Made by a program: the position numbers and the translations under genes. From contig NC_091285.1 in assembly GCF_032444005.1 (NCBI RefSeq), positions 19,902,001 to 19,966,000 of the forward strand: a stretch of 64,000 bases of DNA, given 5' to 3'. Source of the DNA: Ranitomeya imitator (Eukaryota). Each line of letters starts with the position of its first letter. Position 1 is the first letter of the stretch. The notes below the pieces were generated by a model. It was not told the DNA's origin, searched no databases, and saw nothing but the letters and a program-made list of their open reading frames with translations. This document shows, piece after piece, positions 1-64,000 of the stretch.

Positions 1-478
1 CCTAATGCTTTGATCCTGGCTTCCTGTCAATGTTCCAGTGTTGGACTTGTTTTTCCCTGGATCATTCCTGTGGCCTGCTGCTCTGCATAGCTAAGTTCTT
101 CTTTGCTATTTGTTTGCTATTTTTTCTGTCCAGCTTGTCTAATTATTTTGCTGGAAGCTCTGGGACGCAAAGGGTGTACCTCCGTGCCGTTAGTTCGGTA
201 CGGAGGGTCTTTTTGCCCCCTTTGCGTGGTTTTCTTTAGGGTTTTGTGTAGACCGCAAAGTTATCTTTCCTATCCTCGCTCTGTTAAGATAGTCGGGCCT
301 CACTTTGCTGAATCTATTTCATCCCTACGTTTGTCTTTTCATCTTACTCACAGTCATTATATGTGGGGGGCTGCCTTTTCCTTTGGGGTATTTCTCTGAG
401 GCAAGGTAGGCTTATTTTCTATCTTCAGGCTAGTTAGTTTCTCAGGCTGTGCCGAGTTGCATAGGCAGATTTAGGCCC
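1..478 (+). mobile_element. Partial, diverged LTR related to the Gypsy LTRs at 11983-22361
   Basis: Colinear with LTR1 12150-12636 (tgctttgatcctggc ... ctgtgccgagttgcatagg) with many substitutions. Cut by the window start and truncated on the right near 478. Confidence 0.9.
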
Positions 479-974
479 TGAGAAGCTGATGTGTTCCACC
501 AACTCCATATTCACCCCCCAGGGAAGAGAAAGCAGACTACAAAGTTAGATGATTTCTGTTAGTTTCTCCTGTTTGTGTTATACCGTTTTGCATACCTGTA
601 TGTCTTTTTATTATATTTTTATACCTTTTTTCTTACTTTAAGCACTGAACCTTTTTGTATTAAAGCATAAAACTTTAACAGTTGAACCTTGTATGTTCTA
701 AAGAATCCATTGCCTAAGGTGTGTGAGCCTATGAGTGGTAGACAGTAGTAATATTTCCGTAACTCATCGCCCGTGTGTTCGGTGAGTGGTGGCAGCATGT
801 ATGAGCGGGTGTGTGGCCTGGGTCGGTGTGTGATTTATGCTCCCATTACATCATAGGACAAAAGTTGAATGCTGGACTGAGAGTGGGGAGATAGATTAAC
901 CCTTGTAGGTCCAACCCCAAGTCACGTGCTGAGCGGACACGGGACGAATTAGTGACAGCACGGAGAGGGATCCG

Positions 975-1800
975 TGACAGGTGGGTTTTCAGGTTCCATC
1001 TGAAGGATCCGAATGTGGTTGATAGTCGGACGTGTTGGGGTAAAGATTTCGAGAGGATAGGGGATATTCGGGAGAAGTCTTGGAGGCAGTTGGGTAAAGA
1101 GCGAATAAGTGTGGAGGAGAAAAGGAGGTCTTGGGAGGACCGGAGATTACGTGAGGGAAGATATCGGGAGATTAGTTTAGATATATATGGAGGAGACAGG
1201 TTATGGATGGCTTTATAGGTCAGTATTAGTAATTTGAACTGGATACGCTGAGGGAATTGGAGCCAGTGAAAAGATTTGCAGAGGGGGAAGCGGAGGAGTA
1301 GCGAGGAGAGAGATGAATTAGTTGGGCAGCAGAGTTAAGGATGGACTGGAGAGGTGCAAGGGTGTTAGCAGGGAGGCAACAGAAAAGGACGTTGCAGTAG
1401 TTGAGGCGGAAGATGATGAGGGCATGCACAAGCATTTTAGTAGATTGACGGTTGAGGAATGGACAGATTCTGGAGATATTTTTGAGCTGGAGGCGACAGG
1501 AGGTGGAAAGAGCTTGGATATGTGGTTTGAAGGACAGGGCAGAGTCAAGTGTTACTCCGAGGCAGCGGACTTACGGTACGGGGGAAAGAGTGATGTTGTT
1601 AATTGCGATAGGTCAGATAATGAAGATCTATGAGATGGAGGAAAGAGGAGTTCAGATTTGTCCACATTGAGTTTGAGGAAGTGAGAGGAAAAGGAGGATA
1701 TGGCTGATAGACACTCTGGGATCTTGGACAGCAGAGAGGTGACGTCTGGGCCAAAGAGGTAGATCTGAGTGTCATCAGCATAACAATGACTTCCACTGGC
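975..1800 (-). mobile_element. Decayed L2-clade non-LTR retrotransposon, ORF2 C-terminal part
   Basis: Frameshifted minus-strand fragments: HCYADDTQIY (RT YADD), LKLNVDKSELL, LVHALIIFRLNYCN...LQSILNSAAQLI, LTYKAIHNLSPPYI...FRWNLKTHL. These are typical L2 ORF2 C-terminal motifs. Confidence 0.85.
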
Positions 1801-2314
1801 CAGCATTTTTCTCACTTCTCCCCTCTCCGGTCCCACCACTTTCCCGTCTGGTCCTATCCATATTAGATCTTTAACAGTAGTGATCTGAAGATGTGGAGAG
1901 AACCGGACAGGTGACGGTGAAGAGCAGATGGCCTGGAGAAGTGAGCATAAAGGATTTTATCTGAAAAAAACTTATAACATAATAAGGGGTATTCCATTTG
2001 TGGAGAATAACTTCTCCGAAAATCAAACGTCTCGGGAAAATTCACACGAAGAGGAGATTTCGAATGTTGTCTGATCAGCTCATCTCTAGTCAACACAATA
2101 AAATAGGAGGCGACTGTAGGTCTATATTCAGCGAGGGCCCCTTAGTGTTTGCTACGTCTCGCTGACCGATCTTCCAGAGTGTTTTACATTACTGTAATTT
2201 TGGTTTTCGGCTTATAAACCAGAGAACTCTGGATGAACCAACAAAAGACTGTGAATCTGTTCTGTAATGCTCACAATTAAGTCTGATGCCGGTTTTGTTT
2301 CACTGTTTTTTTTT

Positions 2315-2320
2315 TTTATT
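2315..2320 (-). other. Candidate ADCK2 polyadenylation signal
   Basis: AATAAA on the minus strand about 95 nt after the stop codon. It abuts an A-run, so it may be fortuitous. Confidence 0.3.
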
Positions 2321-2414
2321 GAAACAATCATCATGAGTTAGAAAAACTTCCTTTGTGTCAGCCATCTAAGGAAGGAATAAGAATCTCCAGACGTCTCTAG
2401 CGTCCGGGTCTTGT

Positions 2415-2555
2415 TTAGATCAGAGACGCAGCACTCTTTACCAGCAGAGGCTTGGCTGCCTCCAGTATATCGATCTCCGGGTCCAGCGAGCGGCCAAGTC
2501 CTTCCAAAACCAAAATGGCAAAGACGATGGAGGCAAAGTTACTCTCAAGCTTCAC
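2415..2555 (-). CDS. ADCK2: ADCK2 coding exon 8 (last)
   Basis: VKLESNFASIVFAILVLEGLGRSLDPEIDILEAAKPLLVKSAASLI* matches the vertebrate ADCK2 C-terminus. Acceptor cag|GTG at 2556/2555, TAA at 2417-2415. Confidence 0.95.
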   Translation of the reverse strand: MKLESNFASIVFAILVLEGLGRSLDPEIDILEAAKPLLVKSAASLI

Positions 2556-2723
2556 CTGGAAATAAAATAAAGAAAAATATAATTTTACTCCAATCACATT
2601 CTGAGCTCCATACAACATCCTGCTGACTTCCTGTTAACGCTCAGGATGCAGTCTTATGTGTCTGGGGAGATGAATGCTGAACGCAGAAGAACATGGAATA
2701 AGTAATGTAAGTAAGCACTGTAC

Positions 2724-2777
2724 CTTATGTGTCATCAGAAGATGGAAGACCCGAGAGAGCAAAGTTGCAACCTGGAG
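2724..2777 (-). CDS. ADCK2: ADCK2 coding exon 7 (54 nt)
   Basis: LQVATLLSRVFHLLMTHK, with a cag acceptor after a poly-T tract and a gtac donor. Confidence 0.93.
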
Positions 2778-2921
2778 CTGAGAGTTGATGAAAAAAAAAA
2801 AAAAGTAAAATATATTAATTTTATAAATCCTCAATAAATTCCTTAATTCCACAGTTTAGACTCCCTTATCTCCTGAAATACTAGAATATTATTTTCCTTC
2901 CACTATTAGTATATAACCTCC

Positions 2922-4420
2922 CACTGATTACACAGACATGCAAAATTTGGCTTTAGGACATTTATATCAAATCCAATTACTAATTTTTGTTTTCTTATAC
3001 CCCGATTTAAAAAAACCCAAAACACGTCTATTTTTAATCATCAAGTATGGATTTTGCACTAAACACGAGTGAAATTATGTACAAGGGAGATGAACAAGAA
3101 AAATCTTTATTGAAGACAACATATAAAAATGTATTGAACATTCAACTAACTGTATTGGAAATTAATTCTTGCGCCTTTTCCTTTTCTCTTCAAAGCTTCT
3201 CTTGAAACCTTTTCTCTTAAGGGAGGTTTGCGGATCTTCTCTGTGAAGCGTCTAGCAGTAGTCCCCCATCATGTTCACGTTCCATCTCCTTGATATCTTG
3301 ATGAAATCTTTCTCCTTGATCTTCGACAACAGCACCAAGGTTTTCAGCAAAGGGTCCAAATGGGAATGTAAACAAATGTAACTTGAAGTTCATCAGACAA
3401 CCCAAGGCTTTGAAATGTTTCAGCATGTTCTCCACGATGGATTTACATTTTGGATCTTTGTTGTTACTTAGAAATTTCTTCATGACTCCTTTAAAAGAAT
3501 TTCAAGCCCTTTTCTCAATAGCTTCCATTTTTTGTTTTGAGCACATCATCCTTCGAGAGTTTTTGAATATACGGACCCACAAAAATGCCTTCCTTCAGTT
3601 TTGCTTTGGACAGTCCCTGAAACTTGATACACGGGCTCTTAAAAGTCTTTCCTTCTTTCGGTACAGCTTTCACAAACAGCTTAATGTGGAGTGCACAAGT
3701 CCAAGCTTAATGTGGAGTGATAGCAGGAGAACTTTATTGGGATCAACTAAAACTTTCCGTAACTATGTTCTTGAGTCCAGGTTGCAAAGACGTTCTCGTT
3801 GCCCAACTTTTTTGGCTCCAGTGATGAGTACTATCCTTGTTGTCCCATTCACACAAAGAGCATGGACTAAGAATAAAGTCTAAATTCTCATAGCTTTTCT
3901 TCAAGGGCCCATAATGTCCTACAGGAACTGACTGAAGCATACTCGCTGTCATTGTGCAGTAGCACAGCGTTCACATTTTTTTAATGAATCAATAACGAGT
4001 CTCCACTCTCTCACATTGTACTCAACGTTACATTTTTCCATCAGCTCAGGAACATCACTGCAATACACTAGATCGCCATCTTGAGAAAAGTATGGAAGGA
4101 ATTCCTTTTCTCTGCTTCTGTACCATGAAAAACTGGTACCAAGAGCTAGAAGGTTCTTTTCCTTTAGTCTAGAGCCTAAAATTTCTGGAGAATGTTTAGG
4201 AAGGTCCAAGTCCCTGACTAAATAATTTAATTTGAGCTGTTAAAAAAAGCTGTGACTCGTTGGGACTAACATGAAAATCTTTGTCAGAATCCTGGTCTCC
4301 ATGTTCTGAATCAGGTGTATCTTCAAGTTTCTCTGGAGATGAAGGGACAGGTTTCCAGTTGAGAGATGTAAGAAGCTTGTTGATGGTTATAGGAAGGGAT
4401 TGATTGCAGTTGTTTATTCC
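2922..4420 (-). mobile_element. Decayed DNA transposon, probably Chapaev3-like (CMC superfamily), in ADCK2 intron 6
   Basis: Broken transposase pieces: EILGSRLKEKNLLALGTSFSWYRSREKEF...EWRLVIDS; SVPVGH..LKKSYENL..CSLCEWD; LGCLMNFKLH..ENLGAVVEDQGERFHQDIKEME. Candidate terminus CACTG at 2922. The family is assigned from recalled motifs, not a search. Confidence 0.7.
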
Positions 4421-4423
4421 CAA

Positions 4424-4580
4424 AAGTGTTTAACCAAATATTAAGTTGAGGGTGCCAACAATTTTGTCCGGCCCATTTTGGGGGGTTGTGTGTGATATCT
4501 TTTATTTATGTTGTTAAATTGCAATAATTTTCTGGGAACAATTTCAAGGTTGACAACACTATTGGACATGACACTGTTGT
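4424..4580. mobile_element. Remnant of a Tc1-like terminal region
   Basis: gagggtgccaacaattttgtcc and caaggttgacaacactattggacatgacactg resemble the inner and outer terminal motifs of Tc1 right ends. Short and degenerate. Confidence 0.35.
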
Positions 4581-5092
4581 ATCGATCACGTTCCATTGTA
4601 ATTTTTGAGGGAAGTGCAGTGATCTGAAAAATGGCAATTCTTACACTACAATTTTTTTGCTTTATTGTGTCTACTGCACAAGATAAATATTGATATTTTT
4701 ATTTATGGGAAAACCAAAATCATAATGATGGAAGCCCTCAGTATGGTTAAGGCAACCCATCAACTGTCCAAAACCAAGGACTAATGCTGCGGTCAGTGAC
4801 TGACAAAGGCATGTAAATGGTAAAAACAGGGAGATGATGGCTCTAGAACACAGTCCCTTTAAGGGGATGCCTGGTTTAGAGACACCCTTTTAGGAATACA
4901 AGGTGATCAACGTTTAAAGTCTTCATCTAGAAAAAGGCCATAAACAGCATCTCTCCCTCTGGAGGATCCAACACATTATTGATGAGTGTAATGCCGTATT
5001 TCTCCTGCGGAGGAGCTGCAGAGAAATTCAATACCTTCTCCCAGCTTCTTCCGCTGATCATAACTGATTGCTGAAAGTCATTATGTCCTCAC

Positions 5093-5221
5093 CTTCCCAA
5101 GCGATACCGTATTTGTCCTGGCCTCGTTCACCAACTCCGCCATCTGTGACTTGAAGCTTTGCACGTCAACACACTGATTGGCTCTGGCGTGATGTAGGAT
5201 CAACTCGGCCACCTTCTCTCC
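5093..5221 (-). CDS. ADCK2: ADCK2 coding exon 6 (129 nt)
   Basis: GEKVAELILHHARANQCVDVQSFKSQMAELVNEARTNTVSLGK, with cag acceptor and gtgagg donor. Confidence 0.95.
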
Positions 5222-5364
5222 CTGCGGGAACCGATCAGAGCCCACCAAATTAAAATTTTGCCTTTCATTGACCACTAGTCTTGGTGAAAGGAGAAGATGT
5301 GATAAAGTGAAACTCTACAGAAAAGAAGCAAACTGGTCATAATCGTGTACAACATCCCGCTCAC

Positions 5365-5616
5365 CTGCCCTAGAACTACCGCAGTAAAGACGGAGCGGAA
5401 GTTTTCAAGATCATTCTCCTGTAGCTCAGCCACAATGCCGGCATCCAGCAAGACCAACCTAAGAGGGCAACGGCTGGGCCGGACATTGACAATCAGGGTG
5501 TCACACATGTCCACTAGGGTGGTCAGATCACTGTGGGCAGGGGAGAACTCCAGAACCCCCTGAACAAGGATATTACCAGGATGGAGATCAGCGTGGACAA
5601 AATTATCCACAAATAC
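5365..5616 (-). CDS. ADCK2: ADCK2 coding exon 5 (252 nt), ABC1/UbiB kinase catalytic motifs
   Basis: VFVDNFVHADLHPGNILV...LVLLDAGIVAEL...VVLGQ, with cag acceptor and gtgagc donor. Confidence 0.97.
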
Positions 5617-6521
5617 CTGAAAGGAAAGATTACGGGATGAGTTAGAATCCATACTCTAACCATTCCTGCGATTATCATCCTGGCCACCAGAGGCAGCATT
5701 GTGAGATGTCGAAATTTCAAGTCATCTTATCTCAAGCAAATCATACAATTGTTGGATCGTGGGTGGATTATCATATCTCAAATTTTTTCTAACTACAGAA
5801 GTCACCACCTTAATTTCAATGTACCAATAATTAATTTCCACCTTTGGGACCATCTTTACAGCCATTTTTCTGTTATAGAGCTCCAAATCCTCAGCATACT
5901 CATAAAGTAAGCTTGGATTTGATCATGTATCTGCAGTCAACACTAGAGGGAGCTAACTGCATACTGTTTATACAGTGTGTTCAGTTACAAAGCTGTCTGC
6001 AGTGAGCTCCCCCTAGTGGTGGCAGCAGAGTCACAGAATCTTATCATGTAACTATCTCCTTGCCAGTGGCCTTGCTATGCAGATACCCTTGCCATATGTC
6101 CCTGTCCATATCTATCACTTGTACCATCTGTACTGTAACACCCCCCTTTAGTTGCATGCCTTACAACCTCCTAGAAAATAAACAGCCTCTTAAAAGGGCC
6201 AGTGATTGCTAAATCACTGAATCCAGTCAGTGCCAATGTGCCCCAAGTTTCGTAAGGTTCCTTCCATAGCGCTCTGTGCCTGAGTAAGGAGGTCCATTTG
6301 GCTGCAGTCTATGTTGATATACGTTCGTTCCTGCAGCTCACATGATTTTCTAGTCCTCGTTCTGCCAGCTGCCTTTGCCTGACCTCCATTTATGACTGAT
6401 CTCTGCCAGACTTGACCCTTGTTCCATCCAATGATCACATTATTAGCACATATTGAGAATACTGGCTACACAAACTTCAAAGAGTAGAGATCCCAGAATT
6501 ACCACTGAAGACAGTTCCTAC

Positions 6522-6617
6522 CATCTTCAGTAACATGTCCATTCCCATTGCTGCGATCCGATGTTTGATCTCAGAAGACCCAGCCTCCTGCAGATAAAGA
6601 GACAACGGTTCTCCGTC
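6522..6617 (-). CDS. ADCK2: ADCK2 coding exon 4 (96 nt, absent from the ORF track)
   Basis: Translated by hand: DGEPLSLYLQEAGSSEIKHRIAAMGMDMLLKM. tag acceptor, gtagga donor; corresponds to the ADCK2 ...IARLGINMLLKM segment. Confidence 0.93.
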
Positions 6618-7235
6618 CTAATGGATAAAAACAAAGAATCCAGGAACATAACTCAACAACCATCTAAACTTATTTTCAATTCCCTCCCCGCCCCGTATGG
6701 TCCACAGCTTCTAAGAATGTCTTCCTCAGGAGGACACCAATGGGTGTAATCCTCCACTTCTCCTTTGGAGGCACGAGAGGGAAACTGACCACTTGCCACT
6801 GAGATGTCACATAGATTACCGGAGTTTACACCAGCGGGACACCCTGATCTCAGCTTGTCAAGGAAAACTTCTAAACAAGAAAGTTAGTATGGTGTCCAAA
6901 ATGGAGAACCTCTTTAATGGTGTCCTGATATTGGAACCTCCAGTGGTCAGACATGATCAACTTTTCTACACCACTACTGGAGGGGAAGAGAAGTATTATA
7001 CAGTGCTCCTTAGAATTAATGGACTGTCCATGTGATACACAAACATGGTAGATCCATCAAGGCAAGGCACTTTTTGTATCTGCTTTTTCTAACTCGTGGG
7101 AGCCATGAACGGATCTCACTGGAGTCAACCAACTTTCACTTTTGATTTCTACAGATACACAGATATCACCATTTTCAATACCAAACGTGTAGTAAAAATG
7201 CCACAACTGATACATGACCCCCAATGACTGCCCAC

Positions 7236-7364
7236 CTCGAAGGTCTCCACCATGATGTTCCTCGTCACAAAGGGTCGTAGAGGAGTGGGAAACTTTATAA
7301 AATCCATTTTCTCAAATTTTTCTTGAAATGTTTCCAAGTTCCTGGCTTCAAAACGCAGATCTAT
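7236..7364 (-). CDS. ADCK2: ADCK2 coding exon 3 (129 nt)
   Basis: IDLRFEARNLETFQEKFEKMDFIKFPTPLRPFVTRNIMVETFE, with cag acceptor and gtgggc donor. Confidence 0.95.
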
Positions 7365-7584
7365 CTGCCAAAAAAGAAAAACTACTGTGAGAATTTTTGG
7401 TTTGGGTATATGGTTGGTCCTCAGCAATGAATGATTCTCCCAAAAGAAATAATGAAAGAGTGTTTTATACTGAAGACTGTGAGAAGACTTCTCTGGTCAC
7501 CTGGCCAACCAGGCTTAATACAAATTGAGACCCATATCTATCAAAGTCGCAGATTACACAGAAAATGTAGTATAATATACTTAC

Positions 7585-7731
7585 TTGTTGGGTCATTAAT
7601 TTCCCAAACTCCTCCACAATCTCCGTCAGACTCAACCACCTGAATCCGGGGATCAGACTAACAAGTCTGCTCCAGGTCTTCATGATGAGAAGGTCCATCT
7701 TCACTTGCTGGCCAAGACCTGGATGAAGGAC
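7585..7731 (-). CDS. ADCK2: ADCK2 coding exon 2 (147 nt)
   Basis: VLHPGLGQQVKMDLLIMKTWSRLVSLIPGFRWLSLTEIVEEFGKLMTQQ, with tag acceptor and gtaagt donor. Confidence 0.96.
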
Positions 7732-9232
7732 CTAGTAACAAGTTGAGACTTAAAGTGGACCCCGATCACCAGTTTCTAGCATGCTAAACTGGCCAAATCA
7801 TGGAATAGTGGCTGTTGAGATGAATAAAACATTTTATTTTTTATTTTTTCATCACCCTTGGGAAAAAAATTAGCTTTTCTAAGTTATGAGAAGGCCAAGT
7901 GGGCGACAGAGATTCATCTCTGACGGTGATGACATTTTCCCCTGTATGACTCCTGAGGAGACTCCTCTCTATATAACAGGCCATACGAGACAACCACTTT
8001 AAGTAATCTTCTGACATGTCACTAGATGTTAAAGAACCTTTACAAAAAAGCACACCAGCAAAATAGAACAGAAGATCATTGCTCTGGGGTGAGGGACCTA
8101 GTTAAAGAAACTTACAGGCAATGATCTATGGGAAATAAAGTATGCAAAGTAGCCTAGGTTCAGAAGTAAGAAAATCGACTCAGACTAGCCAAGCCCAGAA
8201 CCATCTACAAAGATTTTGCTCCTCATCAGTACATGGCAGGGTAGTGGTTGATTGGATGAGAACTAATCCCTCCTACATCAAAGACATCTGGTCCCACCAG
8301 TCTCTACTTAATAGTGCCATCTCAACATTTAGGAGACACTAATAAAAGCCACTAAGCCAACTAGTAGCTAAGACCCGACCAGTAATTGGCCAAGAAAGCA
8401 TTTTCTAACCTTTCTTGAGGCAAGACAAGGCAATAGAGAATGGCTGAAGACCACAATAGTACGGGAACATGAGCCACAGAAGATCGGAGGATTCAATCTT
8501 ACTTTTTTTTTACTCATTTTACACCATTGGTAAAAAATGTTACCTGCTGGGTAACCTCTGGAGAGTATCATACACAACTGATGACCTAGAACCGGACCCA
8601 TGTATGATATCATCACCAGGTGGTACTGAAGCATCTCCCCATGTCAGTCCTGTAATGAAAGTATCCACCGTCCTGGTCTCCAGCGCCTGCTCTCCCTTGT
8701 TGTGCACTGGTTTGTGTTTAGGCATCAGTGGTGACCTCACGTTGACAGCTGACATGACCGATAGCTCCAATCTGTCAGATGTAAATGGCATGAGCTACTG
8801 AGACCACTGTGGATGTAAGGTCACCACTGCAGCCAGTCACTGAGAAAGACTGGTGTTGGAGTCACGGAGGGTTAATAATATCTGATTTTACTTTACATTA
8901 GAGGAAGTATTCTTAAAAGTGGAAAACCCCTTTAGGTGGACTACCCAGCATTGATATTGGCCTACTAGTATGAAATTTGATGGACGCCCTTCAAATGCTA
9001 AAATTCTGGTCACCTTGAGTCAAAATTAGAGGGAGACAGCTCCTAAGGGTTTAGGAAGAGTTTACAACTCAAGTTTACTGTTCTTTCATGGGAGAAGGAA
9101 ACTGAGAATGATGGAATTACAGGAACAGTCACAAGAGGAACATCAACTTACTTAGGTCCATTGGGTTATAATAGGGGCCTTCAAGTTCCGGAAGCCTCAT
9201 ACAGCTTCCACTGACCTTAATGGATATCTTAC

Positions 9233-10126
9233 TTTTACCGCCACGGGGACAAGGTGATCGGAATCTTCCTCTGATCCTCTTATTGGAGAATGTAATGGTT
9301 TAGGGTCCTTTGGAGAACCTTGGCCAAGTTGCCTCCAGTTCCTAAGACGTCCAATAATTCCATGAAGTCCCAGCACCTCCCATGCTTCATACGCCCAACC
9401 CTGCTCCATACTCTCTACCAGAGATTGGGACTCCACATTGTGAATCCCTGATAGGTCGGCATGGGCCTTATATACCTGGGCCACACAACCAGATCCTACA
9501 GGATCTCTGCTGGAGAACCTCAACACATGAGCGTAGTTGTCCCCGAAGGCTCTTCTCAGACAGAGGTCAGTGTATTCCCAGGGGTGCGGAGACACTTTAA
9601 CATGTAATTTGGAAAACAGATGGCAGAATTCCTCCGAGAAGAGATCTCGTCGAGTGCTAGCCCATTGGCCAAGCTTGATGCACGCCGGTCCTGATGTCTC
9701 CGTGGCCTTCAACAAAAGACAAAGCCAAAGAGAATTCAGACTTCCCGAAAGGTAGGTGAGGGGATACACGATTAATAGGGGTCCGAATTTGCAAAATAGG
9801 ATGAAAGCGCGGACCCCCACTCGGACAACAAAGTCGATCTTCTTCAGGAACGTCTCTGGTGGCTTCTGTGGACTGTCTGAAGGTCCTAAGCGCAGGAGCT
9901 TCTCACCTGGGTCTTCCTCCTGGACCAGCCGCTCACATTGCCCATTGGTTGTCACATATCTAACACCCAAGCACCAGAAGGTGATCCTGGACAGGGTCCT
10001 GACACTTGTACACCTGAGTCTCCGAGCTGCCAGGTCCCTCCATTTAGTCAGATCCCTGGATCTCCTGCAAAAGCGAATCCTGGAGCAAAAAGAGGCTCCT
10101 GCTCTCAGATAGAAGCACTGCGACAT
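9233..10126 (-). CDS. ADCK2: ADCK2 coding exon 1 (298 codons)
   Basis: Arg/Ser-rich presequence-like N-terminus, then GPACIKLGQWASTRRDLF (KxGQ), PVGSGCVAQVYKA and VAVK. Donor gtaag at 9232-9228. Confidence 0.96.
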
Positions 10127-10199
10127 TATAGGACCAAGTACACACAGGTCAGATGAGCGGCAGCGGCTCTGCCTCCTCTCCAGGCTCCATTGTCATCAG

Positions 10200-10500
10200 C
10201 AACCCTGAGCACGTACGATCAGATCGATAGATCCGCAGGACAGAAGCGACCTGAGATCCCCCCGGCTGTCAGCCAAGAGCGCGGATCACGTGACCGACAA
10301 TCCGGCAACACAACGTTCTGAGAGCGCCAGCGGAGTACAGGAGCCCGGGCACGCCCCTTCCCGGTGACGTCAGAGCGGCCATTAACCCTAACGTTGCCAG
10401 AGTGCTCCTATTAACTCTGGTGCAGGAAATAAGTCTCCAGCTCTGTGTACAGGAAGGCGGAGGCGACACCAGGGGGCGCTCAGGAGCCGAATCTTAATGA
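10200..10500 (-). promoter_or_regulatory. CpG-rich ADCK2 promoter region
   Basis: Local CpG enrichment. TCACGTGA E-box 10286-10293, full CRE TGACGTCA 10365-10372, CTCF-consensus-like ACACCAGGGGGCGC 10466-10479. Confidence 0.7.
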
Positions 10501-10795
10501 CCGGCAGCCCCATAACCGCTTCTGTCAGCCATCAATAGTGCTGGACAAGAGTAGTGTGGACCCCACTAATGAGAGCCGGGGGCTGCAGGGTCTGTGTGAG
10601 GAGCTGTGTATGTAATGCATATATCCAGGGGCCACATACTATGGGTGCAAGCACAGGGGCCGACAAGTGTAAGGGGCCACAGGCGCCTCCAGAGCAGCTG
10701 GGAGTAATGAGGGGCTGCGGACTGGGGGCCCAAATATTGTCCTGTACAGGAGCCCCGGCCTCTGCTCTCTCCTCCATCCGTCTCTGTATATTATG

Positions 10796-11600
10796 CTCCC
10801 TCTGTCTATTCTCTCTCATCTCTTTTCTCCTTTCTTCCTCTTTTCTCTCCTCCTCTCTCCTCTCTCTCCTCTCCTCTCATCACCTCTCTCTCTTCTCTCC
10901 TCTTTTCTCTCATTTCTTCTCTCCTCCTGCTCTGTTCCCTCTCTTCTGTCTCCTCTCTTTTCCTCTCTTCTCTTTCCTCTTCTCTCTCATCACCTCTCCT
11001 TTCCTTTTCTCTCCTCTTTTCTCTCTCTCCTTTCTTCTCTCTCCTCTCCTGTTCCCTCTCTTCTCTCTCTCACTCCTCTGTTCCCTCTCCTTTCCTCTCT
11101 TCTCTCTTTTCTCTCATCACTTCTCTCTCTCCTTTCTTCTCTCCTCTTTTCTCTCCTTTCTTCTCTCCTCTTTTCTCTCCTTTCTTCTCTCCTCTCCTGC
11201 TCTGTTCCCTCTCTTCTGTCTCTTCTCTCTCTCCTTTCCTCTCTTCTCTTTCCTCTTCTCTCTCAACACCTCTCTCCTCTCCTTTCTTCTCTCCTTCTCT
11301 TCCCTCTTTTCTCTCGCTCACTCCTCTGTTCCCTCTCTTCTCTCTCTCCTTTCCTCTCTTCTCTTTCCTCTCCTCTCTCTCATCACTTCTCTCTCCTTTC
11401 CTTCCTTCCCTCCTTTCTTCTTCCTCTTTTCCCTCTCCTTTCTTCTCTCTCCTCTCCTGTTCCTTCTCTCTCTCCTCTGTTCCCTCTCCTTTCTTCTCTC
11501 TCCTCTCCTGTTCCTTCTCTCTCTCCTCTGTTCCCTCTCCTCTCTCTTCTCTCCTTTCTTCTCTCCTCTTTTCTCTCCTTTCTTCTCTCTCTCACTCTCA
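10796..11600. repeat. About 800-bp polypyrimidine/polypurine (CT-rich) low-complexity tract
   Basis: Almost exclusively C/T on the + strand, with recurring sub-blocks such as ctcctgctctgttccctctcttctgtctc. Confidence 0.95.
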
Positions 11601-11667
11601 TCCAGTCTTTCTGGTGAGCTCAGGGCACCACAGACGCCATATTGTGGAGTGGGTGCAGCTATCGCAG

Positions 11668-11855
11668 TAATAATAATAATGATAATTTTTTATTTATATA
11701 GAGCCAACATATTCCGCAGCACTTTACAATTAAGCGGGGACATGTACAGACAATAAATTCAATACAAGTTAAGACAATTTAAACAGTGACATTAGGGGTG
11801 AGGTCCCTGCTCGCAAGCTTACAATCTACAAGGAAATGGGGGGACACAATAGGTG
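11668..11855 (-). mobile_element. L2-type 3' tail (5'-truncated LINE or SINE)
   Basis: (TAA)n, then ttttatttatata-gagccaacatattccgcagcactttac and ccctgctcgcaagcttacaatcta. Same family as 23540-23700 and 57589-57990. Confidence 0.75.
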
Positions 11856-11982
11856 GTCTTCAGAGTGGTCGGTGCAGGGTATATACAATGTCAAGGGAAT
11901 GAATGGAAATTACAAGTGGTCACATTAGATTATGAGGTGCATTAGATCAGCTGGTAAATCTGTGGCCTCCAGAAATGACCCC

Positions 11983-12800
11983 TGTTGTGAATTCTGTGGC
12001 CAAGCTCCCTCCTGTGGTCGTGAGTGGTACTGTGGCTGGTTCTGTCTATAAGCTTCCTTTGGTGGATGAGAGTGGTACTGCGGCTTCTGAGTTTCCTTCC
12101 TCAGGTGATGAGGTTAAGTCGTTAGGTGCTGCTCTATTTAACTCCACCTGGTGCTTTGATCCTGGCCTCCAGTCAATGTTCTAGTATTGGTCTTGCTTCC
12201 TCCTGGATCGTTCCTGTGGCCTCTCTATCCTGCATAAGCTAAGTTCTGCTTGTGTTATTTTTGTTTGCTATATTTTCTGTCCAGCTTGCTATATTGTTTT
12301 TTTCTTGCTTGCTGGAAGCTCTGAGACACAGAGGGAGCACCTCCGTACCGTTAGTCGGTGCGGAGGGTCTTTTTGCCCCTCTGCGTGGTTGTTTGTAGGT
12401 TTTTGTGTTGACCGCAAAGCTATCTTTCCTATCTTCGGTCTATTCAGTAAGTCGGGCCTCACTTTGCTAAATCTATTTCATCTCTGTGTTTGTATTTCAT
12501 CTTTACTCACAGTCATTATATGTGGGGGGCTGCCTTTTCCTTTGGGGAATTTCTCTGAGGCAAGGTAGGCTTATTTTTCTATCTTCAGGGCTAGTTAGTT
12601 TCTCAGGCTGTGCCCAGTTGCATAGGGAGCGTTAGGCGCAATCCACGGCTACCTCTAGTGTGGTGTGTTAGGATTAGGGATTGCGGTCAGCAGAGTTTCC
12701 ACGTCTCAGAGCTTGTCCTATGTTTTTGGTATATGTCAGGTCACCTTGTGTGCTCTGAACTTCAAGGTCCATTGTGGTTCTGAATTACCTGTTCATAACA
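11983..12800 (+). repeat. LTR1 (5')
   Basis: Starts tgttgtgaa, ends ttcataaca. TATA-like TATTTAA at 12135-12141. Confidence 0.97.
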
Positions 12801-12802
12801 GT

Positions 12803-12812
12803 ACTGGAGGCC
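12803..12812 (+). promoter_or_regulatory. Primer-binding site, self-priming type
   Basis: ACTGGAGGCC begins 2 nt after LTR1 and is the perfect reverse complement of LTR 12164-12173 (GGCCTCCAGT). Confidence 0.7.
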
Positions 12813-12936
12813 CAAAGTACTAATGCTTCTCAATAGAGAGAAAAGAGAAGTTCTGAGACCATTTTTTTTTCTTTGCACTGTGTTCTGTCTTTCTTTTCCC
12901 CTTTACATCAGGGTGGTTCAGAACACAGGTGTGGAC

Positions 12937-14865
12937 ATGGATATTAAGGGTCTGTCCTCTTTGATGGATAATCTCACTATAAGAGTACAGAACATTCAAG
13001 ATTTAGTGGTTCAGAATCCTATGTTAGAACCTAAAATTCCTATTCCTGAGTTATTTTCTGGAGATAGAGCTAAATTTTTGAATTTTAAAAATAATTGTAA
13101 ACTGTTTCTGGCTTTGAAACCCCGCTCCTCTGGTGACCCAGTTCAACAAGTTAAAATCATTATTTCTTTATTACGTGGCGACCCTCAAGACTGGGCATTT
13201 TCCCTTGCGCCAGGAGATCCTGCATTATGTAATATTGATGCGTTTTTTCTGGCGCTCGGATTGCTGTACGACGAACCTAATTCAGTGGATCAGGCAGAGA
13301 AAAATTTGCTGGCTCTGAGTCAGGGTCAGGATGAGATAGAGATTTATTGTCAGAAGTTTAGAAAGTGGTCCGTGCTCACTCAATGGAATGAATGTGCGCT
13401 GGCAGCTATTTTCAGAAAGGGTCTCTCTGAAGCCATTAAGGATGTCATGGTGGGATTTCCTATGCCTGCTGGTCTGAATGAGTCTATGTCTTTGGCTATT
13501 CAGATCGGTCGATGCTTGCGCGAGCGTAAATCTGTGCACCATTTGGCGGTATTATCTGAGCATAAACCTGAGCCAATGCAGTGCGATAGGACTTTGACCA
13601 GAGCTGAAAGGCAAGAACACAGACGTCAGAATGAGCTGTGTTTCTACTGTGGTGATTCCACTCATGCTATCTCCGATTGTCCTAAGCGCACTAAGCGGTT
13701 CGCTAGGTCTGCCACCATTGGTACGGTACAGTCGAAATTTCTTTTGTCCGTTACTTTGATCTGCTCTTTGTCTTCCTATTCTGTCATGGCATTTGTGGAT
13801 TCAGGCGCTGCCCTGAATTTGATGGACTTGGAGTATGCTAAGCGTTGTGGGTTTCTCTTAGAGCCCTTGCAGTGTCCTATTCCATTGAGAGGAATTGATG
13901 CTACGCCTTTGGCCAAGAATAAGCCTCAATACTGGACCCAGCTGACCATGTGCATGGCTCCTGCGCACCAGGAGGATATTCGCTTTCTGGTGTTGCATAA
14001 TCTGCATGATGTGGTCGTGTTGGGGTTGCCATGGCTACAAGTCCATAACCCAGTATTAGATTGGAAATCTATGTCTGTGTCCAGCTGGGGTTGTCAGGGG
14101 GTACATGGTGATGTTCCATTTTTGTCTATCTCATCATCGACCCCTTCTGAGGTCCCAGAGTTCTTGTCTGATTACCGGGATGTATTCGATGAGCCCAAGT
14201 CCAATGCCCTACCTCCGCATAGGGATTGTGATTGTGCTATCGATTTGATTCCTGGTAGTAAGTTTCCTAAGGGTCGACTGTTTAATTTATCTGTACCTGA
14301 GCACGCCGCTATGCGGAGTTACGTGAAGGAGTCTTTGGAGAAGGGTCATATTCGCCTGTCATCGTCGCCATTGGGAGCGGGTTTCTTTTTTGTGGCCAAG
14401 AAGGATGGTTCGCTGAGACCTTGTATTGATTACCGCCTTCTAAATAAAATTACGGTCACATTTCAGTACCCCTTGCCGCTGCTGTCTGATTTGTTCGCTC
14501 GGATTAAGGGGGCTAGTTGGTTCACCAAGATAGATCTTCGTGGTGCGTATAATCTTGTGCGTATCAAACGGGGCGATGAATGGAAAACAGCATTTAATAC
14601 GCCCGAAGGCCATTTTGAGTACCTGGTTATGCCATTCGGACTTTCTAATGCTCCATCAGTGTTTCAGTCCTTTATGCATGACATCTTCCGAGAGTACCTG
14701 GATAAATTCCTGATTGTATACTTGGATGATATTTTGGTCTTCTCGGATGATTGGGAGTCTCATGTGAAGCAGGGCAGAATGGTGTTCCGGGTCCTGCGTG
14801 CTAATTCTTTGTTTGTGAAGGGGTCAATTGGTCTTCTGCTGCTGTGGAAGCTTTTCAGGAGTTGA
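12937..14865 (+). pseudogene. Gag-protease-RT, copy 1, with RT C-terminal deletion and frameshift near 14825
   Basis: Zinc knuckle CFYCGDSTHAISDC, protease FVDSGA, RT YLDDILVFS. Jumps from LFVKGS directly to the NWSSAAVEAF region in another frame. The ATG at 12937 is conserved in both copies, whereas the one at 12823 is out of frame in copy 2. Confidence 0.92.
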
Positions 14866-16601
14866 AGCGTCGTTTTTCCTCTGCCCCTGTGTTGTGCCAA
14901 CCAGATATTTCGCTTCCGTTCCAGGTCGAGGTTGATGCTTCCGAAATTGGAGCAGGGGCTGTTTTGTCGCAGAGAAGTTCTGATTGCTCGGTGATGAAAC
15001 CATGCGCCTTCTTTTCCAGGAAATTTTCGCCTGCTGAGCGAAATTATGATGTTGGCAATCGAGAGTTGCTAGCCATGAAGTGGGCATTCGAGGAGTGGCG
15101 TCATTGGCTTGAAGGAGCTAAGCATCGCGTGGTGGTCTTGACTGATCACAAGAACTTGACTTATCTCGAGTCTGCCAAATGGTTGAATCCTAGACAGGCT
15201 CGTTGGTCGCTGTTTTTCTCCAGTTTTGACTTTGTGGTTTCGTACCTTCCGGGCTCTAAAAATGTGAAGGCGGATGCCCTGTCTAGGAGTTTTGTGCCCG
15301 ATTCTCCGGGTTTGTCTGAGCCGGCGGGTATTCTCAAAGAGGGGGTAATTTTGTCTGTCATCTCCCCTGATTTGCAGCGGGTGCTGCAAAAATTTCAGGC
15401 TAATAGACCTGACCGTTGCCCAGCGGAGAAACTGTTTGTCCCTGATAGGTGGACGAATAAAGTTATCTCTGAGGTTCGTTGTTCGGTGTTGGCTGGTCAT
15501 CCTGGAATCTTTGGTACCAGAGATTTGGTGGCTAGATCCTTTTGGTGGCCGTCTCTGTCGCGGGATGTGCGTTCTTTTGTGCAGTCCTGTGGGATTTGTG
15601 CTCGAGCTAAGCCCTGCTGTTCTCGTGCCAGTGGGTTGCTTTTGCCCTTGCCGGTCCCGAAGAGGCCTTGGACACATATCTCTATGGATTTTATTTCGGA
15701 TCTCCCCGTCTCTCAAAGAATGTCGGTCATTTGGGTGGTTTGTGATCGCTTCTCTAAGATGGTCCATTTGGTGCCCTTGTCTAAATTGCCTTCCTCCTCT
15801 GATTTGGTGCCATTGTTTTTTCAGCATGTGGTTCGTTTACATGGCATTCCAGAGAACATCGTTTCTGACAGAGGTTCCCAGTTTGTTTCGAGGTTTTGGC
15901 GAGCCTTTTGTGCTAGGATGGGCATTGATTTGTCTTTTTCCTCGGCTTTCCATCCTCAGACAAATGGCCAGACTGAACGAACCAATCAGACCTTGGAAAC
16001 ATATCTGAGATGTTTTGTTTCTGCTGATCAGGATGATTGGGTGTCCTTTTTGCCTTTGGCTGAGTTCGCCCTTAATAATCGGGCCAGCTCGGCTACTTTG
16101 GTTTCGCCGTTTTTCTGCAATTCTGGGTTCCACCCTCGTTTCTCTTCAGGGCAGGTTGAGTCTTCGGACTGTCCTGGTGTGGATACTGTGGTGGACAGGT
16201 TGCAGCAGATTTGGACTCATGTAGTGGACAATTTGACTTTGTCCCAGGAGAAGGCTCAACGTTTCGCTAACCGCAGGCGCTGTGTGGGTCCCCGACTTCG
16301 TGTTGGGGATTTGGTTTGGTTGTCATCTCGTTATATTCCTATGAAGGTTTCCTCTCCTAAATTTAAGCCTCGTTTCATTGGTCCATATAGGATTTCTGAG
16401 GTTCTTAATCCTGTGTCTTTTCGTTTGACTCTTCCGGCTTCTTTTTCCATCCATAACGTGTTCCATAGGTCATTCTTGCGGAGATACGTGGCACCTGTGG
16501 TTCCATCTATTGATCCTCCTGCTCCGGTTTTGGTTGAAGGGGAATTGGAGTATATTTTGGAGAAGATTTTGGATTCTCGTGTTTCGAGACGGAAACTCTA
16601 G
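14844..16601 (+). pseudogene. RNase H-integrase, copy 1, with premature TAG inside the chromodomain
   Basis: EVDASEIGAGAVL, ELLAMKWAFEEW, HPG...C..C zinc motif, SMDF/VSDRG/TERTN DDE core, RFIGPY (GPY/F), then [33 protein letters not shown]. Confidence 0.93.
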
Positions 16602-16749
16602 TTTCTGGTTAAGTGGAAAGGTTATGGTCAGGAAGATAATTCCTGGGTCTTTGCCTCTGATGTCCATGCTGCCGATCTGGTTCGTGCCTTTCATGTGGCT
16701 CATCCTGGTCGGCCTGGGGGCTCTGGTGATTGTTCGGTGACCCCTCCTC

Positions 16750-16759
16750 AAGGGGGGGG
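16750..16759 (+). promoter_or_regulatory. Polypurine tract, copy 1
   Basis: AAGGGGGGGG followed by TAC, then LTR2. Confidence 0.9.
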
Positions 16760-16762
16760 TAC

Positions 16763-17580
16763 TGTTGTGAATTCTGTGGCCAAGCTCCCTCCTGTGGTCG
16801 TGAGTGGTACTGCGGCTGGTTCTGTCTATAAGCTTCCTTTGGTGGATGAGAGTGGTACTGCGGCTTCTGAGTTTCCTTCCTCAGGTGATGAGGTTAAGTC
16901 GTTAGGTGCTGCTCTATTTAACTCCACCTGGTGCTTTGATCCTGGCCTCCAGTCAATGTTCTAGTATTGGTTTTGCTTCCTCCTGGATCGTTCCTGTGGC
17001 CTCTCTATCCTGCATAAGCTAAGTTATGCTTGTGTTATTTTTGTTTGCTATATTTTCTGTCCAGCTTGCTATATTGGTTTTTTCTTGCTTGCTGGAAGCT
17101 CTGAGACGCAGAGGGAGCACCTCCGTACCGTTAGTCGGTGCGGAGGGTCTTTTTGCCCCTCTGCGTGGTTGTTTGTAGGTTTTTGTGTTGACCGCAAAGC
17201 TATCTTTCCTATCCTCGGTCTATTCAGTAAGTCGGGCCTCACTTTGCTAAATCTATTTAATCTCTGTGTTTGTATTTCATCTTTACTCACAGTCATTATA
17301 TGTGGGGGGCTGCCTTTTCCTTTGGGGAATTTCTCTGAGGCAAGGTAGGCTTATTTTTCTATCTTCAGGGCTAGTTAGTTTCTCAGGCTGTGCCGAGTTG
17401 CATAGGGAGCGTTAGGCGCAATCCACGGCTACCTCTAGTGTGGTGTGTTAGGATTAGGGATTGCGGTCAGCAGAGTTTCCACGTCTCAGAGCTTGTCCTA
17501 TGTTTTTGGTATATGTCAGGTCACCTTGTGTGCTCTGAACTTCAAGGTCCATTGTGGTTCTGAATTACCTGTTCATAACA
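16763..17580 (+). repeat. LTR2 (shared central LTR)
   Basis: 818 bp, preceded by a PPT and followed by a PBS. Confidence 0.97.
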
Positions 17581-17717
17581 GTACTGGATGCCCAAAGTAC
17601 TAATGCTTCTCAATAGAGGGAAAAGAGAAGTTCTGAGACCATTTTTTTTTTCTTTGCACTGTGTTCTGTCTTTCTTTTCCCCTTTACATCAGGGTGGTTC
17701 AGAACACAGGTGTGGAC

Positions 17718-19646
17718 ATGGATATTCAGGGTCTGTCCTCTTTGATGGATAATCTCACTATAAGAGTACAGAACATTCAAGATTTAGTGGTTCAGAATCC
17801 TATGTTAGAACCTAAAATTCCTATTCCTGAGTTATTTTCCGGAGATAGAGCTAAATTTTTGAATTTTAAAAATAATTGTAAACTGTTTCTGGCTTTGAAA
17901 CCCCGCTCCTCTGGTGACCCAGTTCAACAAGTTAAAATCATTATTTCTTTATTACGTGGCGACCCTCAAGACTGGGCATTTTCCCTTGCGCCAGGAGATC
18001 CTGCATTATGTAATATTGATGCGTTTTTTCTGGCGCTCGGATTGCTGTACGACGAACCTAATTCAGTGGATCAGGCAGAGAAAAATTTGCTGGCTCTGAG
18101 TCAGGGTCAGGATGAGATAGAGATTTATTGTCAGAAGTTTAGAAAGTGGTCCGTGCTCACTCAATGGAATGAATGTGCGCTGGCAGCTATTTTCAGAAAG
18201 GGTCTCTCTGAAGCCATTAAGGATGTCATGGTGGGATTTCCTATGCCTGCTGGTCTGAATGAGTCTATGTCTTTGGCTATTCAGATCGGTCGACGCTTGC
18301 GCGAGCGTAAATCTGTGCACCATTTGGCGGTATTATCTGAGCATAAACCTGAGCCAATGCAGTGCGATAGGACTTTGACCAGAGCTGAAAGGCAAGAACA
18401 CAGACGTCAGAATGAGCTGTGTTTCTACTGTGGTGATTCCACTCATGCTATCTCCGATTGTCCTAAGCGCACTAAGCGGTTCGCTAGGTCTGCCACCATT
18501 GGTACGGTACAGTCGAAATTTCTTTTGTCCGTTACTTTGATCTGCTCTTTGTCTTCCTATTCTGTCATGGCATTTGTGGATTCAGGCGCTGCCCTGAATT
18601 TGATGGACTTGGAGTATGCTAGGCGCTGTGGGTTTGTCTTGGAGCCCTTGCAGTGTCCTATTCCATTGAGAGGAATTGATGCTACGCCTTTGGCCAAGAA
18701 TAAGCCTCAATACTGGACCCAGCTGACCATGTGCATGGCTCCTGCGCACCAGGAGGATATTCGCTTTCTGGTGTTGCATAATCTGCATGATGTGGTCGTG
18801 TTGGGGTTGCCATGGCTACAAGTCCATAACCCAGTATTAGATTGGAAATCTATGTCTGTGTCCAGCTGGGGTTGTCAGGGGGTACATGGTGATGTTCCAT
18901 TTTTGTCTATCTCATCATCGACCCCTTCTGAGGTCCCAGAGTTCTTGTCTGATTACCGGGATGTATTCGATGAGCCCAAGTCCAATGCCCTACCTCCGCA
19001 TAGGGATTGTGATTGTGCTATCGATTTGATTCCTGGTAGTAAGTTTCCTAAGGGTCGACTGTTTAATTTATCTGTACCTGAGCACGCCGCTATGCGGAGT
19101 TACGTGAAGGAGTCTTTGGAGAAGGGTCATATTCGCCTGTCATCGTCGCCATTGGGAGCGGGTTTCTTTTTTGTGGCCAAGAAGGATGGTTCGCTGAGAC
19201 CTTGTATTGATTACCGCCTTCTAAATAAAATTACGGTCACATTTCAGTACCCCTTGCCGCTGCTGTCTGATTTGTTCGCTCGGATTAAGGGGGCTAGTTG
19301 GTTCACCAAGATAGATCTTCGTGGTGCGTATAATCTTGTGCGTATCAAACGGGGCGATGAATGGAAAACAGCATTTAATACGCCCGAAGGCCATTTTGAG
19401 TACCTGGTTATGCCATTCGGACTTTCTAATGCTCCATCAGTGTTTCAGTCCTTTATGCATGACATCTTCCGAGAGTACCTGGATAAATTCCTGATTGTAT
19501 ACTTGGATGATATTTTGGTCTTCTCGGATGATTGGGAGTCTCATGTGAAGCAGGGCAGAATGGTGTTCCAGGTCCTGCGTGCTAATTCTTTGTTTGTGAA
19601 GGGGTCAATTGGTCTTCTGCTGCTGTGGAAGCTTTTCAGGAGTTGA
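17718..19646 (+). pseudogene. Gag-protease-RT, copy 2, same RT deletion near 19606
   Basis: Near-identical to copy 1, with the same ggggtc|aattgg junction. Confidence 0.92.
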
Positions 19647-21382
19647 AGCGTCGTTTTTCCTCTGCCCCTGTGTTGTGCCAACCAGATGTTTCACTTCCGT
19701 TCCAGGTCGAGGTTGATGCTTCCGAAATTGGAGCAGGGGCTGTTTTGTCGCAGAGAAGTTCTGATTGCTCGGTGATGAAACCATGCGCCTTCTTTTCCAG
19801 GAAATTTTCGCCTGCTGAGCGAAATTATGATGTTGGCAATCGAGAGTTGCTAGCCATGAAGTGGGCATTCGAGGAGTGGCGTCATTGGCTTGAAGGAGCT
19901 AAGCATCGCGTGGTGGTCTTGACTGATCACAAGAACTTGATTTATCTCGAGTCTGCCAAATGGTTGAATCCTAGACAGGCTCGTTGGTCGCTGTTTTTCT
20001 CCAGTTTTGACTTTGTGGTTTCGTACCTTCCGGGCTCTAAAAATGTGAAGGCGGATGCCCTGTCTAGGAGTTTTGTGCCCGATTCTCCGGGTTTGTCTGA
20101 GCCGGCGGGTATTCTCAAAGAGGGGGTAATTTTGTCTGTCATCTCCCCTGATTTGCAGCGGGTGCTGCAAAAATTTCAGGCTAATAGACCTGACCGTTGC
20201 CCAGCGGAGAAACTGTTTGTCCCTGATAGGTGGACGAATAAAGTTATCTCTGAGGTTCGTTGTTCGGTGTTGGCTGGTCATCCTGGAATCTTTGGTACCA
20301 GAGATTTGGTGGCTAGATCCTTTTGGTGGCCGTCTCTGTCGCGGGATGTGCGTTCTTTTGTGCAGTCCTGTGGGATTTGTGCTCGAGCTAAGCCCTGCTG
20401 TTCTCGTGCCAGTGGGTTGCTTTTGCCCTTGCCGGTCCCGAAGAGGCCTTGGACACATATCTCTATGGATTTTATTTCGGATCTCCCCGTCTCTCAAAGA
20501 ATGTCGGTCATTTGGGTGGTTTGTGATCGCTTCTCTAAGATGGTCCATTTGGTGCCCTTGTCTAAATTGCCTTCCTCCTCTGATTTGGTGCCATTGTTTT
20601 TTCAGCATGTGGTTCGTTTACATGGCATTCCAGAGAACATCGTTTCTGACAGAGGTTCCCAGTTTGTTTCGAGGTTTTGGCGAGCCTTTTGTGCTAGGAT
20701 GGGCATTGATTTGTCTTTTTCCTCGGCTTTCCATCCTCAGACAAATGGCCAGACTGAACGAACCAATCAGACCTTGGAAACATATCTGAGATGTTTTGTT
20801 TCTGCTGATCAGGATGATTGGGTGTCCTTTTTGCCTTTGGCTGAGTTCGCCCTTAATAATCGGGCCAGCTCGGCTACTTTGGTTTCGCCGTTTTTCTGCA
20901 ATTCTGGGTTCCACCCTCGTTTCTCTTCAGGGCAGGTTGAGTCTTCGGACTGTCCTGGTGTGGATACTGTGGTGGACAGGTTGCAGCAGATTTGGACTCA
21001 TGTAGTGGACAATTTGACTTTGTCCCAGGAGAAGGCTCAACGTTTCGCTAACCGCAGGCGCTGTGTGGGTCCCCGACTTCGTGTTGGGGATTTGGTTTGG
21101 TTGTCATCTCGTTATATTCCTATGAAGGTTTCCTCTCCTAAATTTAAGCCTCGTTTCATTGGTCCATATAGGATTTCTGAGGTTCTTAATCCTGTGTCTT
21201 TTCGTTTGACTCTTCCGGCTTCTTTTTCCATCCATAACGTGTTCCATAGGTCATTCTTGCGGAGATACGTGGCACCTGTGGTTCCATCTATTGATCCTCC
21301 TGCTCCGGTTTTGGTTGAAGGGGAATTGGAGTATATTTTGGAGAAGATTTTGGATTCTCGTGTTTCGAGACGGAAACTCTAG
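19625..21382 (+). pseudogene. RNase H-integrase, copy 2, same chromodomain TAG
   Basis: Near-identical to copy 1; TAG at 21380-21382. Confidence 0.93.
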
Positions 21383-21530
21383 TTTCTGGTTAAGTGGAAA
21401 GGTTATGGTCAGGAAGATAATTCCTGGGTCTTTGCCTCTGATGTCCATGCTGCCGATCTGGTTCGTGCCTTTCATGTGGCTCATCCTGGTCGGCCTGGGG
21501 GCTCTGGTGAGGGTTCGGTGACCCCTCCTC

Positions 21531-21540
21531 AAGGGGGGGG
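21531..21540 (+). promoter_or_regulatory. Polypurine tract, copy 2
   Basis: AAGGGGGGGG followed by TAC, then LTR3. Confidence 0.9.
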
Positions 21541-21543
21541 TAC

Positions 21544-22361
21544 TGTTGTGAATTCTGTGGCCAAGCTCCCTCCTGTGGTCGTGAGTGGTACTGCGGCTGG
21601 TTCTGTCTATAAGCTTCCTTTGGTGGATGAGAGTGGTACTGCGGCTTCTGAGTTTCCTTCCTCAGGTGATGAGGTTAAGTCGTTAGGTGCTGCTCTATTT
21701 AACTCCACCTGGTGCTTTGATCCTGGCCTCCAGTCAATGTTCTAGTATTGGTTTTGCTTCCTCCTGGATCGTTCCTGTGGCCTCTCTATCCTGCATAAGC
21801 TAAGTTATGCTTGTGTTATTTTTGTTTGCTATATTTTCTGTCCAGCTTGCTATATTGGTTTTTTCTTGCTTGCTGGAAGCTCTGAGACGCAGAGGGAGCA
21901 CCTCCGTACCGTTAGTCGGTGCGGAGGGTCTTTTTGCCCCTCTGCGTGGTTGTTTGTAGGTTTTTGTGTTGACCGCAAAGCTATCTTTCCTATCCTCGGT
22001 CTATTCAGTAAGTCGGGCCTCACTTTGCTAAATCTATTTCATCTCTGTGTTTGTATTTCATCTTTACTCACAGTCATTATATGTGGGGGGCTGCCTTTTC
22101 CTTTGGGGAATTTCTCTGAGGCAAGGTAGGCTTATTTTTCTATCTTCAGGGCTAGTTAGTTTCTCAGGCTGTGCCGAGTTGCATAGGGAGCGTTAGGCGC
22201 AATCCACGGCTACCTCTAGTGTGGTGTGTTAGGATTAGGGATTGCGGTCAGCAGAGTTTCCACGTCTCAGAGCTTGTCCTATGTTTTTGGTAAATGTCAG
22301 GTCACCTTGTGTGCTCTGAACTTCAAGGTCCATTGTGGTTCTGAATTACCTGTTCATAACA
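21544..22361 (+). repeat. LTR3 (3')
   Basis: 818 bp, followed by the GACCCC TSD. Confidence 0.97.
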
Positions 22362-22578
22362 GACCCCGGTCAGATCACTACAAAGGTGTCATCCTATAAT
22401 CTAGACCTCCTATGTGCGGGAGAGTGCAGGATTGCCATAAGTTTGGCAAATGAGACCCCAAGTGATCCAAAAATGGGGTACCAAAGTCCTGTGTGAATAA
22501 AGCATTACCGAGCATGTGACCAACTCTCCATATATACAGTATACCAGTTATACTATTCCTAAGTTATGTCCTATAAAA

Positions 22579-23538
22579 TACTCCACAGCTGCACTCACTA
22601 TTCTGCTGGTGCAGTCACTGTGTACATACATTACATTGCTGCTCCTGAGTTACATCCTGTATTATACTCCAGAGCTGCACTCACTATTCTGCTGGTGCAG
22701 TCACTGTGTACATACATTACATTACTGATCCTGAGTTACATCCTGTATTATACCCCAGACCTGCACTCACTATTCTGCTGGTGCAGTCACTGTGTACATA
22801 CATTACATTACTGATCCTGAGTTACATCCTGTATTATACTCCAGAGCTGCACTCACTATTCTGCTGGTGCAGTCACTGTGTACATACATTACTGATCCTG
22901 AGTTACATCCTGTATTATGCCCCAGAGCTGCACTCACTATTCTGCTGGTGCAGTCACTGTGTAGATACATTACATTACTGATCCTGAGTTACATCCTGTA
23001 TTATACTCCAGAGCTGCACTCACTATTCTGCTGGTGCAGTCACTGTGTACATACATTACATTACTGATCCTGAGTTACATCCTGTATTATACTCCAGAGC
23101 TGTACTCACTATTCTGCTGGTGCAGTCACTGTGTACATACATTACATTACTGATCCTGAGTTACATCCTGTATTATACTCCAGAGCTGCACTCACTATTC
23201 TCCTGGTGCAGTCACTGTGTACATACATTACATTACTGATCCTTAGTTACATCCTGTATTATACTCCAGAGCTGCACTCACTATTCTGCTGGTGCAGTCA
23301 CCGTGTACATACATTACATTACTGATCCTGAGTTACATCCTGCATTACACCCCAGAGCTGCACTCACTATTCTGCTGGTGCAGTCACTGTGTAGATACAT
23401 TACATTACTGATCCTGAGTTACATCCTGTATTATACTCCAGAGCTGCACTCACTATCCTGATGGTGCAGTCACTGTGTAGATACATTACATTACTGATCC
23501 TGAGTTACATCCTGTATTATACTCCAGAGCTGCACTCA
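22579..23538. repeat. 86-bp minisatellite, about 11 units
   Basis: Unit cagagctgcactcactattctgctggtgcagtcactgtgtacatacattacattactgatcctgagttacatcctgtattatactc. One unit lacks a cattac-type 5-mer. Confidence 0.95.
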
Positions 23539-23539
23539 T

Positions 23540-23700
23540 TTTATTTAATATACAAACTGTCGTCTTATTTTGCTTTAATTATTCTATTATTAACATTGTT
23601 ACTTATGACTGTTGTGTTTGAAATTGTTAAACTGTAAAGTGCTGCGGAATATGTTGGCGCTATATAAATAAAGATTATTATTATTATTATTATTATTATT
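23540..23700 (+). mobile_element. L2-type 3' tail with (ATT)n
   Basis: tgtaaagtgctgcggaatatgttggcgctatataaataaag followed by (att)n. Abuts the 86-bp array. Confidence 0.75.
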
Positions 23701-24224
23701 AATAAAGATGTTCTGAAAATAATTCCCAATATTAGCCACTAGAGGGCTCTGTAGTGCTGTGTTGATCTAGTGAAGAATGTTAATGATGGGGCTATTTATG
23801 CAGATATATACATATATGTAAATGATGCACTTAAAGGGATTGTCTTGTGACTTTTTATAGGACGTTTTAACAGAACATGAGCAGACATTAAAATATTTAC
23901 TCTTACTGAATACTTCCTATAAGGACGGCCCGTGGCAGACTGCTGGTGCTCCTGTCCCCCATACATGCTGCTGATCTGGGCTCCGCTCGTCCCTATGGTT
24001 GCACCAGGTGTAGAATCCCCCTCAGGAGCAGCAGGTCCCTGCTATTAATATTGGATACACTGTCTCCTCCCTAATGACTGGGGGAGGCAATGTTGGTTGA
24101 GGTAGTTCTGGATATTGCCACTAGGGGTCAGCAGAGATTTTCCATTTTTTGGTAGAGGATGATGGTATCACTGTCAGATTACATCCCAGAACCCCCATAA
24201 AAAAGTTCCACCATCTCTTAAAAA

Positions 24225-24598
24225 TCTTTAAATGAGAAGGTGTGTCCAAACTTTTGGTCTGTACATATATATATAAAATGCCATTATCTACAAGCGATGA
24301 CTGTTTTTTTGTAGTGCCCCATTGGATAGAAAACAGCTAAATCATTTTCTAACCACCCCCTAGGGTCCTCTAACCCATCCCCCAAATAAAGAAAAAAGTA
24401 ATACAAATATATATTGCCATTATCTCCCAGGGATGACCCCGACTGTTTTTTTTTGTAGTGCCCCCATTGAATAAAAATAAGTTATATCAATTTCTAACCA
24501 CCCCATAGAGTCCTGTAAACCATTCCCCCCATAAAAAATAATAAATATATATATGTACAGTACAGACAAAAAGTTTGGACACACCTTCTCATTTAAAG
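24225..24598. mobile_element. Two about 40-bp Tc1-type terminal fragments in outward-facing orientation
   Basis: 24225-24264 is the reverse complement (1 mismatch) of 24560-24598 (ta|cagtacagacaaaaagtttggacacaccttctcatttaaag). Confidence 0.65.
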
Positions 24599-25740
24599 GT
24601 GGCTGGGCAATATACTACGTGACTGGGCAATATACTACGTGGCCGGGCAATATACTACGTGACTGGGCAATATACTACGTGGCCGGGCAATATACTACGT
24701 GACTGGGCAATATACTACGTGGCTGGGCAATATTCTACGTGGCTGGGCAATATACTACGTGGCTGGGCAATATACTACGTGGCTGGGCAATATACTGCGT
24801 GGCTGGGCAATATACTACATGACTGGGCAATATACTACGTGGCTGGGCAATATACTACGTGGCCGGGCAATATACTACGTGGCTGGGCAATATACTACGT
24901 GGCTGGGCAATATACTACGTGACTGGGCAATATACTAAGTGACTGGGCAATATACTACGTGACTGGGCAATATACTACGTGGCTGGGCAATATTCTATGT
25001 GGCTGGGCAATATACTACGTGACTGTGCAATATACTACGTGGCTGGGCAATATACTACGTGGCTGGGCAATATACTACGTGGCTGGGCAATATACTACGT
25101 GGCTGGGCAATATACTACGTGACTGGGCAATATACTACGTGACTGGGCAATATACTACGTGGCTGGGCAATATACTACGTGGCTGGGCAATATACTACGT
25201 GGCTGGGCAATATACTACGTGGCCGGGCAATATACTACGTGACTGGGCAATATACTACGTGACTGGGCAATATTCTACGTGGCTGGGCAATATACTACGT
25301 GGCTGGGCAATATACTACGTGGCTGGGCAATATACTACGTGGCTGGGCAATATACTACGTGACTGGGCAATATACTACGTGACTGGGCAATATACTACGT
25401 GGCCGGGCAATATACTACGTGGCCGGGCAATATACTACGTGGCTGGGCAATATACTACGTGACTGGGCAATATACTACGTGACTGGGCAATATACTACGT
25501 GGCTGGGCAATATACTACGTGGCTGGGCAATATTCTACGTGGCTGGGCAATATACTACGTGGCTGGGCAATATACTACGTGACTGGGCAATATACTATGT
25601 GGCTGGGCAATATACTACGTGGCTGGGCAATATACTACGTGACTGGGCAATATACTACGTGACTGGGCAATATACTACGTGGCTGGGCAATATACTATGT
25701 GACTGGGCAATATACTACGTGACTGGGCAATATATTACGT
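24599..25740. repeat. 20-bp minisatellite, about 57 units
   Basis: Unit gtg(g/a)ctgggcaatatactac. Confidence 0.97.
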
Positions 25741-25792
25741 GGACATGCATATTCTAGAATACCCAATGCGTTAGAATCAGGCCACCATCTAG
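25741..25792 (+). mobile_element. Probable non-autonomous Helitron 3' end
   Basis: Degenerate subterminal hairpin (cccaat-gcgttaga-atcagg), then caccat-CTAG followed by T. Confidence 0.5.
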
Positions 25793-26039
25793 TATATATA
25801 TAAACGCCATTATCTCCCAGGGATGACCCTGATTATTCTTTTGGGTGAGTGCTCCCATTAGATAAAAAATAGTGAAATCATTTTCTAACTACTCCCTAGG
25901 GTCCCAAAGTTAAAAAAATAATATATAATAATAATATAAAAATGCCATTATCTCCCAAGGATGACCCCGACTGTTTTTTTTTCTTTGTAGTGCCCCCCAA
26001 TGGATTAAAAATGGTTAATTTACCCCTTCCACAACTGTA

Positions 26040-26549
26040 TGGCCAATCCTGCATTCTGGGGGCTACCGGTTGCCATGGAGATAGAACCTTTCCCCAGCCA
26101 GCTGCAGATGAAGGAGTCAGAATGGGTCAGGCCTGCAGGGTGGGAAGCAGGAGGAGGAGGAGGAGGAGAGAGGAGGAAACAGAGACAGAGGCAGAGAGAG
26201 CAGAAGAATTTCCAGCAATCACAGAGGGAAAAAAAAATATCCATTATCAACAGGGAAATAAAGGCTACAGGATGTCTGGAGGAGGGGAGGCCGCAGGGGA
26301 AGAAGAGTAGGGATCAGCAGCCATTACCCTGAAGGAGAAGGAGAAGATTTCAGGGCAGGGGGAAAGTTTTTTCCGTCTTCTAAGAGGATTTGGAAGTTTA
26401 ACAAAAGGGACGAAGAAGAAGAGGAGGAGGAGGAGGAGGAGGAGGAGGGGGAGATGGCTCCAGATGCAGATTCCCATCCCTGCTATTTTCTCAAGTTACA
26501 CAAGATGAGGGAGGAAGAGAAGGAAGCGGCTCCCTGGGTTTTAACAGAG
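26040..26549 (+). other. Candidate promoter and non-coding first exon of a + strand gene (possibly DENND2A)
   Basis: CCAAT at 26043, purine-rich (GGA)n leader, GAG|GTATTT donor at 26549/26550 followed by T-rich sequence. Identity rests only on human synteny (DENND2A is divergent to ADCK2). Confidence 0.35.
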
Positions 26550-26971
26550 GTATTTCTGCTGTTTTTTATTGTTCTTTTTTGTTTTTTTTTACGCTTTCAT
26601 TATTTTGTGTTGTTTCTTATTGTGTTTCCTTTTTATGGTTTTTGTGTCTCTTTTATGCATGAGGAGTTAAAAAATTGAAGGGAAAGTTGGGGAAAAGTTT
26701 GTCGGTCGTGTGGGAACAAGGAAAATTGGGTCAAAATCTGGTGGGATTGTGTTAAATAGGAGGATTTTGGGGTTACATAGGACTGCAGGTGAGTTATTAT
26801 CGTAACTTTAAGTGTTGGAATTGATTTCTGGTGACTCATTCAGCTCTGTCGTTATTATTTCTGTTATTTCTGACAATCTCGGCTCTGCTACATCTGACAT
26901 TCTCATAATTGCTACTTCAGGAAAATCTCAAGCCTTCTACAACTGACAGTCCCGTAACAGATTAGGTTTTT

Positions 26972-28385
26972 GACAATCTCAGCTCTACAGTACTCTCAGC
27001 TCTGCTACATTTGATAATCATAGATCTGCTCCATCAATGTCAGCTCTGCTACATCTGATAATTGTAGGTCTGCTCCATCAATGTCAGCTCTGCTACATCT
27101 GATAATCGTAGATCTGCTCCATCAATCTCAGCTCTACAGTACTCTCAGCTCTGCTACATTTGATAATCATAGATCTGCTCCATCAATGTCAGCTCTGCTA
27201 CATCTGATAATTGTAGGTCTGCTCCATCAATGTCAGCTCTGCTACATCTGATAATCGTAGATCTGCTCCATCAATCTCAGCTCTACAGTACTCTCAGCTC
27301 TGCTACATCTGATAATCATAGATCTGCTCCATCAATGTCAGCTCTGCTACATCTGATAATTGTAGGTCTGCTCCATCAATGTCAGCTCTGCTACATCTGA
27401 TAATCGTAGATCTGCTCCATCAATCTCAGCTCTACAGTACTCTCAGCTCTGCTACATCTGATAATCATAGATCTGCTCCATCAATGTCAGCTCTGCTACA
27501 TCTGATAATTGTAGGTCTGCTCCATCAATGTCAGCTCTGCTACATCTGATAATCGTAGATCTGCTCCATCAATCTCAGCTCTACAGTACTCTCAGCTCTG
27601 CTACATCTGATAATCGTAGATCTGCTCCATCAATCTCAGCTTTGCTACATCTGATAATCGTAGATCTGCTCCATCAATCTCAGCTCTGCTACATCTGATA
27701 ATCGTAGATCTGCTCCATCAATCTCAGCTTTGCTATATCTGATAATCGTAGATCTGTTCCATCAATCTCAGCTCTGCTACATCTGATAATCATAGATCTG
27801 CTCCATCAATCTCAGCTCTGCTACATCTGATAATCGTAGGTCTGCTCCATCAATGTCAGCTCTGCTACATCTGATAATCATAGATCTGATCCATCAATGT
27901 CAGCTCTGCTACATCTGATAATCATAGATCTGCTCCATCAATCTCAGCTCTGCTACATCTGATAATCAGATCTGCTCTATCAATCTCAGCTCTGTTACAT
28001 CTAATAATCGTAGATCTGCTCCATCAATCTCAGCTCTGCTACATCTGATAATCAGATCTGCTCTATCAATCTCAGCTCTGTTACATCTAATAATCGTAGA
28101 TCTGCTCCATCACTCCCAGCTCTGCTGCATTTCATATATATCTACTCCATCCTCTGCTACATCTGATAATCATAGATCTGCTCCAACAATCTCAGCTCTG
28201 CTACATCTGATAATCGCAGATCTGCTCCATCAGTCCCAGCTCTGCTACATGTGATAATTGTAGATCTGCTTCATCAGTCCCAGCTCTGCTACATCTGATA
28301 ATCGTAAATATGTACTGCATCCTCTGCTCCATCTGATAATCGTAGATCTGTTCCACCAATCCCAGCTCTTCTACATCTCACCATC
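26972..28385. repeat. 44-bp minisatellite with a 149-bp higher-order repeat
   Basis: Unit cagctctgctacatctgataatcgtagatctgctccatcaat(c/g)t. The marker tactct recurs at 26991, 27140, 27289, 27438 and 27587. Confidence 0.95.
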
Positions 28386-28718
28386 CTTCCAGATGACTGT
28401 CTCGATCAGACAGGCTTTGCTTTTCTACATGTAACCTATAACTGCTCGACCTGAGAGTCTCCAGACTACTCTGTCTTATATCTGCTCAGCGGCCCTTACC
28501 TGATGACCCATCTGACAACCTCAGCTCTGCTACACCCATCTTCTAACTGCATACTTTGAAACTTGTGTATTGTATCAGCAACTTCATACATCCTCCATCA
28601 TACAATCCCAATACTACATCTGACAGTCGTAGATCTGCTACATTGTTGTAAATGTATACAAATAGAAGTCAAGGACCTGTGTTACCTTCTTATTGCATGT
28701 GATGGTCATGGTTATATA

Positions 28719-30324
28719 CAGTGGGGCAAAAAAGTATTTAGTCAGTCAGCAATAGTGCAAGTTCCACCACTTAAAAAGATGAGAGGCATCTGTAATTTAC
28801 ATCATAGGTAGACCTCAACTATGGGAGACAAACTGAGAAAAAAAAATCCAGAAAATCACATTGTCTGTTTTTTTAACATTTTATTTGCATATTATGGTGG
28901 AAAATAAGTATTTGGTCAGAAACAAAATTTCATCTCAATACTTTGTAATATATCCTTTGTTGGCAATGACAGAGGTCAAACGTTTTCTGTAAGTCTTCAC
29001 AAGGTTGCCACACACTGTTGTTGGTATGTTGGCCCATTCCTCCATGCAGATCTCCTCTAGAGCAGTGATGTTTTTGGCTTTTCGCTTGGCAACACGGACT
29101 TTCAACTCCCTCCAAAGGTTTTCTATAGGGTTGAGATCTGGAGACTGGCTAGGCCACTCCAGGACCTTGAAATGCTTCTTACGAAGCCACTCCTTCGTTG
29201 CCCTGGCGGTGTGCTTTGGATCATTGTCATGTTGAAAGACCCAGCCACGTTTCATCTTCAATGCCCTTGCTGATGGAAGGAGGTTTGCACTCAAAATCTC
29301 ATGATACATGGCCCAATTCATTCTTTCATGTACCCGGATCAGTCGTCCTGGCCCCTTTGCAGAGAAACAGCCCCAAAGCATGATGTTTCCACCACCATGC
29401 TTTACAGTAGGTATGGTGTTTGATGGATGCAACTCAGTATTCTTTTTCCTCCAAACACGACAAGTTGTGTTTCTACCAAACAGTTCCAGTTTGGTTTCAT
29501 CAGACCATAGGACATTCTCCCAAAACTCCTCTGGATCATCCAAATGCTCTCTAGCAAACTTCAGACGGGCCCGGACATGTACTGGCTTAAGCAGTGGGAC
29601 ACGTCTGGCACTGCAGGATCTGAGTCCATGGTGGCGTAGTGTGTTACTTATGGTAGGCCTTGTTACATTGGTCCCAGCTCTCTGCAGTTCATTCACTAGG
29701 TCCACCCGCGTGGTTCTGGGATTTTTGCTCACCGTTCTTGTGATCATTCTGACCCCACGGGGTGGGATTTTGCGTGGAGCCCCAGATCGAGGGAGATTAT
29801 CAGTGGTCTTGTATGTCTTCCATTTTCTAATTATTGCTCCCACTGTTGATTTCTTCACTCCAAGCTGGTTGGCTATTGCAGATTCAGTCTTCCCAGCCTG
29901 GTGCAGGGCTATAATTTTGTTTCTGGTGTCCTTTGACAGCTCTTTGGTCTTCACCATAGTGGAGTTTGGAGTCAGACTGTTTGAGGGTGTGCACAGGTGT
30001 CTTTTTATACTGATAACAAGTTTAAACAGGTGCCATTACTACAGGTAATGAGTGGAGGAAAGAGGAGACTCTTAAAGAAGAAGTTACAGGTCTGTGAGAG
30101 CCAGAAATCTTGATTGTTTGTTTCTGACCAAATACTTATTTTCCACCATAATATGCAAATAAAATGTTAAAAAAACAGACAATGTGATTTTCTGGATTTT
30201 TTTTTCTCAGTTTGTCTCCCATAGTTGAGGTCTACCTATGATGTAAATTACAGACGCCTCTCATCTTTTTAAGTGGTGGAACTTGCACTATTGCTGACTG
30301 ACTAAATACTTTTTTGCCCCACTG
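28719..30324 (-). mobile_element. Full-length Tc1 element A (IR/DR type, Passport-like clade)
   Basis: TA|CAGTGGGGC ... GCCCCACTG|TA, about 200-bp TIRs with inner and outer aagtattt(a/g)gtcag motifs, 1606 bp. Confidence 0.97.
28935..29957 (-). CDS. Intact 340-aa Tc1 DD34E transposase
   Basis: Paired-like HTH N-terminus, [15 protein letters not shown] and [11 protein letters not shown]; 34 residues counted between the second D and the E. Confidence 0.95.
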
Positions 30325-30429
30325 TAGCTGACAGGGTCGGGATTATGTGGCCACCTGCTTAGAGGAGCGACCAATTGAAAATGAGCTCTGGCATTTTCTA
30401 TACCATAGGGGGCGCAATAGTGGTCTGCT

Positions 30430-32215
30430 ACATAATGACCCCACAAATAGTTCTCCACATAGCATGATGACCCCACAAATAGTCCTCCACATAGCATGAT
30501 GACCCCACAAATAGTCCTCCACATAGCATGATGACCCCACAAATAGTCCTCCGCATAGTATGATAACCCCACAAATAGTCCTCCACATAGTATGATGGCC
30601 CCACAAATAGCCCTCCACATAGTCTGGTGGTCCCACAAATAGTCCTCCACATAATATGATGGCCCCATAAATAGTCCTCCACATAGTATGATAACACCCA
30701 CAAATAGCCCTGTAAATAGTATGATGGCCCCACATATAGTCCTCCACTTAGTATGATCGCCCCACAAATAGTCCACCACATAGTATGATGGCCCCATAAA
30801 TAGCTCTCCACATAGTATGAAGGCCCCATAAATAGTCCTCCACATAGTATGAAGGCCCCATAAATATCTCTCCACATAGTATGATAACCTCACAAACAGC
30901 CCTCTAAATAGAATGATCGCCCCACAAATAGTCCTCCACATAGTATGATGGCCCCACAAATAGTCCTCCACATAGTATGATGGCCCCACAAATAGTCCTC
31001 CACATAGTATGATGGCCCCATAAATAGTCCTCCACATAGTATGATGGCCCCACAAATAGTCCTCCACATAGCATGATGGCCCCATAAATAGCTCTCCACA
31101 TAGTATGATGGCCCCACAAATAGCCCTCTAAATAGTATGATCGCCCCACAAATAGTCCTCCACATAGTATGATGGCCCAACATATAGTCCTCCACATAGT
31201 ATGATGGCCCCACAAATAGTCCTCCACATAGTATGATGGCCCCACAAATAGTCCTCCACATAGTATGATGGCCCTATAAATAGTCCTCCACATAGCATGA
31301 TGGCCCCATAAATAGCTCTCCACATGGTATGATAACCGCACAAATAGCCCTGTAAATAGTATGATCGACCCAGAAATAGTCCTCCACATGGTATGATGGC
31401 CCCACAAATAGTCCTCCATATAGTATGATCGCCCCACAAATAGCTATCCACATCCTATAATTGCCCCATAAATAGCTCTCCACATAGTATGATAACCCCA
31501 CAAATAGTCCTCCACATAGTATGGTGGCCCCATAAATAGCTCTCCACATAGTATGATGGCCCCACAAATAGTCCTCCACTTAGTATGATGGCCCCATAAA
31601 TAGCTCTCTACATAGTATGATAACCCCACATATAGCCCTCTAAATAGTATGATCGCCCCACAAATAGTCCTCCACATAGTGTGATCGCCTCACAAATAGC
31701 CCTCCACATAATATGATGGCCCCACAAATAGCCCTCCACATAGTATGATGGCTTCATAGATAGCCCTCCACAGAGTATCATGGGCCCACAAATAGCCCTC
31801 CACATAATATGATGGCCCCACAAATAGCCCTCCACATAGTGTGATCGCCCCACAAATAGCCCTTCATGTAGTATGATGGCCTCACAAATAGCCATCCACA
31901 TAATATGATGGCCCCACAAATAGCCCTCCACATAGTATGATGGCTTCATAAATAGCCCTCCACAGAGTATCATGGGCCCACAAATAGCCCGCCACATAGT
32001 ATGGTGGCCCCACAAATAGCCCTTCATGTAGTTTGATGGCCCCACAAATAGCCCTCCACATAGTATGATGGCTTCATAAATAGCCCTCCACATAATATGA
32101 TGGCCCCACAAATAGCCCTCCACATAGTATGATGGCCCCACAAATAGCCCTCCGCATAGTATGCTGGCTTCATAAATAGCCCTCCACATAGTTTGGTGGT
32201 CCCACAAATAGCCTG
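30430..32215. repeat. 32-bp minisatellite, about 55 units
   Basis: Unit cacatagtatgatggccccacaaatagtcctc, with variant blocks. Confidence 0.95.
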
Positions 32216-33989
32216 ATTACTTTACTCTGTTTTGCACTTACCTGTTGCCCAGGAGTCAGAATCGCTACTACACTAACTCCTGGCTCTTACGACCCACACC
32301 ACCCTGGACAGAGAAAGAAGTCAATTAATTTTGTAAAAAAAAAAGTGAAAACCTAAAGATTTTCTGTCGAGTTCCCCTTTAAGGCTTTATAGTGTTAAGA
32401 TATGAGTTGCATCACATGTCGGGAACTTAGCTGAAATTGGGCAGAGTCGCGTTTACTAGACTCTTCTTTTCTGACTGATGACGCTGGAGAACATCCTGTG
32501 TGTGTTTTTGTGGCCCAGTGTATAATCCCCTGGCAGACAGGCTGTGGACATAGGACTTGGCTCACTTTTCTTACCTTTGCCTTAAGTATACTTGTACCTT
32601 TTACAGTCACACAGTGAAGTATTGAAAAAAGTGTATCATAGTATAGATATTAATACATATTAAAGGGATTTTCCCACTGGAACCATCACCAGTCCCGATA
32701 ACGGAGGTCCTAAATGAACATGCCGACCATTCACTTATATGGGATTCCATTCACTTTTATGGGACCGGTGGCTCAACTATCTCCAAAAGTCTCATAGAAG
32801 TGAATGGATTGGTGGTGGCGCATGTACACAGGAGACTTTGGGGACACTTACCCCGTTCTCATCATCAGTTGAACCCCCAGTGGTGATACATTTATCACCT
32901 CTCCAATGGTTTGTTGTGGGAAAAGCCCTTGAAGAGCTGGGTGAATATCTATGAGTCAAGGACTCCTAAATTAAAAATCTGTTTATTCACTGATATGTCC
33001 CCTTTTACCACGTGTCAAGGTAATTATTACGATTTGCCACCCAGGAGTGTGAGTGATTGGGAGTGAGACCAACTCGACAAAACTATGTATGAAAGACCCG
33101 TTTCAATAACTGACCTGTATTTTGTGTCTGTGGTGAAAGTAGATAGGTTCTCGAAAGTCCCATTTCACAACTAGGCAACACTGGACAGGTGCCACAGGGC
33201 ATGGACGGGCCTTTACCAACCTGGATTGACATTCTGTATGGTTATTAAGCATTGGATGGGTTGGACAACGGGCCCAGTATGACCCATCTCTTGAGTTCTC
33301 GTGTTAAACATCAGGAAGATCTCTTCAACATGGAGACTCTACAGGTGGTCAACGCCAAACATAGAGGTGGAGCTTACATGGCCAGGTGGGGCACCAAAAA
33401 ACAAAACCAGTTAGGGACCACCTGGTGCTGATTTATACCTCCATGTCCTTCCATCTTGGAGCAGCCTTACCAACCCTTGTAGAAGAGATGGTTGGTCTAG
33501 CCTTGCAATTGGATCTATCGCCCTGTGGGTCTCGTTGTCATATTGCAAAACTGGAAGGTTATGGATGTAGTTGAGAAGGGGGATCTTCATCTCCTGAGCA
33601 GGGGAAGGTGGAGTCTTTGGATCCACAACAGATACAGTGCCCTCATATTGGTCCTCACCATGAGATAAACTTCTGATCTTCTCAATGTTCTTAGAAGGTC
33701 TCTTATCAAGCTTCTTGCTCTAGTTCTATATGGTGCCACCTACTTAGCCTGTACTTATTGTATGTTCACCAAATGGTCATAAGTATATCAGCCAGCCCCC
33801 TTCATCAGCCAATACATAGACAGAGAAGGGTTCTGGCTTAGTTATTGAAACAAGCAATCAGCCATGCTTACACGGGAAATTCTTGATGTTGTGGAGCACA
33901 GGATCGGAAGTACATCTGTCGGACAAGCTGTCGGAAACTATTGCGCGGTTTTAGGATGCCATCTTATCCACTAGTCAGTTCGTAATAGT

Positions 33990-35650
33990 CCTGATCTGCT
34001 GGACTTATTACCCCAGTCTCCTGTAAGTGCTATGCTTGTGAAGTAGATGACTCAATGCTCATTTTCTATGGGGCTCATGGAGAGAGAGGTCCAGCCCCAT
34101 GCAGTGAGAAACTTTTGACCGATCTATGAGATATGATTCCTAAGTTTCTGATTATGGAGGGTCTAAACACGAGGACTCCTAATGATTACAAGAAAGAGGT
34201 CACGAAACCCCTTTATGAATGGAGCGCAGGTTGCTCATGGGCACTCCAACTCTATCCGTTGCCTATGGGACAGATAGATATCAGGTGGATTCCGCACAAT
34301 CAGAACCTTACCACCTAACCATATGATATGGTCCAAAAGTTTCTGATTGTGAAGGGTCCGTCAACTGGAACCCCCAGGAATTACAAAAATGGAGATCCTG
34401 AGACCACACATGAATGGAGCGCAGGTTGGGCAAGCTCTCTGCTGCTTTTCTCATTGTATTTGAGACTGACAGAAATAGGTCCTATCCCACACGATCAAAA
34501 ACGTATCACCTATCCATAAGTCTCTGATTGTCTTTGGTTCAATCATTGGGACCTCCAGTTGAGTCCCCTTCATGAGTTAAGATCAGACCTTTTTCTTTCA
34601 GAAATTTATCACCTATGCGTATAATATGATTCATACGTTTCTTTATTTTGGAGGTATCCAACCATTCAGACCACCAGGAGTCACAAGAATGGAGGTCCTT
34701 GGTCCTTCCTATGAGCTAAGTGCAGGTTGCGCATGCGCGCTGCTTCTCTATTCATTGCCTTTGAGACTGATGGAGAAAAAATGGACCAGACATTATCAGA
34801 AACTTATCTCTGTCAGTCTCATAGGCGATGACTAGAGAAGCCTGCGCACTATGTTCATAAGAAGGACCATGGACCTCCGTTCTTGTGATTGCTGGGGGTC
34901 CCATTGGTTGGACATCCCCTCGATTACAAACTTATGAATTATGTTATATAAATAGGTGATACATTTCTGATTGCTCGGATTCAGACATTCTTTTTCAAAG
35001 TATAGCAGTAATGCGCATGCGCAACCTGCACACAATTCATAACTGGGATGGAAGGAAGCCCCATCATCAAAAACCTAGGGATCATTTTATATGGATAGGT
35101 GATAGGTTTTACCCCAGATGATCGGGAATGTATCACCTATTCTGATCAGGTAGTGTCTTCCATCCCCTATATTAATTGAGGGTCGGTCGCGCATGCCTAT
35201 GGGACTGATTGAGATAGGATGGACCCCACAATTGATAGATGAGATGGAAGCACCATGATCTAAAACTTATGTATCATGTTATATGATTAGGTGATAAGTT
35301 TTACCCCCACATGATTAGAAATGTGTCACCTATTCTGATCAGGTGGGGTTCTTCCATCAGCTATATGAATGGACAATACGTTGCGCATGCGCACTGGTGC
35401 TCTGCTCATTGTCAATGAGACTGATGGAGATAAGATGGTCTCCACATGATCAGAAACGTATCACCTAGTCATATGATATATTCCCAAGTTGGCTTTTGCC
35501 ATCTATATAAATTGAGGGTAGCCCGCGCATGCGCACTGCTACTCTGCTCATTGCCTACCGTACCCCATATCATAAGACCTATATACCCTATCCTGTGGAT
35601 AGTCATCCCAGGGAAGTGGAGGCTCTTACAGAGGCCACTCTGACACTCAT
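33990..35650. mobile_element. Cluster of degenerate short MITE-like repeats
   Basis: Recurrent gcgcatgcgca, tatcacctat and gatcagaaact motifs in both orientations. Boundaries are approximate. Confidence 0.5.
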
Positions 35651-36101
35651 GGACTTGTAGTAGGATGTCCAACAAGCTCACGCAGGTGGTCAGGTGTCTA
35701 CATACTTTTGGCCGAATACTTAGTGTATATATATGGCAGGGTTCTTTTATATTTGGTTCCCCAGAAGAGGAAATACATTACGTAATGAGAAGCAGATCAA
35801 AATTCTTCCCTATGGAACTCGATCTGCCGTATGTTACAAACCTTTCAGCGCTAATTAGAAATGCCTGCCAAACGCTGTGACTTCACCGGATTCACAAAGG
35901 TGACTTCCTATTGGCTGGATTTAGAGAAATAGCGGTAAACTGATAGATTTCCTGAGCTGAATAGATCCGAGTTCAGGAGTGGCGGAAAGTCATGGAAGGT
36001 CTGTGTCCCCTTGATGTGAATTAAAATAATACATTTTTTAAAAACAGCGCCACTTTGAACCATAGGTTGTGCCCGCTAGTGCAGTCCGTAAAGAATTGAA
36101 A

Positions 36102-36172
36102 ATTATTATTTATTATTATAGCGCCATTTATTCCATGGCGCTTTACATGTGAGGAGGGGTATACATAATAAT
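36102..36172 (-). mobile_element. Short L2-type 3' tail (second subfamily)
   Basis: (att)n, then agcgccat-ttattcc-atggcgct and ttacatgtgaggaggggtatacataat. Same as 53133-53378. Confidence 0.7.
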
Positions 36173-37340
36173 AAAAAAAAACATATCTGCCATTCACGTG
36201 TCTGGGAAAGCTTGGTGATATCTGATATGGTCTTTATGCCTGCCTTCGTAAATAGTCATAATCGCCTCCGCGTTCTCACAACTATTCGGGCTACCCGGTA
36301 GTGGATCATCCTTGTTGATCGTCTCATTTGGTTTCTATATTTACACCCATTTTACGCTCCCAACAGCTAAAAAAGTATCACAAGACAATAAAATGTGCAT
36401 CCCCCCGCCGCGACATAATGGGACAGGAAACGTTCCGGAAGTGGGGATGCTGTAAAGGAGGCGATCATGACAAAGACACGTAAAAGTCCCACAGTGATGG
36501 AAAATGGTTCCTGTATTATCTTTTTATATTGTCCACATGTCCATATTATCAGGCTGAGACACGAGGTATTCCGAATGGTCGATCCTCTGTTATTCCTCCT
36601 GGAAATGTAGGAAACTCAGGATGTTCTTCACACTGCGAGATCCGGAGGATTTGTTTAGAAGGGACAAGGATAATGGTGGCTCCCAATTATCAATCTATCT
36701 ATACATTGACAGGAAGAACAATGGAGGGAGGCTTTGTGACTACTGAGAAATGGTCCTAATGGGATCGTTGTTTCCTGGGGACCTAGATATTTACTAAGGA
36801 GACGGTTCTCGCCAGTAATGGGATCTTCTTTCATTACATTCTTAGAAAGTTAGAAGTTGCCTAGTTAGATGGGCCATTTCGATCAACGTGTGGTCCTGTG
36901 AAGGGTTAATCGCCCCCCACTCCCACTCTCCTCTCAGGCTCCTGCAAAGGGGGAAAAAAAAATCTGGAACTGTTTTTAGGACTGATTGAAGACCTGCAGG
37001 TTTTCCAAGAACTAGTATCCCAAGTGGAAAACCCAAGGAAGGCCAAATCTCTTCCAGGAACGAGGGAGGAGATGAGGAGGGGGTAATAAATTCAGCCCAA
37101 AATATAGGTTGCTCTTTTTTTTTAGTTTTTTTTTTTTCTTTCCTTTTTTTTTGTTAAGTCCCCTGGAAGGTGGTAATCTGATGCTGCGAGCGCATTCCAG
37201 GGGTCTCGGGAATCCAGAGACAAGAGAGGACAGAGTCAGGTACAGGCAGATGTGCAACCGCTCCGCACCCATGTCTGTCCTGAGAGTAAAGGGTTAACGT
37301 GTAGGACAGGAATAAGGGGTGCAAGCGTGCCCCCCCCTAA

Positions 37341-39138
<1,798 letters not shown>

Positions 39139-42100
39139 CTGTGGTATAACTTTTCCAAATTATAAATTGACGTCTACACAGGACTGATCTCACAGATCTC
39201 TTCTTTGTGGAAATTACACAGATTTCCCCCATTGAATTTTTATTTTCTGCCCAGAAAACTGCAGCTTTCACTTTAAGAAGCCATGTTCCAGAAAATCTAT
39301 CAATAAACTGACAGGTGCCCCCACTGTGCTATACCTAATGCGGGGACGGAGGGGGCGGAGCACAACTCACAGCCCGATACTGGTGATATATAAATCTTGA
39401 TCCTCCCCCTCCGGCCCCCCACTTGGTATAAGACAATGTATCACGTGACTCGTGCATGTTCCTTTAAGTGTTCATAGATTCTCTAAAAGATAATAAAATA
39501 GTGTTTTCCCTTTTAATCATTTTTTCTTAAAGAGACAGGGACATACATTTTATTAAAGAAACAGGCGCAGATCTTTTATTAAAGAGACAGGAGCAGAGGT
39601 GACATAATTTATAGGCTATGGTTCATGCTCCTGACCCACATCAGGCATTTTTTATACATGGTTGGTGAATAAGAATCAGTGATGTGATGTGTTGTTGCCA
39701 GGATCCTGTTAATTTATAACCAAATGAAATGGTGTAAGTGAAGAAATGGACCGTGACGGGGGCTTTCCATATGGAACCATCTGCAATACTGCATCTAATG
39801 TCATCTAAATGCTTTGCCGTGATGGTATTTAGGCTGCATTTTGGTGTCCATCTTATGCTCCCAACACCCGGGGCCCTCCGTTCTACCAGACTGACCTTAA
39901 AACACGTTTTTTATTCTCAGTAGTACATTTATGGGGGTTCGTACAACCCTGTAACTTTTTGTGACCGGTTCACTAATGAAATAATACAATTCTCTCTGTC
40001 ACCAATAGGGGGAGCTCACTGCATACAGGTTTATTATTGAGACCAATGGAAGCAATATATATCATTATGCATTGAGCTCCCTCTAGTGGTGGCTGGAGGC
40101 AGGCATATTTTTTCCATTTAAGTAGATTGTTAATTTTGTATCTAAAACCTGGAGTTCCTGCCCTATAAAGAATCCTGAGAACTATCTGTATACGTTTTAG
40201 GGGGTCTTTTCTGCTGGAGACCACCATTAACGCCTTGTTTATTCTATACTGTAGTCACATAACATCAGTGCTAAAAATCGTTATCTGGGACTGCAAAGTT
40301 TCAGATCAGTGGAGGTCCGACTCTTGGAACCCCCCGTTGATGAACTGATGGTGCCACTGTGCTGCACAAAGTACTGATCCCTCCTTATTACTTACCAGTT
40401 TGGCTGAGCTTTTCAGAAAAGTCTGCGATCGGTTTATGGTTGACACCAGTGAACAATAGTTTCAGGTATGGCTGGATCCATCAGCTTGGCAGCCATATTG
40501 CCAGCTAGTTGGTATCCGGCCATCAGAGGTTCCCAGTGATGACTGCTTGTTATGCGCCCGGACCGACGTACTGTGGTCACTTCGTGGTTTGTTTGGTAAC
40601 CACAGGCCGCCTAGTAAATCATATGTTTTGAGTTAAATGGTGGGAAAAATACAGAGGAGCGCAGCTCTGGAGGATTTTACCGGAGAATCTTCTGTCAATC
40701 AGTGGTTCAGATGTGGATTCATTAGTGGTCATCATGCTCAACAGCTGATGGGATGCCTTATAGTTTCTAAGTGATGGACTATGACAGTCAACCGGGTTGT
40801 TTATTTTCATTTTTATTTTACCTTTCCTTTATAGTCTCGTCTGGGAATTGTATTTTCTTAGGAAGTCTGTATTTAAGTCACCTATGGATTATATGTTGGT
40901 AACTTTTTAGGGATCTAGCCTGTGTCTGTATATTTTAGAGGGTCTAGTTGAAGTTCTATTTTTTTCCTTTTTGGCTTCTGTATGTGTGTAGAGAGTTTTG
41001 GTCTGGGTTCTGCGTTTATGTAAGCAGTATGATCTAGGGTCTGTAACTGTTTAGGGATCAGCTCTGCAGCTGTATATATTTTGGAGGTATGGTCCTTGGT
41101 CTATATTTCATTCCTGAGCACTGCAGCATACAGGAGTCTGGCCTGGAGTCTGTATTTAAGGGGTCTTTAGTCTGTAACTGTTTAGGGATGTGCTTTGCAA
41201 CTATTTATGTAGGGGGTCCGGTCTGGGGGGCCTATAATAATTTTTAAGGTCTGGGGTACATATGGCTAAATATATAGACCATACACCAAAAGCCAATATA
41301 GCTTGGGTCAAACTCTTACCTCTCCTTGTTCCTGGAGTCTGCAGCGGACAGAGGTCTGGTCTGGGGTCAGAATTAAGCCTTAGACCAATATTAGTTCAAT
41401 AGGTTTTCATCTGGGGTCTGTATAATTATAATAGTCCTCTTCCACCTTGGCCAATGTCGTCGACTGTTTACGGTTTTTCAGGATTAGTGATAAATATCTC
41501 CAGTTTCCAGGTTTTTCTTTTTTGCGATTGTGAAATTTCCCAGGTGGTTTCTATTTTGGTCAATCTGATGTAGCAATCCTTAAGGATTTTGGTATTAACC
41601 CTTGTGGTGAGGCGTATGTGCAGCTCTATTCCATTCAGATGGATGCCCGAGCCATTTGGTGGTCACCAACATGGCTTGCACCACTGTAGACAGAGACTTT
41701 TTCTATGAGGCCTGAAGTGGAGACCCATCGCGGTACCCTTTTTTTGTTATCTTATTAAAAGTTCTGATTTTCATAGCACAGTTTGCAAATCTGTTTGTAA
41801 ATGGGCTGTGAGTTATGATAATTTATATTTTAGGGAGCATTCCCTAATGGAATAATAGGAGCTTTAACTGTCATATGATAAATGTTGGTAAGCGTGACCC
41901 TGCTGAGATAATTTCGATCGATGCATTAAGATCACACATGGTTAGAGGCCCAAACTCATCCACAGTTCATATACAGTGGGATTCTTAGTCGAGGCAATAA
42001 TGAACATAGGAAACAGCTATACCCATATTATAGAGAAGGGATTTTAAGAATAAAAATTAAACATTTATCAATTTTTTTTATAATATTTTGCCTACATGAC

Positions 42101-43194
42101 TAGCGAATATTTTCTGTGCCATTGATATTAATATCAATTGTGAATAGAACTGCCCTTTAAGTGATGCCAACTCAGCAGGTATCTGGAAAGGCATTAAGTG
42201 TAGATAATGGAGCAATGGATTCGCTAAGGCAAGGGCCAGCTGCAGACTCGTCTATTCTCACGGGTCTCTTGGAATAAGGACACTGTTTATATTAGTCCAG
42301 GGAATCTAAGGAGCACTGTCTATGGGAGCTGCTTGTGTCCATACACACATCCTGGCTCCAGTCCAGATGGGGAAGTATGCCGTCATACACTAATGAGCGT
42401 GGGGGAGGAGTTGGGTGTATTAGAGTTGAGGCCTTGAATGCAGAGCTGATCACAAGTGCTAAAATCTACATTAGTTTGGTTTTCTTAAAAGGACAAACTA
42501 TTCCAAATTTTTAGGCTGTGTTATGCCCAGTGGAAAGTCAAGGGGGCGGTCATCATCGAGGGATTCTAAGAGCATGTCTTGTTTTAGAAAAAAAACACAC
42601 TATAAAAGTTTAGCTTTGTTTCTTTTAAGTTTTAAATCTTACTTTATCTGGAAACTACATATGTGACCCCAGGTAACCCCCATATTACAATCCCCTTCTG
42701 TCACCCCTTGAAGCTGCCTACTGTTTATACAGAGAAATCAATAATAAAATCGCATACACTAAGCTCCCTCTAGTGGTGGCTGCAGGGAGACATAATTTTA
42801 TCATTCATCTTTCTGTATCTGAAAAGCGGAGCTCTGACTACTGAAGAAATAATAGCATAATATATTTTGGCAGTCACCCAGCTTTCCTGATCCAGAATAG
42901 CATATCTTCATAGCTATATAAAGATACACCCTTACCTCTTTAAGAGTTTCATCCCAACCTATCCACAGGAACTGTGATTACTTGCTGGGGGTCGCACCGC
43001 ATCGATCCTCAGGTCGGAGCTTTGAAGTGCCCTCTTTGAATGACATGATGTTTGAGCATGTGCAACACCGCTCTATTTGTTGTCTATGGCACTGTGTGCG
43101 CATGTGTGGCCATGGCACCATTCATACAGAGGCGTAACATAAGGCTCCTTGGCCTTAACGGAAATTGTGTAACCAGGGCCCTCACCTACCATTA

Positions 43195-46040
43195 TCCTGG
43201 GCCCCATCCTGGTATATATATCCCCCATCCTGGTATATATGTCCCCTATTCTGGTATATATGTCCCCCATCCTGATATATATGTCCCCTATTCTGGTATG
43301 TATTCCCATCTATCCTGGTATATATGTCCCCCATTCTGGTATATATGCCCCCCATCCTGTTATATATATCCCCCATCCTGGTATACATATCCCCCATCCT
43401 GGTATATATATCCCCCATCCTGGTATATATGCCCCCCATCCTGGTATATATATCCCCCATCATGGTATATATGTCCCCCATACTGGTATATATGTCCTCC
43501 ATCCAGGTATATATATCCCCTATTATGGTATATATGTCCCCCATCCTGTTATATATATACCCCTCATCCTGGTATATATGTCCCCCATCCTGATATATAA
43601 ATCCCCCATCCTGGTATATATATCCCCCATCCTGGTATATATCCCCCATCCTGATATATATCTCCCATCCTGGTATATATATCCCCCATCCTGGTATATA
43701 TATCCCCCATCCTGATATATATCTCCCATCCTGGTATATATGCCCCCATCCTGTTATATATGTCCCCCATCCTGGTATATATATCCCCCATCCTAGTATA
43801 TATACAGTGGGGCAAAAAAGTATTTAGTCAGTCAGCAATAGTGCAAGTTCCACCACTTAAAAAGATGAGAGGCGTCTGTAATTTACATCATAGGTAGACC
43901 TCAACTATGGGAGACAAGCTGAGAAAAAAAAATCCAGAAAATCACATTGTCTGTTTTTTTAACATTTTATTTGCATATTATGGTGGAAAATAAGTATTTG
44001 GTCAGAAACAAACAATCAAGATTTCTGGCTCTCACAGACCTGTAACTTCTTCTTTAAGAGTCTCCTCTTTCCTCCACTCATTACCTGTAGTAATGGCGCC
44101 TGTTTAAACTTGTTATCAGTATAAAAAGACACCTGTGCACACCCTCAAACAGTCTGACTCCAAACTCCACTATGGTGAAGACCAAAGAGCTGTCAAAGGA
44201 CACCAGAAACAAAATTGTAGCCCTGCACCAGGCTGGGAAGACTGAATCTGCAATAGCCAACCAGCTTGGAGTGAAGAAATCAACAGTGGGAGCAATAATT
44301 AGAAAATGGAAGACATACAAGACCACTGATAATCTCCCTCGATCTGGGGCTCCACGCAAAATCCCACCCCGTGGGGTCAGAATGATCACAAGAACGGTGA
44401 GCAAAAATCCCAGAACCACGCGGGGGACCTAGTGAATGAACTGCAGAGAGCTGGGACCAATGTAACAAGGCCTACCATAAGTAACACACTACGCCACCAT
44501 GGACTCAGATCCTGCAGTGCCAGACGTGTCCCACTGCTTAAGCAAGTACATGTCCGGGCCCGTCTGAAGTTTGCTAGAGAGCATTTGGATGATCCAGAGG
44601 AGTTTTGGGAGAATGTCCTATGGTCTGATGAAACCAAACTGGAACTGTTTGGTAGAAACACAACTTGTTGTGTTTGGAGGAAAAAGAATACTGAGTTGCA
44701 TCCATCAAACACCATACCTACTGTAAAGCATGGTGGTGGAAACATCATGCTTTGGGGCTGTTTCTCTGCAAAGGGGCCAGGACGACTGAACCGGGTACAT
44801 GAAAGAATGAATGGGGCCATGTATCGTGAGATTTTGAGTGCAAACCTCCTTCCATCAGCAAGGGCATTGAAGATGAAACGTGGCTGGGTCTTTCAACATG
44901 ACAATGATCCAAAGCACACCGCCAGGGCAACGAAGGAGTGGCTTCGTAAGAAGCATTTCAAGGTCCTGGAGTGGCCTAGCCAGTCTCCAGATCTCAACCC
45001 TATAGAAAACCTTTGGAGGGAGTTGAAAGTCCGTGTTGCCAAGCGAAAAGCCAAAAACATCACTGCTCTAGAGGAGATCTGCATGGAGGAATGGGCCAAC
45101 ATACCAACAACAGTGTGTGGCAACCTTGTGAAGACTTACAGAAAACGTTTGACCTCTGTCATTGCCAACAAAGGATATATTACAAAGTATTGAGATGAAA
45201 TTTTGTTTCTGACCAAATACTTATTTTCCACCATAATATGCAAATAAAATGTTAAAAAAACAGACAATGTGATTTTCAGGATTTTTTTTTCTCAGTTTTT
45301 CTCCCATAGTTGAGGTCTACCTATGATGTAAATTACAGACGCCTCTCATCTTTTTAAGTGGTGGAACTTGCACTATTGCTGACTGACTAAATACTTTTTT
45401 GCCCCACTGTATATCCCCCATCCTGGTATATATGCCCCCATCCTGGTATATATGCCCCCATCCTGTTATATATGTCCCCCATCCTGGTATATATGTCCCC
45501 CATCCTGGTATATATATCCCCCATCCTGGTATATATCCCCCATCCTGATATATATCTCCCATCCTGGTATATATGTCCCCCATCCTGTTATATATGTCCC
45601 CCATCCTGGTATATATGTACCCCATCCTGTTATATATATACCCCCCATCCTGGTATATATCCCCCATCCTGATATATATCTCCCATCCTGGTATATATGC
45701 CCCCATCCTGTTATATATGTCCCCCATCCTGGTATATATATCCCCATCCTGGTATATATATCCCCCATCCTGGTATACGGTATATATCACCCATCCTGGT
45801 ATACAGTATATATCCCCCATCCTGGTATATGTCCCCCATCCTGATATATATCTCCCATCCTGGTATATATGCCCCCATCCTGTTATATGTATCCCCCATC
45901 CTGGTATATATCCCCCATCCTGATATATATCTCCCATCCTGTTATATATATCTCCCATCCTGGTATATATATCCCCCATCCTGGTATATATCCCCCATCC
46001 TGGTATACAGTATATATCCCCCATCCTGGTATATGTCCCA
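43195..46040. repeat. About 18-21-bp minisatellite (ccccatcctggtatatat-) interrupted by Tc1 element B
   Basis: The same unit occurs at 43195-43804 and 45410-46040. Confidence 0.93.
43805..45409 (+). mobile_element. Full-length Tc1 element B (same family as A), 1-nt frameshift near 44422
   Basis: TA TSD, TIRs as in A, 1605 bp. ORF split into 44172-44432 and 44432-45193. Confidence 0.97.
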
Positions 46041-46724
46041 CTTTCTGTCCCTGTTCTTAAATGCATAGAAAAAAATAAACAATTATACTCACCTTTCCTC
46101 CACTCCCCCACCGCACACCATCCTTTTCTGAAGCCGGCAGCTGACATCAGCGTAAAAGCGACATCACTGCCATGCGCCCTCTGTCACGTGCACATCGACG
46201 TCAGCTGCTGGCCTCTGATTGGCTGTCATCATATATTGCAGTGTACTGACCCGACGGGTCTCTGTGCCGTAATACGCTTCTGCTGAAAGTTCTGGCGTTG
46301 GCGGGCGGCGGTCTCGATCTCTGTGACCGCAGTGTTACACCTCTGGCAGTACTGCTCCATTCATTGTCTATGGGACTAAGAGTAACACGGAGGCGAAACA
46401 TGAGGCTCTTGGATCCTAATGGAAATTCTGTGCCATTGTCCTCCGACATGGTCGCGGGCCGTTCATCACCAGGACCCGGGTGTGTCTGCCATCTCTGCGC
46501 CCCCTATAGCTTCGCCTGAGTGTTTTTACTATTTTCACACATCTTTGCAGCGTTTCTTCGTCTGTGTCACTTCCTGTTATTAACACTGTCACTTCCTGTG
46601 CTTCAGCGTGAGAAAAAGCATCACGTCCGGCGTGTGGGTGAAAGTCACAATTAGAGGTCGCCGAGGAAGAGCACGGTTATGTCAGGATGAGCAAAACATG
46701 ATCATATGTTGTGTGTGGAGAAAC

Positions 46725-47056
46725 GGAGATCCTATTCCAATATGTAGTAGATGTAATAATAATATGAGCAAATACCTCCAATTATAAATTGTGAAGTATA
46801 GTTCTTCTGATTAGCTGTGTCGCTTATCCCATGTGCAGGGCATTGCAGTAGCTTAGGAATCCTTACGACCACTCATATTGTGACAGCTTCTTAGTTGGCT
46901 GTTAGTGGTCATAATTATGGATACCTAAGCTACCGCAATGCCCTGCGCGTAGCTAATTAGAAGAACTATCCTATATTTCAAATTGGAGGTAAGTGCTAAT
47001 ATTATTATTATTACACATACTACATATTTTGGATCTTGGAGAGGGGAAGAACCCTT
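46725..47056. mobile_element. Older foldback MITE copy
   Basis: Imperfect palindrome homologous to 47626-47966. Confidence 0.75.
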
Positions 47057-47625
47057 TACATATTCTTCAACTACCTAATATCCTTTATTTTTCAGTTCCT
47101 ATCTATTAATTCCTTATTTTCCAATTCCAAGATCTTTGCTTACTGTCGGTGAATGTGAACATTCTTTTTCACATTTGGCCTAGGGTTACGCAAGCAATAT
47201 AAAAAGCGTGTTGAGGTTTCGCTATAAAGAATTTTAGGCTCTAAACCACTGTAACAAACCCTCAGCTGTGAGAAGAAATAGGTCTGTATTAGGCTGCCTC
47301 TAAATGGAAACAGTCAATGTTCTTAGTCACTGACAGCAAGCGGAGATCTTTACTATGGAGAATATGGAAATGGCTGTATGTAAGGAGTGTAAACAGCGCC
47401 ATACTCTGTGTTGTGGCCGTTCTCAGGTACTGCAGCTCAGATTACGTTCACTTCCATAGGAGCTGAGCTGCAGTACCAAAAACTGCCAGTACACAGTGGA
47501 TGGAGCCGTGGAGTTCACCGCTTACATACGGCCGCCACCACCAATCTGATATTTGTTACCTATCCTGAGTATAGTTCATGAGAAACTAAGTAGTGGACAA
47601 CCCCTTTAAATTTGACCACAGTTAA

Positions 47626-47966
47626 AGGATGCTCCAATCTCCAAGATCCTATCCCAATATGTAGTAGGTATAATAATAATAATATTAGCAAATACCTCCA
47701 ATTAAAAATATTGTATAGTTCTTCTGATTAGCTATGTGGTTTACCCCATGTGCAGGGCATTGCAGTAGCTTAGGTATCCATGGTTACAACCACTAACAAT
47801 TAACTGTCACTATATCAGTGGCTGTAACCATGGATACCTAAGCTACTGCAATGCCCTGCACATGGGGTAAACCACATAGCTAATCAGAAGAACTATACAA
47901 CATTTTTAATTGGAGGTATTTGCTAATATTATTACACCTACATATTGGGAGAGGATCTTGAAGGTT
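47626..47966. mobile_element. Foldback MITE (Kolobok/T2-like, TTAA|AGG start)
   Basis: About 150-bp near-perfect inverted arms around a 26-bp spacer. TTAA at 47622-47625 and 47967-47970. Confidence 0.8.
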
Positions 47967-48288
47967 TTAAAAATGAAAGCTGAGCGGTGATTAGTTGCTA
48001 CGGGAAACACAGAGAAATGAGGCCTAGTGTACGCAAGGGTTAAAATTCCACCCTGTCCCCCTTTGACTCATGTTCCTCTAGAGATCTTACTCCTATTTTC
48101 AGGGTTTTGCCCTAAAAAACCAGCCATGTTTCCGCTTACGTGAGGAGCTGAATGTACACAATCCTATACAGAGAGCGGACAGGAAGCCGCCAGGTCAGGG
48201 CCGCACAGACACAAGTGACATCTTCAAGATGCAGGGCGGCGCCGTACTACAACGCCTAACGGAGCCTGAGGCTCATAACTATACTTAA

Positions 48289-48552
48289 AGGGGTTGTCCG
48301 GGACTTTAAGATTGATGGCCTATCCTTTTCTGCTTGCTGTCAGTCAATGAGAATATTCTTAAAAGGGTTGTCTGGGACTTTAAAATTGATGCTTTATCCT
48401 TAGCTGATTGGTGGGGGGGCGACATCCGGTGCACCCGCCGATCAGCTAAAGATAGGCCATCGATGCTAAAGTCCTAAACATCCCCTTTAAGAATGTTCTC
48501 ATTGACTGACAGCACGCAGAAAAGGATAGGCCATCAATCTTAGAGTCCCGGA
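48289..48552. mobile_element. Nested TTAA MITEs (inner 48363-48486 inside an outer palindromic MITE)
   Basis: TTAA duplicated at 48359-48362 and 48487-48490. The outer arms are reverse complements, and both elements begin a(a/g)gggttgtc. Confidence 0.8.
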
Positions 48553-48720
48553 GCAAGCAGAAAAATTAAACCATGATTCATCAAAACTGGAATTTTGTAC
48601 GCCAGAGTCGATGAAGGGGGAAAAGGAGTACTGGAATCAGACTGGGGTACATTTCTGCCACTTTTTATGCAGGTCCTTAGGGTGAAATATTTAATCAGCG
48701 CTGGTATTGTTCGCCACGCT

Positions 48721-51545
48721 GAGGGGGGAGCCGCACTCTCACTGTGGGGGTGGAGCCGCACTCTCACTGTGGGGGTGGAGCTGCACTCTCACTGTGGGGG
48801 TGGAGCTGCACTCTCGCTGGGGGGAGCCGCACTCTCACTGTGGGGGTGGAGCCGCACTCTCACTGTGGGGGTGGAGCTGCACTCTCGCTGGGGGGGAACC
48901 GCACTCTCACTGGGGGGAGCCGCACTCTCGCTGGAGGGAGCCGCACTCTCACTGGGGGAGCCGCACTCTCACTGGAGGGAGCCGCACTCTCACTGGGGGG
49001 AGCCGCACTCTCGCTTGGGGGAGCCGCACTCTCCCTGGTGGGGAGCTGCACTCTCGCTGGGGGGGAGCCGCACTCTCGCTGGGGGGGAGCCGCACTCTCG
49101 CTGGGGGGGAGCCGCACTCTCGCTGGGGGGGAGCCGCACTCTCGCTGGGGTGGAGCTGCACTCTCACTGGGGGGAGCCGCACTCTCACTGGGGGGAGCCG
49201 CACTCTAGCGGGGGGGGAGCTGCACTCTCACTGTGGGGGTGGAGCCGCACTCTCACTGTGGGGGTGGAGTTGCACTCTCGCTGGGGGGAGCCGCACTCTT
49301 GCTGGAGGGAGCCGCACTCTCACTGGGGGGAGCCGCACTGTCGCTGTGGGGGTGGAGCTGCACTCTCGCTGGGGGGGAACCGCACTCTCGCTGGGGGGGA
49401 GCCGCACTCTCGCTGGGGGGGAGCCGCACTCTCACTGGGGGGAGCTGCACTCTCGCCGGGGGGGGAGCTGCACTCTCGCTGGGGGGGAACCGCACTCTCG
49501 CTGGGGGGGAACCGCACTCTCGCTGGGGGGGAGCCGCACTCTCACTGGGGGGAGCTGCACTCTCGCCGGGGGGGAGCTGCACTCTCGCCGGGGGGGAGCC
49601 GCACTCTCGCTGGAGGGAGCCGCATTCTCACTGGGGGTAGCCGCACTCTTGCTGGGGGGAGAGCCGCACTCTTGCTGAGGAGGGAGCCGCACTCTCACTG
49701 GTGGGGAGCCGCACTCTCGCTGGGGGAGAGCCGCACTCTCACTGGAGGGAGCCGCACTCTCACTGGGGGGAGCCACACTCTCACTGGAGGGAGCCGCACT
49801 CTCACTGGGGGGAGCCGCACTCTCGCTGGGGGGATCCGCACTCTCACTGGGGGGAGCCGCACTCTTGCTGGGGGGAGCCGCACTCTTGCTGAGGAGGGAG
49901 CCGCACTCTCACTGGTGGGGAGCCGCACTCTCGCTGGGGGGAGCCACACTCTCACTGGAGGGAGCCGCACTCTCACTGGGGGGAGCCGCACTCTCGCTGG
50001 GGGGATCCGCACTCTCACTGGGGGGAGCCGCACTCTTGCTGGGGGGAGAGCCGCATTCTCGCTGGAGGGAGCCGCACTCTCACTGGGGGGAGCCACACTC
50101 TCACTGGAGGGAGCCACACTCTCACTGGAGGGAGCCGCACTCTCACTGGGGGGAGCCGCACTCTCGCTGGGGGGATCCGCACTCTCACTGGGGGGGAGCC
50201 GCACTCTTGCTGGGGGGAGAGCCGCACTCTTGCTGAGGAGGGAGCCGCACTCTCCCTGGTGGGGAGCCGCACTCTCGCTGGGGGGAGCCACACTCTCACT
50301 GGAGGGAGCCGCACTCTCACTGGGGGGAGCCGCACTCTCGCTGGGGGGAGCCGCACTCTTGCTGAGGGGAGCCGTACTCTTGCTGAGGAGGGAGCCGCAC
50401 TCTCACTGGTGGGGAGCCGCACTCTCGCTGGAGGGAGCCGCACTCTCACTGGGGGGAGCCGCACTCTCTCTGGGGGGAGCCGCACTCTTGCTGGGGGGAG
50501 AGCCGCACTCTTGCTGAGGAGGGAGCCGCACTCTCACTGGTGGGGAGCCGCACTCTCGCTGGGGGAGAGCCGCACTCTCGCTGGAGGGAGCCGCACTCTC
50601 ACTGGGGGGAGCCGCACTCTCGCTGGAGGGAGCCGCACTCTCACTGGGGGGGTGCCGCACTCTCGCTGGGGGGAGCCGCACTCTCGCTAGGGGGGAGCCG
50701 CACTCTCACTGGGGGGAGCCGCACTCTCACTGGGGAGGGAGCTGCACTCTCGCTGGGGGGAGTCGCACTCTTGCTGGGGGAGAGCCGCAGTCTCGCTGGG
50801 GAGGGAGCCGCACTCTCGCTGGGAGGAGCCGCACTCTTGCTGGGGGAGAGCCGCAGTCTCGCTGGGGGGGGGGGGAGCTGCACTCTCCCTGGTGGGGAGC
50901 CGCACTCTTGCTGGGGGAGAGCCGCAGTCTCGCTGGGGGGGGGAGCTGCACTCTCCCTGGTGGGGAGCCGCACTCTCGCTGGGGGAGAGCCACACTCTCG
51001 CTAGGGGAGAGCCGCACTCTCGCTGGGGGGAGCCGCACCCTCGCTGGGGGGAGCCGCACCCTCGCTGGGGGGAGCCGCACTCTCGCTTGGGGGGAGCCGC
51101 ACTCTCGCTTGGGGGGAGCCGCACTCTCGCTGGGGGAGAGCCGCAGTCTCCCTGGGGGGGAGCCGCACTCTCGCTGGGGGGAGCCGCACTCTCGCTGGGG
51201 GGAGCCGCACTCTCGCTGGGGGAGCCGCACTCTTGCTGGGGGGAGCCGCACACTCGCTGGGGGGAGCCGCACTCTCGCTTGGGGTGAGCCGCACTCTCCC
51301 TGGGGGAGCCGCACTCTCGCTGGGGGGAGCCGCACTCTTGCTGGGGGGAGCCGCACTCTCGCTGGGGGGGAGCCGCACTCTTGCTGAGGGGGGAGTTGCA
51401 CTCTTGCTGAGGGGGGAGCCGCACTCTTGCTGGGGGGGAGCCGCACTCTTGCTGGGGGAGAGCTGCACTCTCGCTGGGGTGGGGAGCCGCACTCTTGCTG
51501 AGGGAAGAGCCGCACTCTCGCTGGGGTGGGGAGCCGCACTCTCGT
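48721..51545. repeat. G-rich about 20-23-bp minisatellite, 2.8 kb
   Basis: Unit ggggg(g)agccgcactctc(g/a)ct with variable G-run length. Confidence 0.96.
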
Positions 51546-53132
51546 TCATTTCTGCTCTCACAGCTGGTTACACTTGTTTTTTGGGCATCTGTGCCCAGCA
51601 GCTCCTTTCATCCATTGCATTGATATTCAGTACAAGATCCCAGAATCCCAGCAAACATCCCCAACCCGGACCTCAGTCCCTTGTCAGACCCTCACTCCCC
51701 CCTTTATCCTCCTCGATCAGCTGGAAACCCTATCGGACCCCTGTAAACTATATCTCATAGTCTCTCGGACCCACAATGGCGCTCTCATCCCCGAGCCGTC
51801 TCCTGCTGGGAGAAATACCCACGTCTGGTATCAGCAAAATAAACAAGGAGGCTTCATGTTTGGGATGTAGCCCCCTCCCTCTTCACAGCCGCTACCCGTG
51901 CCAGCAGCGCACAAAGTTTATAATTCGACTGTCACGCACTCGTCAAATATCACCGCGTGTCACCATGGTGTACCGTACTCATAACAGCGGCGTCCTTTAT
52001 AGTTATCATTCCTCTTATGGCTTAAAGGGGCTTTCCACTTTCCAAACAGTGGTCCTCAAATAATTGTAAAAATTACAGTACTACTCACCTCCCCCCCACC
52101 CAGTCTAGCACTGGCTGCCCGCCATTTCCTATATGTCTTAGTTTAGCTGATACCCCCAGGAACGCCATTACAGCCCCACGCAAGACCCCCCACTTTTGAG
52201 GAAGCACCATCCCGCTTGAGCCTCCAGGTACCCGCAAACTCAGGACTGTTGGCAAGGTGTGATGGTAGAAAGAAGAGGAAACAGAGAGTACATCTGACTA
52301 CACTGCGTTTGTTTGTAGTCTGTTACCATGGAGATGTATACCTTTGAATAAGAGCTGGACACACAAAATGACAGATTTTTGTAATGGTTGATAAAGTAAC
52401 CCCCCCAAAAAAAAAAAAAAAAAAATGCTTGACAACGTTGTCATCCAACTCATGGTATGGAAACATGCTCCATCATAGGAGTATGGGGATCTGCCCAAAC
52501 ACAAGCTACTGGTTCCCTAATTTGTCCTCCGTGGGGGCAGATGTCTTTAAGCTCTACAGTGTGACCCCCCTGACCCGGCGGTCCCGCTCAGATGTTTTTG
52601 GAGAGTTACCATTTCTAGAAATAAGATTTGGGAAGTGGAAAAGGGAAATACAATTTTTGGACTCACTGTCATGAAAAAAACAACTTCACGAAAAAAAACA
52701 ACTTCTAGTTTTTGCTCATTGGCCCCTTTAAAAAAAAAAAAAAAGACACGTGGTTCCCATTACCGCCTCCGTAGAATGAGTGACACTGAGTAAAGCCCCG
52801 TTCACACATCAGTGTTTCGCAATCCAGCTACAGACCGTGATTCAGGGACCGGCCGCCGCCTGACCTCATCGTCACAACCGCATGAACAGTCAGGTTCAGG
52901 TCAGGAGACCACAGCCGGTCCGTGCACTGCGGCCCATACTCGGAGGTGGGAATAATAGTAGTAAAGGGGCCATGAGATTATAATACTGACAAAATAAATA
53001 ATAGTGCCATACAGTGCGCAAAGGAAAAGTGTTATACAGTACCTACATGTCATACTGTGCTCGTATAATACTGCTATATGGTATCCTCATAATGGTGTCA
53101 TACAGTGCTCGTATAATACTGCTATATGGTAT

Positions 53133-53378
53133 TATTATTATTATTATTATTTATTGTTATAGCGCCATTTATTCCATGGCGCTTTACATGTGAGGAGGGG
53201 TATACATAATAAAAACAAGTACAATAATCTTAAACAATACAAGTCATAACTGGTACAGGAGGAATGAGGACCCTGCCCGCGAGGGCTCACAATCTACAAG
53301 GGATGGGTGAGAATACAGTAGGTGAGGGTAGAGATGGTCATGCAGCGGTTTGGTCGATCGGTGGTAGCTGCAGGTAAA
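53133..53378 (-). mobile_element. L2-type 3' tail inserted in the 48-bp array
   Basis: The array stops at ggtat, the (att)n tail and stem-loop follow, and the array resumes at cttcataatgg. Confidence 0.8.
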
Positions 53379-56300
53379 CTTCATAATGGTGTCATAGAGT
53401 GCTCATATAATACTGCTATATGGTATCTTCATAATGGTGTCATACAGTGCTAATATAATACTGCTATATGGTATCATCATAATGGTGTCATACTGTGCTC
53501 ATATAATACTGCTATATGGTATCTTCATAATGGTGTCATACAGTGCTCATATAATACTGCTATATGGTATCATCATAATGGTGTCATACAGTGCTCGTAT
53601 AATACTGCTATATGGTATCTTCATAATGGTGTCATACAGTGCTCGTATAATACTGCTATATGGTATCATCATAATGGTGTCATACTTTGCTCATATAATA
53701 CTGCTATATGGTATCTTCATAATGGTGTCATGCTGTGCTCATATAATACTGCTATGTGGTATCTTCATAATGGTGTCATACTGTGCTCGTATAATTCTGC
53801 TATATGGTATCCTCATAATGGTGTCATACAGTGCTCATATAATACTGCTATGTGGTATCTTCATAATGGTGTCATACAGTGCTAATATAATACTGCTATA
53901 TGGTATCTTCATAATGGTGTCATACTGTGCTTATATAATACTGCTATATGGTATCTTCATAATGGTGTCATGCTGTGCTCATATAATACTGCTATGTGGT
54001 ATCTTCATAATGGTGTCATACTGTACTCGTATAATACTGCTATATGGTATCCTCATAATGGTGTCATACTGTGCTCATATAATACTGCTATATGCTATCA
54101 TCATAATGGTGTCATACTGTGCTCATATAATACTGCTATATGGTATCTTCATAATGGTGTCATACAGTGCTCGTATAATACTGCTATATGGTATCTTCAT
54201 AATGGTGTCATAGAGTGCTCATATAATACTGCTATATGGTATCTTCATAATGGTGTCATACTGTGCTCATATAATACTGCTATATGGTATCTTCATAATG
54301 GTGTCATACTGTGCTCATATAATACTGCTATATGGTATCTTCATAATGGTGTCATACAGTACTCGTATAATACTGCTATATGGTATCATCATAATGGTGT
54401 CATGCTGTGCTCATATAATACTGCTATGTGGTATCTTCATAATGGTGTCATGCTGTGCTCATATAATACTGCTATGTGATATCTTCATAATGGTGTCATA
54501 CTGTGCTCGTATAATTCTGCTATATGGTATCCTCATAATGGTGTCATACAGTGCTCATATAATACTGCTATGTGGTATCTTCATAATGGTGTCATACAGT
54601 ACTCGTATAATACTGCTATATGGTATCATCATAATGGTGTCATGCTGTGCTCATATAATACTGCTATGTGGTATCTTCATAATGGTGTCATGCTGTGCTC
54701 ATATAATACTGCTATGTGGTATCTTCATAATGGTGTCATACTGTGCTCGTATAATTCTGCTATATGGTATCCTCATAATGGTGTCATACAGTGCTCATAT
54801 AATACTGCTATGTGGTATCTTCATAATGGTGTCATACTGTGCTCATATAATACTGCTATATGGTATCCTCATAATGGTGTCATAGTGTGCTCATATAATA
54901 CTGCTATATGGTATCATCATAATGGAGTCATACTGTGCTCATATAATACTGCTATATGGTATCTTCATAATGGTGTCATACTGTGCTCATATAATACTGC
55001 TATATGGTATCTTCATAATGGTGTCATACAGTGCTAATATAATACTGCTATATGGTATCTTCATAATGGTGTCATACTGTGCTTATATAATACTGCTATA
55101 TGGTATCTTCATAATGGTGTCATGCTGTGCTCATATAATACTGCTATGTGGTATCTTCATAATGGTGTCATACTGTGCTCGTATAATACTGCTATATGGT
55201 ATCCTCATAATGGTGTCATACTGTGCTCATATAATACTGCTATATGGTATCCTCATAATGGTGTCATACTGTGCTCATATAATACTGCTATATGGTATCC
55301 TCATAATGGTGTCATACTGTTCTCGTACAATACTGCTATATGGTATCTTCATAATGGTGTCATACTGTGCTCATATAATACTGCTATGTGGTATCCTCAT
55401 AATGGTGTCATGCTGTGCTCATATAATACTGCTATGTGATATCTTCATAATGGTGTCATACTGTGCTCGTATAATTCTGCTATATGGTATCCTCATAATG
55501 GTGTCATACAGTGCTCATATAATACTGCTATGTGGTATCTTCATAATGGTGTCATACAGTACTCGTATAATACTGCTATATGGTATCATCATAATGGTGT
55601 CATGCTGTGCTCATATAATACTGCTATGTGGTATCTTCATAATGGTGTCATGCTGTGCTCATATAATACTGCTATGTGGTATCTTCATAATGGTGTCATA
55701 CTGTGCTCGTATAATTCTGCTATATGGTATCCTCATAATGGTGTCATACAGTGCTCATATAATACTGCTATGTGGTATCTTCATAATGGTGTCATACTGT
55801 GCTCATATAATACTGCTATATGGTATCCTCATAATGGTGTCATAGTGTGCTCATATAATACTGCTATATGGTATCATCATAATGGAGTCATACTGTGCTC
55901 ATATAATACTGCTATATGGTATCTTCATAATGGTGTCATACTGTGCTCATATAATACTGCTATATGGTATCTTCATAATGGTGTCATACTGTGCTTATAT
56001 AATACTGCTATATGGTATCTTCATAATGGTGTCATGCTGTGCTCATATAATACTGCTATGTGGTATCTTCATAATGGTGTCATACTGTGCTCGTATAATA
56101 CTGCTATATGGTATCCTCATAATGGTGTCATACTGTGCTCATATAATACTGCTATATGGTATCCTCATAATGGTGTCATACTGTGCTCATATAATACTGC
56201 TATATGGTATACTCATAATGGTGTCATACTGTTCTCGTACAATACTGCTATATGGTATCTTCATAATGGTGTCATACTGTGCTCATATAATACTGCTATG

Positions 56301-57588
56301 TGGTATCCTCATAATGGTGGCATACAGTGCTCATATAATACTGCTATGTGGTATCCTCATAATGGTGTCATACTGTGCTCATATAATACTGCTATGTGGT
56401 ATCCTCATAATGGTGTCATACAGTTCTCGTATAATACTGCTATATGATATCTTCATAATGGTGTCATACAGTGCTCATATAATACTGCTATGTGGTATAC
56501 TCATAATGGTGTCATGCTGTGCTCATATAATACTGCTATGTGGTATCTTCATAATGGTGTCATGCTGTGCTCATATAATACTGCTATATGGTATCTTCAT
56601 AATGATGTCATACTGTGCTCATATAATTCTGCTATATGGTATCCTCATAATGGTGTCATACAGTGCTCGTATAATACTGCTATATGGTATCATCATAATG
56701 GAGTCATACTGTGCTCATATAATACTGCTATATGGTATCTTCATAATGGTGTCATACTGTGCTCATATAATACTGCTATATGGTATCTTCATAATGGTGT
56801 CATACTGTGCTCATATAATACTGCTATATGGTATCTTCATAATGGTGTCATACTGTGCTCATATAATACTGCTATATGGTATCTTCATAATGGTGTCATA
56901 CAGTGCTAATATAATACTGCTATATGGTATCTTCATAATGGTGTCATACTGTGCTTATATAATACTGCTATATGGTATCTTCATAATGGTGTCATGCTGT
57001 GCTCATATAATACTGCTATGTGGTATCTTCATAATGGTGTCATACTGTGCTCGTATAATACTGCTATATGGTATCCTCATAATGGTGTCATACTGTGCTC
57101 ATATAATACTGCTATATGGTATCCTCATAATGGTGTCATACTGTTCTCGTACAATACTGCTATATGGTATCTTCATAATGGTGTCATACTGTGCTCATAT
57201 AATACTGCTATGTGGTATCCTCATAATGGTGTCATACTGTGCTCATATAATACTGCTATATGGTATCCTCATAATGGTGTCATACTGTTCTCGTACAATA
57301 CTGCTATATGGTATCCTCATAATGGTGTCATACTGTGCTCATATAATACTGCTATGTGGTATCCTCATAATGGTGTCATACAGTGCTCATATAATACTGC
57401 TATGTGGTATCCTCATAATGGTGTCATACTGTGCTCGTATAATACTGCTATGTGGTATCTTCATAATGGTGTCATACTGTGCTCGTATAATACTGCTATA
57501 TGGTATCCTCATAATGGTGTCATACAGTTCTCGTATAATACTGCTATATGGTATCCTCATAATGGTGTCATACAGTTCTCGTATAATA

Positions 57589-57990
57589 ATAATAATAATA
57601 ATAATAATAATTTTTATTTATATAGCGCCAACATATTCCGCAGCGCTTTACAAATTATAGAGGGGACTTGTACAGACAATAGACCTTACAGCATAACAGA
57701 AATACAGTTCAAAACAGATACCAGGAGGAATGAGGGCCCTGCTGCTCGCAAGCTACAAACTATGGGGAAAAGGGGAGACACGAGAGGTGGATGGTAACAA
57801 TTGTTTTAGTTATTCGGACCAGCTATAGTGTAAGGCTCAGGTGTTCATGTAAAGCTGCATGAACCAGTTAACTGCCTAAGTATGTAGCAGTACAGACACA
57901 GAGGGCTAATACTGCATAAAGTGTATGAGAACATGATGCGAGGAACCTGATTTTTTTTTTTTTTTTTTATAAATAGGCCACACAGGGATC
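57589..57990 (-). mobile_element. About 400-bp L2-type 3' fragment inserted in the 48-bp array
   Basis: The array stops at cgtataata, the (taa)n tail and agcgccaacatattccgcagcgct follow, and the array resumes at atactgctatatgg. Confidence 0.8.
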
Positions 57991-60900
57991 ATACTGCTAT
58001 ATGGTATCTTCATAATGGTGTCATACAGTGCTAATATAATACTGCTATATGGTATCCTCATAATGGTGTCATACAGTGCTAATATAATACTGCTATATGG
58101 TATCATCATAATGGTGTCATACAGTGCTCGTATAATACTGCTATATGGTATCTTCATAATGGTGTCATACAGTGCTAATATAATACTGCTATATGGTATC
58201 CTCATAATGGTGTCATACAGTGCTAATATAATACTGCTATATGGTATCATCATAATGGTGTCATACAGTGCTCGTATAATACTGCTATATGGTATCATCA
58301 TAATGGTGTCATACAGTGCTCGTATAATACTGCTATATGGTATCATCATAATGGTGTCATACAGTGCTCGTATAATACTGCTATATGGTATCTTCAAAAT
58401 GGTGTCATACAGTGCTCATATAATACTGCTATATGGTATCATCATAATGGTGTCATACAGTGCTCGTATAATACTGCTATATGGTATCATCATAATGGTG
58501 TCATACAGTGCTCGTATAATACTGCTATATGGTATCATCATAATGGTGTCATACAGTGCTCGTATAATACTTCTATATGGTATCATCATAATGGTGTCAT
58601 ACAGTGCTCGTATAATACTGCTATATGGTATCATCATAATGGTGTCATACAGTGCTCGTATAATACTGCTATATGGTATCATCATAATGGTGTCATACAG
58701 TGCTAATATAATACTGCTATGTGGTATCCTCATAATGGTGTCATACTGTGCTCGTATAATACTGCTATATGGTATCATCATAATGGTGTCATACTGTGCT
58801 CGTATAATACTGCTATATGGTATCCTCATAATGGTGTCATACAGTGCTAATATAATACTGCTATATGGTATCATCATAATGGTGTCATACAGTGCTCGTA
58901 TAATACTGCTATATGGTATCATCATAATGGTGTCATACAGTGCTCGTATAATACTGCTATATGGTATCTTCATAATGGTGTCATACAGTGCTCGTATAAT
59001 ACTGCTATATGGTATCATCATAATGGTGTCATACAGTGCTCGTATAATACTGCTATATGGTATCATCATAATGGTGTCATACAGTGCTCGTATAATACTG
59101 CTATATGGTATCATCATAATGGTGTCATACAGTGCTCGTATAATACTGCTATATGGTATCATCATAATGGTGTCATACAGTGCTAATATAATACTGCTAT
59201 GTGGTATCCTCATAATGGTGTCATACTGTGCTCGTATAATACTGCTATATGGTATCATCATAATGGTGTCATACAGTGCTCGTATAATACTGCTATATGG
59301 TATCATCATAATGGTGTCATACAGTGCTCGTATAATACTACTATATGGTATCATCATAATGGTGTCATACAGTGCTAATATAATACTGCTATATGGTATC
59401 ATCATAATGGTGTCATACAGTGCTCGTATAATACTGCTATATGGTATCATCATAATGGTGTCATACAGTGCTCGTATAATACTGCTATATGGTATCTTCA
59501 TAATGGTGTCATACAGTGCTCATATAATACTGCTATATGGTATCATCATAATGGTGTCTTACAGTGCTCGTATAATACTGCTATATGGTATCATCATAAT
59601 GGTGTCATACAGTGCTCGTATAATACTGCTATATGGTATCTTCATAATGATGTCATACAGTGCTCGTATAATACTGCTATATGGTATCATCATAATGGTG
59701 GCATACTGTGCTCGTATAATACTGCTATATGGTATCCTCATAATGGTGGCATACTGTGCTCGTATAATACTGCTATATGGTATCCTCATAATGGTGGCAT
59801 ACTGTGCTCGTATAATACTGCTATATGGTATCTTCATAATGGTGTCATACAGTGCTCGTATAATACTGCTATATGGTATCATCATAATGGTGTCATACAG
59901 TGCTAATATAATACTGCTATATGGTATCATCATAATGGTGTCATACAGTGCTCGTATAATACTGCTATATGGTATCATCATAATGGTGTCATACAGTGCT
60001 CGTATAATACTGCTATATGGTATCATCATAATGGTGTCATACTGTGCTCGTATAATACTGCTATATGGTATCTTCATAATGGTGGCATACTGTGCTCGTA
60101 TAATACTGCTATATGGTATCTTCATAATGGTGGCATACTGTGCTCGTATAATACTGCTATATGGTATCATCATAATGGTGTCATACTGTGCTCGTATAAT
60201 ACTGCTATATGGTATCTTCATAATGGTGGCATACTGTGCTCGTATAATACTGCTATATGGTATCATCATAATGGTGTCTTACAGTGCTCGTATAATACTG
60301 CTATATGGTATCATCATAATGGTGTCATACAGTGCTAATATAATACTGCTATATGGTATCATCATAATGGTGTCATACAGTGCTCGTATAATACTGCTAT
60401 ATGGTATCATCATAATGGTGTCATACTGTGCTCGTATAATACTGCTATATGGTATCTTCATAATGGTGGCATACTGTGCTCGTATAATACTGCTATATGG
60501 TATCTTCATAATGGTGGCATACTGTGCTCGTATAATACTGCTATATGGTATCTTCATAATGGTGGCATACTGTGCTCGTATAATACTGCTATATGGTATC
60601 TTCATAATGGTGGCATACTGTGCTCGTATAATACTGCTATATGGTATCATCATAATGGTGTCTTACAGTGCTCGTATAATACTGCTATATGGTATCATCA
60701 TAATGGTGTCATACAGTGCTAATATAATACTGCTATATGGTATCATCATAATGGTGTCATACAGTGCTCGTATAATACTGCTATATGGTATCATCATAAT
60801 GGTGTCATACTGTGCTCGTATAATACTGCTATATGGTATCATCATAATGGTGGCATACTGTGCTCGTATAATACTGCTATATGGTATCTTCATAATGGTG

Positions 60901-61834
60901 GCATACTGTGCTCGTATAATACTGCTATATGGTATCATCATAATGGTGTCATACAGTGCTCATATAATACTGCTATATGGTATCATCATAATGGTGTCAT
61001 ACTGTGCTCGTATAATACTGCTATATGGTATCATCATAATGGTGTCATACTGTGCTCGTATAATACTGCTATATGGTATCTTCATAATGGTGGCATACTG
61101 TGCTCGTATAATACTGCTATATGGTATCATCATAATGGTGTCATACAGTGCTCATATAATACTGCTATATGGTATCATCATAATGGTGTCATACAGTGCT
61201 CATATAATACTGCTATATGGTATCATCATAATGGTGTCATACAGTGCTCGTATAATACTGCTATATGGTATCATCATAATGGTGTCATACAGTGCTCATA
61301 TAATACTGTTATACGTTATCTACTTGTGCTCATATAAAACTGCTATAAAAAGAGCTCGGCCTCCAGTATCACACAGGAACAGCTCAGATACACCATGTCA
61401 TCATACTGTATGTAGGATTAGCTTAGATACAACAGGTCAGAGCACTGTATCACACAGGAAAGGCTTGGATACACTAATTCCACAGACAGGAAAATACTGG
61501 ACATGTCTAAATACATCAACTTAGCAGACAGTGTCACACATGACAGACTTAGATACAGGAGCTAAGCAAAAATTATCACACAGGATAAGCTTAGATACAT
61601 TAGGTCAACAGAATACTACACATAGCAGGCTTAGATACATTATCTGAACAAACAGTACGTCACATGGTAGGCTTAGATACACCAATAAATTGCATTGTGT
61701 CTGGAGAAATTGTGGATAGGATTGGATACACCCGATCAACAGACTGTATCACACAGAAGATTAGATACATCAGCTAAACTGACAGTATTGTATAGAATTA
61801 GCTTAGATACAGTAGCTCAGCAGAAGTAATCACA

Positions 61835-63330
61835 CAGGATAGGCTTAGATACACAGCTTAGCAGAAGTGATCACACAGGACAGGCTTAGATACACAGCTT
61901 AGCAGAAGTGATCACACAGGACAGGCTTAGATACAGGATCTAAGCAGAAGTGATCACACAGTACAGGCTTAGATACAGGATCTAAGCAGAAGTGATCACA
62001 CAGGACAGGCTTAGATACAGGATCTAAGCAGAAGTGATCACATAGGACAGACTTAGATAGATACAGGATCTAAGCAGAAGTGATCACACAGGACAGGCTT
62101 AGATACAGGATCTAAGCAGAAGTGATCACATAGGACAGGCTTAGATACAGGATCTAAGCAGAAGTGATCACACAGGACAGGCTTAGATACAGGATCTAAG
62201 CAGAAGTGATCACATAGGACAGGCTTAGATACAGGATCTAAGCAGAAGTGATCACATAGGACAGGCTTAGATACAGGATCTAAGCAGAAGTGATCACACA
62301 GGACAGGCTTAGATACAGGATCTAAGCAGAAGTGATCACACAGGACAGGCTTAGATACAGGATCTAAGCAGAAGTGATCACACAGGACAGGCTTAGATAC
62401 AGGATCTAAGCAGAAGTGATCGCATAGGACAGACTTAGATAGATACAGGATCTAAGCAGAAGTGATCACACAGGACAGGCTTAGATACAGGATCTAAGCA
62501 GAAGTGATCACATAGGACAGGCTTAGATACAGGATCTAAGCAGAAGTGATCACATAGGACAGGCTTAGATACAGGATCTAAGCAGAAGTGATCACACAGT
62601 ACAGGCTTAGATACAGGATCTAAGCAGAAGTGATCACACAGGACAGGCTTAGATACAGGATCTAAGCAGAAGTGATCACATAGGACAGGCTTAGATACAG
62701 GATCTAAGCAGCAGTGATCACACAGGACAGGCTTAGATACACAGCTAAGCAGAAGTGATCACACAGTGCGGGCTTATATACAGGATCTAAGCAGAAGTGA
62801 TCACATAGGACAGGCTTAGATACAGGATCTAAGCAGAAGTGATCACATAGGACAGGCTTAGATACAGGATCTAAGCAGAAGTGATCACATAGGACAGGCT
62901 TAGATACAGGATCTAAGCAGAAGTGATCACATAGGACAGGCTTAGATACAGGATCTAAGCAGAAGTGATCACACAGGACAGGCTTAGATACAGAATCTAA
63001 GCAGAAGTGATCACATAGGACAGGCTTAGATACAGGATCTAAGCAGAAGTGATCACATAGGACAGGCTTAGATACAGGATCTAAGCAGAAGTGATCACAC
63101 AGGACAGGCTTAGATACAGGATCTAAGCAGAAGTGATCACATAGGACAGGCTTAGATACAGGATCTAAGCAGCAGTGATCACACAGGACAGGCTTAGATA
63201 CACAGCTAAGCAGAAGTGATCACACAGTGCGGGCTTAGATACAGGATCTAAGCAGAAGTGATCACATAGGACAGGCTTAGATGCAGGATCTAAGCAGCAG
63301 TGATCACACAGTATGGGCTTAGATACACAG
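61835..63330. repeat. 42-bp minisatellite, about 35 units, with a degenerate left flank (61365-61835)
   Basis: Unit gcagaagtgatcaca(c/t)aggacaggcttagatacaggatctaa. Confidence 0.96.
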
Positions 63331-64000
63331 CTGAGCTGCGCTGTCTCCAGGAATGTGCGGCCCATGAGATCCTCCATACTTCGCCAACCACAGACTGAAT
63401 ACTTGATATTAGAAGGGAATGTACCGCAGTTCGGATACTTCTGCGTTGATCACATGATCCTCTGACCCGTAATCGCCTTATAATACTCTCACGTCGTGTT
63501 ATCACTCTCGGCCCCTCGCGTTCACGTCTCTGCCCTTTCGTCCGGTCCCGGCAGACGGTAACGGTTTATGACCGTCCACGAGGACACGGGGCGCCCACCG
63601 TTTTTGGCGTCTGGGTACCGCAATCACCTTCTGTAACCTCAGCTGTGACATGATCATCCCGTTACATAATAGGACGGCAGCTCGGGGGTTAATGGGCGGA
63701 CTGCGCCTCCTCATAGAACAAAACCCAAGTCATTTCTCCTGGGAAGTCAAGTGGCTGTAATGTGGCGATTTTTCCTCCTCCTTTAGTTGGAGGCTGCAGT
63801 TCAGGGGCATTGGCCTGAAAACCGTATGTGTAAACCGGGCCTGATACCAGAGTCCGGGGGTGTGAGGGACACAGGAGGAACCCGAGAAAAATGGGGCTGT
63901 TCATAGCATTTCTCTTCCTGACACAGAGTTCCAAATCCTCTGCTTAGGATTAGGGGAAGCTCCAGAGGCGTAGCCAGGGTTGGTTCAGGGGGGCGAAACT

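What the first reader, a model, noticed from the sequence alone, without database searches (positions are those of the whole stretch)
12135..12820. Gypsy element appears to prime reverse transcription with its own 5' end (no tRNA)
Seen: the 10 nt starting 2 nt after the LTR (ACTGGAGGCC, 12803-12812) are the exact reverse complement of LTR 12164-12173. That segment begins 29 nt after a TATA-like TATTTAA (12135), where the transcription start is expected. The pairing polarity points the primer 3' end into U5. The LTR is flanked symmetrically by gtAC|TG...CA|GTac, which fits a 2-nt extension. Established: S. pombe Tf1 self-primes in this way, and the mechanism has been proposed for the Tf1/sushi chromovirus group. 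Inference: this amphibian chromovirus family is self-priming.
Basis: partly seen in the sequence, partly recalled or inferred. Interest (0 to 1): 0.8.

Follow-up and report, generated by a model that had tools for sequence, protein, structure and literature searches.

The report
Self-priming chromovirus in a poison frog
A very abundant frog jumping gene of the Ty3/gypsy type appears to start copying itself with the first 10 letters of its own RNA rather than a borrowed tRNA, a trick already known from its yeast and fish relatives, so this is a new example and not a new mechanism.

Summary
**Verdict: observation confirmed, interpretation supported, mechanism already known.**

- **The pairing is real.** ACTGGAGGCC (12803-12812), 2 nt after the 5' LTR (11983-12800), is the exact reverse complement of GGCCTCCAGT (12164-12173). 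That segment starts 29 nt after the LTR's only TATTTAA (12135).
- **Chance.** A match this long occurs in 1.4% of LTR shuffles, before the TATA position is counted.
- **Folding.** The 10-bp helix is predicted with pair probability 0.89-1.0, closing a 629-nt R-U5 domain.
- **The element.** It is a defective chromovirus (gag-PR-RT, then RH-IN-SH3-chromodomain) in a tandem LTR-int-LTR-int-LTR array within one target duplication. The host is probably Ranitomeya imitator.
- **Relatives.** I could not fetch frog subfamily copies. I fetched 7 fish-assembly and 80 metagenome relatives.
  - 18 loci carry the same signature on the coding strand: a TATA box, a primer 26-36 nt after it, and a 10-12-nt PBS after LTR-end CA plus G, GT or GA.
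  - None carries it on the opposite strand, and 0-1 do in shuffles.
  - With the frog and L018 there are 12 PBS types. Only the frog's contains TGG.
  - The frog sits in a 100/100 RT clade with the fish elements.
- **Known mechanism.** Self-priming is established for Tf1 and proposed for the Tf1/sushi group.
- **Rival.** A 9-nt match to the tRNA-Thr 3' end overlaps the PBS.
- **Not tested.** The transcription start and covariation within the frog family.
- **Earlier scan notes.** Unchecked notes report the same signature elsewhere in this genome.

The parts
11977..11982 (+). Left target-site duplication GACCCC. It could be a 5-bp GACCC plus one retained C.
   Evidence: Same hexamer at 22362-22367 directly after the third LTR.
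11983..12800 (+). 5' LTR, 818 bp, TG...CA. Predicted U3 is 11983-12163 (181 nt) and R-U5 is 12164-12800 (637 nt).
   Evidence: Three copies at 98.8-99% identity. The U3 length equals that of fish relatives L012 and L016 (181 nt).
12135..12141 (+). TATA-like box TATTTAA. It is the only TAT[AT][AT]A motif in the LTR.
   Evidence: The same heptamer sits 30-33 nt before the primer motif in fish relatives L013, L014, L015 and L017.
12164..12173 (+). Putative self-primer GGCCTCCAGT. It is the predicted first 10 nt of the transcript (start of R).
   Evidence: Exact reverse complement of 12803-12812. It lies 29 nt after the TATA box. It is paired with the PBS in the MFE and centroid folds, with pair probability 0.89-1.0.
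12801..12802 (+). GT spacer between the LTR end (CA) and the PBS.
   Evidence: The same CA|GT|PBS arrangement is found in 11 metagenome relatives.
12803..12812 (+). Primer-binding site ACTGGAGGCC.
12805..12813 (+). Rival reading: TGGAGGCCC, a 9-nt complement of the 3' end of tRNA-Thr (...GGGCCTCCA).
   Evidence: The tRNA-Thr-TGT-1-1 sequence printed in PMC10359600 ends CTGGGGCCTCCA. The 10th position mismatches.
12937..14865 (+). gag-protease-reverse transcriptase reading frame. The listed ORF starts at 12823 and the likely Met is at 12937.
   Evidence: Pfam Retrotrans_gag, gag-asp_proteas and RVT_1. It is 36-39% identical to fish elements whose gag carries RTL1-8_LDOC and PEG10 capsid families.
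14844..16601 (+). RNase H-integrase-SH3(Tf2-1) reading frame. It is in another frame than RT, so the frame is broken at 14844-14865. It ends at an in-frame stop at 16599-16601.
   Evidence: Pfam RT_RNaseH, Integrase_H2C2, rve and SH3_Tf2-1. The same breaks are present in the second unit.
16602..16694 (+). Rest of the chromodomain, after the in-frame stop.
   Evidence: Pfam Chromo PF00385, E 1.6e-6, 28.4 bits against a cut-off of 25.1, residues 1-31 of the piece.
16750..16762 (+). Polypurine tract AAGGGGGGGG followed by TAC, just before the middle LTR.
   Evidence: The same sequence precedes the third LTR. The commonest loose-end letters before the LTR in the DNA-run contigs (agreement 0.5) are a run of G followed by TA (table 7).
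16763..17580 (+). Middle LTR, with the primer motif at 16944-16953.
17583..17592 (+). PBS of the second unit, ACTGGATGCC, with one mismatch to the primer motif at 17589.
21544..22361 (+). 3' LTR, with the primer motif at 21725-21734.
22362..22367 (+). Right target-site duplication GACCCC.

Best explanation
**What it is.** This is a Tf1/sushi-type self-priming chromovirus of a dendrobatid frog.

**Proposed mechanism (steps 1-5 are inferred from Tf1; none was observed here).**
1. Transcription starts about 29 nt after TATTTAA, at or next to 12164.
2. The first 10 nt of the RNA (GGCCUCCAGU) fold back over the 629-nt R-U5 domain and pair with ACUGGAGGCC, which lies 2 nt past U5.
3. The element's RNase H cuts the RNA just after the duplex.
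4. The freed 3' end primes minus-strand DNA through GT into U5.
5. The plus strand later copies the RNA primer. Each new copy therefore receives a PBS that matches its parent's transcript start. This would explain why PBS and LTR motif stay complementary while both change between families.

**State of this copy.** It is defective and sits in a tandem LTR-int-LTR-int-LTR array.
For: **Shown in this element.**
- Exact 10-nt complement at a fixed distance after the LTR. It occurs in 1.4% of shuffles before the TATA position is counted.
- The LTR has a single TATA-like motif, 29 nt upstream of the complement.
- The helix is in the MFE and centroid folds, with pair probability 0.89-1.0 whichever 5' end is assumed. 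The domain z-score is -7.4.
- Domain order is PR-RT-RH-IN-SH3-chromo.

**Shown in relatives.**
- Six of the seven fish-assembly elements have U3 of 170-200 nt, a TATA box 28-31 nt before GCGAAGTCTT, and the PBS AAGACTTCGC 1 nt after ...ACA. None has TGG. The seventh (L014) has a 1-nt mismatch in the motif.
- Eighteen loci carry the strict signature on the coding strand, none on the opposite strand, and 0-1 in shuffles. They hold 10 distinct PBS sequences.
- Compensated differences separate L053, L054 and L066. Three double changes separate the fish elements from L018.
- The frog RT lies in a 100/100 clade with the fish elements and L018-L022.

**Literature.**
- In Tf1 the first 11 bases pair with the PBS and RNase H cuts between bases 11 and 12 (PMC7175516).
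- Self-priming is a common feature of Tf1/sushi elements (PMC10085805; PMC4600332; PMC6317226).
Against: - **No transcript start evidence.** All available runs were contigs and showed no starts or ends.
- **No frog-family covariation test.** Frog subfamily copies were not retrievable. The only diverged LTR in the window (1-476, motif GGCTTCCTGT) is truncated before its PBS.
- **A tRNA-like overlap.** Unlike every relative's PBS, the frog PBS contains TGG. It matches tRNA-Thr over 9 nt.
- **No pretzel arms.** The flanking duplexes of the Tf1 'pretzel' were no better than shuffles, in the frog or in relatives.
- **No poly(A) signal.** No AATAAA-like signal is found in the LTR, so R cannot be delimited.
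- **Low family diversity.** The fish elements all share one PBS type, so the number of independent families near the frog is small.
Confidence: 0.8

Rival explanations
1. **tRNA-Thr priming.** The PBS is TGGAGGCCC (12805-12813), 4 nt after the LTR. The complement in the LTR has no role in priming.
For: - TGG followed by a 6-nt match to the acceptor end of tRNA-Thr-TGT (...GGGGCCTCCA; PMC10359600).
- I estimate a 9-nt tRNA-end match at a few offsets to be itself unlikely by chance, about 0.2%. That is my estimate, not a computed figure.
Against: - Only 9 nt match, and the next base mismatches. In general knowledge, a young tRNA-primed copy inherits a longer PBS copied from the tRNA. This copy has LTRs that are 99% alike.
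- The site would start 4 nt after CA. Relatives start theirs 1-2 nt after CA.
- None of the 11 other PBS types in relatives has TGG.
- It leaves unexplained the 10-nt LTR complement and its TATA spacing.
No tRNA gene lies in the window.
Confidence: 0.08
2. **Dual or transitional priming.** The self-primer GGCCUCCAGU mimics the tRNA-Thr 3' end (GGCCUCCA), so the same PBS can take either primer. Alternatively, the family passed through a tRNA-Thr-primed stage.
For: - The 8-nt core GGCCTCCA is shared by the LTR motif and the tRNA-Thr 3' end.
- The frog PBS is the only one of 12 types with TGG.
Against: - This rests on one short similarity noticed after the fact.
- No relative shows anything like it.
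- No frog tRNA sequence was checked.
Confidence: 0.07
3. **Chance complementarity.** Priming uses something else, such as an internal tRNA segment or a nick.
For: - A 10-nt complement alone appears in 1.4% of shuffles.
- 10-mers shared between the LTR and other nearby sequence are common.
Against: - The position after the single TATA box.
- The CA|GT|PBS context shared with relatives, and the strand-specific recurrence of the whole signature: 18 loci against 0.
- The near-certain predicted helix.
Confidence: 0.05

Closest known systems
Tf1 and Tf2 of Schizosaccharomyces pombe, the founding self-priming chromoviruses
   Same: - Ty3/gypsy order with a C-terminal chromodomain.
- The PBS just after the 5' LTR is complementary to a short segment of the LTR taken to be the transcript's first bases.
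- No tRNA is needed.
- In Tf1 the first 11 bases pair with the PBS and RNase H cuts between bases 11 and 12 (PMC7175516).
   Different: - 10 bp here instead of 11.
- The fold-back spans 629 nt here, far more than in the short Tf1 leader (from my own knowledge).
- The two flanking 'pretzel' duplexes were not detectable above shuffles.
- Nothing here is shown by experiment.
Vertebrate Tf1/sushi group: sushi-ichi of pufferfish and relatives (Butler et al. 2001, cited in PMC4600332 and PMC10085805)
   Same: - Vertebrate chromoviruses for which self-priming was proposed from sequence.
- The fish relatives found here carry gag families RTL1-8_LDOC and PEG10 capsid, which mark sushi-like gag.
- The frog RT groups with them at 100/100 support.
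   Different: - No named sushi reference sequence was available, so direct placement beside sushi-ichi was not done.
- The frog LTR is longer (818 against 376-498 bp).
- It lacks the AATAAA that the fish LTRs carry 44-49 nt before their end.
- The spacer is GT instead of G.
- The PBS contains TGG.
Tj1 of S. japonicus and Tcn1-like elements
   Same: Self-priming was inferred in the same way, from PBS complementarity to a 5' LTR segment (PMC4600332; PMC6317226).
   Different: These are fungal or plant hosts. Tj1 was shown to be active in a transposition assay. This frog copy is broken.

Membership tests
Tf1/sushi group of chromoviruses (self-priming Ty3/gypsy elements) | Ty3/gypsy domain order gag-PR-RT-RH-IN. 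| tested here: met
   - Pfam: Retrotrans_gag, aspartyl protease, RVT_1, RT_RNaseH, Integrase_H2C2, rve, SH3_Tf2-1.
- The best solved relative is Ty3 Gag-Pol.
Tf1/sushi group of chromoviruses (self-priming Ty3/gypsy elements) | Chromodomain at the integrase C-terminus. | tested here: met
   - PF00385, E 1.6e-6, above the cut-off, in 16602-16694.
- It is interrupted by an in-frame stop at 16599-16601 in both units.
- Family members in the protein database also carry PF00385.
Tf1/sushi group of chromoviruses (self-priming Ty3/gypsy elements) | PBS next to the 5' LTR that is complementary to a segment of the element's own LTR. | tested here: met
   10 of 10 nt, 2 nt after CA. This occurs in 1.4% of shuffles.
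Tf1/sushi group of chromoviruses (self-priming Ty3/gypsy elements) | The complementary segment is the very 5' end of the mRNA. | tested here: inconclusive
   - Only indirect support: it lies 29 nt after the single TATA-like box, and relatives show the same spacing.
- The reads available were contigs and showed no starts.
Tf1/sushi group of chromoviruses (self-priming Ty3/gypsy elements) | PBS and primer segment change together among related elements. | tested here: met
   - Between families: 12 PBS types, each matched in its own LTR.
- Within the frog family this was not testable.
Tf1/sushi group of chromoviruses (self-priming Ty3/gypsy elements) | Three-duplex 'pretzel' RNA structure around the primer-PBS duplex (PMC10085805). 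| tested here: inconclusive
   - The central duplex is predicted with probability 0.89-1.0.
- The flanking duplexes are no better than shuffles in the frog and in 12 relatives. This was a crude test.
Tf1/sushi group of chromoviruses (self-priming Ty3/gypsy elements) | RNase H cleavage of the RNA after the primer, and cDNA carrying that RNA primer. | not testable with these tools
   Needs biochemistry on particles or cDNA.
Tf1/sushi group of chromoviruses (self-priming Ty3/gypsy elements) | Phylogenetic placement with named Tf1 or sushi references. | not tested
   - No named reference sequence could be brought in.
- Indirect support: a 100/100 RT clade with fish elements that have sushi-like gag families.
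tRNA-primed LTR retrotransposons | PBS beginning TGG and complementary to about 11-18 nt of a tRNA 3' end. | tested here: not met
   - 9 nt against the mammalian tRNA-Thr-TGT-1-1 printed in PMC10359600.
- Frog tRNAs were not available, so a slightly longer match cannot be excluded.

The most novel reading that the evidence does not exclude
The frog family's self-primer is a mimic of the tRNA-Thr 3' end (shared core GGCCUCCA). One PBS would then serve both its own 5' end (10 nt) and tRNA-Thr (9 nt). That would make it a dual-primer element, or a living intermediate between tRNA priming and self-priming.
Probability: 0.07. Interest if true: 0.7.

Novelty: new member of a known kind. Interest (0 to 1): 0.3.

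Why it matters
**Ordinary in mechanism.** Self-priming is the textbook oddity of the Tf1/sushi group and was already proposed for vertebrate members.

**What this adds.**
- **An amphibian family with very many copies.** 47,709 contigs of one DNA run lie on 1.2 kb of it. It comes from a frog with a very large, repeat-rich genome (general knowledge), so primer independence from tRNA may be relevant to its success.
- **A reusable detector.** The signature is a TATA box, then a primer 26-36 nt after it, then LTR-end CA plus G, GT or GA, then a PBS of 10-12 nt. It picked out 18 relatives with no hit on the opposite strand. It could be used to annotate such elements.

**The one point with more than routine interest.** The primer resembles the tRNA-Thr 3' end. 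That resemblance is unproven.

Tried and rejected
- **Frog copies of other subfamilies.** Four look-ups of Ranitomeya imitator proteins returned no DNA because the file was too large.
- **Gag-only protein search.** It found only the same frog proteins and one Logan family, P0128. That family's contigs L001-L010 gave an unclear picture: a 10-nt complement without a TATA box, absent in a variant.
- **Reads.**
  - All four runs were contigs, so there were no starts or ends and no linkage between the two 10-mers.
  - None of the 40 best-supported variant sites falls in either 10-mer, but 193 more sites were not shown.
- **Collection scans.** A viral contig scan and a metagenome pattern search for the frog LTR end plus a variable PBS both found nothing.
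- **Literature search for the PBS string.** It gave nothing useful.
- **Diverged LTR at 1-476.** Its motif is GGCTTCCTGT, but it is truncated and has no PBS. The predicted partner ACAGGAAGCC at 48179 is not in an LTR-end context.
- **Other occurrences of the motif.** GGCCTCCAGT at 61358 and TGGCCTCCAG in the left flank (11963-11972) are at chance level.
- **DNA alignment of frog and fish U3.** It is too diverged to support homology claims beyond the TGT start.
- **Pretzel flanking duplexes.** They were no better than shuffles.
- **tRNA genes.** No tRNA gene lies in the window.
- **Founding papers.** The Tf1 papers PMC230564 and PMC109269 are not held.

Full report
**1. The observation**

Reading the window and searching motifs confirms every stated fact.
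- ACTGGAGGCC lies at 12803-12812.
- Its exact reverse complement GGCCTCCAGT lies at 12164-12173.
- TATTTAA lies at 12135-12141, so the complement starts 29 nt after its first T.
- The LTR ends CA at 12799-12800, followed by GT.

The complement is exactly 10 bp. The neighbours on both sides do not pair.

- In 20,000 dinucleotide-preserving shuffles of the LTR, a complement of 10 nt or more at any of nine offsets after the LTR appeared in 1.4%.
- The LTR has only one TAT[AT][AT]A motif.
- A hit that also falls about 30 nt after it is roughly fifty to a hundred times rarer still.

**2. What the element is**

Self-comparison shows three LTR copies: 11983-12800, 16763-17580 and 21544-22361. Each is 818 bp, reads TG...CA, and they are 98.8-99% alike. 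They are spaced 4,780 bp apart.

- The structure is a tandem LTR-int-LTR-int-LTR array within one target duplication, GACCC(C).
- Each internal LTR is preceded by AAGGGGGGGG-TAC.
- Each internal part holds gag-protease-RT in one frame and RNase H-integrase-SH3(Tf2-1) in another. The frame breaks at 14844-14865.
- An in-frame stop at 16599-16601 cuts a chromodomain. Its remainder scores above the Pfam cut-off.
- Both units share these breaks, so the copy is defective.
- The second unit's PBS has one mismatch, at 17589.

The closest proteins are 64-97% identical products annotated in Ranitomeya imitator, many with a chromodomain. The host is therefore this frog or a near relative.

The family has very many copies. 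47,709 contigs of one DNA run lie on 1.2 kb of it.

**3. Does the RNA fold that way?**

- Folding 12164-12830 puts the 10-bp helix in both the minimum-energy and the centroid structures. It closes a 629-nt domain that is much more stable than shuffles, with z = -7.4.
- Pair probabilities are 0.89-1.0. They do not depend on the assumed 5' end: 12164, 12150, 12120 and 11983 give the same result.

**4. Comparative test**

Frog copies could not be fetched, and the reads gave no linkage and no starts. I therefore went one level up, to relatives.

*Fish-assembly relatives.* Seven elements from four assemblies are 36-39% identical to the frog over gag-PR-RT. Their gag carries the RTL1-8_LDOC and PEG10 capsid families. 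They share one architecture:
- U3 of 170-200 nt. It is 181 nt in L012 and L016, as in the frog.
- A TATA box (TATTTAA, TATAAG or TATATAAA) 28-31 nt before GCGAAGTCTT, in the six elements with an intact motif.
- AATAAA 44-49 nt before the LTR end.
- LTR end ...ACA, one G, then AAGACTTCGC.
- The match is 10 of 10 in six elements. The oldest, L014, has one mismatch.
- None has TGG, so a tRNA 3' end cannot be the primer.
- In those six elements the minimum-energy fold pairs primer and PBS.

*Metagenome relatives.* A scan with a protein alignment brought 80 more relatives. I defined a strict signature:
- an exact complement of 10 nt or more, 80-1000 nt apart;
- the downstream arm directly after CA plus G, GT or GA;
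- a TATA-like motif 26-36 nt before the upstream arm.

The result:

| Test | Loci with the signature |
|---|---|
| Coding strand | 18 |
| Opposite strand | 0 |
| Block-shuffled copies (5 replicates) | 0-1 each |

These loci hold 10 different PBS sequences, none with TGG.

L018 adds another type, AAGATCTGGC paired with GCCAGATCTT. It has TATTTATAG about 31 nt upstream, but its LTR ends TA. With the frog that makes 12 types.

Close pairs differ by compensated changes:
- L053 has ATTAACAAACT with AGTTTGTTAAT.
- L054 has ATTACAAACT with AGTTTGTAAT.
- L066 has ATTTTCAAACT with AGTTTGAAAAT.
- The fish type and L018 differ at three positions, and all three changes are matched on the other arm.

*Tree.* In an RT tree the frog element sits in a 100/100 clade with the fish elements and L018-L022. 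Its branch is long, so its exact place inside that clade is unsure.

*Fit of the frog element.* It matches this architecture in every measurable feature:
- 181-nt U3;
- TATTTAA at -29;
- 10-nt primer;
- ...AACA|GT|PBS, the same GT spacer as 11 metagenome relatives.

**5. Mechanism**

The best reading is Tf1-type self-priming. [quoted passage not shown] The literature calls this a common feature of the Tf1/sushi group, implicated from fungi to vertebrates (PMC10085805; PMC4600332; PMC6317226).

- **Shown here:** the complementarity, its place relative to the TATA box, the predicted helix, and between-family covariation.
- **Inferred:** the transcript start, the cleavage, and the priming itself.

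The GT after the LTR and the AC before it would be copied into the ends of the linear DNA. This is plausible but untested.

**6. Rivals**

The frog PBS is the only one of the 12 types that contains TGG.
- TGGAGGCCC (12805-12813) is a 9-nt complement of the tRNA-Thr 3' end (...CTGGGGCCTCCA; PMC10359600).
- Nine nt is short for a young tRNA-primed copy.
- It would start 4 nt after CA instead of the 1-2 nt seen in relatives.
- It leaves the LTR complement unexplained.
- I give tRNA-Thr priming 0.08.

The shared core GGCCTCCA between the self-primer and tRNA-Thr is unexpected by my rough estimate. It keeps a dual-primer or transitional reading alive at 0.07. Pure chance gets 0.05.

**7. Open points**

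- The two flanking duplexes of the Tf1 'pretzel' were not detectable above shuffles, in the frog or in relatives.
- No AATAAA-like hexamer is present in the frog LTR, so the R/U5 border is unknown.
- The diverged LTR at 1-476 (85.5% identical, motif GGCTTCCTGT) would be a built-in covariation test. It is truncated before its PBS.

**8. Verdict**

- This is a new member of a known kind, so interest is modest.
- Unchecked notes of this scan report the same signature in other windows of this genome: s1-312584, s1-307486, s1-288357 and s1-307428. I could not see their sequences.

Noticed in passing
window 53263 to about 60900: A long satellite array with a 48-bp period: about 158 overlapping placements of a 300-nt reference stepping by 48 bp, mostly 92-97% alike.
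   Followed up: no
window 11983-22361: LTR 1 carries 7 private differences, while LTRs 2 and 3 have one each. At five of the 7 sites (12033, 12297, 12328, 12434, 12615) LTRs 2 and 3 hold the letter that most family contigs hold. This asymmetry is odd for a single insertion.
   Followed up: partly
window 11977-11982 and 22362-22367: The duplication reads as 6 bp (GACCCC), whereas fish relatives L012 and L016 have 5 bp (ACATC, CCATC). One reading is a 5-bp GACCC plus one retained C from the AC that precedes the LTR in the cDNA.
   Followed up: no
window 11983-12800: No AATAAA, ATTAAA or common variant occurs anywhere in the 818-bp LTR. All fish relatives carry AATAAA or ATTAAA 44-49 nt before the LTR end. 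How the frog transcript's 3' end is made is unexplained.
   Followed up: partly
window 1-476: A truncated LTR of a diverged subfamily, 85.5% identical to 12152-12637. It has two changes in the primer motif (GGCTTCCTGT) and ends at 476 with no PBS.
   Followed up: yes
window 10550-11760: Internally repetitive stretch just left of the element. Many overlapping self-matches at 74-83% identity and a 400-aa open frame at 10554-11756.
   Followed up: no
window 12164-12800: The R-U5 domain folds far better than shuffles (z = -7.4 on 20 shuffles). Another note of the scan (s1-295372) claims compensatory changes at 12316-12714.
   Followed up: no
L011-L017 (fish assemblies GCA_977065575.1, GCA_977066275.1, GCA_977066305.1, GCA_977066385.1): A fish chromovirus clade keeps the same 10-nt primer and PBS pair (GCGAAGTCTT with AAGACTTCGC) in all seven elements sampled (one with a single mismatch). 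They come from several distinct protein clusters and subclades of the RT tree.
   Followed up: partly
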